DNA of 64,000 nucleotides, taken from contig CM102286.1 in the NCBI GenBank assembly GCA_046563655.1, forward strand, positions 12,276,001 through 12,340,000, in the 5' to 3' direction. How positions within the stretch are numbered: position 1 is the first letter of the stretch; each line of letters begins with the position of its first letter. Both the position numbers and the translations under genes were made by a program. Below, in pieces: positions 1-64,000 of the stretch. The DNA comes from Yuukianura sp. NJ FZ-2021 (lineage: Eukaryota). Under the pieces are notes generated by a model. That model worked only from the letters and a program-made list of their open reading frames with translations. It ran no database searches and was not told the DNA's origin.

Positions 1-3000
1 ACCTTCCAGGGTCCACTTGGAACTTCGTACAATCCGGTTCACTGCAATTACGTACAGCATAGGCGATTGGAGCAATTGTCCATGCAATTCCGAGTCCCAA
101 GAAGACGTTGACCGCGTTACTTCCAGTGACGTTTCCAATTGAAGCATCCGCATATTCGTCTTGGACAGCAGACACTTTACTTGCAAATGTATCTAAGGGT
201 GAACAAAATTCAATTGTTAAATTTAATCAATACAAACCAGCGTGCTACGTATGCTTGCTGGGGCTTCGCGCAAGTACCGTTCAAACGTCCTAATTTTTTA
301 GGATAACAATTAATTTTTTCCAAAAGTAATACACTAGGAAGTTGGAATATGCCATAATGTTTTTAAAAAAAACATAACTTTAGAAGATCTTAGTTTCTCA
401 TAAATGAGGAAGTGAAGTTTTTAGAGTTTTCCGGAACTCCGATACGCCGTTACAGAACCGGAATTACATCTCCCCTATAACTTCTCACTAGTATAGAACA
501 GATTAATTCTTAACTTTAATGTTACCTGGAATACTGGTCCCAACAGCTACAAAAGTAATTGCGGTAATAGAGTCCTTCAAACCAACGGTACAACCAAAGT
601 GACCTGCTATATCACCAATGATCTAAGGAAATCAATTTTTTATGTTTAAAAAAATCAAAAAATTCAGATAATTTTTTTTTTCAAATTCTAAGTTTTTTTT
701 GGCAGTTACCGCAGTCATCACTCCGATAACCAGAATGGAAACGACGAAAGCCACGTACCCACCGCACATGTCTACAAATCATATTTTAGAACACCAATCG
801 TTTCCGGACGTGTTCAATTGAAAAGGAATTTTACCCGCGGGGGGAACAAAAGCTGCGAGAATTTTCCAAAACAGAGTTAAGAAATGCAGGATGTATTCGC
901 CAAATGAAGGATACGTTATTGGTTTTTCGGTTTCCTCGTCGCCATCTCCCTCGTCTCCGCCATCTTTATCGTCAGAAGCAAAAAGAACCAAGTTGAGAAC
1001 AATTTAAATCAGTTGCAATGGAGTACAAGAGCTTACCATCGTCATCTCCTCCAACTGTTAATGCTTCGATGAATTGGCCTTTCCAGGTAGATTTGCCAAC
1101 AACTAGCTTTGCATTGGCACGCTGAAGCAACTTGTCAATCGTCCCCTAGAAAACAAATTCAAACCTTAAATCGAACAATGTTGGTTGTAAGTTTTAATTT
1201 TCAATCCGACAAGAATTTGACCTTGAACTGTTTGCTTTCGGTCAGCCGAATCTGCGTTCTTGAATCTGGACCAAGTTTTGGCCAACCTTCGGCTGCAATC
1301 AGTTCAGGCTTGTTCATGTCTTCCTTCTTCTTTGCTTGCGGTTGTACCATTGGAGCGTCATTTGCTGCAAAAACGACAAATTTTAGTCAGAATACTAGAT
1401 ACTTCCAGTATATTACTCGGAATCCTTACCATCCAAAGGAACAGCTTTCGAAAGTTGGACATAAAAGAGAACATCTTTCTCGTAAGTATCTTCGTTGATT
1501 ATAGGAATCTCCAGCGATTTTCTATAAAAAAAACTTGTTTTAACAACTCTGAATGAAGACACATAACGTTTGAAATTGTTATTTTTCAGTAATTTCATGT
1601 TTACTCTGTTTCACCGTTACGGAAAATGACCTTCCCACGAACGGATTCGTAGTCCTTACCAGCCTTGGCAGTTCCGTCAACAGTGTGATAGCTAACCTGA
1701 ACTGAACCATTAGCTCCAACCCAACGCTTGACCTTGACTACCACTGTACCAACGGATTCCGTAGCCGCGATATCTTTGTCCCGAAAACTGAATACACCAC
1801 AATGGTCATCATCCAAAATTACAACAGTGGCGGACCAAGGTTGGATCAGTTGGACTTCTTCCGTTTTCCCAGCAGCGGTGTAACCTAACAGCCCAGCCAG
1901 TTTTCCAGGAGTTCGAGGCTGGCCAAATCTTGGTCGACTCAAGTGGATGTAGAAGTGTTCGTCTTCTTCAAATACGTCGTCATCAAAAATCTAATGTCAA
2001 AACAAGGTTACACAGATAGATTTTTAAGCTAAATTAGCAACAATTAAAATGGCCGAAGTAATACTTACAGTCTCTCATTGTACCACCTCGGTGTTAAAAC
2101 TAAGCGTAAACCCCCCTATCGTATCCCTTTGGTGGCAAATTGAGTCTCATTCTACCCCCAGGTTTGGTAAACATTGGTTTAATGACCTGACGTACGTTGC
2201 TGGACATAACTTAAATTTTGGATTTTTGAATTTCCAGCGACAGATTTGTGTAGGCGATACAATGAGGGACCATAAGTCTTATTTCAACCGTTAAAATTGT
2301 TCACCTTGATTTTGATCGTCTTGTGCGTTTCTCCCGGTGAGAATGTCAAAGTACCGCTAGTCGGGGCATAATCGGAATCTGCTGATGCTGAGCCGTCTTG
2401 CGTTTGGTAGTCAACCATCACAACATGATTCAAATCCCCGCCACGCCGACGTACCGTGACATCAAATGTGTCCACACTCTCCAATACAGTATAATGGCCC
2501 GGGTTAAAGTAAACCCCAGTGACATTCGGTGGCAAAGGCTCTTCTACTTCTGACTTCCGACCCTCCGCATTCGATAATAAATTCGACACAGATAGGTTAG
2601 ATTTTGAAAAAACTCCAGGTTCCTTAATCAACTTCCGGGTAACTTGCATTCTGTAGAATGCTCGACTCTTTGGTCCTCGTTTATAGATTTCTTCTTTCGT
2701 TAGTTGTTCCAATTCTTCGGGAGTTCGATGAGGAAACTTCTGACGTAACTTTCGTAGGAGGTGGATGTAGTCGCGACGGGATTGTTCAAAATCTCGAACT
2801 TTCTCATCGGATGACTCCTCTGCAAAGGTGTGCATATCGTGCGTAGAATCAGCTTCGAAACTCACACGTTCTCCTGCGATAATGACTCCACGTTTGTCCA
2901 GCCGAAAAGCTGTGTTCCTCCTCCTCCAGGACTTGTAAATGCGCCGATCAGCGAAATACGCTGTGGCCACCGTCAGCGGAAAAAAGAGAAACGTAAGTAC

Positions 3001-3795
3001 TCCTTCCCAGATATCGACGACTCCTGTAGAACATAAAGCACATAATGAAGTTACAAATAAAGTTAAATCTTAGTTAAAACTCATACAATAACTACTAAAC
3101 ATTGATTCAAACCTGGAGTAATGACTTTGAGGATCAGGAAGAGCCAAATGTAAGCAAAGACTGACCAAGTTGCAGTGACGAAGAAGACGTTCAAATGTTT
3201 GATTGATCGAATTTCGCCGTCCGGAATAACTGAAATACAAATGCCAATGATACAAAACAGATTGAATGCTGCAGATCCGACGATCGTTCCAGGTCCAAGT
3301 TCGCCCGAAGATTCGAATTGTCCCTTCAACACTTTCCCTGAGATTTCGATAACAGAGAGCAGAATTTCTGGAGCAGATGATCCGAGAGCCATCAAGGTCA
3401 AATTCGCCACAGTTTCTGAAAAATACGAGTTCCAACGTTTATTTTATTTTTAATTGAAGTAAAAAGTTCATCGTTTTACCGTTCCAAACTCGGGCGACGA
3501 CAATTTGCGTATTTCCACCCGGTCGTTTGATCTTGACTTCCGTTTCTTTGGATGTGATGACCTCAATGGCTCCCATGAAACGATCCGACATTATGGAAAC
3601 GCCAAGGAAAAGGTATATCATGGCCAAGAAATATGCGAATCCACGCATGGCCGTTTCCATCTTGGATAGTTTTTCCTGCGGTGTCCAAACAGGGAGAACC
3701 AGTCCAGGTTGACATTTGGCTCCATCTACACAGTCAAAAAGTGAAACTGAAAGTGTCACTAGTAAGAGTGACACAACAATGTTGAGTGCTGCCAT
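1..3795 (-). CDS. Na+/Ca2+ exchanger (NCX/SLC8, Calx-like) paralog A; multi-exon, last exon lies off the left edge of the window
   Basis: ATG at 3795 ([12 protein letters not shown]..., signal-peptide like). Alpha-1 repeat [10 protein letters not shown] (3081..3410 ORF), Calx-beta domains (2284..2970, 1601..1942), alpha-2 repeat GTSIP|D and [18 protein letters not shown] introns keep frame where checked. Confidence 0.93.
2066..2274. mobile_element. Degenerate MITE (CAGT...CTCATTG end type) inside an NCX-A intron
   Basis: Imperfect inverted ends tacagtctctcattgtaccacct / aggcgatacaatgagggaccata, similar to the ends at 14640 and 24819. Confidence 0.45.
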
Positions 3796-4068
3796 CGCTG
3801 GTGACACAAGTTCGGCCTTATTGTGCCCTGAAATGGAACAAATTCCGAATTCGGACCAATGATACTCGCTGACGACGGAAATAAAAATGACTTGTTTGAT
3901 GATTTTTTCTAGCCAAAAAGGTTCAAGGTAAACAAAAACAAACAAAGTTTGATTTGCGCCGTGGCAACCTTGGCAATCAAGAGTAACTTTTGAAAAGGCA
4001 TTCCGTACCCGCGATTTCTCAAACATGTTTTTATTTTTTGAAAATGTCGCTAATTTATTTCCAGAAAG

Positions 4069-7000
4069 TCAGAAACCTCCGATGATATCATAAGCTTCAA
4101 GGCTGGACAAGACAACATAGAAAATCCAAAGGAAAGCGAAGAGAATTGCAGTGGGGTATTTGTATCTTGCCGGTCCTCCCAACTCTCCACCCCCAAACAC
4201 TCTGAAGCGTCTGATCATCATCACCGTGATGCCAAGCACGGCACATGCGCAGAACACAGACACGGAAAATGCAAGGCTAAAATGCAAACATTGATTAGTA
4301 CTTAAGATGTTTCAAAAACGTTTTTAAGACGTTTTAGAAAACTAGTAAATGAGTATCACCTTCCGGGATCAACTTTGAAGACATCACAGTCTGGAATTTC
4401 AGCGGTGCATGTTTTAAATGCCTTCACAATTGCCGCCAATGTCCAAGCAATTCCAATTCCCAGAAAAACGTTGACAGCATTACTGCCAGTAACATTCCCA
4501 ACGGATGCATCGGCATACGGATCCTGAACTGCTGCCACTTTACTTGCAAAAGTATCTAAAAAATTAAGCTTCAAATTACCATTCTCATTGGAGCACACCA
4601 CGAAAGCTTCGGTTTTCGAGCAAATTTTTATGCACTAATCAGTTAAATGGGTAAAATAAAATTTTGAACAAAAATTTTGAAAATTTGAACCAACTTACCA
4701 GGGACGCTTGTTCCTAAAGCTACAAAAACGATTGCAGTAACAGAGTCGTGGAGACCAACTGTACATCCAAGGTGGGATGCAATATCTATAGAAATTAATT
4801 AATATTTTTAATAATTTGTTATAATTTATAGTAATTAGAAAGTGCAATTTAGGTTTTAACTTGAGTGTTAATGGTTTACCTCCAATGAAAGCCGTTAGAA
4901 CGCCAATGACGACAATGGACACGACAAATGTCAAGTAGCCATCCCAAATGCCTGCAACATTAAAAAATTTATTGAAATTAATATTTTGAATTTCAAGTTA
5001 ATTTTTTGAATAATTTTTGAAATTCAAACATTACTTGTTGGAGGAACAAAAGCAAACAGAACCTTCCAGAACACAGTTAAGATATGAATAACGTAATCTC
5101 CAATCGTGGGTGGCTTCCGCTCGCCGCCTTCCTCTTCCTCGTCTCCTGTTACAACAGAATTTCAAAATTTCAGAATTTTTAATTTTTTATTCAACATTTT
5201 TTCAAAAAAAAGAAGAAAAAACTGGTGTGACCTGTGTCCAGTGTAACGGCGTCGATGAACTGTTCTTTCCACGAGTTAGTTCCAACTGCGGCCGTAGTGA
5301 TGTTTTTTTGAAGAAGGTGGTCAACAGCGCTCTAAACATTTAAAAAAACAAAGTTTTTAGAAAATGTTAAGTTCTTGTTTTGAAAAAAAAAAGCTTGCCT
5401 TGAACGCTGGGCTTTCTTTGATTCGAATTGCAGCTCGTGTTTTAGCTCCTAGTTTTGGCCAACCTTGAGCCGCAATTTGATCGTCTTTGGTCCTGATATG
5501 TGTAGGCAGTTGCATAGGAGTTTCATTTTCTAAAAAAAAATTGAAAAAAATCTTGAAAACGAAAAGCCAAAATTGTTGAAATTTCGACAATAATTTTCAC
5601 AATGTCAATTGTTTGTGGCGTACCGTTCAATGGAATCGGTTCCAAAATCTCTACGTAAAAGTCAACATCTTTCTCGTACGTATTTCGTTCAAGTATTTGA
5701 ATGGAAATTACTTTCCTAAAATTCGAAATAAAACCAATCAAAAAATATCAAAATTTCAATTCTCGTTGGAAAATTTTTTCAAAATTGAAAACTTACTCAA
5801 CTTCATTGTCTTCAAATTTGATTTTTCCTTCAACATGTTCGTAGTCCGAACCCTCCTTTGCAGTACCTTTTATCGTCCGATACGGAATCAAAACTTTACC
5901 GCGCGCACCACTGGCACGTCCAACTTTAACTTCCAGAATACCAACCGATTCGGTTGTTTCAATTTCCGTTTCCGGGAGATAAAACATTCCCATGAAATCA
6001 TCATCTACAATCGTCACAGTCGCAGATGAAGCCGTTCCAAGTTCAACTTTTTGCGCCGTCGCTGATCCGTCACTGCTCAAACCGTTTCTGTCACTCGCTA
6101 GTCTTGCATTGCTCAACCTGATGAAAAAATGTTCATCTTCTTCAAAAACATCATCATCCAACACTTCCATTATAATTTCCTTGACATTTTCATGTGGACC
6201 GAATGTCAACGTCCCACTGTGTGGAATGTAGTCATTGTTTGCCGAAGCAGTTCCATCTGCCGTAGCATAGTCAACTAAAACCGTTTCTTTTGAGTTCCCG
6301 CCTTGCCGAATCACTGTTACCGCAAAAGCACCAACATTTTCCATGACAGTGTAGCGATCTGGACTAAAGGAAATGGAAATCGTTTGGTCCGACAAACTCT
6401 TGGCATCTTCATGGGGAGATACCAAGGTGTATGGACTTTCCTGTTGTAATGCTTTATGTAACTTCTTGTTCAAATTTTGACTGTTGACAAGTTTTCTTGT
6501 TGCTTGGATACGATAGAAGGCTCTGCTTTTTGGCGCTCTGTTGAAAATCTCCTCTCGAGCAAGAACTTCCAGTGACTCCAGATCCATATTGGGATGTTTG
6601 TCTTGTAATTCCCAGAGGAGTGCAGCATATTGCTTTCGATTTTGCTCAAATTGCTTAATATCAGCGTCTTCTATGTCACTTAGAACGTCGGTTCCTTCAA
6701 GCGGCATTCCAAGTTCAGTATTGGCTTCAGTTTCAACAATGACGCCACGTTTGTTGAGTCGATAACTTTTGGTCAGTTTGTCCAATTTGAGCAGTTTCTT
6801 GTCAGCGACGAAGGCAGTGAGGACGGTGGCAAAGAAAAACAAAAATGTCACCATTCCCTCCCACACTTCAACGATGCCTGGAAATTCAAGATACCGTTTT
6901 CCGAATAACAACAATGCCGAAAATATTTTTTCAAACATTAGCTTAATTTCTAATGATTGACAGATTTTAGACTATTCTCACCTGGACTAATGACCTTGAG

Positions 7001-7898
7001 AATGACGAGAAGCCAAACGTAAGCAAAAAGTGACCAAGAGCAGGTCACGATAAAGACGCGGAGATGCTTGATCTTGCGTACTTCGCCGCTTGGAATTGCA
7101 ACAATGCAAATGGCAATGATGATGAAGAAGTTAAACGCTGCAGAGCCAACAATCGTTCCTAATAGAATTTGAAAAAAAATAGGTTACAACTCAAAGTCTA
7201 GCTTTTGTTTTGAATTTTTGAAGACCCAAAAACCAGAATGGCATCTCCATCTTGTGGAATGACGTCACCCATTTTTCAAAATTTTGAAATTTTACTACAA
7301 AATTTTGTTTTGGTTACACACCAGGTCCAAGCTCTCCAGCCTCAAAATCTTTCCCAACAATTTCAATAACGGAAAGCAAAATTTCCGGAGCAGAGGAGCC
7401 CAAGGCCATCAGCGTCAAATTTGCAACGGTTTCTAAAGAATTGGAAAAAATTTAAAAATTTGCAGTCAAAACTTTTTATGCTGAGATAACATAAAAGATT
7501 TGGGTCAAGAAATATATGATTTCTGGAGTCTTTTCGTTTGTCATTTTTTTTATTCTCTCCAAATTTTGTTACATTTTTTTTGTTCACAATTTCTTACCAT
7601 TCCAAACCCGTACTGTAACAGGTTGAGAAGATTTTTTGAGTTTGATTTCTTTTTGTTTTGAAGTAATTACTTCAATTGCTCCCATAAATCTATCAGAAAT
7701 CACTGAAACTCCAATAAACATGTACAGAAGAGCCACAAAATACACCGCCCCACGACCTATGACCTCCCAAGTACTCAAGTCCTCTTGTGGTTCCCACGCT
7801 GGCAAAATCAGTCCCGGTTGGCATTCAATTCCATAAGCAGGGGTCAAAAAAGTAAGGAGTGCCAAGGTCAATGACCCCAACCAGGTCACTCGCATCAT
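4069..7898 (-). CDS. Na+/Ca2+ exchanger (NCX/SLC8) paralog B, complete, multi-exon
   Basis: ATG 7898 ([12 protein letters not shown]...[13 protein letters not shown]), GSSAPE, two Calx-beta domains in ORF 5793..6938, [17 protein letters not shown]-terminal GGELGGP...IGGF* with stop at 4069-4071. AATAAA immediately downstream. One GC-AG intron, 5332-5398. Confidence 0.95.
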
Positions 7899-8540
7899 GG
7901 TGGCGACACTTTGTCTTTTGACTGCGTCTGCGACAGCTTCACTGAAACTTTACTATTTGATTCCTCTGGTCTTTGTCACACAAAACCTCACGTCTCAGAT
8001 CCACTTATTAGTTAGAAGCTCTTTGTAAATTTTGATTGTCCAGCAGTTCTAAAGTTGATGTTTAGCAGTTCATGAATTGGTTAAGTTACCACCTAATTTG
8101 AGAGAGCAAAAACTACAAAAGAAGTAACTATTGGAACCGACTCTGATTTTGGCACTAATAGTTCGTTTCTGCTAACCACAAATTGAATAAACCTTCCGAC
8201 TCAACCAAACCAACTTCATCAACTTCGGCCTTGATTTTTCCGCTTGACCAGTTTCAGATCTCAAAATTCCAGTAACATTTTTTTGAATTTTTTTGAAGAG
8301 CAGTCTGGAAGGCTTAATTTTGCATGTCCTTTGATCATTACATTTTTTGAGCGCATCTTCTATTGTTTCTTTGGCTTTAACACATAACCTGTAAGGTCAA
8401 CCGGCCAATTCAAAACTTTTTCCAATACTAAATCCTGTCAGTCCAGTTTTTGCTCATGGGTCGCTCAATCAGTTCTGATAAGTAAATTGGTAAATTGGTA
8501 AACTCCTTTTGCACGATTACTATAATCTAGTTTTCTATTT

Positions 8541-8840
8541 ATTAAGCAGCGAACGCTACTTTATGAATTTACCTTATCTGTCTGTCTGTCCGTCCGATGG
8601 CGGCAGCTTGTATGTTATGTGAGAATGTAAGGATATTTATGTAAGAAACAATTCAACATTTCCTGAATCCGTTCTCACTATCCAATAGCATGCGACCTGG
8701 TGATGTTCACTATTGAATCCCTCTGGGTCAAAGGTCAACTTTTCTTTGCTTTTTGCCCTTCATCAATAGTATGGTGCATTTACCGTAGTCATTCGCTAAT
8801 ACAGTTTCACCTTTCGCTACTTTCGTACACTCCAGTTTAC
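8541..8840 (+). mobile_element. Helentron-associated / DINE-1-like interspersed element, copy 1
   Basis: gctactttatg followed by a (TCTG/TCCG)n microsatellite. Blocks tcaacatttcctgaatccgtt, atgttcactattgaat and gggtcaaaggtcaa are colinear with the reverse complement of 23270-23632. Confidence 0.6.
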
Positions 8841-9427
8841 AACCGGTTTATTTTAGACCAACATTTAATTAAGGGAAACATGGAGAATTTAAACTTAGAG
8901 GGGAGACTAGAGTATTTACTATGTAATTGGTTTCTAGTTATGAGTATATTATTTTAAATTGAGGTACAATAATTTAGTTTAACATTTAATAATATAATCT
9001 GTACGAATAAAGGAGGGAATCCATGTTTTAGGATAATCATTTTGATGGACCACATAAATTTCAAAGTCAAAAGCCTCAAAGTCACATTGATCGATTGTTT
9101 TTTTGTCTAACCAAAAGTAGAAGGAACAATCAGGTAAGAATTCTTTACAAGGTGAAATTCCTAGTCCACAGAGAACATTTTTAAGTAACTTGTTTTTTTG
9201 TAATTTGAGTAAAGTGGATTGATGTCACCGCTCGATCCCTGTGAACCACACAAATTTTGTCCAATTAGGTAATATGTTTGCCAGCAATCTTGTTTTTAAT
9301 TTGTCTTGTTTTGGTTTCTGCATGCGTCAGCAAAACCGGTAGTTGAGTGCTAAAAATACTAAATTACTAAAAAAAATGGTAAAAGTACCTAAATGCTGGA
9401 TTTTGGCCATTTTGTCATTTGTTGTGT

Positions 9428-12400
9428 TTAAAATCCTTCAATGTAGTTATACGCTTCTAACGTGGACATTAAGACGTAGAAGACCCATAGACAAATGAAC
9501 AAACATGTAGTTATATACTTAAATTTGTTTGGCCCGCCAAGTTCACCTCCACCAAACCTTCGAGAGCGACGGACAAACATGACTGCTATGGCCACCACGG
9601 CGCAGGCGCAGAACAAGGTCACTGAGAATCCCAAGCTGAAATCACAACCAAACCATAAAAATTTCACCGAAAAATGTGTATTTCGATCAAATAAAATGTG
9701 AAATTCGACTTAAAGGAGCACATTTGACATTACTAAACACGAGGGCAAAAATTCAGGTCAAATTTTTTGTTTTTTGTTTGTTTGTTTTTTAAATTCATCA
9801 CCTGCCGGGAGGTACTATGAATCTCCTTTCGCAATCATTCTCGTCAGGACAAGATTTGAAGGCATGAAATACTGCTGCAATTGTCCAAGCAATTCCAATT
9901 CCAAGGAAAACATTGACAGCATTGCTTCCAGTTACATTCCCAATGGATGCATCCGCGTATTCGTCTTGGACTGCTGCCACTTTACTAGCAAACGTATCTA
10001 AAGTGTGACAAAAAGTTCAACAAAAATATTAAAAAAGTAACCATAATTTATTCTGGAAGCAACCACGGAAAACAACTTCTGCTTCTTTGGGAAATCTATA
10101 GCAAAAGCAACAGGTTTTCATGCAAGGATCATAAAAAGTGCACCACACTTTGAATAAGTAAGCGGCACTTTGAAAAAACCTTTGGAGCACTTTGTACTGA
10201 AACAGAAAATTGAATATCCCTTTGGCGTCACATCAATTCTTCCTGGACTTTGATTTTACTTTAGCATTTAAGCCAAAAAAAGTTAAAAGCAAAAGTTTTT
10301 TCCATTGGCACACTTACACTTTATAGTACCCTTGCATGACACCAAATTACTTAAAGTGAGCACGAAAAATGAGAAGTTGACCATGAAAAAAAGTTTGGAA
10401 AATGGTCATAAATCAGAACAAGGATGTGTATATTATTATTTACCTGGAACGCTGGTTCCTAAAGCTACAAATGCAATAGCTGTTACAGAATCGTGGAGAC
10501 CAATGGTACAGCCCAAGTGAGACGCAATGTCACCGATGAAAGCTGTGAGTATTCCGATTACCAGGATTGACACAACGAAAGTCAAGTATCCACCCAAAAT
10601 GTCTATGGACACAAAAATAACATTACAACGTAAGTGGAGCATTACGGTAACAAATTGGCTAACACTATTTTTCTAATTGTGGAACAACGTCGGACATTTA
10701 GCCTAAGATTTAAGTATTCATGAACGATTATAACATGGGAATTAGACCTAAAACGAAAACTTCTCAATGAGAAGCTTTCCATTTTCTTAGCCAAAACAGA
10801 ATTTTCCAAATTTTCCGAAATTGAAGAAACATTTTCCAGTTCCCGCAAGAAATTTTTGCAAACTGCAGAATTGGCAAGACAAAGGTCAACGTTAAGCCAA
10901 AATTGTTGCTCAAAATTGTTTTCAAAATTTGAGTTACAAAAAATATATTACTTTTCTACTAGAAATTCATGTAAAGCCTCAGTTTCTTGCGAGAGCTTAA
11001 AAAATGTCTGTTTTGAAATAATTTGTAAGAAGTGTTTTTAGAACCGAACTTTTCCAGAATTTTGAAAAGTTATTCCCTGGAGAAAGTTAAGGTTAAGACG
11101 TGCTCTGAAGTTTAAGTTTAATACAAAATTGTAATCCTAGAAAGCAATTTTGAAAATTTTGAAGAGTTTTTCCATACCTGTGGGTGGGACAAATGCGAAG
11201 AGGACTTTCCAGAAGATCGTTAGAAAATGCATGGCATAGTCTCCGCACGAAGGGCTTTTCATCTCATCATCATCGTCATCTCCTCCTTCAAAAAGAATTT
11301 CCAAAAAGCTTTACATAAATTGAACTTTGTATTTTCAAAATTCTGCAATTTTAGAGTAAAGGCGCTTTAGTTTCAATTATTTGTTGAACTATATGAAATT
11401 TTTATTCAAAAGTTGCGTTAAGAACCTGCGTTGACTGTGATGGCTTCCAAAAATTGTTCTTTCCATGAAGAAGTTCCGACCAGTAGGGAAGCATTGGCAC
11501 GTTGAAGAAGTTTGTCTACTGTGTTCTAAAAATTGAAAAAAAGATTGAAAAACTATAACTACCAACATTTTTTTTCAACTAACAATGAGTACTTTCTTCC
11601 AAGTAAATTTGCAAAATTGGAAACATTCTTTTTTAATTTCAACTCTGGGTTTCGGTTTTGAAAAATCCAATTTCCGTTATTACACTTTAGGTAGTAAGTA
11701 CAATCCAGTAAACTTCTTTTTGAATAAATTTTGGATATTATCTTTTTCCTTTTTGAATTGGTTTGTGAATTGAAGTATACTTTTTTTAGTAAAATTCGAC
11801 GAGAATAATATTCAGAAAAGGATTTCATATTTCAGTAAGCAGCTCTCCAATATCTAAAGGAATGGAATGAAAAAAGTTAAGTAAAAGTGAAAGTTTCCGG
11901 ACGTACTTTTTGGAAAAAAAAAGGAAGTGGACTTATTTTCGGTTTTAAACGTAGAGTTTTGCTTTCGCTGGCGGCACTAAAAATATTTTGACATTACTCA
12001 GACTTGGACGAGCACTTTTCCATTTTTCGAAAACATAAATAAAAGTTTAATGAAAAAAAACACGGCCAAGTAAAAAAAAATCTAAACTAACGATGCGATT
12101 TCAGTAGACTGAAAGAAAAGTTTTTTTTTTTGAATTTACGTAACAAACGACAAAGGGCAAACGATATGGATATACCAGTATCCATGAATCCATGTTTCAC
12201 AACATAAAGGTTGTTCTCATCAAAATGCTATGTAATCCGATACATTTTTTAAAAAACTGTTTCGCAACAAAATGCGATTGGCATTTTGAATAACTTTCAA
12301 ATTCAGGAGTTTCAGCAGCTCCTTGTTAAAAACTATTTCTGAACTTCTTTGTAATTCGGAGTTGCGTTACCTTGAATTCTTTACTTTCTTTGACGCGTAT

Positions 12401-15400
12401 CTGTGCTCGTGTGTCGGGTCCTAGTTTTGGCCAGCCCTCCAGCGCAATTCTTTCGGCTTTAGTCATGTCCGGCCTCTTCTCATGGGAAAGTGGAACACCA
12501 TCGTCTAGAATCAAATGAAGAAAAAATGTCACTTGGCAACCCACTACATCCCATGACGCTTTCAGTGCTCAAACGAGGACAAAACTTTATTTTAAAAGGC
12601 GGGTGACAGACATACAGCAAAGACTTTCACATAAAATTCCTTACCACCCAACGGAATTGGATCTGAAATCTCAAGGTAGAACAAAACGTCCTTCTCATAA
12701 CTGTCTTCTTCAATAATTGGAATTAGGATGACTTTTCTGCAAAAGAGAAGAAAAAGGAAATTATTAAAAATCACATGCTGGTGGGAACTAATCAATAAAA
12801 TTTTGAGGCACAACGCACTCAATTACGGTGAAAATTACCACATACGTGGTCCCTCATAATTTCAAGTAAAATTGAAATTCGATAATTTTGAATTTCAAAT
12901 GAACAATTTTCAGTTTGCTGGAAAGCGACCTTATTTCACTTTTATTTTTGTTAAAACTCGATAAAGTTTAAATGTTAGGTTAAAATTTAAAAAAAAATCA
13001 TTCTCAAAATTTGTTGGAGAAAAAACTTAGTTTTTCATTTTTTTAACACCTTTCATCTTGAATTTTTCAACATCTTTCTAAAACTAGGCAAAACTTAACA
13101 AAAATCTCTCAGGAATTGGAAACTATTTTCAAACCAAAAATTCAAAAAAGAATAAGAAATTTTGAAAAGTATTAAAAATGCTTACTCTGTTTCATTGTTT
13201 TCAAACAGCAGATTTCCTTCAACGTGTTCGTAATCTTTTCCCGCTTTGGCTGTTCCCTCTATTGTTGCATACGGAACCCAAACTTTCCCGCGTGCGCCGC
13301 TCCACCTACTGATTTTCAGTTCGAGGTGTCCAACGGATTCCACCGTTTCTATGTCCTTGTCCACCACGTTAAAGATTCCGCCATGGTCATCGTCCAGAAT
13401 CATAACAGTAGCAAGGAATGGATGCACTAATTTTACATCACACTGATTCTGTTTCAGTTGATTCCCTGATCCACCGTTGGCGTTAACTCCACTAAGCCTC
13501 CTCTGTGCTAAGCGCGCATGATTCAACCGAATGTAGAAGTGCTCATCCTCTTCAAACACGTCGTCATCAAGTACTTGGATGCTGATTTTCCTTAGAGTTT
13601 CGCCTGGGCCGAAGGTCAAAGTTCCCTCGACCGGAATATAGTCAGCTTCGGCCGAAGCTGTGCCATCTTCCGTTTCGTAGTCAACGAGAACGACTTGGTT
13701 CAGGTCACCACCGTGACGCCTCACCGTGACATCAAAGGTTCCCACGCTTTCCATGACAGTATAATGTGGTGGATCAAAGAATACAGTAGTAAGGTGTGGA
13801 TCGACAGGTTTCTCAATGTCTTCGGTTGGAGTATCAAGCTGATCTGTCGATTCCGAAGCTGCTCGCAGCATCCGTTTCATGAGATTCTGCCCCGAAGTGA
13901 GTTTGCGCGTAGCTTGCATTCTGTAAAACGCTCGACTTTTAGGCCCTTTGTTCAGAATTTCTTCCCGAGCTAAGGCTTCAAGGGCCTCCGTTTCTGCATT
14001 CGGGTGTTTCTTTCTTAATTCTCGCAGCATTTTAATATAATCTCGTCGGTTTTGTTCAAATTCTCGGATATCGTCGTTCAAGAACTCCTCGTCGAAGACT
14101 TTAAGTCCACTTTCCGCCATTCCGGCCATCTCCATGTGAGCCTCACCTTCTACAATAAGTCCCCGCTTGTTCAATCGGTACCCTTTGCTCAAATACTTGT
14201 AGATCAAGAGCCTTCGGTCAGCAATGTAGGCTGTAATGACTGTGGCAGGGAAGAAGAGAAAAGTGACTAGACCTTCCCAAATGTCAACAACGCCTGGAGT
14301 TGTGACCTTCAGAATTACGAGGAGCCAAATGTAGGCAAAGATTGACCACGTAGCAGTTACAAAAAACACTCGAAGATGCTTTATCCTCCGAACTTCACCT
14401 TCTGGAATTACGTAGACACAAATGGCAATAATAATAAAGAGGTTGAAAGCGGCACTTCCAACAATGGTCCCAGGGCCAAGTTCACCAGAGTTAAAGTTCT
14501 TTCCAATAATTTCTATGACAGAGAGGAGGATTTCGGGGGCTGAAGATCCTAGAGCCATCAGCGTCAAATTTGCTACAGTTTCTGAAAATCAAACCAAAAA
14601 CAAGAAAAAATTTACAAATAAAAATAAAAAAAATTATGACAGTGGAACTCCTCATTGCGAAATTCTTAGCTCCGCCTCTCATGACGGCGGGATACCATAA
14701 AACTTCAATTTTTGTAGAGATTTGGCATAAAAAAAGACGCTGTGGATGGTAAGTGTTTAGTTAGAGACAAACCAACCAATCAGACCGCGTTTCGCAATGA
14801 GAGCTTTTGGTGTAAGTTTGGAGGCAAACGTGTTTGTAAAAGTACATACAAAAGTACATACATTTGTATTACAAATATACAAATACTAAAGTTCGAAAGA
14901 AAGCAAGTATACTATTAAAAATCTTTTTGGAAAACAGCGATTTTTTTGTTTTAGAAGTGCAACGATGACCTAATAGTGGTACCACTCTACTGGTCGGAAT
15001 ACGTATTCCGATACGCAATGTTTAGCCACAGACTTCCTGTGATTGTGATCAATTATCAGTTTAATAGGAAGCTAATAATATTTTGTTTTGTTACGTTTTT
15101 GAATGAAAATTGAAATTTATCCTCATCTACATTAGAATTTTCTTATAAGTTAAGAAATTTTGTACTTAAAGGGTTGGGCTTAATTATTACAATTAAGCTC
15201 TAGACATAGACGAACACAAGCAAAGAATTTCCCCCTAAATTAGTCACGCATAGTCGGTTTAGTCTGGATAAAATTTTCGTATGTTTGGTCACAATGTTAG
15301 TACAGGGTGGGTTCGTATATTTGTTACCCAAGTGAGACGAAAAGAAAGCCTCACATGCGTTTTAAATGAGAAGAGTGAGAGGAAGAGAAATGTGGGTAAA

Positions 15401-16301
15401 CAAATATACGAGCCCAACCTGTATCTGTATTTTCTAAAAAAGAAAAATTAAATATCAATTTAGTTTTACTTTCTCCTTACCATTCCAAACCCGTACAACT
15501 ACAATTTGGACTTCGCCGTTTGGTCTCCTGACCGTAATTTCCTTTTCTTTTGATGTGATTACTTCGATTGATCCCATAAATCTGTCTGATATGATTGAGA
15601 CTCCAATGAACATGTACAGCATTGCCAGAAAGTAGACGACTCCACGAGCAATTTTTTCTCCAGGGTCTAAGTTAATTAAAAGAGACGGTGAGTGAAACGT
15701 ACTCTGATTCTAGAAATTATTCGTACCGTTACTGTAACGGAACCTCTAAGAATCCGTTCTTATTTTTTACAATTGAGCAAAACATGTCTCTGGAACGGAT
15801 TCTGACTAGGGCTCGTGACAAACAGCAGAAGTAGCATTAATTTAAACCGTCGAACTCGTTCAGAACAAGTTTTGACCACCACTTCCTATGTTCACACTCA
15901 GGCCATATTTTCAGAACAAAGATAGCGATGTTTAGAACGTGTTCAGAACGAAGTTAGCGATGTTTAGAACATGTTCAGAACAACCATAACGATGTCTAGA
16001 ACACATCGTTAAGTCCGATTCATTTTGTTTCGAATTGTTTCACTTTGTTTAAAACTGCACAATACGTTGCACCCAGAATACAAAACGCACCGTCATGAAC
16101 CTACAGTACCAGTATTATAGCTAGAATCGTTTTCTAGAATCAGAGTACGTTTCACTCACCGTCTTTAAATTGCGGTTGCCATACCGGAAGGATAAGTCCC
16201 TCTTGACACCCCTTCTGTTCAGCTACTTGCAGAACAGAGAGATTAAGGAGCAGGGTCACCACGCCACCCACTGGAATTGGCCCCACCCCCTCCAACTCCA
16301 T
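9428..16301 (-). CDS. Na+/Ca2+ exchanger paralog C, the most canonical Calx/NCX-like copy, complete. First coding exon is split by a transposon-derived intron at 15667-16159
   Basis: Probable ATG 16301 ([19 protein letters not shown]...[13 protein letters not shown]). Exons 16160-16301, 15481-15666, 13186-14581 (GSSAPE, XIP region [14 protein letters not shown], Calx-beta domains), then seven further exons ending YIEGF* at 9428. Confidence 0.93.
14640..14812. mobile_element. MITE, same family as 24819-25128
   Basis: Inverted ctcattgcgaaa / tttcgcaatgagag. The right part (accaatcagaccgcgtttcgcaatgagag) matches the reverse complement of 24827-24860. Confidence 0.6.
15301..15423. mobile_element. 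Tc1/mariner-type MITE with TA target-site duplication
   Basis: TA-CAGGGTGGGTTCGTATATTTGTTACCCA ... TGGGTAAACAAATATACGAGCCCAACCTG-TA; ~28-bp imperfect TIRs. Confidence 0.8.
15683..16164. mobile_element. Non-autonomous TIR DNA transposon (TTAA target, AG...CT termini; Kolobok-like) inserted in the NCX-C coding exon and predicted to be spliced out
   Basis: Perfect 34-bp TIRs: agacggtgagtgaaacgtactctgattctagaaa (15683-15716) and its reverse complement (16131-16164). TTAA at 16165-16168 and at 15672-15675/15676-15679. The NCX reading frame is continuous across the reconstructed empty site. Confidence 0.88.
15910..16003. repeat. ~32-bp tandem repeat x3 internal to the TIR element
   Basis: Unit ~gttcagaacgaagttagcgatgtttagaacat repeated head-to-tail without spacers. 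Confidence 0.8.
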
Positions 16302-16341
16302 CTCACCCAAGGTTCCTATAGCAACGAAATAGTTTTCTTTA

Positions 16342-16548
16342 ACAGGTTAGGCAATAAGTACGTTCGTCAAAAAATCTTGCGGCCAACAACCCCGCCCCCC
16401 CCCTCCCGTTTTCCTCCAGTCCCAGTCCCATATTCGATTACATACAAATCATTCATCGTCATAGACAATAACGGGAGGGGGGGGGGGGGCAAGTTTGCTA
16501 ATTATTTTTTAACAAAATTTAGAGAGTTCGAGTTATTGCCTAACCTGT
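16342..16548. mobile_element. Foldback/MITE-like element in the NCX-C 5' intron
   Basis: Perfect 16-bp inverted ends acaggttaggcaataa / ttattgcctaacctgt, plus an inner inverted pair gccccccccctcccgtt / aacgggaggggggggg. No clear target-site duplication. Confidence 0.65.
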
Positions 16549-19500
16549 CGAAGAAAAATTTATTCTTGTTTACGAACCTTGATCTCACCACTGACGCTGT
16601 GTTAGGTTCAGGTCACGAGTAGGTCACGGGGTCATGGCCTTGGGGCCTGAATGGCAGCGATTGGTCCATTTCCAGCCGCACTTTAGCACATCAGCTGTCC
16701 TGAATCAAGAACAAAAAGTGTTAAACGATTAAAATGGCCCACTTTTGTCACTGAAAAGACAAGATCAAAGAAATTCAAAAAAAGACTGACGACATTCGAG
16801 CCAAAAAGTTTTACAGCTCTGTACAGCCGTATCACAAAAACCTTCCCAAATTACAACATTCAACATCACGCCGTTGTTGTATTTTGAACTAAATGCCCGG
16901 ATTTCATGTTCCTCTGATATTCTTTAGCTCCATGCCCATGCTTTCGTGTTTGCAGGAAGCTTTGTGCTCTTGCAAAAACCAGCTTCGTTTTTTTCCCGTT
17001 CAGCCAAACCAAAAATTAATGCTCAGCAAAACCTACCCAGGTCGGAGAACTTTTTCAACAAAATTTTGGGACAGTTCCAGAATTTTTTTTTTGTTTTGAA
17101 CCTCGGTGCTTGCTGATGCTAGTTTAAAGAAATCTAAACGTGAATATCCCGCAGTCCAAAAAAGTAAAATAAAGACAATAGAATGATGGGGCGGTGACGC
17201 TGACATACAAAAGCAGAAGAGAATTCAGAAAATAAACTTTGGTGAAAAGACAATAGTCGAAACTTTTTAAACTGGCGTTACTACTCTCTTCTGTGGTTGC
17301 GTCCACAAGGAGTGACTGTTCCGTTCAAAAAGTTTTAGTTTTTTGTAAAGTTAGCACTTCTGTAGAATCCGAGAGCCAAAAAATTTAACTCTGAGACTAA
17401 ATTGAAAACGACTTTGAGAAATTTAGTTCAAGCGTAACAGCGATTTATCTCTTCATTCGTTTTTAACACACTAATGTTATCAACTTAAACAAAATTTTGC
17501 AGCTTTTTTGTTGCATCACAATGCAATCTAAACGTCTAATGAAATGGAAACTCTTCATAGTGCTAAGTGCTAAACAAAATAACTTTTAGACATAGACTGT
17601 CTAGTGTAGTACCTCAGTAGTGTTTGGCATGCATGTCAATATCCACTTGTAATCCATCCATAACATGCCACTTCTTTTACCAACACAATCAAAAAATAGT
17701 CGTCCAAGTTGAAAAGCGTGACCTCTTGAAAGAGAAGTGCTTTTATTGGCCTACTTTTGTGTTTTTAAGACTAGACACAATTTAGGATGCGTCTTAAAAG
17801 CAAAATAGCCGTCAAAAAGCAAAATAGCTGCAAGTCTTTTTAGTAAAATGTTAACAAAACCTAGCCTAACCAAACCTTTCACCAAGCACGCAGCTCCATT
17901 ACCATTTTAAGTCCCCTTTTATAGTTACTCCCACCAAAGCTAACGGTTTTTGTGGACTTTCACTTTAGGGAAACAGGGAACCTGTTCCACTTTTCCTAAG
18001 GCTCCTAAACTCAAAAAAACCAAAAACAAAGCCTTACTTGAAAGCAAATTAAGCTATACGAGAAGACACAAAATTGGAAGAGACAGGAAGCTTAAGCGTG
18101 GCGGGAAGGTTTCAATGGCCTTTTCGTTTTAATACAAAAATATACAAAGCTGGTGTTAGAAAAGGCAATGCATTTTGAATCCCTTTGTTTCATGGAGGTC
18201 GTTTTCTGCAGTGTCTCAAATTTTAGTAATTCGGTTTTCCTGTGTTCTCTGAATACTAAAATTTCTCAAAACCCAAATCCCCTTAGTGCCACACAGGGGA
18301 CTTTCTCTATTCAAAAGCTGTGTTAAAAAGTAAAGCCCCAATTCATTTCTCATTTGGCAATTTTAAACTACAAACAAGAAACAAAGTGGTGCTCTAATTT
18401 TTATTTTCCCACTTTCCACTAAATGACTAAATTACATATTTTGTTTCTAGTTTTTCAACTGCTGTGCTGTTTCTAGTTTTCTCACAGCCTATTTCTTTTC
18501 TACTTTTTTTCAAAAACTATTTTTGAAAGACCTGTTTATTGCTTTAGTTCCATATAATGTGTAGGCTGGAATTGAAAGTAACGAGATCCTGTAAAACGAA
18601 TAAACGAAGCCATAGAGCAACTGTAGAAGGCCAAATGTCACAGAATAAACATTTTAGATTGAAAGTCAGCGTATTCGTGGGAGAAAATAAAACGGATTTG
18701 GTTTAAATCGCTTCACTGTCTGTCATGTCACACTTTGAACTTTTAGAGACTCTTTGTTTACAGTATAACAAAAGGTTTTCAGTGAGAACATGCCGCTTTT
18801 ACTGAAAATGACGAAGCGACGGGATCAGCGGTGTCTGGAAGAGAAAGATGGAGCAACAAGCATCACAGTCACACAAAGCGCTGATTCAAAACGAGAGCGA
18901 AAAAAATTTCATTGGGCTTAAAATAATTCGAGACCTAGCAAGAATACCCGGGAATTCAATGAACATATCACAACACCCACCGATTTCTTTTATACAGTAC
19001 AACAGAAGGACACTCTTTGGCCTCCAAAACTACCTGGCCATGAAATCGCCTGCTATTTTCATTTTTATATGTCCAATTTCAACAACAACATTTTTGGCAA
19101 ACAATTCAATTTCGAAAAGAAAAACAAATATTCTGGCCGTAACAGCTCTAATTTGAAATCAATTTGTTCTTTCACAAAATTTTAAATTTTTACATAATTT
19201 AATAAGGATTACAAAGAGCACTAATGCAAAAAAAAAATTCTTTTGTAAATTTCCGAATCGTGCTCCTCTTTCAAAAGAAAATATAATTCAATTTACAAAA
19301 AAGGGTGGGAGATAAAGTTAACTTGCACTTTTGAAAGACACTTCCTCTTTTTTTCAAAATTAAGTTTTGCTTTTTGAAATTTTGAAATTCAATATCAAAA
19401 GAAAGTTTCAATCTATGTATTAGTGTTTAACACTTTCATAAATTTCCAGGGTCACGTGAAAGCACGATTTTTTTTTAGACAAATGCAGAAAATAATTTGT

Positions 19501-20297
19501 CTCCTTTTTGATTTCTTACTAAATTTTCTTTAAAATCGTCCACTTCTACTACATTGCTCTCAACATTGATTAAGTTAAAAAGTAATTAAAAAGTAATTAA
19601 ATAAATTGAGAACCAGAATAATTGAATTTTTCTTACCTGCTGCTATTTCTCGTATCCTTCCGTCGTAAATTGTTTAGGCTGAAGCCGTTGTCGGTTGAGC
19701 AGAAGACGATTATGTCAGACAGAGTTAATTTGGCACAAAACGAAAATGAAGAAGGAAGAGATCTCGCAAAGTCGTGCAGAAGCCGCCGGAATTTTCCTAT
19801 TGGCTCAACACATTGAGCGTCCAAACCCAGCAAGGCTTTCCGCTTCGTTTATTTGTGAAAGATTAAATACTACAAATAAACAGAAAAGTGAAAATTAGTG
19901 CTTTTTTTACTTGTTTATGATTTTTGGAACTTAAAAATAAAGTCTAAAGGCCGATGTGACCAAAGCCGAAACTTTTTTCTTCCTAAAAAGTTAGATTTTT
20001 ATTCAAAAGGAAAAGAATGAGCGTCTCCTAATGATTTTTAGCAAGAGAAGCGTTTTCGGTGTGTTCAAGCGAAAACGGATTTTAGTGTGTTTCCAAATGT
20101 TAAAATTAGAACAAAAAGTAAAGTGTATATCGTAAGTACAGACAGGAAGGAAGCTTTTCTTCGTTCTCTCCCTGGCAAACAATATTTGTTTCTAAAGATC
20201 CGATTATAAGGTGGGAGCGTGTGTTTCAACTATTTACGTGTACATTGCTTCTTTCCTGGCTCTAGTTTGGTTAGAAGTGTGTATATAATATATGACT

Positions 20298-20445
20298 TAC
20301 CGTAAAACTTCCAATAAACACCCTAGGGAGTTCATCCAAAATTCCTACTTTTGATCCCAACTTTATTCCACTGTTGCATTTTCATACGCCTAAAACTAGA
20401 CTCGGCGTTTGCTAGAAACCGGCGTCTATTAGAAGTTTTACGGTA
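20298..20445. mobile_element. MITE family TA-CCGTAAAAC (Tc1/pogo-like), copy 1
   Basis: taccgtaaaacttccaataaacacc ... ggcgtctattagaagttttacggta; TA on both sides. Two more copies in the window. Confidence 0.8.
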
Positions 20446-21068
20446 CTTTTCTTGTTCTTGATAGATGAAGCTCAAGTGTACTTCTTAAGCTTACGGCTAG
20501 CTTAGGTTGCCCCAACGTTCCAGGAAGAATAATCAGAGTCTAGCAATGCTAAAAGCGTCTTTCGGAACACAACACACCAAAAACTATTTCGGAAAGCTTC
20601 CAAAAGTGAAAAGTCGGTTCGAACGCTGCTCGGTGCTCCCTTCACGCTATCTAACCCCACTACTGTCTTTACTGAAAAAATTTCTGTTTTGGCACTGACA
20701 CTACTGCTTGAACCCTAATAAGGTTTCACTTAAAGAAACACACAAGACACACAACTCTTTACACCGAAAAGACCCAAAAAGCTGCAATCTAAATCTGGGT
20801 TTCTATTCCGTTTGATGTCACAGTTCCGTAGAGTCTTCGTCTATCAAGGCACGAATTCTAAAAACTAAATTTTTTTCAAAGTTTTTTTTTCTAAACAGAG
20901 CTACGCTACGACTTCCTGGGAGAGATAAGGATGACTGTGACTTGTCTAACCAGAACTGCTTAAAAGCACTACTTTAGCGAAAAAAGCTTCCAACCACCTC
21001 CTCGGTCCACAAACTGAAGTCAACTGAAGAAGACAGATTGTGGAAGCGAAATGCTTTCTTTTTAGGTA

Positions 21069-21086
21069 CTCTCTCTCTCTCTCTCT
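21069..21086. repeat. (CT)n microsatellite
   Basis: About 9 CT units upstream of NCX-C. Confidence 0.7.
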
Positions 21087-21569
21087 TCTAGGAAAAGTGC
21101 GGATCCGAGCATGTTTTCATGTCATTTGTAGCTTGTAGCTTGTTAGAATGTCTCATTCTACCTGCTTTTACCTCCGTTCCTCCTCCTTTGCTTTTACTTC
21201 CCTCCAATGAAATTTAGTTTTAGTTGACGACCATTAGATTCCTTGCTAAAATCTTGAGGATGGAGAGCGAAAGCCTGCTTTCTCCATTTTCTCACGTCTC
21301 CAACTCATCATCTAACCTAAACCAAGTCTTCTTGTGCTAACAAGAACGAAATAATGTGGATGAACTTTCATTTTTATAGAACTCAATTATCTCACTGCTT
21401 CCAGCATCAACGCCTAACCTAAAGTAAACGTAAAAGTACATTTCCTCGAAAAACAATATACACAAGTATCGGCAGACGAACTCACGTCCACTAAACTGTT
21501 CGTTCACCTTTGCTCCTCTCAATTGACCTAACGCTTAGGGGTTAAATTGCACAAGTGCTTCTTATATGA

Positions 21570-21660
21570 ACGGCCAGACGGATGGACAGGCAGACAGACG
21601 GACGGACGGGCAGACAGACGGACAGTACGATCCCTGTAAGCGTCTGACGAAACTTAATAA
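21570..21660 (-). mobile_element. Fragment of a DINE-1/HINE-like element with (GACG/GACA)n microsatellite
   Basis: cagacggatggacaggcagacagacggacggac... ending in ttaataa; same microsatellite type as 8541 and 23270. Confidence 0.4.
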
Positions 21661-23269
21661 CGCAGCAGTGATGCTCTGGGAATTTTCATTTTCTGTTTAG
21701 AAAACGTAAAAAAGGAGAAAGTAAAAGTCAGAGCACGGAATCCAATCACGTTTTAAATACTGACTGCAATTGGATAATGAACTACAAAAATTTGGAAAAG
21801 TAGAACCTGACCTCAATTAATTCGGAGTACTTTCACGGAAATCCAATAAAAGAAATTTATGAGGTAGACATTCACTCACTTAACTTCAGCTGTTGCGAAC
21901 ATGACAAAGGACTACAACGACGAAGATGCGAAATAAAAATGTTATGAAGTCGTAAAACCGCTTTCTGGAAGGGTGAAAGGTGACGGAGAAAGCACAAGCT
22001 TGGACAGATACTCACCACACACTATACCAAGGGACGCAGAATTCAATCAAAGAGTTATCCCAAGGTTCCAATTGTGTTGTCTATTTTTTTGTTCGTTAGG
22101 TTAGTCCCACTAGGACTTTTGATCCTACAGCTAGCTGTTTCATTCGTGGCGGCAATGGAGAAAGCACTTTCTCCACAAAAAACTAGTCGCCTTTTAGAAA
22201 AACAGCTTCCAGATCCCATTGAGACTGAACGATAGAAGCTTAAGCGCCGCGGTGAAAGTAGTACGAAAGATGTGCTGCTGCTTCAGAAAGCTGCTAAGCT
22301 CTCCTACCCGGGTTTTGTATGTCAATGTGTGAATGTCAAAGGATGAGATGAGCAGCGAACCAGAAATAACTTTCTAGCAGCCTTGCCACTTTTTAGTCAC
22401 TTCGTTGTTCTTCCAGTCATTCTCATTAGCGTTGTTGCAGAAGTCCTGAAGACTTTCACTTTTTTGGCTTTGAATCCACAGAGTTCATGCTAGAACAAGT
22501 TCCTAATTAGACTCCTTTCCCAAGAGAATTCAATCATTGATGAAGCGGTTCATATACTTGCCTAGAATGAGATGTAAAGTGGATCCACTTGTTTAATAGA
22601 ATTCTGGAGCCGTGGGTTCAATTCCTGCTAGGTGCAAGGTTTTCGCTGCTGCTAGATGCTTGACATGTCTCCAACATTATTAGAAAAAACGGAACAGAAT
22701 TTATAAAAGAGAAAGTAGTGTAAGGAAAAAGCTTTGGAAAAAGACTTCCCAAGTACTTTTCCTGCCCTTGTCTCTCGAACCTAAACATTTTGGCTCAAAG
22801 GAGCCGAATTGAACGGTTTCTCTTGTGATGCTCTCATAGAAAATGCTAGAAACGATAAGATTCAAGTACTTTTCATAGAAAACCTAACCTTTCTGTTCAA
22901 TTTTCTCCCAGAGTGAAGTGTTCTTCTTTTCACCCCACACCAAACTCCGCTCCCGGATGTTGAGAATCAAAAGATAGTTTGATAACGGTGGTGTAAAGAC
23001 GGCGGCGGAAGGGGAAGATATTTATTACGCCGCTTTCACCCAGATTGAAGTCTTGACTTGCCCTGCGCCTTCCCACTTCAAGAACCTGTTGCCAGATAAT
23101 ATGAAAAGTAAAGTTGTACTTGTTCCATTTCCTGACAGTTCCCGAAGTTCAAGAAGCTTCCAAGTTCTTGACGCTTGAAGTTTTAGAAGCTTGAAATTCA
23201 TAGAAGACAGGTTTTGAAGGAAAATCAGTGGAAAAGGAGAGCAAATCAATATTACTTTAAGTGCTTATA

Positions 23270-23632
23270 AAACAAGTAAACCGGAATATTCATAAGTAGC
23301 GATCGGCGAAATGCAGTGAATTGTGCACAGTTAAGTTGACCTTTGACCGGCAGGGTCATCCGATTCAAATAAAAGATATCGATTTCGATTAGATGAATAA
23401 GGTTTGTATAAGTAATTTTCCGTGGTACTGAAGATCAAACCGGTTGACCTTGACCTTTGACCCGGTGGAAGTTGGCCCATCAGGATGATATTCAATAGTC
23501 AACATACCAAAATCATTACGTGAATAGGTGATAAAAACGAATTCCGGAAAAGTTGAGCCGTTTCCGAGATAACTCCCGCAGACGGACAGACAGACAGACA
23601 ATGTTAATACATAAAGTAGCTTCCGCTAATTA
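23270..23632 (-). mobile_element. Helentron-associated / DINE-1-like interspersed element, copy 2
   Basis: (GACA)n tract at 23579-23600 next to cataaagtagc. Colinear similarity with 8541-8840. Minus-strand 3' end ...cttgttt. Confidence 0.6.
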
Positions 23633-23770
23633 ATGAAGGGAGAAAAATGCCAGAACCAAATTTTGCATTAGAGACTTCCAAAAGGTGGATTGATGGTATA
23701 AAAGCAATTTATTATGTGTTAACTTTCTTTCCTATTGACGATCTTCCACCCTCTCATTTCTCCCACGAGG

Positions 23771-26700
23771 TCAAGATGATGAAGATGAAGTGGCGGGTAC
23801 GGAATTGGAAGCGGAAGAAGAGGAAGAGCTGAAATCTTTGACGGCAGATGCAAGTGGTCCCAAGAGGACTTTCCTAGAGAGTCTCATACTTCCGCTAACT
23901 GGATCTCTGCCGTAGTATTTGACCGTCAGTTTCTGACCAACTTCCAGGCCCAGAGCACTCGGATGCATTATCTGAAAAAACAGAAACGGACTGTGTAAAA
24001 TAGACCATCCAAGTATCGATTATTTCTAGTCATCACGCGATAGCAGCCAGAACTACAACCGAAACCACGACTGCAAACCAGAGATCACTTTCCATTAACG
24101 TAGGTTTCATTACGGAAGGATGAGAGTATAGCACGCGCACTTAACACAAACAGGAAGATACAAATTCAACTCAACAGCTTTATAGAGATTCATGATACAA
24201 AGCGTCTGGATACACCAGATGCCGAGTGCCAATTTGGGCTTAATCCGACATCAAACTGATTGATACCTGTGATTTGCGCTAATAAAATAATAAAAAATGG
24301 ATAAAAATAATAAGAATTCTTACTTTGCGATGATCAAGTTGAGAATTGTGCAGTAAGGCAGGATGCATCGTAGGGTAGAGCGTAACCATCACTCCAGTGT
24401 CACGAAGCTCCACGATTGTGGCGCTATAGACACTGCCAAATTCCAGTAATGGTTCCCGTTCTTCTGTTAAAAATAGTTCAATTAGTTCCTTGGCTTCATC
24501 TAAAGCTGCTTGATTCGGAGCGAAGAGATTCCATGTGCTGTCGTCTACTTGCGTCACCTGAGAAAACGACCAGAGTGAAAGGAAACGGGAGAAGAGAAAG
24601 TCAATTAAGTTTTCCATGATATTTGCCTACCTGCACTCCGGTTTCAGACAAGAGTCGTTTTATATTTCGTCCTCCTAAACCTAAGAACTTTGCCCTTTTG
24701 TGGATAGGAATCTCCAATTTCTCAAGTATTGGCCAAGTGTCTTTCTTTTCTGTTCTAAAATAAACAATTAAATCAAGTATGGAGTTGAGTTTCTCTAATT
24801 CAAAGGAAAATGAGATTTCAGTAGAATCTCTCATTGCGAAACATGCTCTGATTGGTTGTTTTGAAGAACAGTTGTATTCAGCTCCACAATTCTTCCAACA
24901 CAACTGTGACATTGCACTTAAGGGCTTCTCAAAGAGTTACCGTAAAACGTCTAATAAACGCCGGTGTCTCATGGGGTAAAGGTTTAAATTTCGAATAAAC
25001 GGGCGGGCGTTGATTGGAAGTTTTACGGTATCTTTCTTTTGTACACAAGAAGTAAGTCTAAGTTGACGTTTTACAGTATGCAACCATCGGAGGCGCAGCT
25101 AAAGGTTTCGTAATGAGAGGCTCTACTGCACTTGCCTTGGTTTGGAAATCGTTTCCTGCATGATAGCTAATATTTGATTTTTGGCTTCCATTCCTTGAAC
25201 TACTGCTTCCATAACTACTTTGAGCGGAAGTCCCGGTACTTTTACATCCGCTTGAAGAGCTGTTATTCCTTTTTTGGTTCCGGCAATCTTGAAATCCATA
25301 TCACCGTAGTAGTCTTCTAAGCCCTGGAGATACAGACATGAGTCTTGCACAACCTCGGGTCGAACGGACATCAAACCAAGTCTATGTATTCAAGGATTCC
25401 AAAAAATATGAGTAGTTACCAAAATGTCAGTCAGAATGCAGTAGTCTTCTAAATGTTTGGTATCGCTGCCTTGAAATCGGGTGATTAAACCAATAGCAAC
25501 ACCCGCTGCTGGAGATGATATTGGGACGCCAGCGTCCATGAGCGCCAAGCTTCCTCCACAAACTGACGCCATTGACGAGGAACCTAAAAAGTTAGGAAAT
25601 ATGCTAACATACTATGTTAAATTGTTTGATATGATGTGTTGCAAGTAAAGATGGCTTTTGGCGTACCGTTGGATTCCAGAACTTCAGATGTCAGTCGAAT
25701 TGTATGAGAAAAATCGTTTGGTACAACGGATTTGAGAGCTTTCTCGGCCAAAGCACCGTGTCCAAGTTCTCGTCTTCCAGGAGCTCCAGTTCGGCCTGTT
25801 TCGTTGGTGGCGTAAGGCGGAAATTCATAGTGGAGGAAGAAATTTTTCTCCTTGAGGCCCCTGAATTGAAAACAAAAAATAGTCACAATATGTTCTTCCA
25901 TAAAAAAAGTTGGAAAATTGCAAAAAAAAATATAATAATACACACTTACCCGGTTATAACAGAAACTGGATCAGATTTTAGAACTGAATCGATTGAGTCG
26001 AAGGCAACAGTACAAAATACTTGTGTTTGGCCGCGTTGAAATAAGGCAGACCCATGAAGAGGTCGGTACAAATCCACCTCGCATGAAACGTTGCGAAGAT
26101 CTTGGTAACCTCTCCCGTCGCATCTAAAAATTCACAAGAAAATTTTATCGCAATTTCGGAATTTAGCGTCAATTGAACATTTGCATTGTTTTTACTTATT
26201 ACCTAACTTTCTCTTCCAGAATCAGTTTTCGGAAAATGGACTTCGTAACATTGCCAAACGCTTTAGATACAACATTTGAATCTAAGGAAGAGTCACTTTG
26301 GGTCAGTTTCTTAATTACTTCGGTTTCAATTTCTGAAACTGCGATTCCCCTCTGAATTTTGTCCAGTTGGAAATTATGAAACAACTTTTCTATCCTCTCC
26401 TGTGCCTCTGAATGCACTAAATCAAGTATCTCCGGAGGAATTTGTTTACAAATGGTGTTTTTTAAATCTCTCTTCGCCTTCCCGTGTTCCTTCTGTAACT
26501 TTTCTATGCACTTTACAATCGACTGACATTCTTTCACTCCAGCTTTGATCGCTTTCAGTAAGTCCTGCTGCAGAACGCTTTCACCATGACCCTCCAACAT
26601 TACTACAAGGTTCTGGGAAGTTGCAGCGACAACTAAGTTCAGCTCACTTTCACTCAATTCTTTCCTGGTTGGATTCACGATGACTTCGTTGGCTACTTGT

Positions 26701-27337
26701 CCTAGTCGAACGGCTCCAACTGGCCCATTCCATGGAATGTCAGAGAGACTCAAAGCTGCCGAGGCGGCGTTGATGCTGAGCACGTCTGGGTCAAACACAC
26801 CATCGACGGCAAGGAGATTACACATTATTTGGGTTTCACATGCATATCCGTCTGGAAATAATGGTCGAATAGAACGGTCAATGAGACGACTCGTTAAAAT
26901 TTCCTTGTCTGATGGACCAAGTTCTCTCTTCAAAAAATTCGTCGGTATTCTTCCAGCGGCAGCATACTTTTGGCGATAGTCCACCATCAATGGAACAAAG
27001 GACGCTCCTGAACTGGAAGGCTCAGTTCTTGCAACTGCTGTAACCATGACTGAAGTGTCTCCCATTCTTGCAACAGCACAGCCGTCCGCCATTCGTGCCA
27101 GTTTACCACTGGATAGAAAGAGATCCCGTCTGTCCAAACGAAAATCAGATAATCAAAATCAAGCAGAGTTAAGAAAATATTGCAATGCAGCTAACAAATT
27201 CAAAACTCGTATTACCCATCTGCAAATTTGACAATGTTTTCCGGAAAGCCTGTATTAATTGAGTATAATCTCCGCGTATGATGCAACTTCAATCGCTGTA
27301 GCTGCCAAACCCTGTTCAAAGCTACAAATGTCATCAT
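23771..27337 (-). CDS. PNPT1: Polyribonucleotide nucleotidyltransferase 1, mitochondrial (PNPase)
   Basis: ATG 27337 with a basic mitochondrial-type leader. RNase PH motifs ([53 protein letters not shown]), KH domain ([10 protein letters not shown]) and S1 domain. Stop 23771. Includes GC-AG intron 24755-25135. Confidence 0.97.
24819..25128. mobile_element. MITE (CAGTAG ends) in a PNPT1 intron, carrying a nested second MITE
   Basis: cagtagaatctctcattgcgaaac / gtttcgtaatgagaggctctactg, 24-bp imperfect TIRs. Confidence 0.75.
24938..25030. mobile_element. MITE family TA-CCGTAAAAC, copy 2 (nested)
   Basis: taccgtaaaacgtctaataaacgcc ... ggcgttgattggaagttttacggta. Confidence 0.8.
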
Positions 27338-28135
27338 CCTATTTAAAAGCAATTTTATAAACGCTGCAAGCCAAGAGCCCGGTATGTGTAAGTCACACTG
27401 TAAATCAGCAAATCGATGACCTGTCTCCAATGTCTTTTAGGTAATATTCAATTAAAAATCACTGAGAAGAGTAATTAATCAAGAATCATAACAAAATAGA
27501 AACTAATTAAACTAAATTACCTAACAACAGCAAATGAATGAAAACAGGAAATGGGAAATAAAACTTAAAAAGAATCCAATGTGATTTTACGTTCCCGCAT
27601 TTTCTTTTGAATTTCGATTTCAAAATTATTGCAAATATAGCATGAATGAAGCATGCTAATATTCAAAGGGTAAACTAAAAGAACTACTAACATGTAAATA
27701 GTATAATAACACAAAAGCCACAAATTATTTACAAAATAAATTTATAATAAAATATATTATGAATAAAATATAGTAAGTAATTGATTTCAACTCTGGCTCT
27801 ACAAAGTTAAAATACTCAAACGCTTATTATGAATTGGCCAATGCCCATAGCGAATAAGGAGATTAGCAACCACGGTGGATGTTTTTGTCGAACCAAGAAG
27901 CGGGAGTTCACTGTTCACTGATTACTTGGGAATTTTTGTTTGTTTTGTTTGTCAAGTGCAAAGTGTCAACTGCTGAGCTGAGTGCTTCAACCAGCGAAAT
28001 ATATGACTTGGTCTTCACTAATTGTAGTTGTGTATCACTTGGTTGCAGGATGAGTATTCCTTTCTGGTCAACAGATTAGCATATGACAATTACGTTGTTT
28101 AGTTCCAAATTAGTGTAAAGAACGTGACAAAGAAG

Positions 28136-29001
28136 ATGGAGGCTGCCGACAACGACTCATCGTCAGTTGAAGTTGACGCTATACCATCTTACGTAGGAGA
28201 CGTGTATGCCGAAGCACTGGTTTTTGGGATTCTCTCAGATGTAGTGGAGGTGCCAGGTAAATCAGCATTGTGCTTTGGCCGGTATTAATAACCCTAGATT
28301 CGTTATTCGTTTCTAAAAAACTAAAAGTTTATACTACGATATTTTATTTATACTTGCAGATGGCCAAACAACAGAAAATGAGTATGATCGGGGGCTGGAA
28401 TTCGTCAACAAAGGCGCTACGACACGGCCGCTGAAGGGAATTCTCATGGATGAGCTGGAAACAATGAAATTGCGCAAATCTAAAACCGGAACTAGGTACA
28501 AGGCTAGGTTGTGCATGATACCCATCAATTATGGGCTATGATATCATGAACGTCAATTGTACTCAGGCTGGCTGATAATTCATTTTTGTAGGGATAAAGG
28601 AGAAGACGATAGTCGCCAACACGATACTGATTTGACAACGAGCTTTAAAGCTACAACGCAATGTGACCGTGAGTGGGAACTGTCCCTCCTCGACCTTAAC
28701 AACAGGGTAGCGTTAATCCAAAATGCAGTTGACGAGTTTCCAACAGAACCAGATCCAGAAGATGAAGACGAAGACGACTTAAGGTTCGATGTGGTTACAT
28801 AACGTTGAGAAACATTAAGTACACACCTTGGATTTGTGTTTCTACAGGATAAAAGACCTACTCAGTAAAAACAACAAGCTGGTCAACATGATTTCTCGAA
28901 CATTGTACAATCCCCGGGATAGTCCATTCCCATCACAACTCGCCACTTCTGCCGAAACATTTATCCGTGAAGTCAAAAGTTACTCATCCGAAGGAAGATG
29001 A
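28136..29001 (+). CDS. Hypothetical acidic protein, 200 aa, 4 exons, no family recognised
   Basis: Exons 28136-28256, 28360-28495, 28592-28783, 28848-29001. All three introns are GT-AG and phase-consistent; 603 nt open from ATG to TGA (MEAADNDSSSVEVDAIPSY...EVKSYSSEGR*). Confidence 0.75.
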
Positions 29002-29051
29002 GGTAGGTTAGTAAATTGAGTTTTCTTTCTTATTTCAACACGTCATTAGAG

Positions 29052-32000
29052 TTACATTAATGTTCTATAAAAGTTGTCCGTTAAACTGTAGATTACAATA
29101 ATTTCTGAACCTTTCACAAAAATTAAGTCGTAGAGGTCATCACAGATTGTCTTTAAAGTCTTCTTATGCTTCGAGTGCCTATGGATCAAACGATATAAAA
29201 AGAAACAAATCAGAGCCAAATCTATTTGTTAACGTTCAAGTATCGAGTTGTTTCCTGAGCTTATGAGACATTAATTAAGTAAGTAGCCGCATAACAAAAG
29301 TTTTATAAATTCTACAATTAACAATACAATAATAGCTTCGATAGAATTCAATTTGCTCATACCTTTCAAGAATCTCGCCCACGCATTTAGTAAACACGTC
29401 TTTGTCAGAAATGTCCAGCTCGGATGTCAACACTTTCACTAAATCACTGCCCACTTCAACTCCAACTATCTCCACACTTTGTGTCTTGGAGATTTTTCTT
29501 ATCGCCTCCGGAATTTGGCCCATCATCTAAAACGAAAAATTTCAAAAACCCAATTTAGTTTGTGAGTTCACGCTATTAACCACATCAAAATTTCAATAAC
29601 GAATATAAACGGCCTTACCATATTCTCTTGTCTGCGTTTCCAATTGGCTGGTTTATCTCTGCTTTCCGTAATCACGAGAGAAACACCTATACAAGGCCCA
29701 GCAGAACTGGAGGGTTGGTGCATTTGCGCTGAAGATTCTGATACTTGGAGAGAGGAACGTTGCGATTCAATTTTCAGGGGTTGAACGTTAGAGTGGTAGT
29801 TCAGCCTGGATTGCACGAATTCTATAATGTCCGGAGTAGAAATTTTCTTCTCCAGAAATCTAAAAAAAAAACATCAATTCAACAATACTAACCATTTTCT
29901 GGTTTTCATAACTAATTGGTACATGTAAAGAAGGCGAAAATATAATTGCCCAATAGTTTGTGTACTTTTACCTTTGTCTCTCCAAATATCTCACACGAAG
30001 ACTACTGTAAAATGACTCGTCTTTCAAAACCACAATGAACGACGCTCCCCACTCAATGCACTTTTCTTCTGCTGTCTCCAGACTCTGAAAACGAAAAAAA
30101 AAAGTTCATCATAGTAACGAGTCGATTAATCGAAAAATAAGCAGCGTATCTTTAGCGTTACCTCTGAACTATCGATGGCAGTACAAGAAATTCCATTTGC
30201 CCAGAACTTTTTTAGCAGTTCTATTTTCTCCTTGGTCCTTGGATGGTGACCAAGTGAACACACTATGACATCTACCAAACTATGGCCACTTCCTTCCTTC
30301 ATGTCCTCCCCTTCACATCCAGCTATCAACAGATCTAGGGACAGACTTATTCCAACTCCACATTGGTCCAGTTCTCTCGCTGCCGTAATCCCTGCCGCTT
30401 CACGAGTTTGCCTAAAGCAGACACAAAAACATTGAATTTCATAACTTTAGTGTCAAAATTATCGAGTTTCCATTATCATTATTATCGAGTGTCACAACAT
30501 CGAATTATCGAGCCAACTCACCTCAAATTCCTGAGAAGTTCATCATACTTTCCTCCAACTGCCACAACGTCAGTGGTTACTCTATTTCGTTTTTTCTTCA
30601 TTTGACAAGTTATTTGGTAGATGAGTCCCGAATAAATGTTGGAACCGAATATCATTGTAGGTGCGACGATCACTTCACACTGTAACAAAGGAAACGTCAT
30701 TTATAGTTAGTACTTTTCAGAATACTGTTTTGTAGGTTATGGATTTGTTCCTCTTACAGGCAATTCAAAAGCTTCAATCAGCTCAATCAAAACTTGAATT
30801 TCGTGTAATCCTTCCTTGATTTTAGATGATGCTGGTCCGTTTCTCTTGACTATACTTTTTAGCATATTGGAAACTTTTGGTAATGGTCCCTGGACATCCA
30901 TCAGAGTAAATAACATGGAAATGAATTGGTCTGGAAGACAAAGGCTCACTAATCTAGTTTGAACTTGAGACTTCACTTGCTTTTCGCTCTATAAAAGTAT
31001 AAATTATAAATTATATGACTTATACATTTTATGTTATAACTAAACTTCAAAAGGATTTGAATAGTTACCTTGATATCCATGAGAATCAACTTGATTTGGG
31101 AATGTAGAGCTTCGTCAATTGAAAAGTGTAGGAGAACAGCATCCAGAAACGACGTGTGTCCTAGACGAATTGTGAAATGCTTTTCGCGCATCCATGGAAT
31201 TTCCTGGAAGATTTCGAAGGCTAAGGACAGTGTTTCAGCCTCAGCCAAGAGACAACCTGTCAAAACAAAGAAAAAAACTTGCAAGTATTTGCAAAATATT
31301 TGTTGCATCAACATCAGCATCTCAATTTCAGCTCACCCTGTCCGTTTGAGATGACATCGAAAGCACATTCGTAGAATTCTCGCGGATGGAAACCAAACAC
31401 CTTCCTTTCTCTGAACACTTTTTCAATGGCATAGCGTTTCATGGTAACTATGCTATTTGAAACAACGTACCGAGCAAACGGTACGCGGAGATCATGTTGT
31501 AGTCCGACCACATTCCCACTATGCGTCATCAGTTGAACTTGAGTTGGTGTGTTTTCGTACAGCGGTAGACGTGGAAGTAGCAGGGGACTGTTGATTTCCA
31601 CTGCTCCATGCTTCATACAAATAGTTTTGATGCTCCTCTTGACACACTGCATCAGTGGAATAGTACGACCGTGTGGGTCCATTTGTGTTCTGAGTATGTC
31701 CATATCATAGGTCATCTCTTCTGCTGCTGAAGCTTGCTGCCGGAAACATGAAGATATTAAATACTTGTACACTTTGCTTTGAGAGTTGGCCAAAGTGTGT
31801 CGGAACATCTCGCGCATTTCGGCTTCTTCCATTTGTGGTGGCGGTAAGTGTTCGGATTGCAAGAGTTCGAGTGACGTCGGCCTCAGTCGTGGATCATGAT
31901 TGAGCAACCATCTACAACAATGAAACAAAAATGTTTTTTGAAACTATCTGTCTCACAGTTCATGTTTTTTTTTAGAATAACTACATAATGAGCTTACTTG

Positions 32001-35000
32001 AGTAGAATTGTCTGCCTAGGCATAGAATGTACATCGAAATCCGAGGGGAATTGCATTTCTCTTTGCCGTAGAGACGTGATGACTCGAATCCTCTCCATTC
32101 CTGTTCCAATTGGCCGATAAATCATTTCAAAGAAAACTATTCCCAAGCTATATATGTCCACTTTCTATAAAACAAAAATTAAGAATAACATGAAGAATCT
32201 TGTAGTTGCTATTGCAACGTCACTCAGCACTTAAAACGTGACAAAAAAAAAGTGTTACCTGGCTGTAGGTGACTTTAGATCCTTGAAGTGACTTTTGTAC
32301 CAGCTCCGGGGCGACATCTGAAAATAGATGGAAAGAAATCAAAACAAAAGTTAAATGTTGAGAAGTGAATCTTACAAAGGGCGGTTCCGACGTTGGTCGT
32401 AAGTGACTCTTCCATTGTGAATTCACTGGGGTTAGTATTAGGCTTAGACGAGGCAATAGGTGTCGGAGTCGGCGCTGCGTCTCCAGTTGCATTTCTGTGA
32501 AAGGAACACGAAGCGATAAATTCCGAACTTACCGAATAGTTGCAGATTGGGAATCATATTGTCTGGTTAAGTTTTTTTCAAAGTAACTTACTTGATGATG
32601 ATATCAGTGGTAGCCAAGCCGAAGTCTCCAATTTTGACATGGTCATTTGAGTCCAAAAATATGTTTACTGGCTTCAGATCCTGTGACCAAAAATAACTTC
32701 TACAATAAGTTCATAACGTCATTTACATAAAAGTACGACATTTAAATCTAATTGGCATATTCGAATACCCTGTGTATCATTCCTTGCTGATGAATGTGCG
32801 ACAGTCCTTCAACTACTTCTCGAAAAAGTCTCAGAGCTCGGTCCATGTCCTGATACAAGTTATCGTCAATTGCAGTTCTAAATCAAGGAATTTAAATATA
32901 ATTTATTAATACCCTCGCAAAAGTGTTAGGAGATCGCATTAAAACAGATTCACACAGAAACAGTAAGCAGTTTCTCACCTCAAGGTGCTTTTCTCGCAGA
33001 ATTCCATTTGAATGTACATGTATTGGATCTCTCTCGCCGTGGTTGCATCAATTTTAGCGTCTGAGTTCGTATTTTGTTTCTTGGCACTCGGCGTGCTACT
33101 GGAAGACGTTTTCAGTCCATCGTTACTCTCCGACGGTGTTGGCGAAGTTGAGTCAGAGCGTGAGTTATCAAAAACAATGTCATCCGAAACGTCCTTGGTG
33201 CACCTAAAGTACAAAAACCAAGTTTTAGGCCACAAAAAATATCAGAGTTAATGCAGCAAGGCATAAACATCAGCAAAGAATTGATTCCTTGTTACATAAA
33301 TGACGTTCCAAACAAATCATCTTCTCCATCAGAACTGCTTTCATCGCTGTCTTCATCATTGAAATCTTGTCCAGCATCGTCTTGAGAGCCCCAATCAGAA
33401 CTTCTGTTGCTAACAAGTTTTGGCGCCAGTTCTTCCAAATTGTCCGTTAGCCCAAGCTACAATAACAAAGAACAAACAGAAGTTCAGCGTGCATTATTGC
33501 ATTTCATGCCTAATCTTTCAGATTGCCAGTAATGTAAGAGATGTTAGACTTACGCTATTCTGAACGTTATTTAGACCAGTTCGAGGTTTAGGTTTGCTAG
33601 GCGTAGTAGGAGCATTACTCGTACACGTACTTCCGTCTGACTCCTCCAAGTCGTCAGGCACAGTTTCTATCCAGGAGTTATAATATCTCACGACGTTTTC
33701 ATGATTCAGTCGAGACAGCAGCTTCACTTCCCGCGTGATCTTCCGGTTAAGTTGTTTGTTCCTTGGGTTAAGCCGAATTCTTTTCAACGCATATATTCCA
33801 CCGTCAAGTTTATTACGCACCTATTGGGGTTATCAAAGATAATCCATCAACTAAATCCATATTTAATCCAATTTTATGTCCAGTATAATACTTACTTTGA
33901 GAACATCCCCAAATCCACCTTTGCCAAGCCAATCCGCAATTTCAAACTCCTCCCGAAGTCGTGAGTGTCCTTTTAGCGTATGAGCCAGGAAGTTGGTGAT
34001 TTCTTCATTATGAGAATCCTTTTGCTCCTGAAGTAAAATAAAATCAAACATTACATGTAAAAGAAACGGTAATGCAAATTAACTTGGATTTCATCTGATT
34101 TTTACATTATCGTCATTTTCAGCATGATAGTTCAGATGGAGAACGTCTTTTCCTTGGCCTATAGGTGTTTTGATAAAAGGATGTTCCAGAAGTTGATGTG
34201 CGGTCCAGCGGGCATTTTCGTTAACATCGATACATCTAATTTCAACAGAAAAAAAAATTAGAAGGGATGTACTAGTTAGCATTCAAAATTTAGTTATTTA
34301 ATTACTTTTTCAAGAAATCGTTGATTTCGGCGGGAAGACCAGACGGAAGTTGTGGAGGGTTTTGGCTTATTCTTTGGCCCTTGAACAAGCTCAGTACGAG
34401 GATTCCAAGTCGGTAAATATCACCTTTCTTAGCACCTCGACCAATGGACGGAGCAAATAAGTCAGGCGTAGTTTCATCTTCGTTTACTAAACGTAGTAAT
34501 TCACTCAACTTTCGCTCAACACCGTAGTCTCCAACCTTCACATCACCTAAACAACACGACAAACTAATATTTACAAGTTTGTATGTAACACCTTTTAGTT
34601 TAGTTTATCAGTTTATGATTGCCGTCTGTTAAACACCTTGCATTGTTATGAACACATTTGTATCTTTCAAGTATCGATGCACGACGTTATTGGAATGAAG
34701 AACAGCCAAAGCATTCAGAATTCCGAGTGCGCAATGGCGAATGAGTGGAACGTCCATTGTAAGATTTCCTTCAAAATATGCTCGTAAGGTCATCCCGCGC
34801 ACGAACTCCTGCAAGGAAGTAAGAACAAAAACGTAGGCTATGCTACGTTTACGTTAGTATAGTTCTGTTTTAGGTTTAGTTTAGTCAAAATTCGCTAGAG
34901 ATGTTTTGCAAATGGTGTAACCTGAGCAGAATAAACGGTGATTGTTGACGGCTTCTTGACTATGGTGGTTCCAATGTAAGATACAATATTGTGGTGGTGC

Positions 35001-36491
35001 AACTTCTGGAAGAGTCTGACTTCGGATTCCAAGCTGAGCAGCTTCACCAAAATGTACAAAAAAAATGAAATCAAAATGGAAAAACATAGAAATTGTCAAA
35101 TGTAAAGGTTATTTACAAAACTTATGATCCAATTTAGTTTAATGCTGAACATGAATTTTACTTGTTTCGATACGAGTTCGTAGTTTTCAGCCTCTTGGGA
35201 GTCCAATTGTTCTGATTTCTTGTCCTTCCGAGAAAAATTGAATTTCCACTCCGACAATGCTGCTAAACTTCCACTCTGACTTTCCATTGCGACATAAATC
35301 TTGTATCCAATACAAGAACCTGAAAATTAAAAAAAAAATCAGTGTCAGAAATATAGTACACAGGCATGTAACTTTAGCTTCACAGTTCTACCAAGTACTT
35401 CTCCAAGCTGGAATGTTAGGGAAGATTTTCCTACAGCGATTTCTATGACTTTGGTTTGATCGCTGAACTTTGAAGTGGGCGAGTACGAGTCACTGTCACA
35501 ACGACTTCTGAAATGTTATGAAGAAAGTGTTAAGATTTGCACTCTTGTAGAGCCAAAAACTTCCTTACCGTCTCAAAGATGAAGACCTTCGGGTATTTAA
35601 CTTTCCTGGAATTCCATCGCCGTCCTTGCAGAAGTCACGGTTGCTAGGAGAAGAACTGAGCTGCGCTTCTTCTGAACTAGCCCTGGAACTGACTAGCATT
35701 TTGAGTTCTTCTTTTCGTGACCTGGCTTCTTCTTTGAGCAATTCCTTCTTCCTCTCAATCTCATATCGAATCCCTAACACTTCTTGCTCCTGAAATTCCT
35801 TTTCTTTCTTTTTAGTATTCTCTTCTTGTAACTGGTTATGAATAAGCATCTCATCGTAGAACGATCCAGTTGGTCGCTTTTGGTGAGTATAAAGGAAATC
35901 CTGCATTTAAAATATTGAAAGATCATGCGTTAGAATCATTACGAGACGCTTTAGTAGTCTTGTTATTCATCGGTGTTACTTGTGTGAACTGTGCTAGGTT
36001 GAGTATCATTTCCTGTCCAATATTTCCCGATGACAGGCGATCTAATCCGTGTTTCAACTCCTCCACCTCTTGAGTCGTTAGTCCTTTCACTTCTTCCACA
36101 GCCATTTTTGGTACACTGGAATTTAAGAATGTGTTTTCAGGTTATCCTATTTTCTTATGTGATGGCATATATTGATGCAAGAAAAACTAAACTTTGCACT
36201 CACATTTTTGGATATCGTGCTGGAATTGTTAGACACAGTAAAACGCTTGTGTTCTGGTGAGCCGATGGACTAACGCTGCATCCACGCTGCGGGCCAAGAT
36301 GGATCTTCAGCACCATGTGGTCCGTGTGCTTCTGCAGCTCTCTCACTTCAGTAATATAAATTGCCTGCAAAACAAACAAGGTTGATGAGGAACCTATTGA
36401 CACTCATTTCTCCAATTTCTTTTGGTTTTAATACCCTAATGACCTCCAATTCATCTTCTTGCCTTTGTTTAAGCTCGTCCTCCGGCGTCAT
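29052..36491 (-). CDS. EIF2AK4: eIF2-alpha kinase GCN2
   Basis: ATG 36491 (MTPEDELKQRQEDELEV, RWD domain), pseudokinase region, kinase (LGKGGFGDV, YALKRI, REVKLLSRLNHENVVRYY, YIQMEFCEKSTLR, IHRDLKP, KIGDFGLA, GTALYVAPE), HisRS-like domain (DLRVPFARY, AVGGKYD). Final exon ends ...YRTLM* at 29052. Confidence 0.96.
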
Positions 36492-37345
36492 ACTTAGGGT
36501 TAAGAAGATAGACAATGTTCGAAGACGGCGAACGTGAATTTAGGACGGCAAACTCCGGAATATGACAGCGAGATGAGTGATTCTAGCACGACGGAACACG
36601 GACAACTTAAACCCTTAAGAACAACAGTCGCTACCTCGCTACCTGCTACTGCGAAAAAAAGAGTATTATAGTTTATTTTATATTTTGGATGTTAAAAACA
36701 TCGTCTGAAATGAATTGGTAATCAATCGGAGATAATATTACGTTTACTTACCCTTGAAACACACTTTTTTTTGTAACCTGATGTTGGTAACGTCCGTTAA
36801 AGCTATTTAGTAAAGTATTTGTCAACTGTTAATTAACTTCTTAGTACCTTAACTAATTTGACAATTGACAGTCAGCAGTTTTTGATTTACACTGACATTT
36901 GATTTGACACGATTTTTGTTTTCCTTTCCTTCGCAAAAAATAAAAACTACAAGATAAAATTCTCTCACGCTTCGCGCCGTTCTCCTTTCTCAGCTGTTTA
37001 CGAAAGTTGACAAAAAATGACGTCCAGAGTGTCCGTCCAATTTCCGATTATAGACGCAATTAATTACGTGAATCTGGAATTTGGATTCTACACAAAAGTT
37101 TAACAGAATGTACGCCGAATAGGAGAGGGAAAGGACTTTATTAAAGGTATACTCTGAAGAATACATTAAAAGACTGATGGACTAAATATATCATTTCGTT
37201 AAAAAACAAAGTTATTCTGTACTTACGAACACACAATTTGTTGTCTGCCATAACCTAAGATGGCTGCCTGTCGTGTGGTATTTCAACTTATTAACCCTCT
37301 AAAAGAAGTGATTTATACGTCAAGGTCAACAAACTGCTTGACGTT

Positions 37346-38715
37346 TTAAGCAGCTTTAGCCTTAGGGGGTGCACGAAATGTTCCAACGACAACAGCGTGA
37401 TCTCGTTCGTAAGGTTCCAGTGTCAACTGCTCTTGTGGCTTCAGTTTGTCTGCCTGTAACTTTCTCACTTCCTCAGCGAAAACGGCCTCTGGCTCTGCCG
37501 TAGAATCAATACAGTTTGCCTGAAAACAAAAAACAATCAATCTGAAGTTGCTCAATTTCAAAACCTTCAATTTCCTTCCTCTGGTTGCTACTTGCATACC
37601 TTGATTGAAATGACAAAATGACCTCCATTCTTGAGGAAGTATTGCGAGTTGAGTGCAACAATACGGGCTTGATCCGGCTGAGCAACATCAGCAAACACGC
37701 AATCCACCATTCCAACCAGCATACGATACTTGTGAGGGTGACGGGCATCCTCAATGATTGGAATGATATTTGTCCTTTTCTTGGCAACGTTGAGAAGGTC
37801 TCTGCCTGATCTGTGCGAGAACTCAACTGCATACACCAAACCTTCCTATGATTTCCAGAATAAAAATAGTCAACGAAACTCATGCCATGTTTAAAAATTT
37901 TGAAAGTCCAGTTTAGCTAATTACCGGTCCCACAATGTCTGAGACATGGGAAACAGTTGTTCCAGAAGCAGCTCCCAAGTATAGGACTTTGGAGCCAGGA
38001 GGCATATGAATCTGGTCCACTCCTCCCAAAATGGCGGCCGCTAACTTCGACCTGAACGGATTCCAGACGCGATACTCAATTTTCGCGCCTTCTTCTCCCT
38101 AAAAAAACAAAAGTGAAACAGATTTTTAATCATATGAAGATGAAAAGAAAGTGCAGTTCATTGCAGAAAATATCTTACGTCGACGGAAATACGTTTCTCG
38201 CCATAAACTGATTCCCCGGGTACCATGTTTCTCGTCACCAGTGCATCTTCCTTTCCTCTTGCAATAAAAACACCAGGGTGTCGATGGGGCTCGAGTACTA
38301 CGGCTTTACCACCTCTCATTCCACCTGTAAGGCAAGAATGTTAATTGTTAATTTACATTTCATGATTGAATATTCTGTCAAAGTTATGGCTATAACATTA
38401 TCCTTACCACCACGACCTCCACGTCCACCTCTTCCACGTGGAGTCCCACCTCCACGTCCCCCGCCACGACCTCCACCTCCTCTCCCACCAAACCCGCCAC
38501 GACCTCCTCCTCGCGGAGTTCCAAAGCCACCGCGACCGCCACCGCTGTTTCTATCTCCAAAGCCTAGAATTTTAAAACATCAAACGATTGATTAGATAGT
38601 TATTAGTTGAATAAATCTCATCAATAATCAGTCCTTATCAATTCGAACAACACGTGTTATACGACAAAAACCCATAAATAACAATGTTGAATGAAAACGT
38701 ACCTGGTCTCCCCAT
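37346..38715 (-). CDS. FBL: rRNA 2'-O-methyltransferase fibrillarin
   Basis: ATG 38715 (MGRP|), RGG-rich GAR domain, [51 protein letters not shown]. Stop 37346. Confidence 0.97.
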
Positions 38716-39273
38716 TATTCCCAAAATGTGTTACGCTTGGAAAAAATTCACGATTTAGATCTCAAAGTACTCCTCATACATCAATGAACCAGTAAGTGGG
38801 ATATCCGAAACTCAACAGTAGTCAATTAGCGTTTATCCAGTAAATTTTACAGTAGCGTCGCGTCAGTAAATCTTCGTTGTCGAACTCTTCAGTGACCAAA
38901 ACAAATTTAAAAAAATGACTGGGAACAAGCAGCGGCACGGCGCACGTTGAAGTAATTCGAGAAGCGCCTGCAGCAGTCACATGCGTTGCTTTGAATTTTG
39001 AATTTGTTTCCGCTGTTGACATTTTCAAATTTGGCGCTTAGAATTTACTTGGTTCATTTTTTCAAGGGATGAGAAATTAGCGTCTAAAGGGCATGAAAAA
39101 TTAAGTAAAAACATCACGTCTTGTTTACTAGCGGTGTAGCATTTAGCGTTTGTTGAGTCTAAACGATGTATTAGTCTGGCTAATTAACTATGAGCAATTC
39201 TTAATTATTTAGTTAAAGGCTTTTTATTGAGAATTTTTTCTCAGACATGTATGAAAGATTTGAACATGATTAC

Positions 39274-39827
39274 TGAATTTTCGGTTGAAGTAAACTTTGG
39301 TCCGCCGCCTGTCCCCACCCGTTCAAATTTTTCGCGCTGCTTAGATTGTACCCACCCATTGTCCCCACTGAATGGAAACATTTGTACCCCCCATAACCAG
39401 AAGCAGTACATCCACCTAGCGGCAATACAGTAACCTCTGAATTCAAGCTGGCAACGTTTTTCCCTTTTTGATTTGGTAAATCGTGTTATATTTTCCCGCG
39501 CCGAAGGCGCGGCGTTAGGTTTGGTTAAGCACGCAATACTGATTACGTCTGTAGGTTTAACTTATTGAGTTTCGCTATGTTGATTACATCTGCCCTGGGT
39601 GGGTACAATGGAGCAATGCTACAACGTTGCCAGCTCGAATTCGCTAGTTCCACTTCAGCCAGTAGGGGGACTCGGTGTACGACTGGTGGGTACACATTTG
39701 TCCCCACCAAGTGGGGACATTTGTCTCCACCCGGTGGGTACAATAGGTGGGTACAATGGAAGCAGCGCGAAAATTTGAACGGGTGGGGACAGGCGGCGGA
39801 CCAAAGTTTACTTCGACCGAATTTTCA
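39274..39827. mobile_element. Long-TIR foldback element between the divergent FBL and ATP synthase gamma genes
   Basis: ~90-bp near-perfect inverted arms (taaactttggtccgccgcctgtccccacccgttcaaatttt...), repeated subterminal gggtacaat/ttgtaccc motifs, internal hairpin cgcgccgaaggcgcg (39497-39511). Confidence 0.8.
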
Positions 39828-40198
39828 TATCGAGCTCTGTGGATATAGGGTCAGGGTGTCTCCCGGCGCGGCAACTTTGAGTTTTATTTCATCCTCTTAA
39901 TTTTTGATTCTAAAATCAGCGGAAGAACATCTAATCAGCAGCTCCCGTTCCCGTTACATGTAAGTTAGGCTGTCCCGTCGGTCGTATCTCGTCGTCATCA
40001 CTTCGGTTGTTCGGTATATCTTGCCAGTGTTCTTGGACTGTTCGTGGAGTAAAGGTTTCGCACTTACAAACGAAGGTAAGTTGACCCCACTCCGAATTTC
40101 AAATATGGATTTGCAATTGATTAGATATTGCGTTGGGTTTGGGTAATTATATTTACCATAACTTGATAAAGTTTTTGATAACTCACAGAATTGTCAAG

Positions 40199-41232
40199 AT
40201 GTTGGGCCAGTCTAGTCGGATTGTCGTGATCGTATCACCATGGAACCAACAGTCTCGTGGAATGGCCACACTGAAGTCAATCTCTCTCCGATTGAAGTCA
40301 GTCAAGAACATTCAAAAGATCACACAATCCATGAAGATGGTGTCGGCTGCCAAGTACGCCAGGGCGGAACGAGAACTGAAGCTGGCCAGGCCATTTGGAG
40401 AGGGAGCTAAAGCGTTCTACGAAAAGGCAGAGGTTGCAGCGCCGGAAGACCCTAAGGCACCCAAATTGACTGTTGCAATGACATCGGATCGTGGTCTTTG
40501 TGGAGCTGTTCATTCTTCTGTTGGAAAAGTGATTCGAGTAAGTTTAGCATTCATTTCACCATACTTTTCTAACACTTCCTTTGGGTTAACCTTGTGTTTC
40601 ATGTTTATAGAACGATTTGCAAAACGCTGCCGACTCAACCAAAATAGTTTGCGTGGGGGACAAATCACGGTCCATCTTACAACGTGTCTTCAGCCAGAAC
40701 ATCATTCTTGCTGCGAAAGAAATTGGACGAAAGGTTCCATCATTTCAGGTTTGTTTTTTTGCTAACTAAACAGCAACAACTGTTCATAAATGAAAACTAA
40801 ATTGCTCACGTTTGTATCAACATTTACTTAGGATGCTTCGAAAACAGCCCAAGCCATCCTAGATTCAGGATACCAATTTGAAGGAGGGAAGATCGTCTAC
40901 AATCGTTTTCGATCCGTCGTCTCTTACGCTACTACGGAAATTCCCATCTTCAGCATAAACGCGATCAACGCTGCTCCGAAGCTGACGGTCTACGATTCGT
41001 TGGATGCTGACGTCATTCAAAGCTACACGGAGTACTCCTGGCTTCGTTGATTTACTACACAATGAAGGAGAACGCATGTTCAGAACAGTCATCTCGCATG
41101 ACAGCTATGGACAATGCTAGCAAGAACGCTGGAGAAATGATTGGCAAATTGTCCTTGACATTCAACAGAACTCGCCAAGCTGTCATCACCCGGGAGTTGA
41201 TTGAAATCATCTCTGGAGCTTCGGCATTGTAA
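40199..41232 (+). CDS. ATP5F1C: ATP synthase F1 subunit gamma, mitochondrial (apparent 1-nt deletion near 41037)
   Basis: [75 protein letters not shown]. Three coding exons. Confidence 0.95.
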
Positions 41233-41804
41233 TCTTGATCCCCCAGCGCTAATACTGCCAATTTAACCAAAGTAAAAGTTGTACAACTTCGTAGTTAATT
41301 TTAGCATGGCCACCATCAGCAAGTATTTGAATCAATTCGTCATTGCTAGAAAACCTAATAAACTTTTCCGAAAAATTATCGTTTATTATTTTAGTACCAA
41401 AAGTCACTCTATGCATCTGCCTTGTCTGTCCATCCGCCAGTGACAGTTATCTAAGCGGTTCCATGCCATTGTTTTAAATGAATTTGTTCTAACGGAAAAG
41501 TTTCTAAACAAACTTCTAAAAAAAACCTATCCTTTAACACATTAGAAACAAAGTTTTTAGAAGCAATTCATTTTAGAACTTACGGCGTGCTCCACACCAA
41601 CCTAAAAAGCTAAGGCCCAACATTTCCGAGATTCGTTTACGCTTTTGAATACCGGGTTCTCCATGCCGCATGTCGGTTTATTATCTTTCGCTACTTTCCA
41701 ACATTCCGGTTTTATTTAACTTCAGTTACGGAGGACGCAGCATGAGCATGATCACATTGAAATGAAAGGTTAAATTGGATACTGTATAAGATAGAAATTA
41801 AAAT

Positions 41805-43601
41805 TCAATAGTTTTCTGTTTTTATATCATTCAATCCGAGCTCTTCATTCTGCTCAAAACTGCGTTCATAGCGGTCAATTTTCAGTTGAGGATCATCATC
41901 AGGCGCTTGGATATTTTGAACGTAGCTGTTCCCCGCAGGATCGTCAAAAATAACCGTAAAAGGTTCTTCCAGTGCAAGGCACTTCTCAAATCTTGCTTCA
42001 AAGGCTTCCACCTTAGCCTGCATTTCGGGCTCACTGTCCCCACAGAACTTGGAATGTGAATCCAGAATTTGATCCTTGATGTCCTTGAGGATACCTGAAT
42101 TCAATTAACTCAGGATTAGTTAAGTGTTAATTAATCTTAAGCGCTGGTTATTTAGCTAACCAGTAGTTCATAAGTTCGAAGAACTTACCTTCCAGAGTTG
42201 TGAATTTTCCACCGAGCGTTCCTGCTCCAACGTGTAGTTCCAAATTTGGTATTTCAATGGAGCAGGTCTGACTCTGGAAAGATGGAAACTGTGATTAATC
42301 TAAGCAATTAATTAGTTTTGGAGGGGTAAATGAAGTGGGGACTGTATTATAAAACTTACTTTTAATATGTCTCTGGAAAAGTCATCAACGTTGTTAACAT
42401 TTAGAGTCATCTTATGCCCCTTCCCTTCAATTCCACCACCGCTTTTAACTTCGTTAGTTCTGTGGCCACAGTCGTCACAATCAGTGGCCATGATAATTAC
42501 TTCTTTGAAGTAAGGCACCTTCACCATCTTCATTTTGGTGTGACAGTGATGTCCGCAATTTGAACAGTTGGTTGGAAATAACAAAACTTCATCTGCCAAA
42601 TTTTCAACTTCGTTCCCTGTGTCAGTATCTACTGCTGCTGGAGCTTCAGTGTCAGGTTTCGTTTCGAGTTCTGGATAAATTCCTACTTGATGGTCTTCTT
42701 CTAATGTTCGTACGAAGTGACAAACTTTGACTGCAGTGTCGTCTTGTCCTGGAAGGTAGGTTGATGATGGGCAGATGAAACTTGCACCACTGACATCCTT
42801 CAAAATCTATAACACAATGGAAAGATTTCATAACTGTTGTTAATGAAAACAGATAGCAAAGTATACAGATTCCTTACAATTGTGAAATTAGGATTCACTC
42901 CTAAATAATCTTCCAGCTTGGTGATAAACGTTTGGATTTTCTTATATTCCTCAGGATAATCCTTTTGTCGTGCGGGTTGATCTTGCAGTAATCCATCTCT
43001 TGTCCTTTGTAGTATACCTTCTACAGTGGTAATTTCTCCTTTCTGGGAAGAACTGGGTATCTCGAGCTCTAGTTGTGGAATTTTCACGGAAGCCAAATCG
43101 GACTTGATGACTTTTCGGTTGAGGTCATCAGCATTCTTCACACAAAGGGTAATCTCAACTCCCTTTTCTTCTATGTGTCCAGCAGATTGAATTTCGTTGT
43201 TAGAAAACGAACAGTGGGGACAGGAAAACGATGACAGGATGACCTCTTTGTAGAACGGTATAATCGTCATGAGAAGTTTTGTAACACCCTACAAAAGTAA
43301 AAACAACTTTAGAATACGGCGATCCGATAATAATTAATGGATTAGATTACTAAATTAAGGAGACTTAAAATCAATTTTCACGTACGTTCTCCCCGCAATT
43401 AACGCATAAACTTTCCACTTCAAGGGCTTCGTCTACGCTGGCAATTCCGTCAATTGGTTTGAACATTCCATCGTCATTGATCTTCTTGCTGCTGTCATCA
43501 CTTGCCTCTTTTCCCTGGTTTTCTAATTGAGGTTTGTCAGTTTCCGTCGCTATTCCACTATTGGCTATTCCGTCGCCAACAATGTTTGAATCGGAGTCCA
43601 T
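41805..43601 (-). CDS. ZPR1: Zinc finger protein ZPR1
   Basis: Two C4 fingers (ESLCVNC...[25 protein letters not shown]...[17 protein letters not shown]), [32 protein letters not shown]. Confidence 0.96.
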
Positions 43602-43945
43602 CGTTGAAGTTGCTTCAATCCAATTAAGTAATTGTCGCACAAACGCACGTGCTTCCTATTTACAGAGTTGAGCAGACACCGAATGAAAAAGAACTTGGAG
43701 CGAGAAAGAGTAGGTTCAACAGATGATGCAAAAAAGTGATTCCTCGGTCTTTTGTTTGGCAGAGTGTGTATAATGCGTTGTCTGAAACATTTTAATAACA
43801 AAAATAAGTTTATTGTTAATGCAATGAAATATGTATAACTAAGGTAAAGTAAAACAATAATGTTAACGCCCTTAAAACGTGTTCAATGCTCAATGGTTCT
43901 GGAAGGATTCTCACTAACCAATTCAACAGGCAAACTTGTCCGATT

Positions 43946-46900
43946 TCAGGAAAAGATATAAAGTTTAGCCAATGTTCTCATGAACTGCGATTTCCTTAGA
44001 TGCATAGCTTCTCTCTGAATTTCTTCATTGTTACTCGAATTCAATTCCATTAGTCCCATAATCTTCATCTGAAATAGAATTTAAACAACTTTCATTCAAT
44101 GCTCAATCCTCAGTTAACTTCTAAAAGTTTATACTTTTTAACTCTTACAGCATGTTGGCGCTTGTTAAATTCACTTCGTTTTGTGTGCAGATTTATCAGA
44201 AATTCCAAAATAGTAAGATCCCAAATGAAGCCATACAAAGAATCTCCAGCATCCGTTGTCACTTTCTCTTGGGCCATTCCAAACGCCGTCGAGTAATCTA
44301 CCTCCGTCAGGAATTGGCAGAGTACCAAAGCCTAAAAATTCACAACAAAATATTATCAAAAGTCAATAATATTTCCCGTTGGCATCTTTTGTAAGTCAAG
44401 TTTTGTAAAACGAGTCGTACTTGTGTAAAGGCTTGCATGATTTCTGAACATTTGATCATCCGTCGAAACAGATTGTTGTCTGCCCAGTGACTGACGCTGT
44501 GCTTCTCAAAGAAGTCCGTCGACAACGCCAAGTATTCCAGGTAACACTTCATCGCCAATGCAGGATTTCCAGAAGCCAGTTGCACATCACCTTGACACTT
44601 GAGCCAATTGACCTCGGTTGCGACCGATTTTCTTAAAAGCTGCAAATCAAAAAGTCATTTTATTTTCGCCAACTTAACATAAAATGTAGTAGTAGTAGTT
44701 GCTAAGAATTTACGGAATTTAGAACATCGCGTATTTGCTTTGCATTCAACTTGGAAGCTCCGGAAACTCGAGACTTGGAATCCGTATTAGTAGTAATACT
44801 GAAAAAGAAAAAAAAACATTATGATTGTCATCGTAAGAACTTGAAATGGTAAATGCTTTTACTCGTCCAGAATGTTTGGCCAAATGTGCAAGCATTCCGT
44901 TGAAATTTGCAGCCCCATGTCGTCCGTGTAGTGATTGTGGAGACGAGCAAAAAGAGAAATGAACAACTGAAGAAGCCAGTGGCTACGAGATCTGTCCAAA
45001 ACCCATTGCAGAAGTGACCGATTTGGTAGCAGGCCGGTCTTCAGTGGTTGTCGTCTGACTGAATTGGTGTTGGAAAAATGCGGCAAAACTATAGACAAAC
45101 AAAATTATCACTAAAACTCCTAAAAGTACTAGATTTTCAATACTAAAAAATAACACAAGAATTTTGCAGAAGTTACCTGCGTGCCAGAGTTCTCGGTAGC
45201 TTGCAGCGGAGTCCTTGAGTTCAATCAGATCAGTACAGGCCTTGCCTACTAAAGAAAGAAATTCCAGAAACGGCCACTTTTGTTGAAACTGTTCCAGATT
45301 TGAAACATGTATGAATTCTCCAATGTTTAGTAACGCCATGAGAATGTTCTCGATTATTTCTGCTCTGGGATTTATATCTGTCGTTTGATGCTTGAAGCAC
45401 AGGAGACACTCTTTACAACGACTCAAAAGGTGCTTGGTTTGCTTCGGCCAATCTTCAAAAAACTGGCAAATATCCACCAACAGAACTTCCCATTCCAAAA
45501 TCTTCCCAAGTTTTGTCATGCTGTAGGTGTAGGGAGCCAGTGCTGGAGCGATCGACTGGAGATGAAGACTGAGTTCCGTTTGTGCAACTTGCAAACAGTT
45601 TCTTGCTTCGGCGAACAGCTGTATGAGTCAGATCCAAACAAGCAAATATTTAGCAACGGTTCAAAAAAAATAGATCAATACTTCGAAGATCGAATATTTT
45701 TTTTATTTTTGTGCTAACCTTGATATTCAGTAGTTGCTGCGATTTGGCGATCAGGATGTGTACATAATCTTGAAAAGCGCCTGGCATTATATTAGAAATT
45801 CCATTTTGTAGAGGAATAGCAATTTCCCACCTTGAGAACAGTTTGGCAAACGATCTGCTTCCACCTGATGATGCGTGCAGCTTGATTAGAATGTCCTTGA
45901 TCTGATTCATATCGGTAGCTTCCAGTAGTCGCTTCTCCATGTCGAAGTTTGTTCCTTCTGGAGTCACTACTTTTGAAAACACAAGGTTAAGTTCAAACAA
46001 CTCAGCAAAGTAACTTTGTCTTACGTTCTTCGACGTCCATTAAAGCTGGATCCAACGCTCCACATGAGTCATCCACAACGTAGTCTAGTTTCATAAACGG
46101 CCGTAACTTCTCAGTGTTGCATCTTCTCACTACTTTTGCAATTTTGACATTTCTTGATTCCAGTGGCTCACTTTCTTCAATCTGTTTTTCAGACGGTAGA
46201 AGACCGAGACCACGCAAATATCCATTTAACTTCTCTCGAGTTACTTTAAGATAAGGGGAGTAGTTTGCGTCGACTCCATGTTGCTCAAAATGCCTTTTCG
46301 CATTTTGAAGTTGGTTTTTGTAGAAAAAGTAGATTCCAATGTCAAAGTGTATCATGGAGTTGTGGGCTTCCCGAGATATTTGGTCGCAATGAGACAGGTC
46401 AACTTTATCCTTGACAAAAGACTCGAGTGTTGGAACAAGAATCGTGGTTTGATCATCCTCCTCTGCTGCCAGCAACAGCCCGGTTAATTGCAGTAAGCTA
46501 TTTTCTGGCAATAGAGATCTTAGGATAGCGTCGGCGGCAGGATCTTCTTGTCTAGTAGAGTATAACGAAATGTTGTTAAAGTTAGGAAACTTTTGAAATG
46601 AGAATGCTTACTTACATGTTGTTCCTCTTGAGGACAGTTTGGCTACTACGTAAAACCCAACGATGGTAAACAGCCTTGAGAAACAGACATTCACCTCCGA
46701 ACTCCGTTGCGAATTCCATCAGAGAGTACTGAGCACTCATTGGGAGGCTAAAACAAAAACCATATAATTTTACCTCAAAATTTTCTAAATCTTAAAGTGT
46801 TCTCACTTTGCAAGCAAATCCAAATCCCACGAAAGAAATGCTGCTGTCCTCAGGGCAAGCTTCTTTAGCACGCGACCTTTCTTGGCTCGACTGATTTTCT

Positions 46901-47150
46901 CCAACATATCTTCATCATCTGCACTATCCTTCCACTTGACAGCATTTTGAATGAATTGTGTCAATAATGTTATTGCATTGGGATCTGAAAAAAAAAACAC
47001 AAAATGTAATTTTCATCATTCATAATATACTTTGGATAGTAAACTCACGTACAGGTACAACAGAAGCTTACCAGGAGATTCCTTTTGAAGATGAGCTAAC
47101 AGTAGGTCCTTATTCAACAAAAACTCAAACCAAAAAACAGATGAACCCAT
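43946..47150 (-). CDS. INTS8: Integrator complex subunit 8
   Basis: N-terminal WFEFLL, LALRTAAFLSWDL. C-terminal LCQFLTEVDYSTAF, DAGDSLYGFIWDLTILEFL, ELNSSNNEEIQREA...KSQFMRTLAKLY. Start codon is a best guess. Confidence 0.88.
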
Positions 47151-47954
47151 ATTGATGAGCAATTTGGCGTCTACAAGTAAGTAAAAAGGTTGTTCAGTTG
47201 TTTGGACTCTGTCATAAAACATCGACTTAAATTAGACTTATGCATGGCGTTGTGCGTGCGTCTGTCCTCACCTTCACCAAGTCCAATTCAAATACACTCT
47301 GTACATACAGTTTGCAGTACTAAATACCAGTTAACCCAACTTCTTAGTACATCCGGATTCCGGGTAGGATAACCTTTAATACACAAATGCAGGATTCAAT
47401 CAATAATTGATTAGTTGAGTAAACTGAATCAAAATTGTTAATTGATCAGAACCTGTGCCTGGGATTAGCGGTGGTGGCTGTTCTTTTAATTAGTCCTTAA
47501 GATTTGTGGTGAATTAAATTAAAACTTGACGTTGGCCGATCGTTAATTCGTAAACATTTTAGACAAAAAAGTAAACAAAAAATTCAAAAGTCTAATTAGA
47601 AAATATAAGTTTCGCGCCATAATCAAAAGAAGGAAGGACAGCGTCGGGGTCAAGTGGGATTTCCAGGCTGATTTTGAAGGATTGGGCGGGCGGTGTAAGA
47701 AGTTTTTGCTGACCATTTGTTGTCTGTAGTCTGTTCTTGTGACAGAACTTCTGTCGCTGCCAATTTAGCCTCCATGTTTTGGTGTCTTTGACACAGCGCA
47801 TGAGCAGTCCTCGTTCCACGTTTTTGTTGTAGTAATCAGCAGGATTGTAAAGGTACAAAATAATAATTAGTATCCAATAATAATTATTGTTGTTTAATGT
47901 GATTTTAGAATTAAAAGCACAACCACATTTTCGTCACCACTGGAACAATTAAAT

Positions 47955-49309
47955 ATGAAGTTCCGGGGGAAAATGTTCGACTACGTTTCCATCAAAAATT
48001 TCGCACGTAAGGTGGAAACTAATCTATTTAATAAATTTAATGAAATCTTTGACACTTTTTTTTGTTTTCCTTTTAGTCCTACTCCAATCTTTGTCGAAAG
48101 TTGCAAAACAAATGGTTTTTCGAGTTACTCCTGCGAATATTATGTTCATACTACGGGAAAGGGAGGTCAAGGCTAACGGAGTAACGTCCTGGTGCGAATT
48201 TCCTGCCGATAAGTTGTTCAATGATTACATTATGGAAGGCCATTCCGCTGAACAAAATGAAATTTTCATGGAGATCTCGTTGGGTATAGCGAAGTTATAC
48301 ACGAATTTCAATATGTAAACTGTCCGATCATACTTATTTTGATTTTGTAGAGTACTTTGCTTCTGTTATGAGCAGCCTGAGATCGTCACATAACGCCAAA
48401 GCACTGAGACTGAAGCTCACAAGAAAATGTGTACCTTGCTTAACCATCGAAATAGACTCGGTAGCATCCAGTAAAACACATCACTGTGACATCAAGCAAT
48501 TTGATTGATTCGAATGTTTGTGTTGTAGCAAATGGCGCACTCCGTTAGTACCTGTATTCACGACATACCCATAACTATTGTTCCACCAAGATGTTGGAAC
48601 GAATACCAGTTACCGCGAATGCCAACTTTCAACGTAAGCACATTTATTTTCTCGCAAAAAGTTTACTCGATTCCTATTATGTTCAATGCAGCCGTGCCGT
48701 GGCCTCTTCCTTTTTCAGATAAGTGTGGCGTTGCCAGACGTGAAGGCAGTGCGGCAAACGATTGAAAGGTTGAAGAATCACTCAACCAGGCTGACAATTA
48801 CTGCCAAGCCAGAAACTTTTGGCAAAGTCATTCTTTCTGTGGAGTCATTATCTGTGAAATCAACTGTGACATATTCGGGGCTAAAAATTTACGAAATTGG
48901 TACTATGACGAACCGGAATTAAAATATTGCCTCTCCAGAGATAATTAAATTGATGATTACGTTTGGCTTCTTGCAGATGGCAAATCACCCGGAACTATTG
49001 ACCTGCTGACTGAGGATGATACTAGCCAAGATGGGCCACGTTCGTTCACAGTAGACGTGGAAATGAAAAACGTGATCCAAATTCTACCCACGGAGAGCCT
49101 GAAAGCTGCAAGTACTATTTGCAGTAAGTATTTTTTTATAGTTCCCACACCAGATAATCTTGAGGCATTTGACCGATTGCGCATTTACATAATTTTTTTC
49201 GATATGGTTGTCTGTAGGTATTCTGGATGGTCAACTAGTCCACTTTTTCTATATTTTTGGAGATGCTACGCTTCATTTCTGTATTCCAGCGATCAGCCTC
49301 AACGACTAA
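47955..49309 (+). CDS. HUS1: Checkpoint clamp (9-1-1) subunit HUS1
   Basis: MKFRGKM, WCEFPADKLFNDYIMEG...NEIFME, KALRLKLTRKCVPCLTIEI, IHDIPITIVP. Last exon ends LHFCIPAISLND* at 49309. Confidence 0.9.
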
Positions 49310-49792
49310 TTAGAGTATGAATGCCGAAACGTATTTCATCTTTATACAATTTAGATTTGTTGCAGAAATGAGAAATTCGTCTTTTCTGCGGGCGTCATGT
49401 TTTTTACCCGGGGATGCTTCTGGATATCCGACAATTCAGAGGAACAGTGCACCCCGTATTAGGTTATCCCAAGAGATCCTTGGTCAAGACGATCACAACC
49501 TTTTGTGCTGGGCATTTTTATCAGCGCGAATGCTCTGTCGTTCGTTAATTAGAAATTGAAATAAAATTGCATAATTCTGACAATAATTAGATAGACCTTC
49601 AAAAATTAAGTAGTTAAGGATTAAGCATTCCCATTTACAGTAAAATTTCAAAAAAGTGTCGCTTTACCTTCAAAGTCAGGTAACTCGCGTTTTCCCCCAC
49701 AGAACAGCTGATGTGATATCGAAAATCGAAGTAACACCGGTTCTTGATGTGGCTGCTGGCTTTACAATTTACACAGAACCGGTATTAAGAGG

Positions 49793-51882
49793 ATGCGAGT
49801 AAAAAGTTTTTGGAGAATTGTTTCTAGTAGTGTCTATTGTAATTCAACACTAAATCCTGCCTTTGAATCAAAGGTTCGCTGTGTTGCGACAGCAAGAAAG
49901 GTAAATCGGTTTGATAAACTTACGTTTTAAAACGAAAGTTACCTTTACTTTCGTTGACATTCCAGAACAGTGGTGGAATTGGAACGCTCACATATCGTTT
50001 TACACCTTCATTACTTTTCCGAGCTGCTTCTACTTTACGAGCATCAGCAGTCAAGGTTTACCCAAAACGTCTCAAGGGGAACTTGAAAACAATGAAGATT
50101 GAAAGCCAACTTTACAAGGACGTACTCACACCGGAGCTGAACGTACTCCAGCAACTGTTTGTAAAACATGGATATGAACTTCGAATGGCTGGCGGCGCTG
50201 TTAGGTATTATCAGCACCCTCGAACATTTTCTATAAGGAAAATTGTGCCAGTTTTTTCTGGTTTGTAAGTTGGATTTTGTTCAACAGGGATCTCATAATG
50301 GGTATAAAGCCGACAGATGTTGACTTTGCCACTACAGCTACTCCGGACCAAATGAAGCAAATGTTTGAACAAGAAAGTATACGAATGATACATGCCAAAG
50401 GAGAGGAACATGGAACCATTACTGCTAGGATTAATGACAAAGAGAATTTCGAGGTTCGTTTCGGGTTATTGAAGTTGTCTAATGGTTAAATTGGAATAAA
50501 TATTGTGCTTACAGGTGACTACGCTGCGAATCGATATAGTGACAGACGGAAGACACGCTGAGGTTGAATTCACAAAGAATTGGGAGCTTGATGCCGGAAG
50601 GCGGGATCTAACCATAAACTCAATGTTTTTAGGTATGCAACGACAATTTTACTTATACCATACCTTTAATCCTAACATGAGTCTCTCAACAGGTTTTGAT
50701 GGGACTGTCTACGATTACTTCAATGGAGCCGACGATCTGGAACAACGTAAAGTACGATTTGTGGGCAATCCTTGTGACAGAATCCGTGAAGATTACCTCC
50801 GAATTCTGCGATACTTTAGGCAAGATTTTGCATTCAAAGAGTTTCAACCATCTTCCAACGATTTAACTTAACATTATTATGTTTCACTGACTAGATTCTA
50901 CGGTAGAATTGCATTAGAACCAGACAATCACGAAGAGGCAACTATCCAAGCCATTCGGGAAAATGTTGGCGGATTACAACAAATATCTGGAGAACGGATA
51001 TGGATGGAACTGCGGAAAATTCTGCAAGGAAATTACTCTCGTCATCTCTTCCTAAAAATGTTGGACTTAGGAATTGGAAACTTTATTGGTCTACCACCAA
51101 ACCCCAACATCGAAGAGCTGACTGCTCTTTATACGCGACTGGAAGAACTGGATACCCAAGCTCATCCAATGACACTATTAAGTTCGCTGCTAGCTGATGA
51201 GATTGAGGTAAGTTTAACTATAAGACGACAAATGACTTAGAAAGAAAAGGCAAAGTCTAAGTTGTAAATTGTTTTATTTATAGGCGTTGAAACTTCATGG
51301 ACGACTGAAGCTTAGTGCTTATGAGCGTGACCTTTGCCTCTTCATAATCCTGCATCGAGGAAAGCAACCTGATGAAAATCCTTTACGGTAGAACGAAAGT
51401 TCCAGTTATTGTTACAACGTTAAATCTAATTAATTAAGTCGTCAGCTCCAGCTCATGCGCAAATGTTCTACTTTGTAGATATTATCAGGCAGTTCTTGTC
51501 TGCTCCGCAAGTAAAACAAACGATGTCCGAACCTGGATCGAAGAACTTCTAAAGTACGAAGGACATGGCACATTGCTCCGACAATTCAAAGAATGGACCC
51601 CGCCCAGGTTTCCTATCAATGGATTCAAGCTAGCCGAGCACAAAGTACCAAGTGAGTTCAAATTATTCTACCTAATTTATCTCAATTAGTTTATGTTGTC
51701 TGCTCAGTGCTCTTATTAGTCAACATCTTTCATGATTTTCAGAAGGAAAGGCGTTTACCTCAGTGCTCAACTATTTGCGAGACTTGTGGATCGATTCCGA
51801 CTTTACCTTGACTGAGCAACAACTCGTCTCTCGTATTCCAGAAGCATTGGCAAAACACAACATTTCATCACCAGAAAAGTAA
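49793..51882 (+). CDS. TRNT1: CCA-adding tRNA nucleotidyltransferase 1
   Basis: [68 protein letters not shown] intron starts at 50820. Stop 51880-51882. Confidence 0.96.
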
Positions 51883-52348
51883 ATCAATAATTTATCTTAT
51901 TAGAATTTTGTTATTTTTTTGTGTACTTTTTACTTGTAAAAGCGAAAAAAAAAGCTTTAAGATAAAAGTTACCGGTTATGTTGAAAGTCCTGATTTGAGA
52001 AATGGCGTTTGACTAGCTGAGCGTGCGTTGCTCTAATAAGTGACTTGCAGTAGAAACTTGAGCACTAAGATGACTGACATTGGTAACTAAAAGTATCGCT
52101 CTTGCGATTACTAATTAAAACATGCGCACAGATCTATAATTCGTCCATTAGCGTTACACAAATAAAAAGTTTACAAAAAATAGGATAGTAGCGAGAGCGA
52201 GCCAGCAGCTAAAGTGCATTTTAAATACATTTTTGCGTTGATCGACGATACGGGAATGTTTCAGAGAAGGTTAAGTACGCCAAAGACTAAAACGTCGTCA
52301 ATGACGACTCGTCATGATCTCTCTTCCTAAATCCTAAACCAATACATA

Positions 52349-55300
52349 TTAGCAAGTAGTCGAGGCCGATGCAAGTATCGGAGCAAAGTATCTTCCTGAT
52401 TGGATGCAAATTTCGGGCATCGGAAGTCTAATAGGAGAAGGGCCGAACGGTGGTTCGATGTCTGCGTCTACTTCGTCTTTTCCTTCGTCCACCGGAGGAA
52501 GAAGTTTGGTTGAAGCGGAAGTTGCAGCGGCTTGATTTTTGTTAGCATCCGTTGTGGGCTGAGTACTAGAAGGATTTTCGACATCATCCTGCACGAAAAG
52601 AAAATGAAATAGATGAATTTGCATGATGCGATTGTCATAATTTCCAAATTTTGAAAGTGAACATACCTCACGGTAGAGAATTGGACTAAACGTTGCACAC
52701 ATGTTAAAAAATACTTGGCCAACAAAGAGAGCAGCCGTAATTGAGAGCCCAATCACAGCAAAGGCCTGGAGCGGCTTATTAACTTCGTAGCTGTTAGAGT
52801 TTACATAAGCCAGCAGGATCACTTGCAGCATAAACATGCACACGATCACAAAATTTATGGCCGTCCCATGAACTTGCTTTTGAAAAAAAAACATTAGCAG
52901 AAATGCAAATATTAGAAACAACGTTGTTATTTAAGATGTAAATTGTCAATTATCGTTATTCATTATGAAAGTTATTCTTACCTTGTCAACTTTACAAGGC
53001 CCATAAGCAAAGAAAATGTTGTACCGATCAACACAATGCTTCATGACCAAGTACATTAAACCTAGTAAAACCAAATTAATCGTATCACACAACCATGTCA
53101 AATCAATACTTTTCGTAAAAGATTACCGTAAAGCTTCTAGTAAACACACGGTGGTATATTCAACTTTCAACCCTGCCCTGGCGTTCTAAGCCTGGGTTGA
53201 ACCGAGAGACTGGTGTTTATTAGAAGTTTTACGGTAGTTTATACTATGAATTACCAAACGGAGTGATGACGGGACAAACGAGACTGAAGAGCGTAAAAAT
53301 TGCAAAGTTGAGCATCATCCATGCGTACTGAGCACCCAGTTGAAATTCCCAGAGAGATGCTTTCCGAACAGCAGCAACGTCAGCTTTCGAACGAGTGAAA
53401 GAAAGTCGAACCACGTAGAGAAAGAGTTCTGGGAATCGCATCAGTTCCGATGCCGTTCCAATGAAACACGATGTAGTAAGGTAATGCACAAAAAATGCCA
53501 CATTTGCTGACGAAAAAATCTAGTTGAAATACATAAAACACAATCACAATTAAGGCAAAATGCAATTGTTATTTCGTTAATCGAAGTTTAGATAACTAAG
53601 CAACTTACGCACTCCCATCGTACTGGCTTCCCCAGTAGAGCCACGAAACTAAAAATCAATTTTCCAAAATATGTACTCCAAGTACACTCCCAAACTAATG
53701 AAGGCTGTCCGAACATGACAACGTACTAACCTGGTTTGCCCCAAAGACGGTAATATAATAACCATAAACAAGAGGAATGTAAATGTTTTGATCATCTTAG
53801 ATCGGTTCTCGGCCGTCTTTGTCCAAAATCTTATCATTCGATCAGAAACGGACACCAAACTGGGAATGAGTACTGCCGTAATCCATAGTAGCACGGTTGG
53901 AATGGTATCACGAATGACTCCACTAACTCCCTACAGAAGTTGAATCACAATTAAGTTCATCAACTAATTTACAAAACAAACGACTTAAGTTAAGACTTAC
54001 AGCCTTATCGTCCGTTTCATTTTCTCGTTTCACCGTTAAATAGATGTTGAGAAAATTCAGGAGCATTACAGGAGTAGAGTAGAATAGAGTCAGGACAAGC
54101 AGGATGGAGTTGACCACCAACAATTTGAAATACCACGTTTTTGTACCTTGTGATAAATTTTCCCTGAAATAATCAATTAGATTTTAAAATTGTACTTTTC
54201 AACTTAAATACTATGCTATGTTATTCAAATACTATGTTATTTTGCTTAGGACTTTAAAGGCTTACCAAATGATATCTTCAGGAACGGGGGAAAATGAGAC
54301 GACCCATTGTCTCGACTTCAGAACGTCACTAAATGCTGATTGCGGAGTTTGGAAGAAACATTTAGCAGAAAGTCGATGGTCGACGATGACTGCTTCTGCC
54401 ATTGAGACTGTCTTCATTGTGACAAACAAAACAGGAAGATGCTTTGATAGCACATGACTCCGTTCAAGTACTGCCTTTTGCTTGTACTTGTCTACATCCC
54501 TCGCATAGAATTTTATAGCATCAGTCTAAAATCAACAAAATAGTAAATGTTAAATCATAAGGTCAAGCCGTGTTTATTCTAGAATATATTGTTACCGATT
54601 TAGCACAAGAGTTTTGACAGAGACAAACTGTGCCACAGCAATGTGGTGCCATAAGTAGACGTTGATGTGTGTCCCTAAAATAACGTGCGCAGTAGGCAAG
54701 TGATCGTTGTGAAGCTTCCCTGAAAAAAAATTTACAGATGTTATACGATTAATGATTAACCTAATCATTAATGAAACGCCTTGTTTACTAACATAGAGAT
54801 AAATAAACTTACATATTCGTTTCTATTTCTTGAAGACGGGAAATGTCGTAGGCAAAATTGACTTCAGTTATTTCCGACGCCGGATACACCTCACTAAAAC
54901 ACATTTGGGTTAAAATAAGAACTCCGATTTCTCATGCAATTCTATTAATACCGAAGCATAATTGCATATTGAGTGATTCGATGTTTTTAATACCTAAAGT
55001 GTCCTAGTACATCCGAATGCGTAGAACTTCTTGAGACACCGGAAATGAGTAGCGTGCATGTCCCACGTCTGTTTACAAACCGAAGACCTTTGGAAAAGTG
55101 CCTCATACTCAGAATGCTGATGAGCACAAAGATGATGGAGAGAATGATATGAACCCAAAGGAGCTTGGAACTAAAAATTAAAGAAAAAAGTCAACATCAA
55201 AAAAGTTGGTTCTAAGCAGAAAGAGCTTAATGTAAATTAACACTGCAGTTTTTGTAGCTTACTCTGAGTGTAAGTTTTGAATGGTGGCTTGACGAAAATC

Positions 55301-56196
55301 CGACAAATCTGGCATAGATTCAGAGCCACGCACTGCTGTTCCCTGAAGATGAATTGGTGTGATAATTAGTAACGAAAATAGAGTCATCACGGAGCCAAGG
55401 AAGATCAGATGCCTCTGATATTGCAGATATTGAACAGCGTCAGGCCCACTCTTTCGTTCGAATTGCTTATCACTGTAAACGCAAAAAGTATAGGATTGAT
55501 CAAGTATGGCATTTCAAACAGAAACCTTTACCAAAAATGGAAATTGTAACACAAAACTAACGTCAAAGTAAGTGAAATCCAGATCCATTGAAACATCCCT
55601 TTGTCTTGAGAGTCTACGTCAATACTTGTAGTTCTACGTTCTAGAGGAGGCCTACGTCTCATAGGCTGCTGGCCGTTCTGATTTTGATTAACACTAGGTC
55701 GTTCTGATGTAGTAGGACTGGTGGTTGTGGTGGTGCTTGCATTTGGATTCGGATCCAAACTACCATCATCTTCAAAGTCAAAGCTCGTTGAACCATAGAA
55801 CACTTCTGTCCATCTAACAAAACAAACCAAAGAAACCACTCGTATTAATTGCAAAACTAATCATAAATACACATTCCCAAAGAATAGGACCTTACTTTGT
55901 TTCGTATCGCTCCACCAAAGCCATCCTTCCGTAGTTAAAGGCACTTTTTCTTATAATTGAAAAACCTAAAATCATCAACTAAATCCAAGGTTTAGTTAGT
56001 AAGTGTCATCAACAAATTCCCAAACCAATGTTTAAGTATCATATGGAAATCTTACCGCCCACATCACAAGATTGAGTATCAAGTTCTGCGGAACTCCTTC
56101 ATAGCCACTAACTATGAGATCAGTTTGATTTCTTCTCCAGCCTCTGTAGATGTAACATTCTTCCCCCGCAGAGGACATCTCCCCACCGAAATCCAT
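52349..56196 (-). CDS. TMEM63: TMEM63/OSCA (CSC1-like) mechano/osmo-sensitive channel
   Basis: ATG 56196; YEGVPQNLILNL, GPDAVQYLQYQRHLI, SPVPEDIIW, FLLFMVIILPSLG, FIGTASELMR, EFQLGAQYAWM, CPVITPFG, MKHCVDRYNIFFAY. Confidence 0.92.
53124..53236. mobile_element. MITE family TA-CCGTAAA, copy 3, in a TMEM63 intron
   Basis: taccgtaaagcttctagtaaacac ... gtgtttattagaagttttacggta. Confidence 0.8.
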
Positions 56197-57397
56197 TACT
56201 GCTGACTAAATTCTGGTAGTAATCCAGAATCGAATCAGGAACCAGCGAAGTTTGAACTTTGAGCTTACTAAAAACAAAAAGTGTTTTCACATTAGTCGAA
56301 GTCGCACGATTTTTTTTACGAAACTAAAACGTAACGTATGAGTAAAAATTAACTTACGGCAGGGAAGGCTTCGCACTCGGTTGACCTTTACGACGGACCA
56401 ATGGAAGGTCTACTTAATATGAACAGTATCCTATCGTCAATTCACACATGTTGGGTTATTATTTACACTTCATTCTACTAATTACAAAAGCAATTAATCA
56501 CTTTACACTTGACTTGGAATTTTGAGCCACTGACTTAACCACGTCATTAATTAAAAGAAAACTAAAGTCAATGGCTAATCACAAGAGGAGATTACGCGTA
56601 GTGAAAAAACAGGAAAACAATCAGTCAAAAAATTACAGTGTTGAGTCATATGGATTTTTCACAATTTGAAATCTTCATATTCCCCCCAACCGCTTAAAGG
56701 TCCGTTTCGTCTTATAGCCTCAGATCCACATTACAAAATTTACAAACAGTAGCAAAAAATAGAATTCAACTCGCACTCGTATGATATTCTAAGGTCAAGG
56801 ACAACGTAATCCGCTTGACCTTTGACCTCAACGACGTTGCTTTTCTGTATTCGAAGATAAACCAGACACTAAACTACTCGATACGAGTTACGAACTAAAA
56901 CTCGCGTCTAGACTCTAAATCCAGAAACAACCAAGGTTTAGTTTCAATGTAAACTCGTAGACTCGTGCACTGCACTCGCGCCGTGCCAACACCGCGCCGG
57001 TCGACCCTGAAATACCAAACGCCGCTTCTGCTTCACTCAATTTTATTGCATTAATTATGAGGAAAGACAAAAGAAGAGTCTCAAAGTGTATTAACTTTGG
57101 AAAAACTAATTAAAGTCGTGTATAGTCATCGAAGGTAGGGAAAATGTCACAACGACAGCAGAGGCAGGAACTAGTAATTCTTGGGAGGACGAAACGCCAC
57201 GTTCAAAACCAATAAAATTGATTTCCCATCATCCTTCACTCCCTTAAAAATAATAATAGAGTTTTTGTTAAAGGAAAATGCTATTATTCTTGCGAATTAC
57301 ACAGCTAAGAGGGCAAAAATAAAATACAGCGAATTTCTTCATGCAGCATAAACTGAGAGTTAATCGTGTGTAGTTAAAGAACAATCCGGTTTTAGAT

Positions 57398-59358
57398 TTA
57401 GATAGCGTCAATGTCAAAGTCATCGGCCTCTTGATCTTGACTGTTGGCTTTGCTTGGTTCCTTCTCTCCGTTGACGGCTTTAGCTGGTGGTGGGGACTCA
57501 CGCTGTGCCTGGAGACTTGAAATTCTGGCACGGTCGTCGTATTCAATCTGTAAAAGCAATGGAAATCAAATGAATTACTAAGTACATTGTCAATTATTCA
57601 GGTCACTGTAAAGTTATAACAATGGATCCATTACCTCGACATCATCATCTTCCTCACTGTCATCCTCCTCCTCTTCCTCAGCTTCTTTGAGCCATTTGAT
57701 GAACGGTGCAGCCTTGGCGTGAATCTCAGTGCTTAAATCCTTGGAGACGTACTTCTTGCTAACCTTTGAATGCCACTCGATGAACACTTCTTCGTCCACA
57801 ATGTCCAGATCGTAAAGAGCCTAACAAAAACAACAGAAAGTCATTTAAAACTTTGACTCGACCAAAAGCCACCTAAATAATATGAACTTAGAGAGATTGC
57901 TCATAGTCTGCCTTATTGTTTGTAATCAAGCAGTTTTCATATCTGAATAACATAAATAATCATTGCCTTCCCCAATTCTGTTTGAAATGACCTTTGACCT
58001 CTCGAATTTACCTTGAGGATAAGCGGAACTTTTGGTAACAGAGCTTCTTTGTGCAGCTTGACAACCTGCTCGATTCCTCCCATCAAGTATCGCTGGCACT
58101 TGATATTTTCATGACAGAAGCGGAGCAACACAATTCGTCTTGTTTTGATCTAAAACAAAATAAAAAAATAAAATATTCAGAAGCTAAGATATTCAAAAAA
58201 AAAGTTAGTAAAATTTAATTACTTCAGCCAAGATGTTTTGCGTAAAAAGCAGCTCAGCTAAAATCAGAGCAGCCTTGGCTCTGACATCCAAACGTTCAGC
58301 CTCCAAGAGCAATTCCTTATCATCCAACTTCCCTCCAGCCAATTTTGTTTCCAGAAACTTGTAGAAAATGTCCATACGATCCTTCTCTGGCTTCTCCGAA
58401 TCCTCTGTAACAGCCAGCGACTTGACACCATCACTCAACTCTTGCTGCCGAGCTAGAACAGCTTCCTCGCTAACGTCAACTCCCCAGTCATCGTCATCTT
58501 CATCCTTCCCGCCCTGTTTGGCGGTGTCATTGGCTTCAATGAACTCATTGTCATCATCGTCCTCGTTCCGGTGTTCCTCTCCATCCCCATTCTTCTTGTT
58601 TCTCTTTGATCTTTTGCCTTCAGTAAGGGATGAGCCCTGTGAAGCTGGATTCACTCCTGTCACCACAAAAATTGTCAATTACTCTTTAGCTGCTTTTTTA
58701 AATGTTAATTGTACATTAATTAATTGGTTGATTTTTGATTACCTGGTGGATTCTTGATAATATAAGTGTTCAATTTGTGCTGTCCTTTGATTTGTCCAGA
58801 ATATCCGCAAGCTTTGCATGTTTGCATCAACGCTGTCTTTTTGGTGACAGCCAATGTAGTTTCAGGATTGTCACATTCTGGGCACAGCACAAACTTTTTG
58901 ATGAATCCGTCAAGCATATCTTGTAATTTTCCAGCTTCATGAGAGCCTGGACGAAATGTAAGAAAAAAGTTAAGAAACAGCATAAACAACAGTAAGTAGT
59001 TAGTAGTTCATTGATGGTAAATCATGAGTTATGTATTACCATTCACGATGAAACGTTCGTCTTTGAAATCAAATTGAGTTTGAGCTCCGAGTTCACAGCC
59101 AAAGTATTTTGTAGGATCTGTAAAAAAGAATTTTTTGTAACGCCTCATACATTCTCAGTCAATCCTGTTACTTAGATTGGAAGAGTGTTTTTTGGGAGAC
59201 TCACAAGTTGGAGGTCTGCCAAGAGCTTTTGCAATATCAACCATGTTCACGATGACTGTCTTGATGCCGTTCCCCTTCCCCTCGACCTTAGCTAGCAACT
59301 TCGGCATCTTGTAGCGATAGAAAGCGTCGCTGACGCTTCTGTTCACGTTCAAACTCAT
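57398..59358 (-). CDS. EIF5: Eukaryotic translation initiation factor 5
   Basis: [48 protein letters not shown]2 domain ([12 protein letters not shown]), C-terminal DFDIDAI* at 57398. Confidence 0.97.
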
Positions 59359-59955
59359 CCTCTCAGAGGTTGTAACAACTTCCTATGACGTCCACTTGAG
59401 TATTTGAAAAACCTAAAACAGAATTAAGTTTGTCAATTTATATATTCAAAAATCAGTCTTATTATGAGTATTAAATATATTTCCTATGATTTATACCTAA
59501 AATTGATTGGTTCTTGCCGTTGAGATGCTATAAGCGACCGACTGCATGGGTCTGTAGAAGTGTCTGTGATTGACGAACGCGTCCGAAGGGAGTCAGGTGG
59601 CCCTGTGAATGCAAGAGACAAATCAGAACAGGTCTCAATCATATGTCACCACACCAACTATAGCTTGAAATAACTTGACATAAGACACTAATTAAAATGA
59701 GAAGAAACTACAAGCAGAAGGCTGTTGACACTCAATAGCCATTGTTCAGTTTTAAAAGAACTACACATAAATTACTCAATGGCCTATACATCCAAAGTTC
59801 TTCAGTGTCATATTTCTGTTTAGGAATTTAAACGACAAAGGAATGTCGTTGCTATAACGAATAAAAATGTGTCCCCTGTTCTTACTTTTTGTAAGATGTT
59901 CTGTTCAATATGGAATTAAATTGTAAATCTTACCTGTTCTTTTCAACAAAGTCAT
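59355..59955 (-). promoter_or_regulatory. Spliced upstream ORF in the eIF5 5' leader, starting at a poor-context AUG
   Basis: uAUG at 59955 (UAU AUG A) in predicted leader exon 59934-60100. It ends 4 nt before the main AUG, or overlaps it as AUGA if exon 59497-59602 is included. Confidence 0.55.
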
Positions 59956-61976
59956 ATAAGTTGACTTATGAAACGAAAAAATGCACAAAATCGGGCACTG
60001 GTCCACGACTGTTGCAAATGGAATTCTCAAACCCGAAAGTCCTGGGAAGAAAATAGACGAACTCGATAGAATTGTGGTTGACAGGGGGTTTGTGGCGAAC
60101 CTGTAAATGAAGACATTCATGAGAAAATTAAAAAACGGAATGTTATAACATTTATAATTGTTGAAGTTGGAGAGGTCCCTAATGACCTTCCACTTTTCAT
60201 GTTGTACATTATTGGAAGATTCATGTTGCACCAGTAAGACTAATTTTCAGTAACAAAAGGAAAAGCAATGCCTTATAGACGGGTGGGGCACTTAATTAGT
60301 CAATGTTTAAAAAAAATCCTAATCCTATTTCCAAAGGGAGTAACTCAACGTCTTTTGACAAAATAGGCAATGCTTCGGACTTCAGCGATAGGTTTTTAAC
60401 GCTCCTTACTTAATGAAAATCAGTATTTCTTCACAAAATGGTAGTATGTCCCCGCCCGTCCATAAGGAAATCGATATACGATTTGTCTTTATCGATCTTC
60501 AATGCTAGTTTTAGTAAGTACTTTATGAGTTAATTTAATGCCAATACGAATTAATTAGGTACTAAAATTGAGAGACTTGCTTGAGGAATCGGGAAATTTT
60601 TGTTGAGGTCGTGTTTGTAAGCTGAACAAATCAGAATCAGAGTTCAATGATCAGCAGTTGGTTCCTGGACCTGTATCGTACTCCGTGTCTTTAATTTCTG
60701 ACGTTTTTCTTCCAGTTGATGAGCTTTCCAGTAGTTTCTGGAGCTGCTTTAAAATTTAGATGTCTCCGTCGATCGAAATTTCTTCCTTCTGGCCTGACTG
60801 GCACAATGGCTGCCCTTCTTAAAAACTCACTTGAATTGAATAGGCCCATGGGTTGAAGTAAAGTTACAGTGCACGTATTGTGTGTGAGTGGAGGGGGGTG
60901 CTATTGCAGCGTTGTCGACTCAGTATTCCCATACCAGACTGGGTCCGATTCCGATAACGACTTATATTGGGTATCCCAGTGTATAATTTTCCAAACGGTG
61001 GTGTAGAATGTCTGAAATAACCAACCAAAACACAGAACCGGTGCTATTCACATGGGCAATGTGCGAACCAAGATTATTTGACTGAACAAATCTTCAATTA
61101 TTAAACATTAGTGCACTTGCACCACTTAGCCACCCCACTTCTCCAACATTTCCAAATTTACGCCATCTTTTGTAGTGTTTGTCCATATAATATCTGGTCA
61201 TCTCAATCAACTGAAAGGGATTCGGGTCGGAATGCCCAAATGTCACTTTCGTGCGGACAAGCGAAATTTAAAAATTCGGAAACTGGGAACACTTCGTGTA
61301 TGTCGTATTGCGGAATCACACCATGGTTTGCTGAACGTACTTCAACCGTACGTGAAGCAAAAAGGCTAAAATTCTGCGCTAATCCAACCCAGAAAGAAAG
61401 GGAATAGGGAAGTGGGCGGTAGATAGGGGGGATTGACGATCAAAAAGCGAATGAGGAGAAAACGTTGGCAAATCGATACTACTACATCAGCCTTCAGCCA
61501 GTCGTCAATCAATCGGCTAAAGAAAATACCAGATGTGAATGGACCAATTTGGTATATCTTTATGCAATTTTCAGACATAAAACTAAACCTTGAAACACTA
61601 CATGCGTTGTTTTTATACCATACGGTATACGGTTGCATTAAAAAATCTCTTGGAAACAAGGTTATCCACTCGCTAGTTATGGAAAAGTAGTAAATTGCGA
61701 CAGGTTCTCCTCCATGTTAATCATGATGGCGAATGACGCATTAGAACTCCTCAACTGACGTATCGAGCATACGAATGTTGTCAAATCCATGATCTGCCAC
61801 CCCCGCTGTTCTATTGCCCTCTTCCGCCTCCGGATTCCATTTCCTGGAATGTTGATTCCACTATGACGTTTTGCTCGTTATCTTGACGATTTAGTTGAGA
61901 CCGTCTATTAAAACGTTGCAGACGTTATGAATCTCGACGACTGTAGTACGTTTCTCCTTATGTATAGAAATCTTAC

Positions 61977-64000
61977 CTAACAAGCTTCACCGTAGCCAGA
62001 TTTATAGCAAGCAGTAGTTGAGCCAAAGATCGACTTGAAGTGATCAATGTACATACTGCACATCTCACTGGAGTCAAACTCAAACGTTCCCTTCAGACGG
62101 TAGTTTCTCTCTTCAAAAAATTTGTAAACTCCATAGAAAATATCCTTGTCGCCAGTGCGCATAGCCGCATCCAAAAACTTCCTTGCTTGAACTGAATCGC
62201 TTCTCCCATAACTCTGAACAAACCTAAAATCATGAATAGAGCAATGAAATGTTGTACTACTTCATTAACTTTCCAAATGAAGTACACAACAGAACATTCT
62301 TACCTTAAAGCAGCGATAACTTTCTGTTTGTTAAGGAGGACTTCGACAATTAGATCGTTGGCAATCGATAGCCTCTTCAACATGTCAAGAGCCAACTGAA
62401 GAGAGGCTGGATAAACTCCTTCAAGAGAAAGTAGCAGACATGCCAGCGGCTTTGAATCCGTTACGACGTGACACATGAGGAACTGGTGCAGTTGATAGAA
62501 AGATTTCCTCCGAACCATGGCGTTAATGACAAGTTCATAGATGTAGTGGTTGACCGGGATTTGATATTGTGTAAGAGAACGAATGTACTCCATCATCACG
62601 AAGATTACGTACTGGTCCGTCATGTCTTCCGTCTCTGCTTGTTGGAAATTCGAAAAAATGTTTGTATACAAGTCCTGTTGGTCCACCAAGATCATTCCTT
62701 TGGGACGTAAAACTTCTACACGTCCGGAACTCGGCAATGCCATCTATAAAGTACACCAAAAAGCATAAGCGATTGATGAATTAATGTACAAGTCACATCA
62801 TTCAATTAATTCACCTGTGTTTGTAGTTCAACGTTGAGAAAGCTTCGGTAGTTTTCATTAATGATATCAAATATTTTCGCAACAACTTGATAGTCCGTAA
62901 ACCCCGGCTTGAGAATCGACTCTTGCAAAACGCGAAGCAAATGTTTTTTCCCTTGAGTTCTCTGGAGGAAAAATTCTATTACGCGAACTTTGTCTGGAGT
63001 CAAGTGCCGCAACGGATCAAGTGTCAACTCCAAATTCCATACGCAGCCAAGTTTGGCATCGATAATCACATTAGGTTGAAAAACAACCCAGTTAGTCGAG
63101 TCTACAAAAAAAGTTGAAACATTTCGGTGCTATTTGGTCCATAAATTCCAGGAAAGATTTGCTTAAACTTTAACTTACACAATTCACATTCAATGTCAAC
63201 AGCTTCTCGTCCAGGAGGTGAGGGTACAAGCGGCAATTGAAGCCGAAACGGTTTGATCGGCATCGGAACGACGACTTGTTGATGATAAGTCGAACTTCCA
63301 TCTGAGCCACAGCTCAGTCGCACGTCAAAAAGCATTGAAGTCTATTTCGCAAAAAAATGGACATCATGAAACCTTTAACTTTTTTTAGTTGTTGAAAACT
63401 ATCGTTTACCTTTGAAGCCTGGTGATGTACGATTATCAAGTTGTCAATTACATTGATAGCGAAGCGCCCGCTTGTGTCCAATTTTAACACATGTGACTTG
63501 GTCGTGGAGCCTTCTCTGTTGGTACAAATCAAGCATAACATCAATTATTGGATTATAGCATTATTGGAGTCTCTCCTCGAGTGTAATATTTCAATAGATT
63601 GTAGAGTGTATTGTGCTTTACCTGTTCAAAACATAAACGTCGACTTCTGCTCCAGAACCAGTAGACGTTTTAGGTTTATGTCGGAGTATCAGAACTGCAG
63701 TATGATTGTACAGAGTCACTATTGAGACATCGCGTTCGGGAAAGCTCTGTCGTCCCGTACTTTGGTTTTTCGGTGCACTTGCTAAATCAACTATTGGAAA
63801 ACATATTTATACAATTCAGTCAAAGAATAAAGATACTGATTCAGAAAAAGAGATCAGTTCAAACAATACAGAAACAAAATCCCTCCTTACTGTCAAGTTT
63901 AGGATACTTGTAAAGGGTCTCCGGACCATGATGAAAAGGTTGAAGAATTCCAGCAGAAGATACAAGCAGTGTGCTGCTCTCAGGGGAATGTTGAAACCAG
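61977..64000 (-). CDS. RMC1: Regulator of MON1-CCZ1 (C18orf8/Mic1), 5' part beyond the window
   Basis: GRFAINVIDNLIIVHHQ, IIDAKLGCVW, EYIRSL, YQLHQFLMCHVVTDSKPLACLLLSLE, QLALDMLKRL, RKFLDAA...FFEERNYRL. Stop TAG 61977-61979. Confidence 0.92.

Follow-up and report, generated by a model that had tools for sequence, protein, structure and literature searches.

The origin of new spliceosomal introns in animals is still debated, and few animal introns are documented to have been made by a transposon. Exonic transposons that are spliced through sites in their own ends are known from maize, where Ds and dSpm insertions behave in this manner. The introners of Chrysochromulina sp. bring their own 5′ splice site and recruit a 3′ site from outside the element (Gozashti et al. 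2022, PMC9860276). Among 3,325 genomes surveyed, introners were reported from only two groups of animals (PMC9860276; PMC11282704). For arthropods, the literature covered here contains only a mention of a copepod (PMC9860276). Another route has been described in C. elegans and human cells, in which exonic DNA transposons are cut from the mRNA independently of the spliceosome (SOS splicing; Zhao et al. 2025, PMC12779559). According to that report, SOS splicing depends on AKAP17A, CAAP1, and RTCB and is triggered by the pairing of the inverted ends, its junctions lie near these ends and are heterogeneous and rarely GU-AG, and gene function is rescued only if the product is in frame and the affected region is tolerant (PMC12779559).

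[quoted passage not shown] The locus is a young exonic insertion of a miniature inverted-repeat transposable element (MITE) that may have a credible route to an intron, and it is of a kind that is already known. As in the maize cases, a single exonic insertion may be partly rescued by a donor in the end of the element and a nearby acceptor, in an animal host here and in a plant there. With the Chrysochromulina introners, it shares a short insert resembling a DNA transposon, a duplication of 4 bp (putative here), a candidate donor inside the element, a candidate acceptor outside it, and, on paper, a frame that is kept on removal (PMC9860276). It differs from them in that one genic copy is at hand and its splicing is a prediction, in that the candidate acceptor is outside both the element and the duplication, 5 nt into the host sequence, and in that it comes from an arthropod-like animal, a setting in which introners are rare as far as that account goes (PMC9860276). 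In the tunicate Fritillaria borealis, animal introns were likewise gained from miniature inverted-repeat elements, but the ends of most of these introns are non-canonical and require a modified spliceosome, whereas the candidate described here is GT-AG (PMC11282704). Exon insertions of Tc1, Tc3, and Tc4 in C. elegans are also cut-and-paste transposons with pairing inverted ends in an animal coding exon, and the gene may keep its function through removal near the ends at the RNA level, which leaves small changes (PMC12779559). As described there, such removal is imprecise and rarely GU-AG, whereas a canonical GT-AG pair and a branch site are available here (PMC12779559). The present locus is a presence/absence pair, occupied in one organism (organism A) and empty and in frame in another (organism B), and it predicts one precise junction, 16160 joined to 15666. 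As the candidate donor and branch site lie inside the predicted stem of the paired arms, the locus can separate spliceosomal removal from SOS excision.

Three NCX/Calx genes are arranged in tandem on the minus strand of the window (approximately 2-3726, 4072-7826, and 9431-16301), of which the first is truncated by the window edge and the third, copy C, carries the insert. In the large exon, copy C was approximately 67% identical to a reference homologue, compared with approximately 46-54% for the other two copies, and by this comparison it is the most canonical and orthologue-like of the three paralogues. A tblastn search with the homologue P0003 aligned copy C over residues 13-907 of 907, and the insertion in exon 1 was the sole place where the reading was broken by a stop or frameshift. 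In the protein search, the best matches of copy C were arthropod NCX proteins (65-68% identity), and the named relatives were those of springtail, barnacle, mayfly, and water flea (58-68%). Thus, the host is an arthropod-like animal. None of the matches in this search came from the host organism itself, and thus none was an annotated model of this gene. Both other copies were uninterrupted at the insertion point (HSPs 7826-7320 and 3726-3457). These two paralogues have more numerous and shorter introns than copy C, those of the middle copy being 67-165 nt long, and their N-terminal motifs are diverged (WEPQEDLS... and WTPQEKLS...).

The minus-strand reading of exon 1 is ...W Q P Q F K D G E followed by a stop (ORF 16152..16346), and the exon picks up again 0.5 kb downstream in ORF 15455..15709. 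The last five bases of the upstream exon part (AGACG, 16164-16160) are derived from the element. An alternative start codon that would save the downstream exon was rejected, as ORF 15455..15709 has no methionine ahead of the first membrane helix. The intervening insert is 0.49 kb long and non-coding, measuring 482 nt between the outer ends of its arms and 489 nt between the flanking TTAA copies (Table 1). The inverted arms are 34 nt long, 100% complementary, and 414 nt apart; a perfect inverted repeat of this length is far beyond chance. A Pfam search of the three ORFs of the element gave no family above the cut-off, and an Rfam search over 15000-17000 matched the element to no RNA family. No second copy was found within the window, and a 28-nt piece of the inverted end had no match in metagenome contigs. 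With a length below approximately 800 bp, terminal inverted repeats, no transposase, and several copies in the contigs described below, the element has the features of a MITE. The original prediction, made from the letters of the window, had placed a transposon with terminal inverted repeats in a coding exon of an NCX gene, and the arms, the flanking TTAA, and the two exon halves were all found where it had put them. Its description of copy C as otherwise intact and the most canonical copy, with paralogues lacking an intron at this point, was borne out by the alignments above.

Contigs from organism A (X1-X3, one sample) and organism B (X5, one sample) were compared with the window over 15200-16700. 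Seven additional bases at one end make the ends of the element asymmetric, and its exact termini and duplication are therefore ambiguous. The alignments of two other family copies (X2 record 12 and X5 record 27) begin at 15681, and a 5-nt direct repeat (TTTAA) also flanks a 484-nt version of the element. Directly abutting duplications of 5 nt (TTTAA) or 3 nt were considered less likely, since they imply an ancestral exon that is 4 nt longer and contains a stop, which is contradicted by the in-frame site of organism B. As only the TTAA reading matches the length of the empty site in organism B, TTAA was preferred as the likelier duplication.

Table 1. Positions in the window of the interrupted NCX gene copy, the inserted element, and the candidate splice signals (5′ and 3′ refer to the gene orientation).
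Feature	Position	Strand	Remark
NCX/Calx-type gene, copy C	9431..16301	-	start codon 16301-16299; last coding exon to approximately 9431
Exon 1 coding part 5′ of the insertion	16160..16301	-	ORF 16152..16346; signal-peptide-like N-terminus ... WQPQFKD
TTAA, upstream copy	16165..16168	-	putative target-site duplication; sequence reading
5′ inverted terminal repeat	16131..16164	-	carries candidate donor G/GTGAGT, GT at 16159-16158
Proposed GT-AG intron	15667..16159	-	493 nt, equal to the net gain over the empty site in organism B
32-bp tandem repeat inside the element	15910..16003	.	2.9 copies, 85% matches
3′ inverted terminal repeat	15683..15716	-	branch-site matches CTCAC (A 15689) and TTCAC; AGs at 15710, 15704, and 15702
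Seven bases CTTTTAA between the 3′ arm and TTAA	15676..15682	-	sequence reading
TTAA, downstream copy	15672..15675	-	putative target-site duplication; sequence reading
Host AG, candidate acceptor	15667..15668	-	first AG past the candidate branch site, 5 nt beyond TTAA
Remainder of the interrupted exon	15481..15666	-	DPGEKIARG... first transmembrane helix ... VRVWN, then donor GTAAGG

The piggyBac elements target TTAA and typically have CCC...GGG termini. In the element described here, TTAA is present, yet the termini are AG...CT, and piggyBac was rejected. Kolobok elements and their MITEs combine a TTAA target with purine-purine (RR, often AG) termini in the account used here (PMC6004289). The upstream end, TTAA followed by AG, fits this definition exactly, and the downstream end is TTAA followed by AA... 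or AG..., according to the terminus that is chosen; a putative TTAA duplication and RR terminal bases are thus both present. Kolobok-like is used here as a label for the element, drawn from TTAA and the AG/RR termini rather than from a demonstrated membership. The T2-MITEs of Xenopus, which are non-autonomous Kolobok elements, are similar in their TTAA target, AG termini at TTAA, short length, and non-coding content, while the element described here has seven extra bases between the arm and TTAA at one end (Hikosaka et al. 2018, PMC6004289). The likeness is one of target and termini; an autonomous Kolobok partner would encode a THAP plus DDE transposase between the same ends.

Diverged pieces of the element were present in the contigs of both organisms (for example, X1 records 3 and 6; X2 records 12, 13, 15, and 16; X5 records 27 and 28), and X3 record 18 carries a piece of 478 nt with 10 other letters and 7 gap letters. 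The summed contig depth, which is not a copy number, was 632-3746 in the element bins of X1 against 154-218 in the flank contigs, and 34-149 against approximately 5 in X5. From these depths, the family may number from several to some tens of copies in each of the two organisms, in the order of ten. The family looks low-copy; two neighbouring small inverted-repeat elements reached a depth of approximately 30000 in X1, far above that of the element. The original prediction of a non-autonomous DNA transposon with terminal inverted repeats and TTAA, belonging to a multi-copy family, agrees with the perfect arms, the Pfam result, and these diverged pieces. X5 record 27 is a contig of 2105 nt with a depth of 122.8, compared with approximately 5 for single-copy pieces; on 15681-15980 it holds half of the element only, with unlike sequence on either side, and could represent either a longer related element or a copy that lies within a different repeat.

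The insertion itself is real and more recent than the split from organism B. Unbranched contigs of flank-like depth cross the upstream junction from the arm into the exon (X1 record 7, 16135-16328, depth 218; X3 record 23), and since contigs of the read sets bridge this junction, an assembly artefact was ruled out. No joint corresponding to the empty site was found in X1-X3 among the 15 joints listed of 33, and the insertion appears to be the sole allele in the sequenced sample of organism A. In organism B, X5 record 26 agrees with the window at 95% of letters over 15473-15674 (10 of 202 differ) and links 15674 to 16170 with 2 letters between them, the element being absent. The net insertion in organism A relative to organism B is 493 nt. 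The minus strand of the organism B exon reads W-Q-P-Q-N-N-L-D-P-G-E-K in frame and uninterrupted, and the spacing from W to G is 16 residues, as in the paralogues and in 111 of the 120 homologues. As this contig is uninterrupted, organism B has neither the element nor an intron here, and there is no old intron at this position. The original prediction had proposed a search for the empty site in other organisms and had named an old intron as the finding that would speak against a new one; the in-frame empty exon in X5 record 26 has the length that was reconstructed, and landing in an old intron was ruled out. The contigs of X1 and X2 differ from the window at 15566, in the interrupted exon (G>A, at all depth), and at 15449, in the intron beside it (T>G, in part of the depth); hence, the reads come from a sample that is not identical, letter for letter, to the assembled haplotype.

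The candidate donor (GTGAGT at 16159-16154, preceded by G) lies 5 nt inside the upstream arm, and the candidate branch site CTCAC lies in the downstream arm with its A at -23. The host AG just past TTAA serves as the candidate acceptor. A local set of 19 introns was inferred in NCX copies B and C for comparison; 6 of the 19 are doubtful because the junction search was automatic, and the resulting consensus is rough. Within this set, no local donor matched the U1 consensus better than the candidate donor did, and the candidate acceptor, with 15 pyrimidines in 20, stood above the local median of 13 and in the upper part of the observed span (10-19). The candidate acceptor is TAG, and the local acceptors were TAG, CAG, and GAG in 11, 7, and 1 cases, respectively; the candidate intron length of 493 nt is within the local range of 67-899 nt. 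This length equals the net insertion, and removal would therefore restore both frame and length. An in-silico join of 16160 to 15666 gave a product of the same length as the reconstructed empty site. In the unspliced RNA, a stop is reached four codons into the element (GAC GGT GAG TGA). When the first AG was located for all 828 TTAA sites of the window, it was in frame for 37% and length-neutral, as here, for 35 (4.2%); the 17 TTAA sites in NCX coding exons included one more length-neutral site besides the real one. A host AG at exactly the length-neutral position is thus a moderate coincidence. The element itself brings no acceptor, and in-frame removal therefore depends on the host sequence at each site. 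In contrast to the acceptor, the other two signals are built into the ends: GTGAG in one arm is necessarily CTCAC in the other, such that a donor and a branch site are available in either orientation.

The predicted spliced product would not be that of the empty site, as Asn-Leu is replaced with Lys-Asp just ahead of the first membrane helix. For the homologues, residues were counted in the 111 of 120 sequences that matched the pattern, with the 9 outside it being left out. The Leu position was occupied by Leu in 106 of 111 and by Ile in the other 5, where the product would have Asp, and the Asn position was occupied by Asn in 81 of 111, where it would have Lys. The Leu is retained in both paralogues, in organism B, and in the reconstructed empty site. 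The donor, branch match, first host AG, TTAA copies, and frame arithmetic of the original prediction were all confirmed by position, whereas its statement that the element would be spliced out with no change in protein length stood in part: the length is equal on paper, but two residues would be changed.

Two additional features may hinder clean removal. A 34-bp stem formed by the arms was predicted in both the MFE and the centroid structures, and the fold was more stable (-181.9 kcal/mol) than the shuffled sequences (-129.3 ± 5.8; z = -9.05; none of 100 shuffles as stable). In the model, the stem pairs the candidate donor with the candidate branch site; it would sequester both and could block U1/U2 or draw other pathways. 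Furthermore, use of the competing AGs at 15710, 15704, and 15702 in the 3′ arm would give frameshifted and stopped products. These AGs have weaker pyrimidine tracts (9-10 of 20) and are preceded by a branch-like CAGTAAC, as read by eye.

We tentatively prefer the reading in which the spliceosome removes the 493-nt stretch, at least partly, a reading that is a serious possibility while falling somewhat short of probable. [quoted passage not shown] The spliceosome would excise 493 nt from at least part of the transcripts, and excision would return frame and length with Lys-Asp in place of Asn-Leu before the first membrane helix. The outcome would be a one-off nascent intron in a probably weakened allele, buffered by the two neighbouring paralogues. 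The locus is accordingly worded here as a candidate for a nascent, possibly hypomorphic, transposon-derived intron. An unlikely but weighty alternative is that removal is inefficient or out of frame, that transcripts stop and are degraded, and that the splice-like signals are coincidental, which would leave a null or strongly hypomorphic allele in an animal living on the two tandem paralogues or on an unseen intact allele. The immediate in-frame stop, the predicted hairpin that buries the donor and branch site, the competing AGs that yield stops, and the change of an invariant Leu even in the best-case product all speak for such an allele. Two more NCX copies within 12 kb could make it tolerable, and an insertion with 34/34 matching arms that is absent in organism B is too young for further decay of the gene to be expected yet. 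However, copy C is the conserved, orthologue-like copy, whose loss is less expected; the insertion looks unbranched and at full depth in the sample; and a random exon insertion would bring less than this combination of a consensus donor, a branch site, a clean run of pyrimidines, and a first AG at the length-neutral position (4.2% by chance). If neither kind of removal occurs, the locus is an ordinary young knockout of a canonical NCX gene in a three-copy cluster.

Removal by SOS splicing, in which pairing of the arms within the exon would lead to spliceosome-independent excision near the ends and RTCB ligation, with mixed junctions of which some are in frame, was considered improbable. Its sequence requirements, as reported, are an exonic DNA transposon with base-pairing inverted ends and dispensable internal sequence, which the insert provides, and non-autonomous elements are among its reported natural targets (PMC12779559). 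The 34-bp stem predicted in both structures would suit it as well. Nevertheless, the system was shown in C. elegans and human cells and not in arthropods in that report, the Tc1 ends tested there were 54 nt long compared with 34 nt here, and SOS sites are rarely GU-AG, whereas a canonical GT-AG pair is present at this locus (PMC12779559). Beyond the single locus, the ends of an arthropod Kolobok-like MITE family that encode a GTGAG donor and a CTCAC branch site would make any insertion a ready-made intron that needs only a nearby host AG. We consider this family-wide reading decidedly improbable; if it were true, the birth of an intron would have been caught in an animal while the empty site is still present in a sister organism. 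The stronger claim of a dedicated introner family, of which many copies are introns, has only a slight probability. The intron-generating family suggested in the original prediction is derived solely from the symmetry of the ends, GTGAG/CTCAC, by which either orientation would be usable. The family has multiple copies and occurs in both organisms, and introners with terminal inverted repeats, 4-bp duplications, one carried site, and one co-opted site are known (PMC9860276; PMC11282704). These points are set against the absence of an acceptor in the element, which leaves approximately 37% of TTAA sites in frame and approximately 4% length-neutral, and against a depth that is not a copy number but suggests copies in the order of ten, compared with approximately 30000 depth units for the neighbouring repeats. 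In addition, gene placement is known for one copy only, that at the present locus, and the 835 genomes of animals and land plants in the account cited yielded introners in no more than two groups of animals (PMC9860276).

Other inverted-repeat elements lie close to the interrupted exon. An element at 16322-16568 (arms 16322-16357 and 16533-16568, 81% complementary) is located approximately 20 nt upstream of the NCX start codon, and the summed depth of its arms in X1 was approximately 30000, or approximately 150 times that of the flanks. In both organisms, numerous contigs lack its inner 130-230 nt; therefore, most copies of this family are shorter. Inside it, a G-run and a C-run form another inverted repeat (arms 16382-16410 and 16470-16498, 83%). 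The Rfam matches at 16385-16497 were sub-threshold microRNA-like or hairpin-like ones only, the best scoring 25.9 bits against a cut-off of 95. Intron 1 of copy C contains an inverted-repeat element of approximately 123 nt (15301-15423; arms 15301-15325 and 15399-15423, 92%), and its raised depth in X1, with a maximum of 2476, points to another MITE family. Farther along the window, the region 24000-63000 is gene-dense with short introns. By-eye reading of its ORFs indicated a polynucleotide phosphorylase-like gene (approximately 24.2-27.2 kb, minus strand), a GCN2-like kinase (approximately 30-36 kb, minus strand), an ATP synthase gamma-like ORF (40121-40765, plus strand), and a ZPR1-like zinc-finger gene (approximately 41.8-43.3 kb, minus strand).
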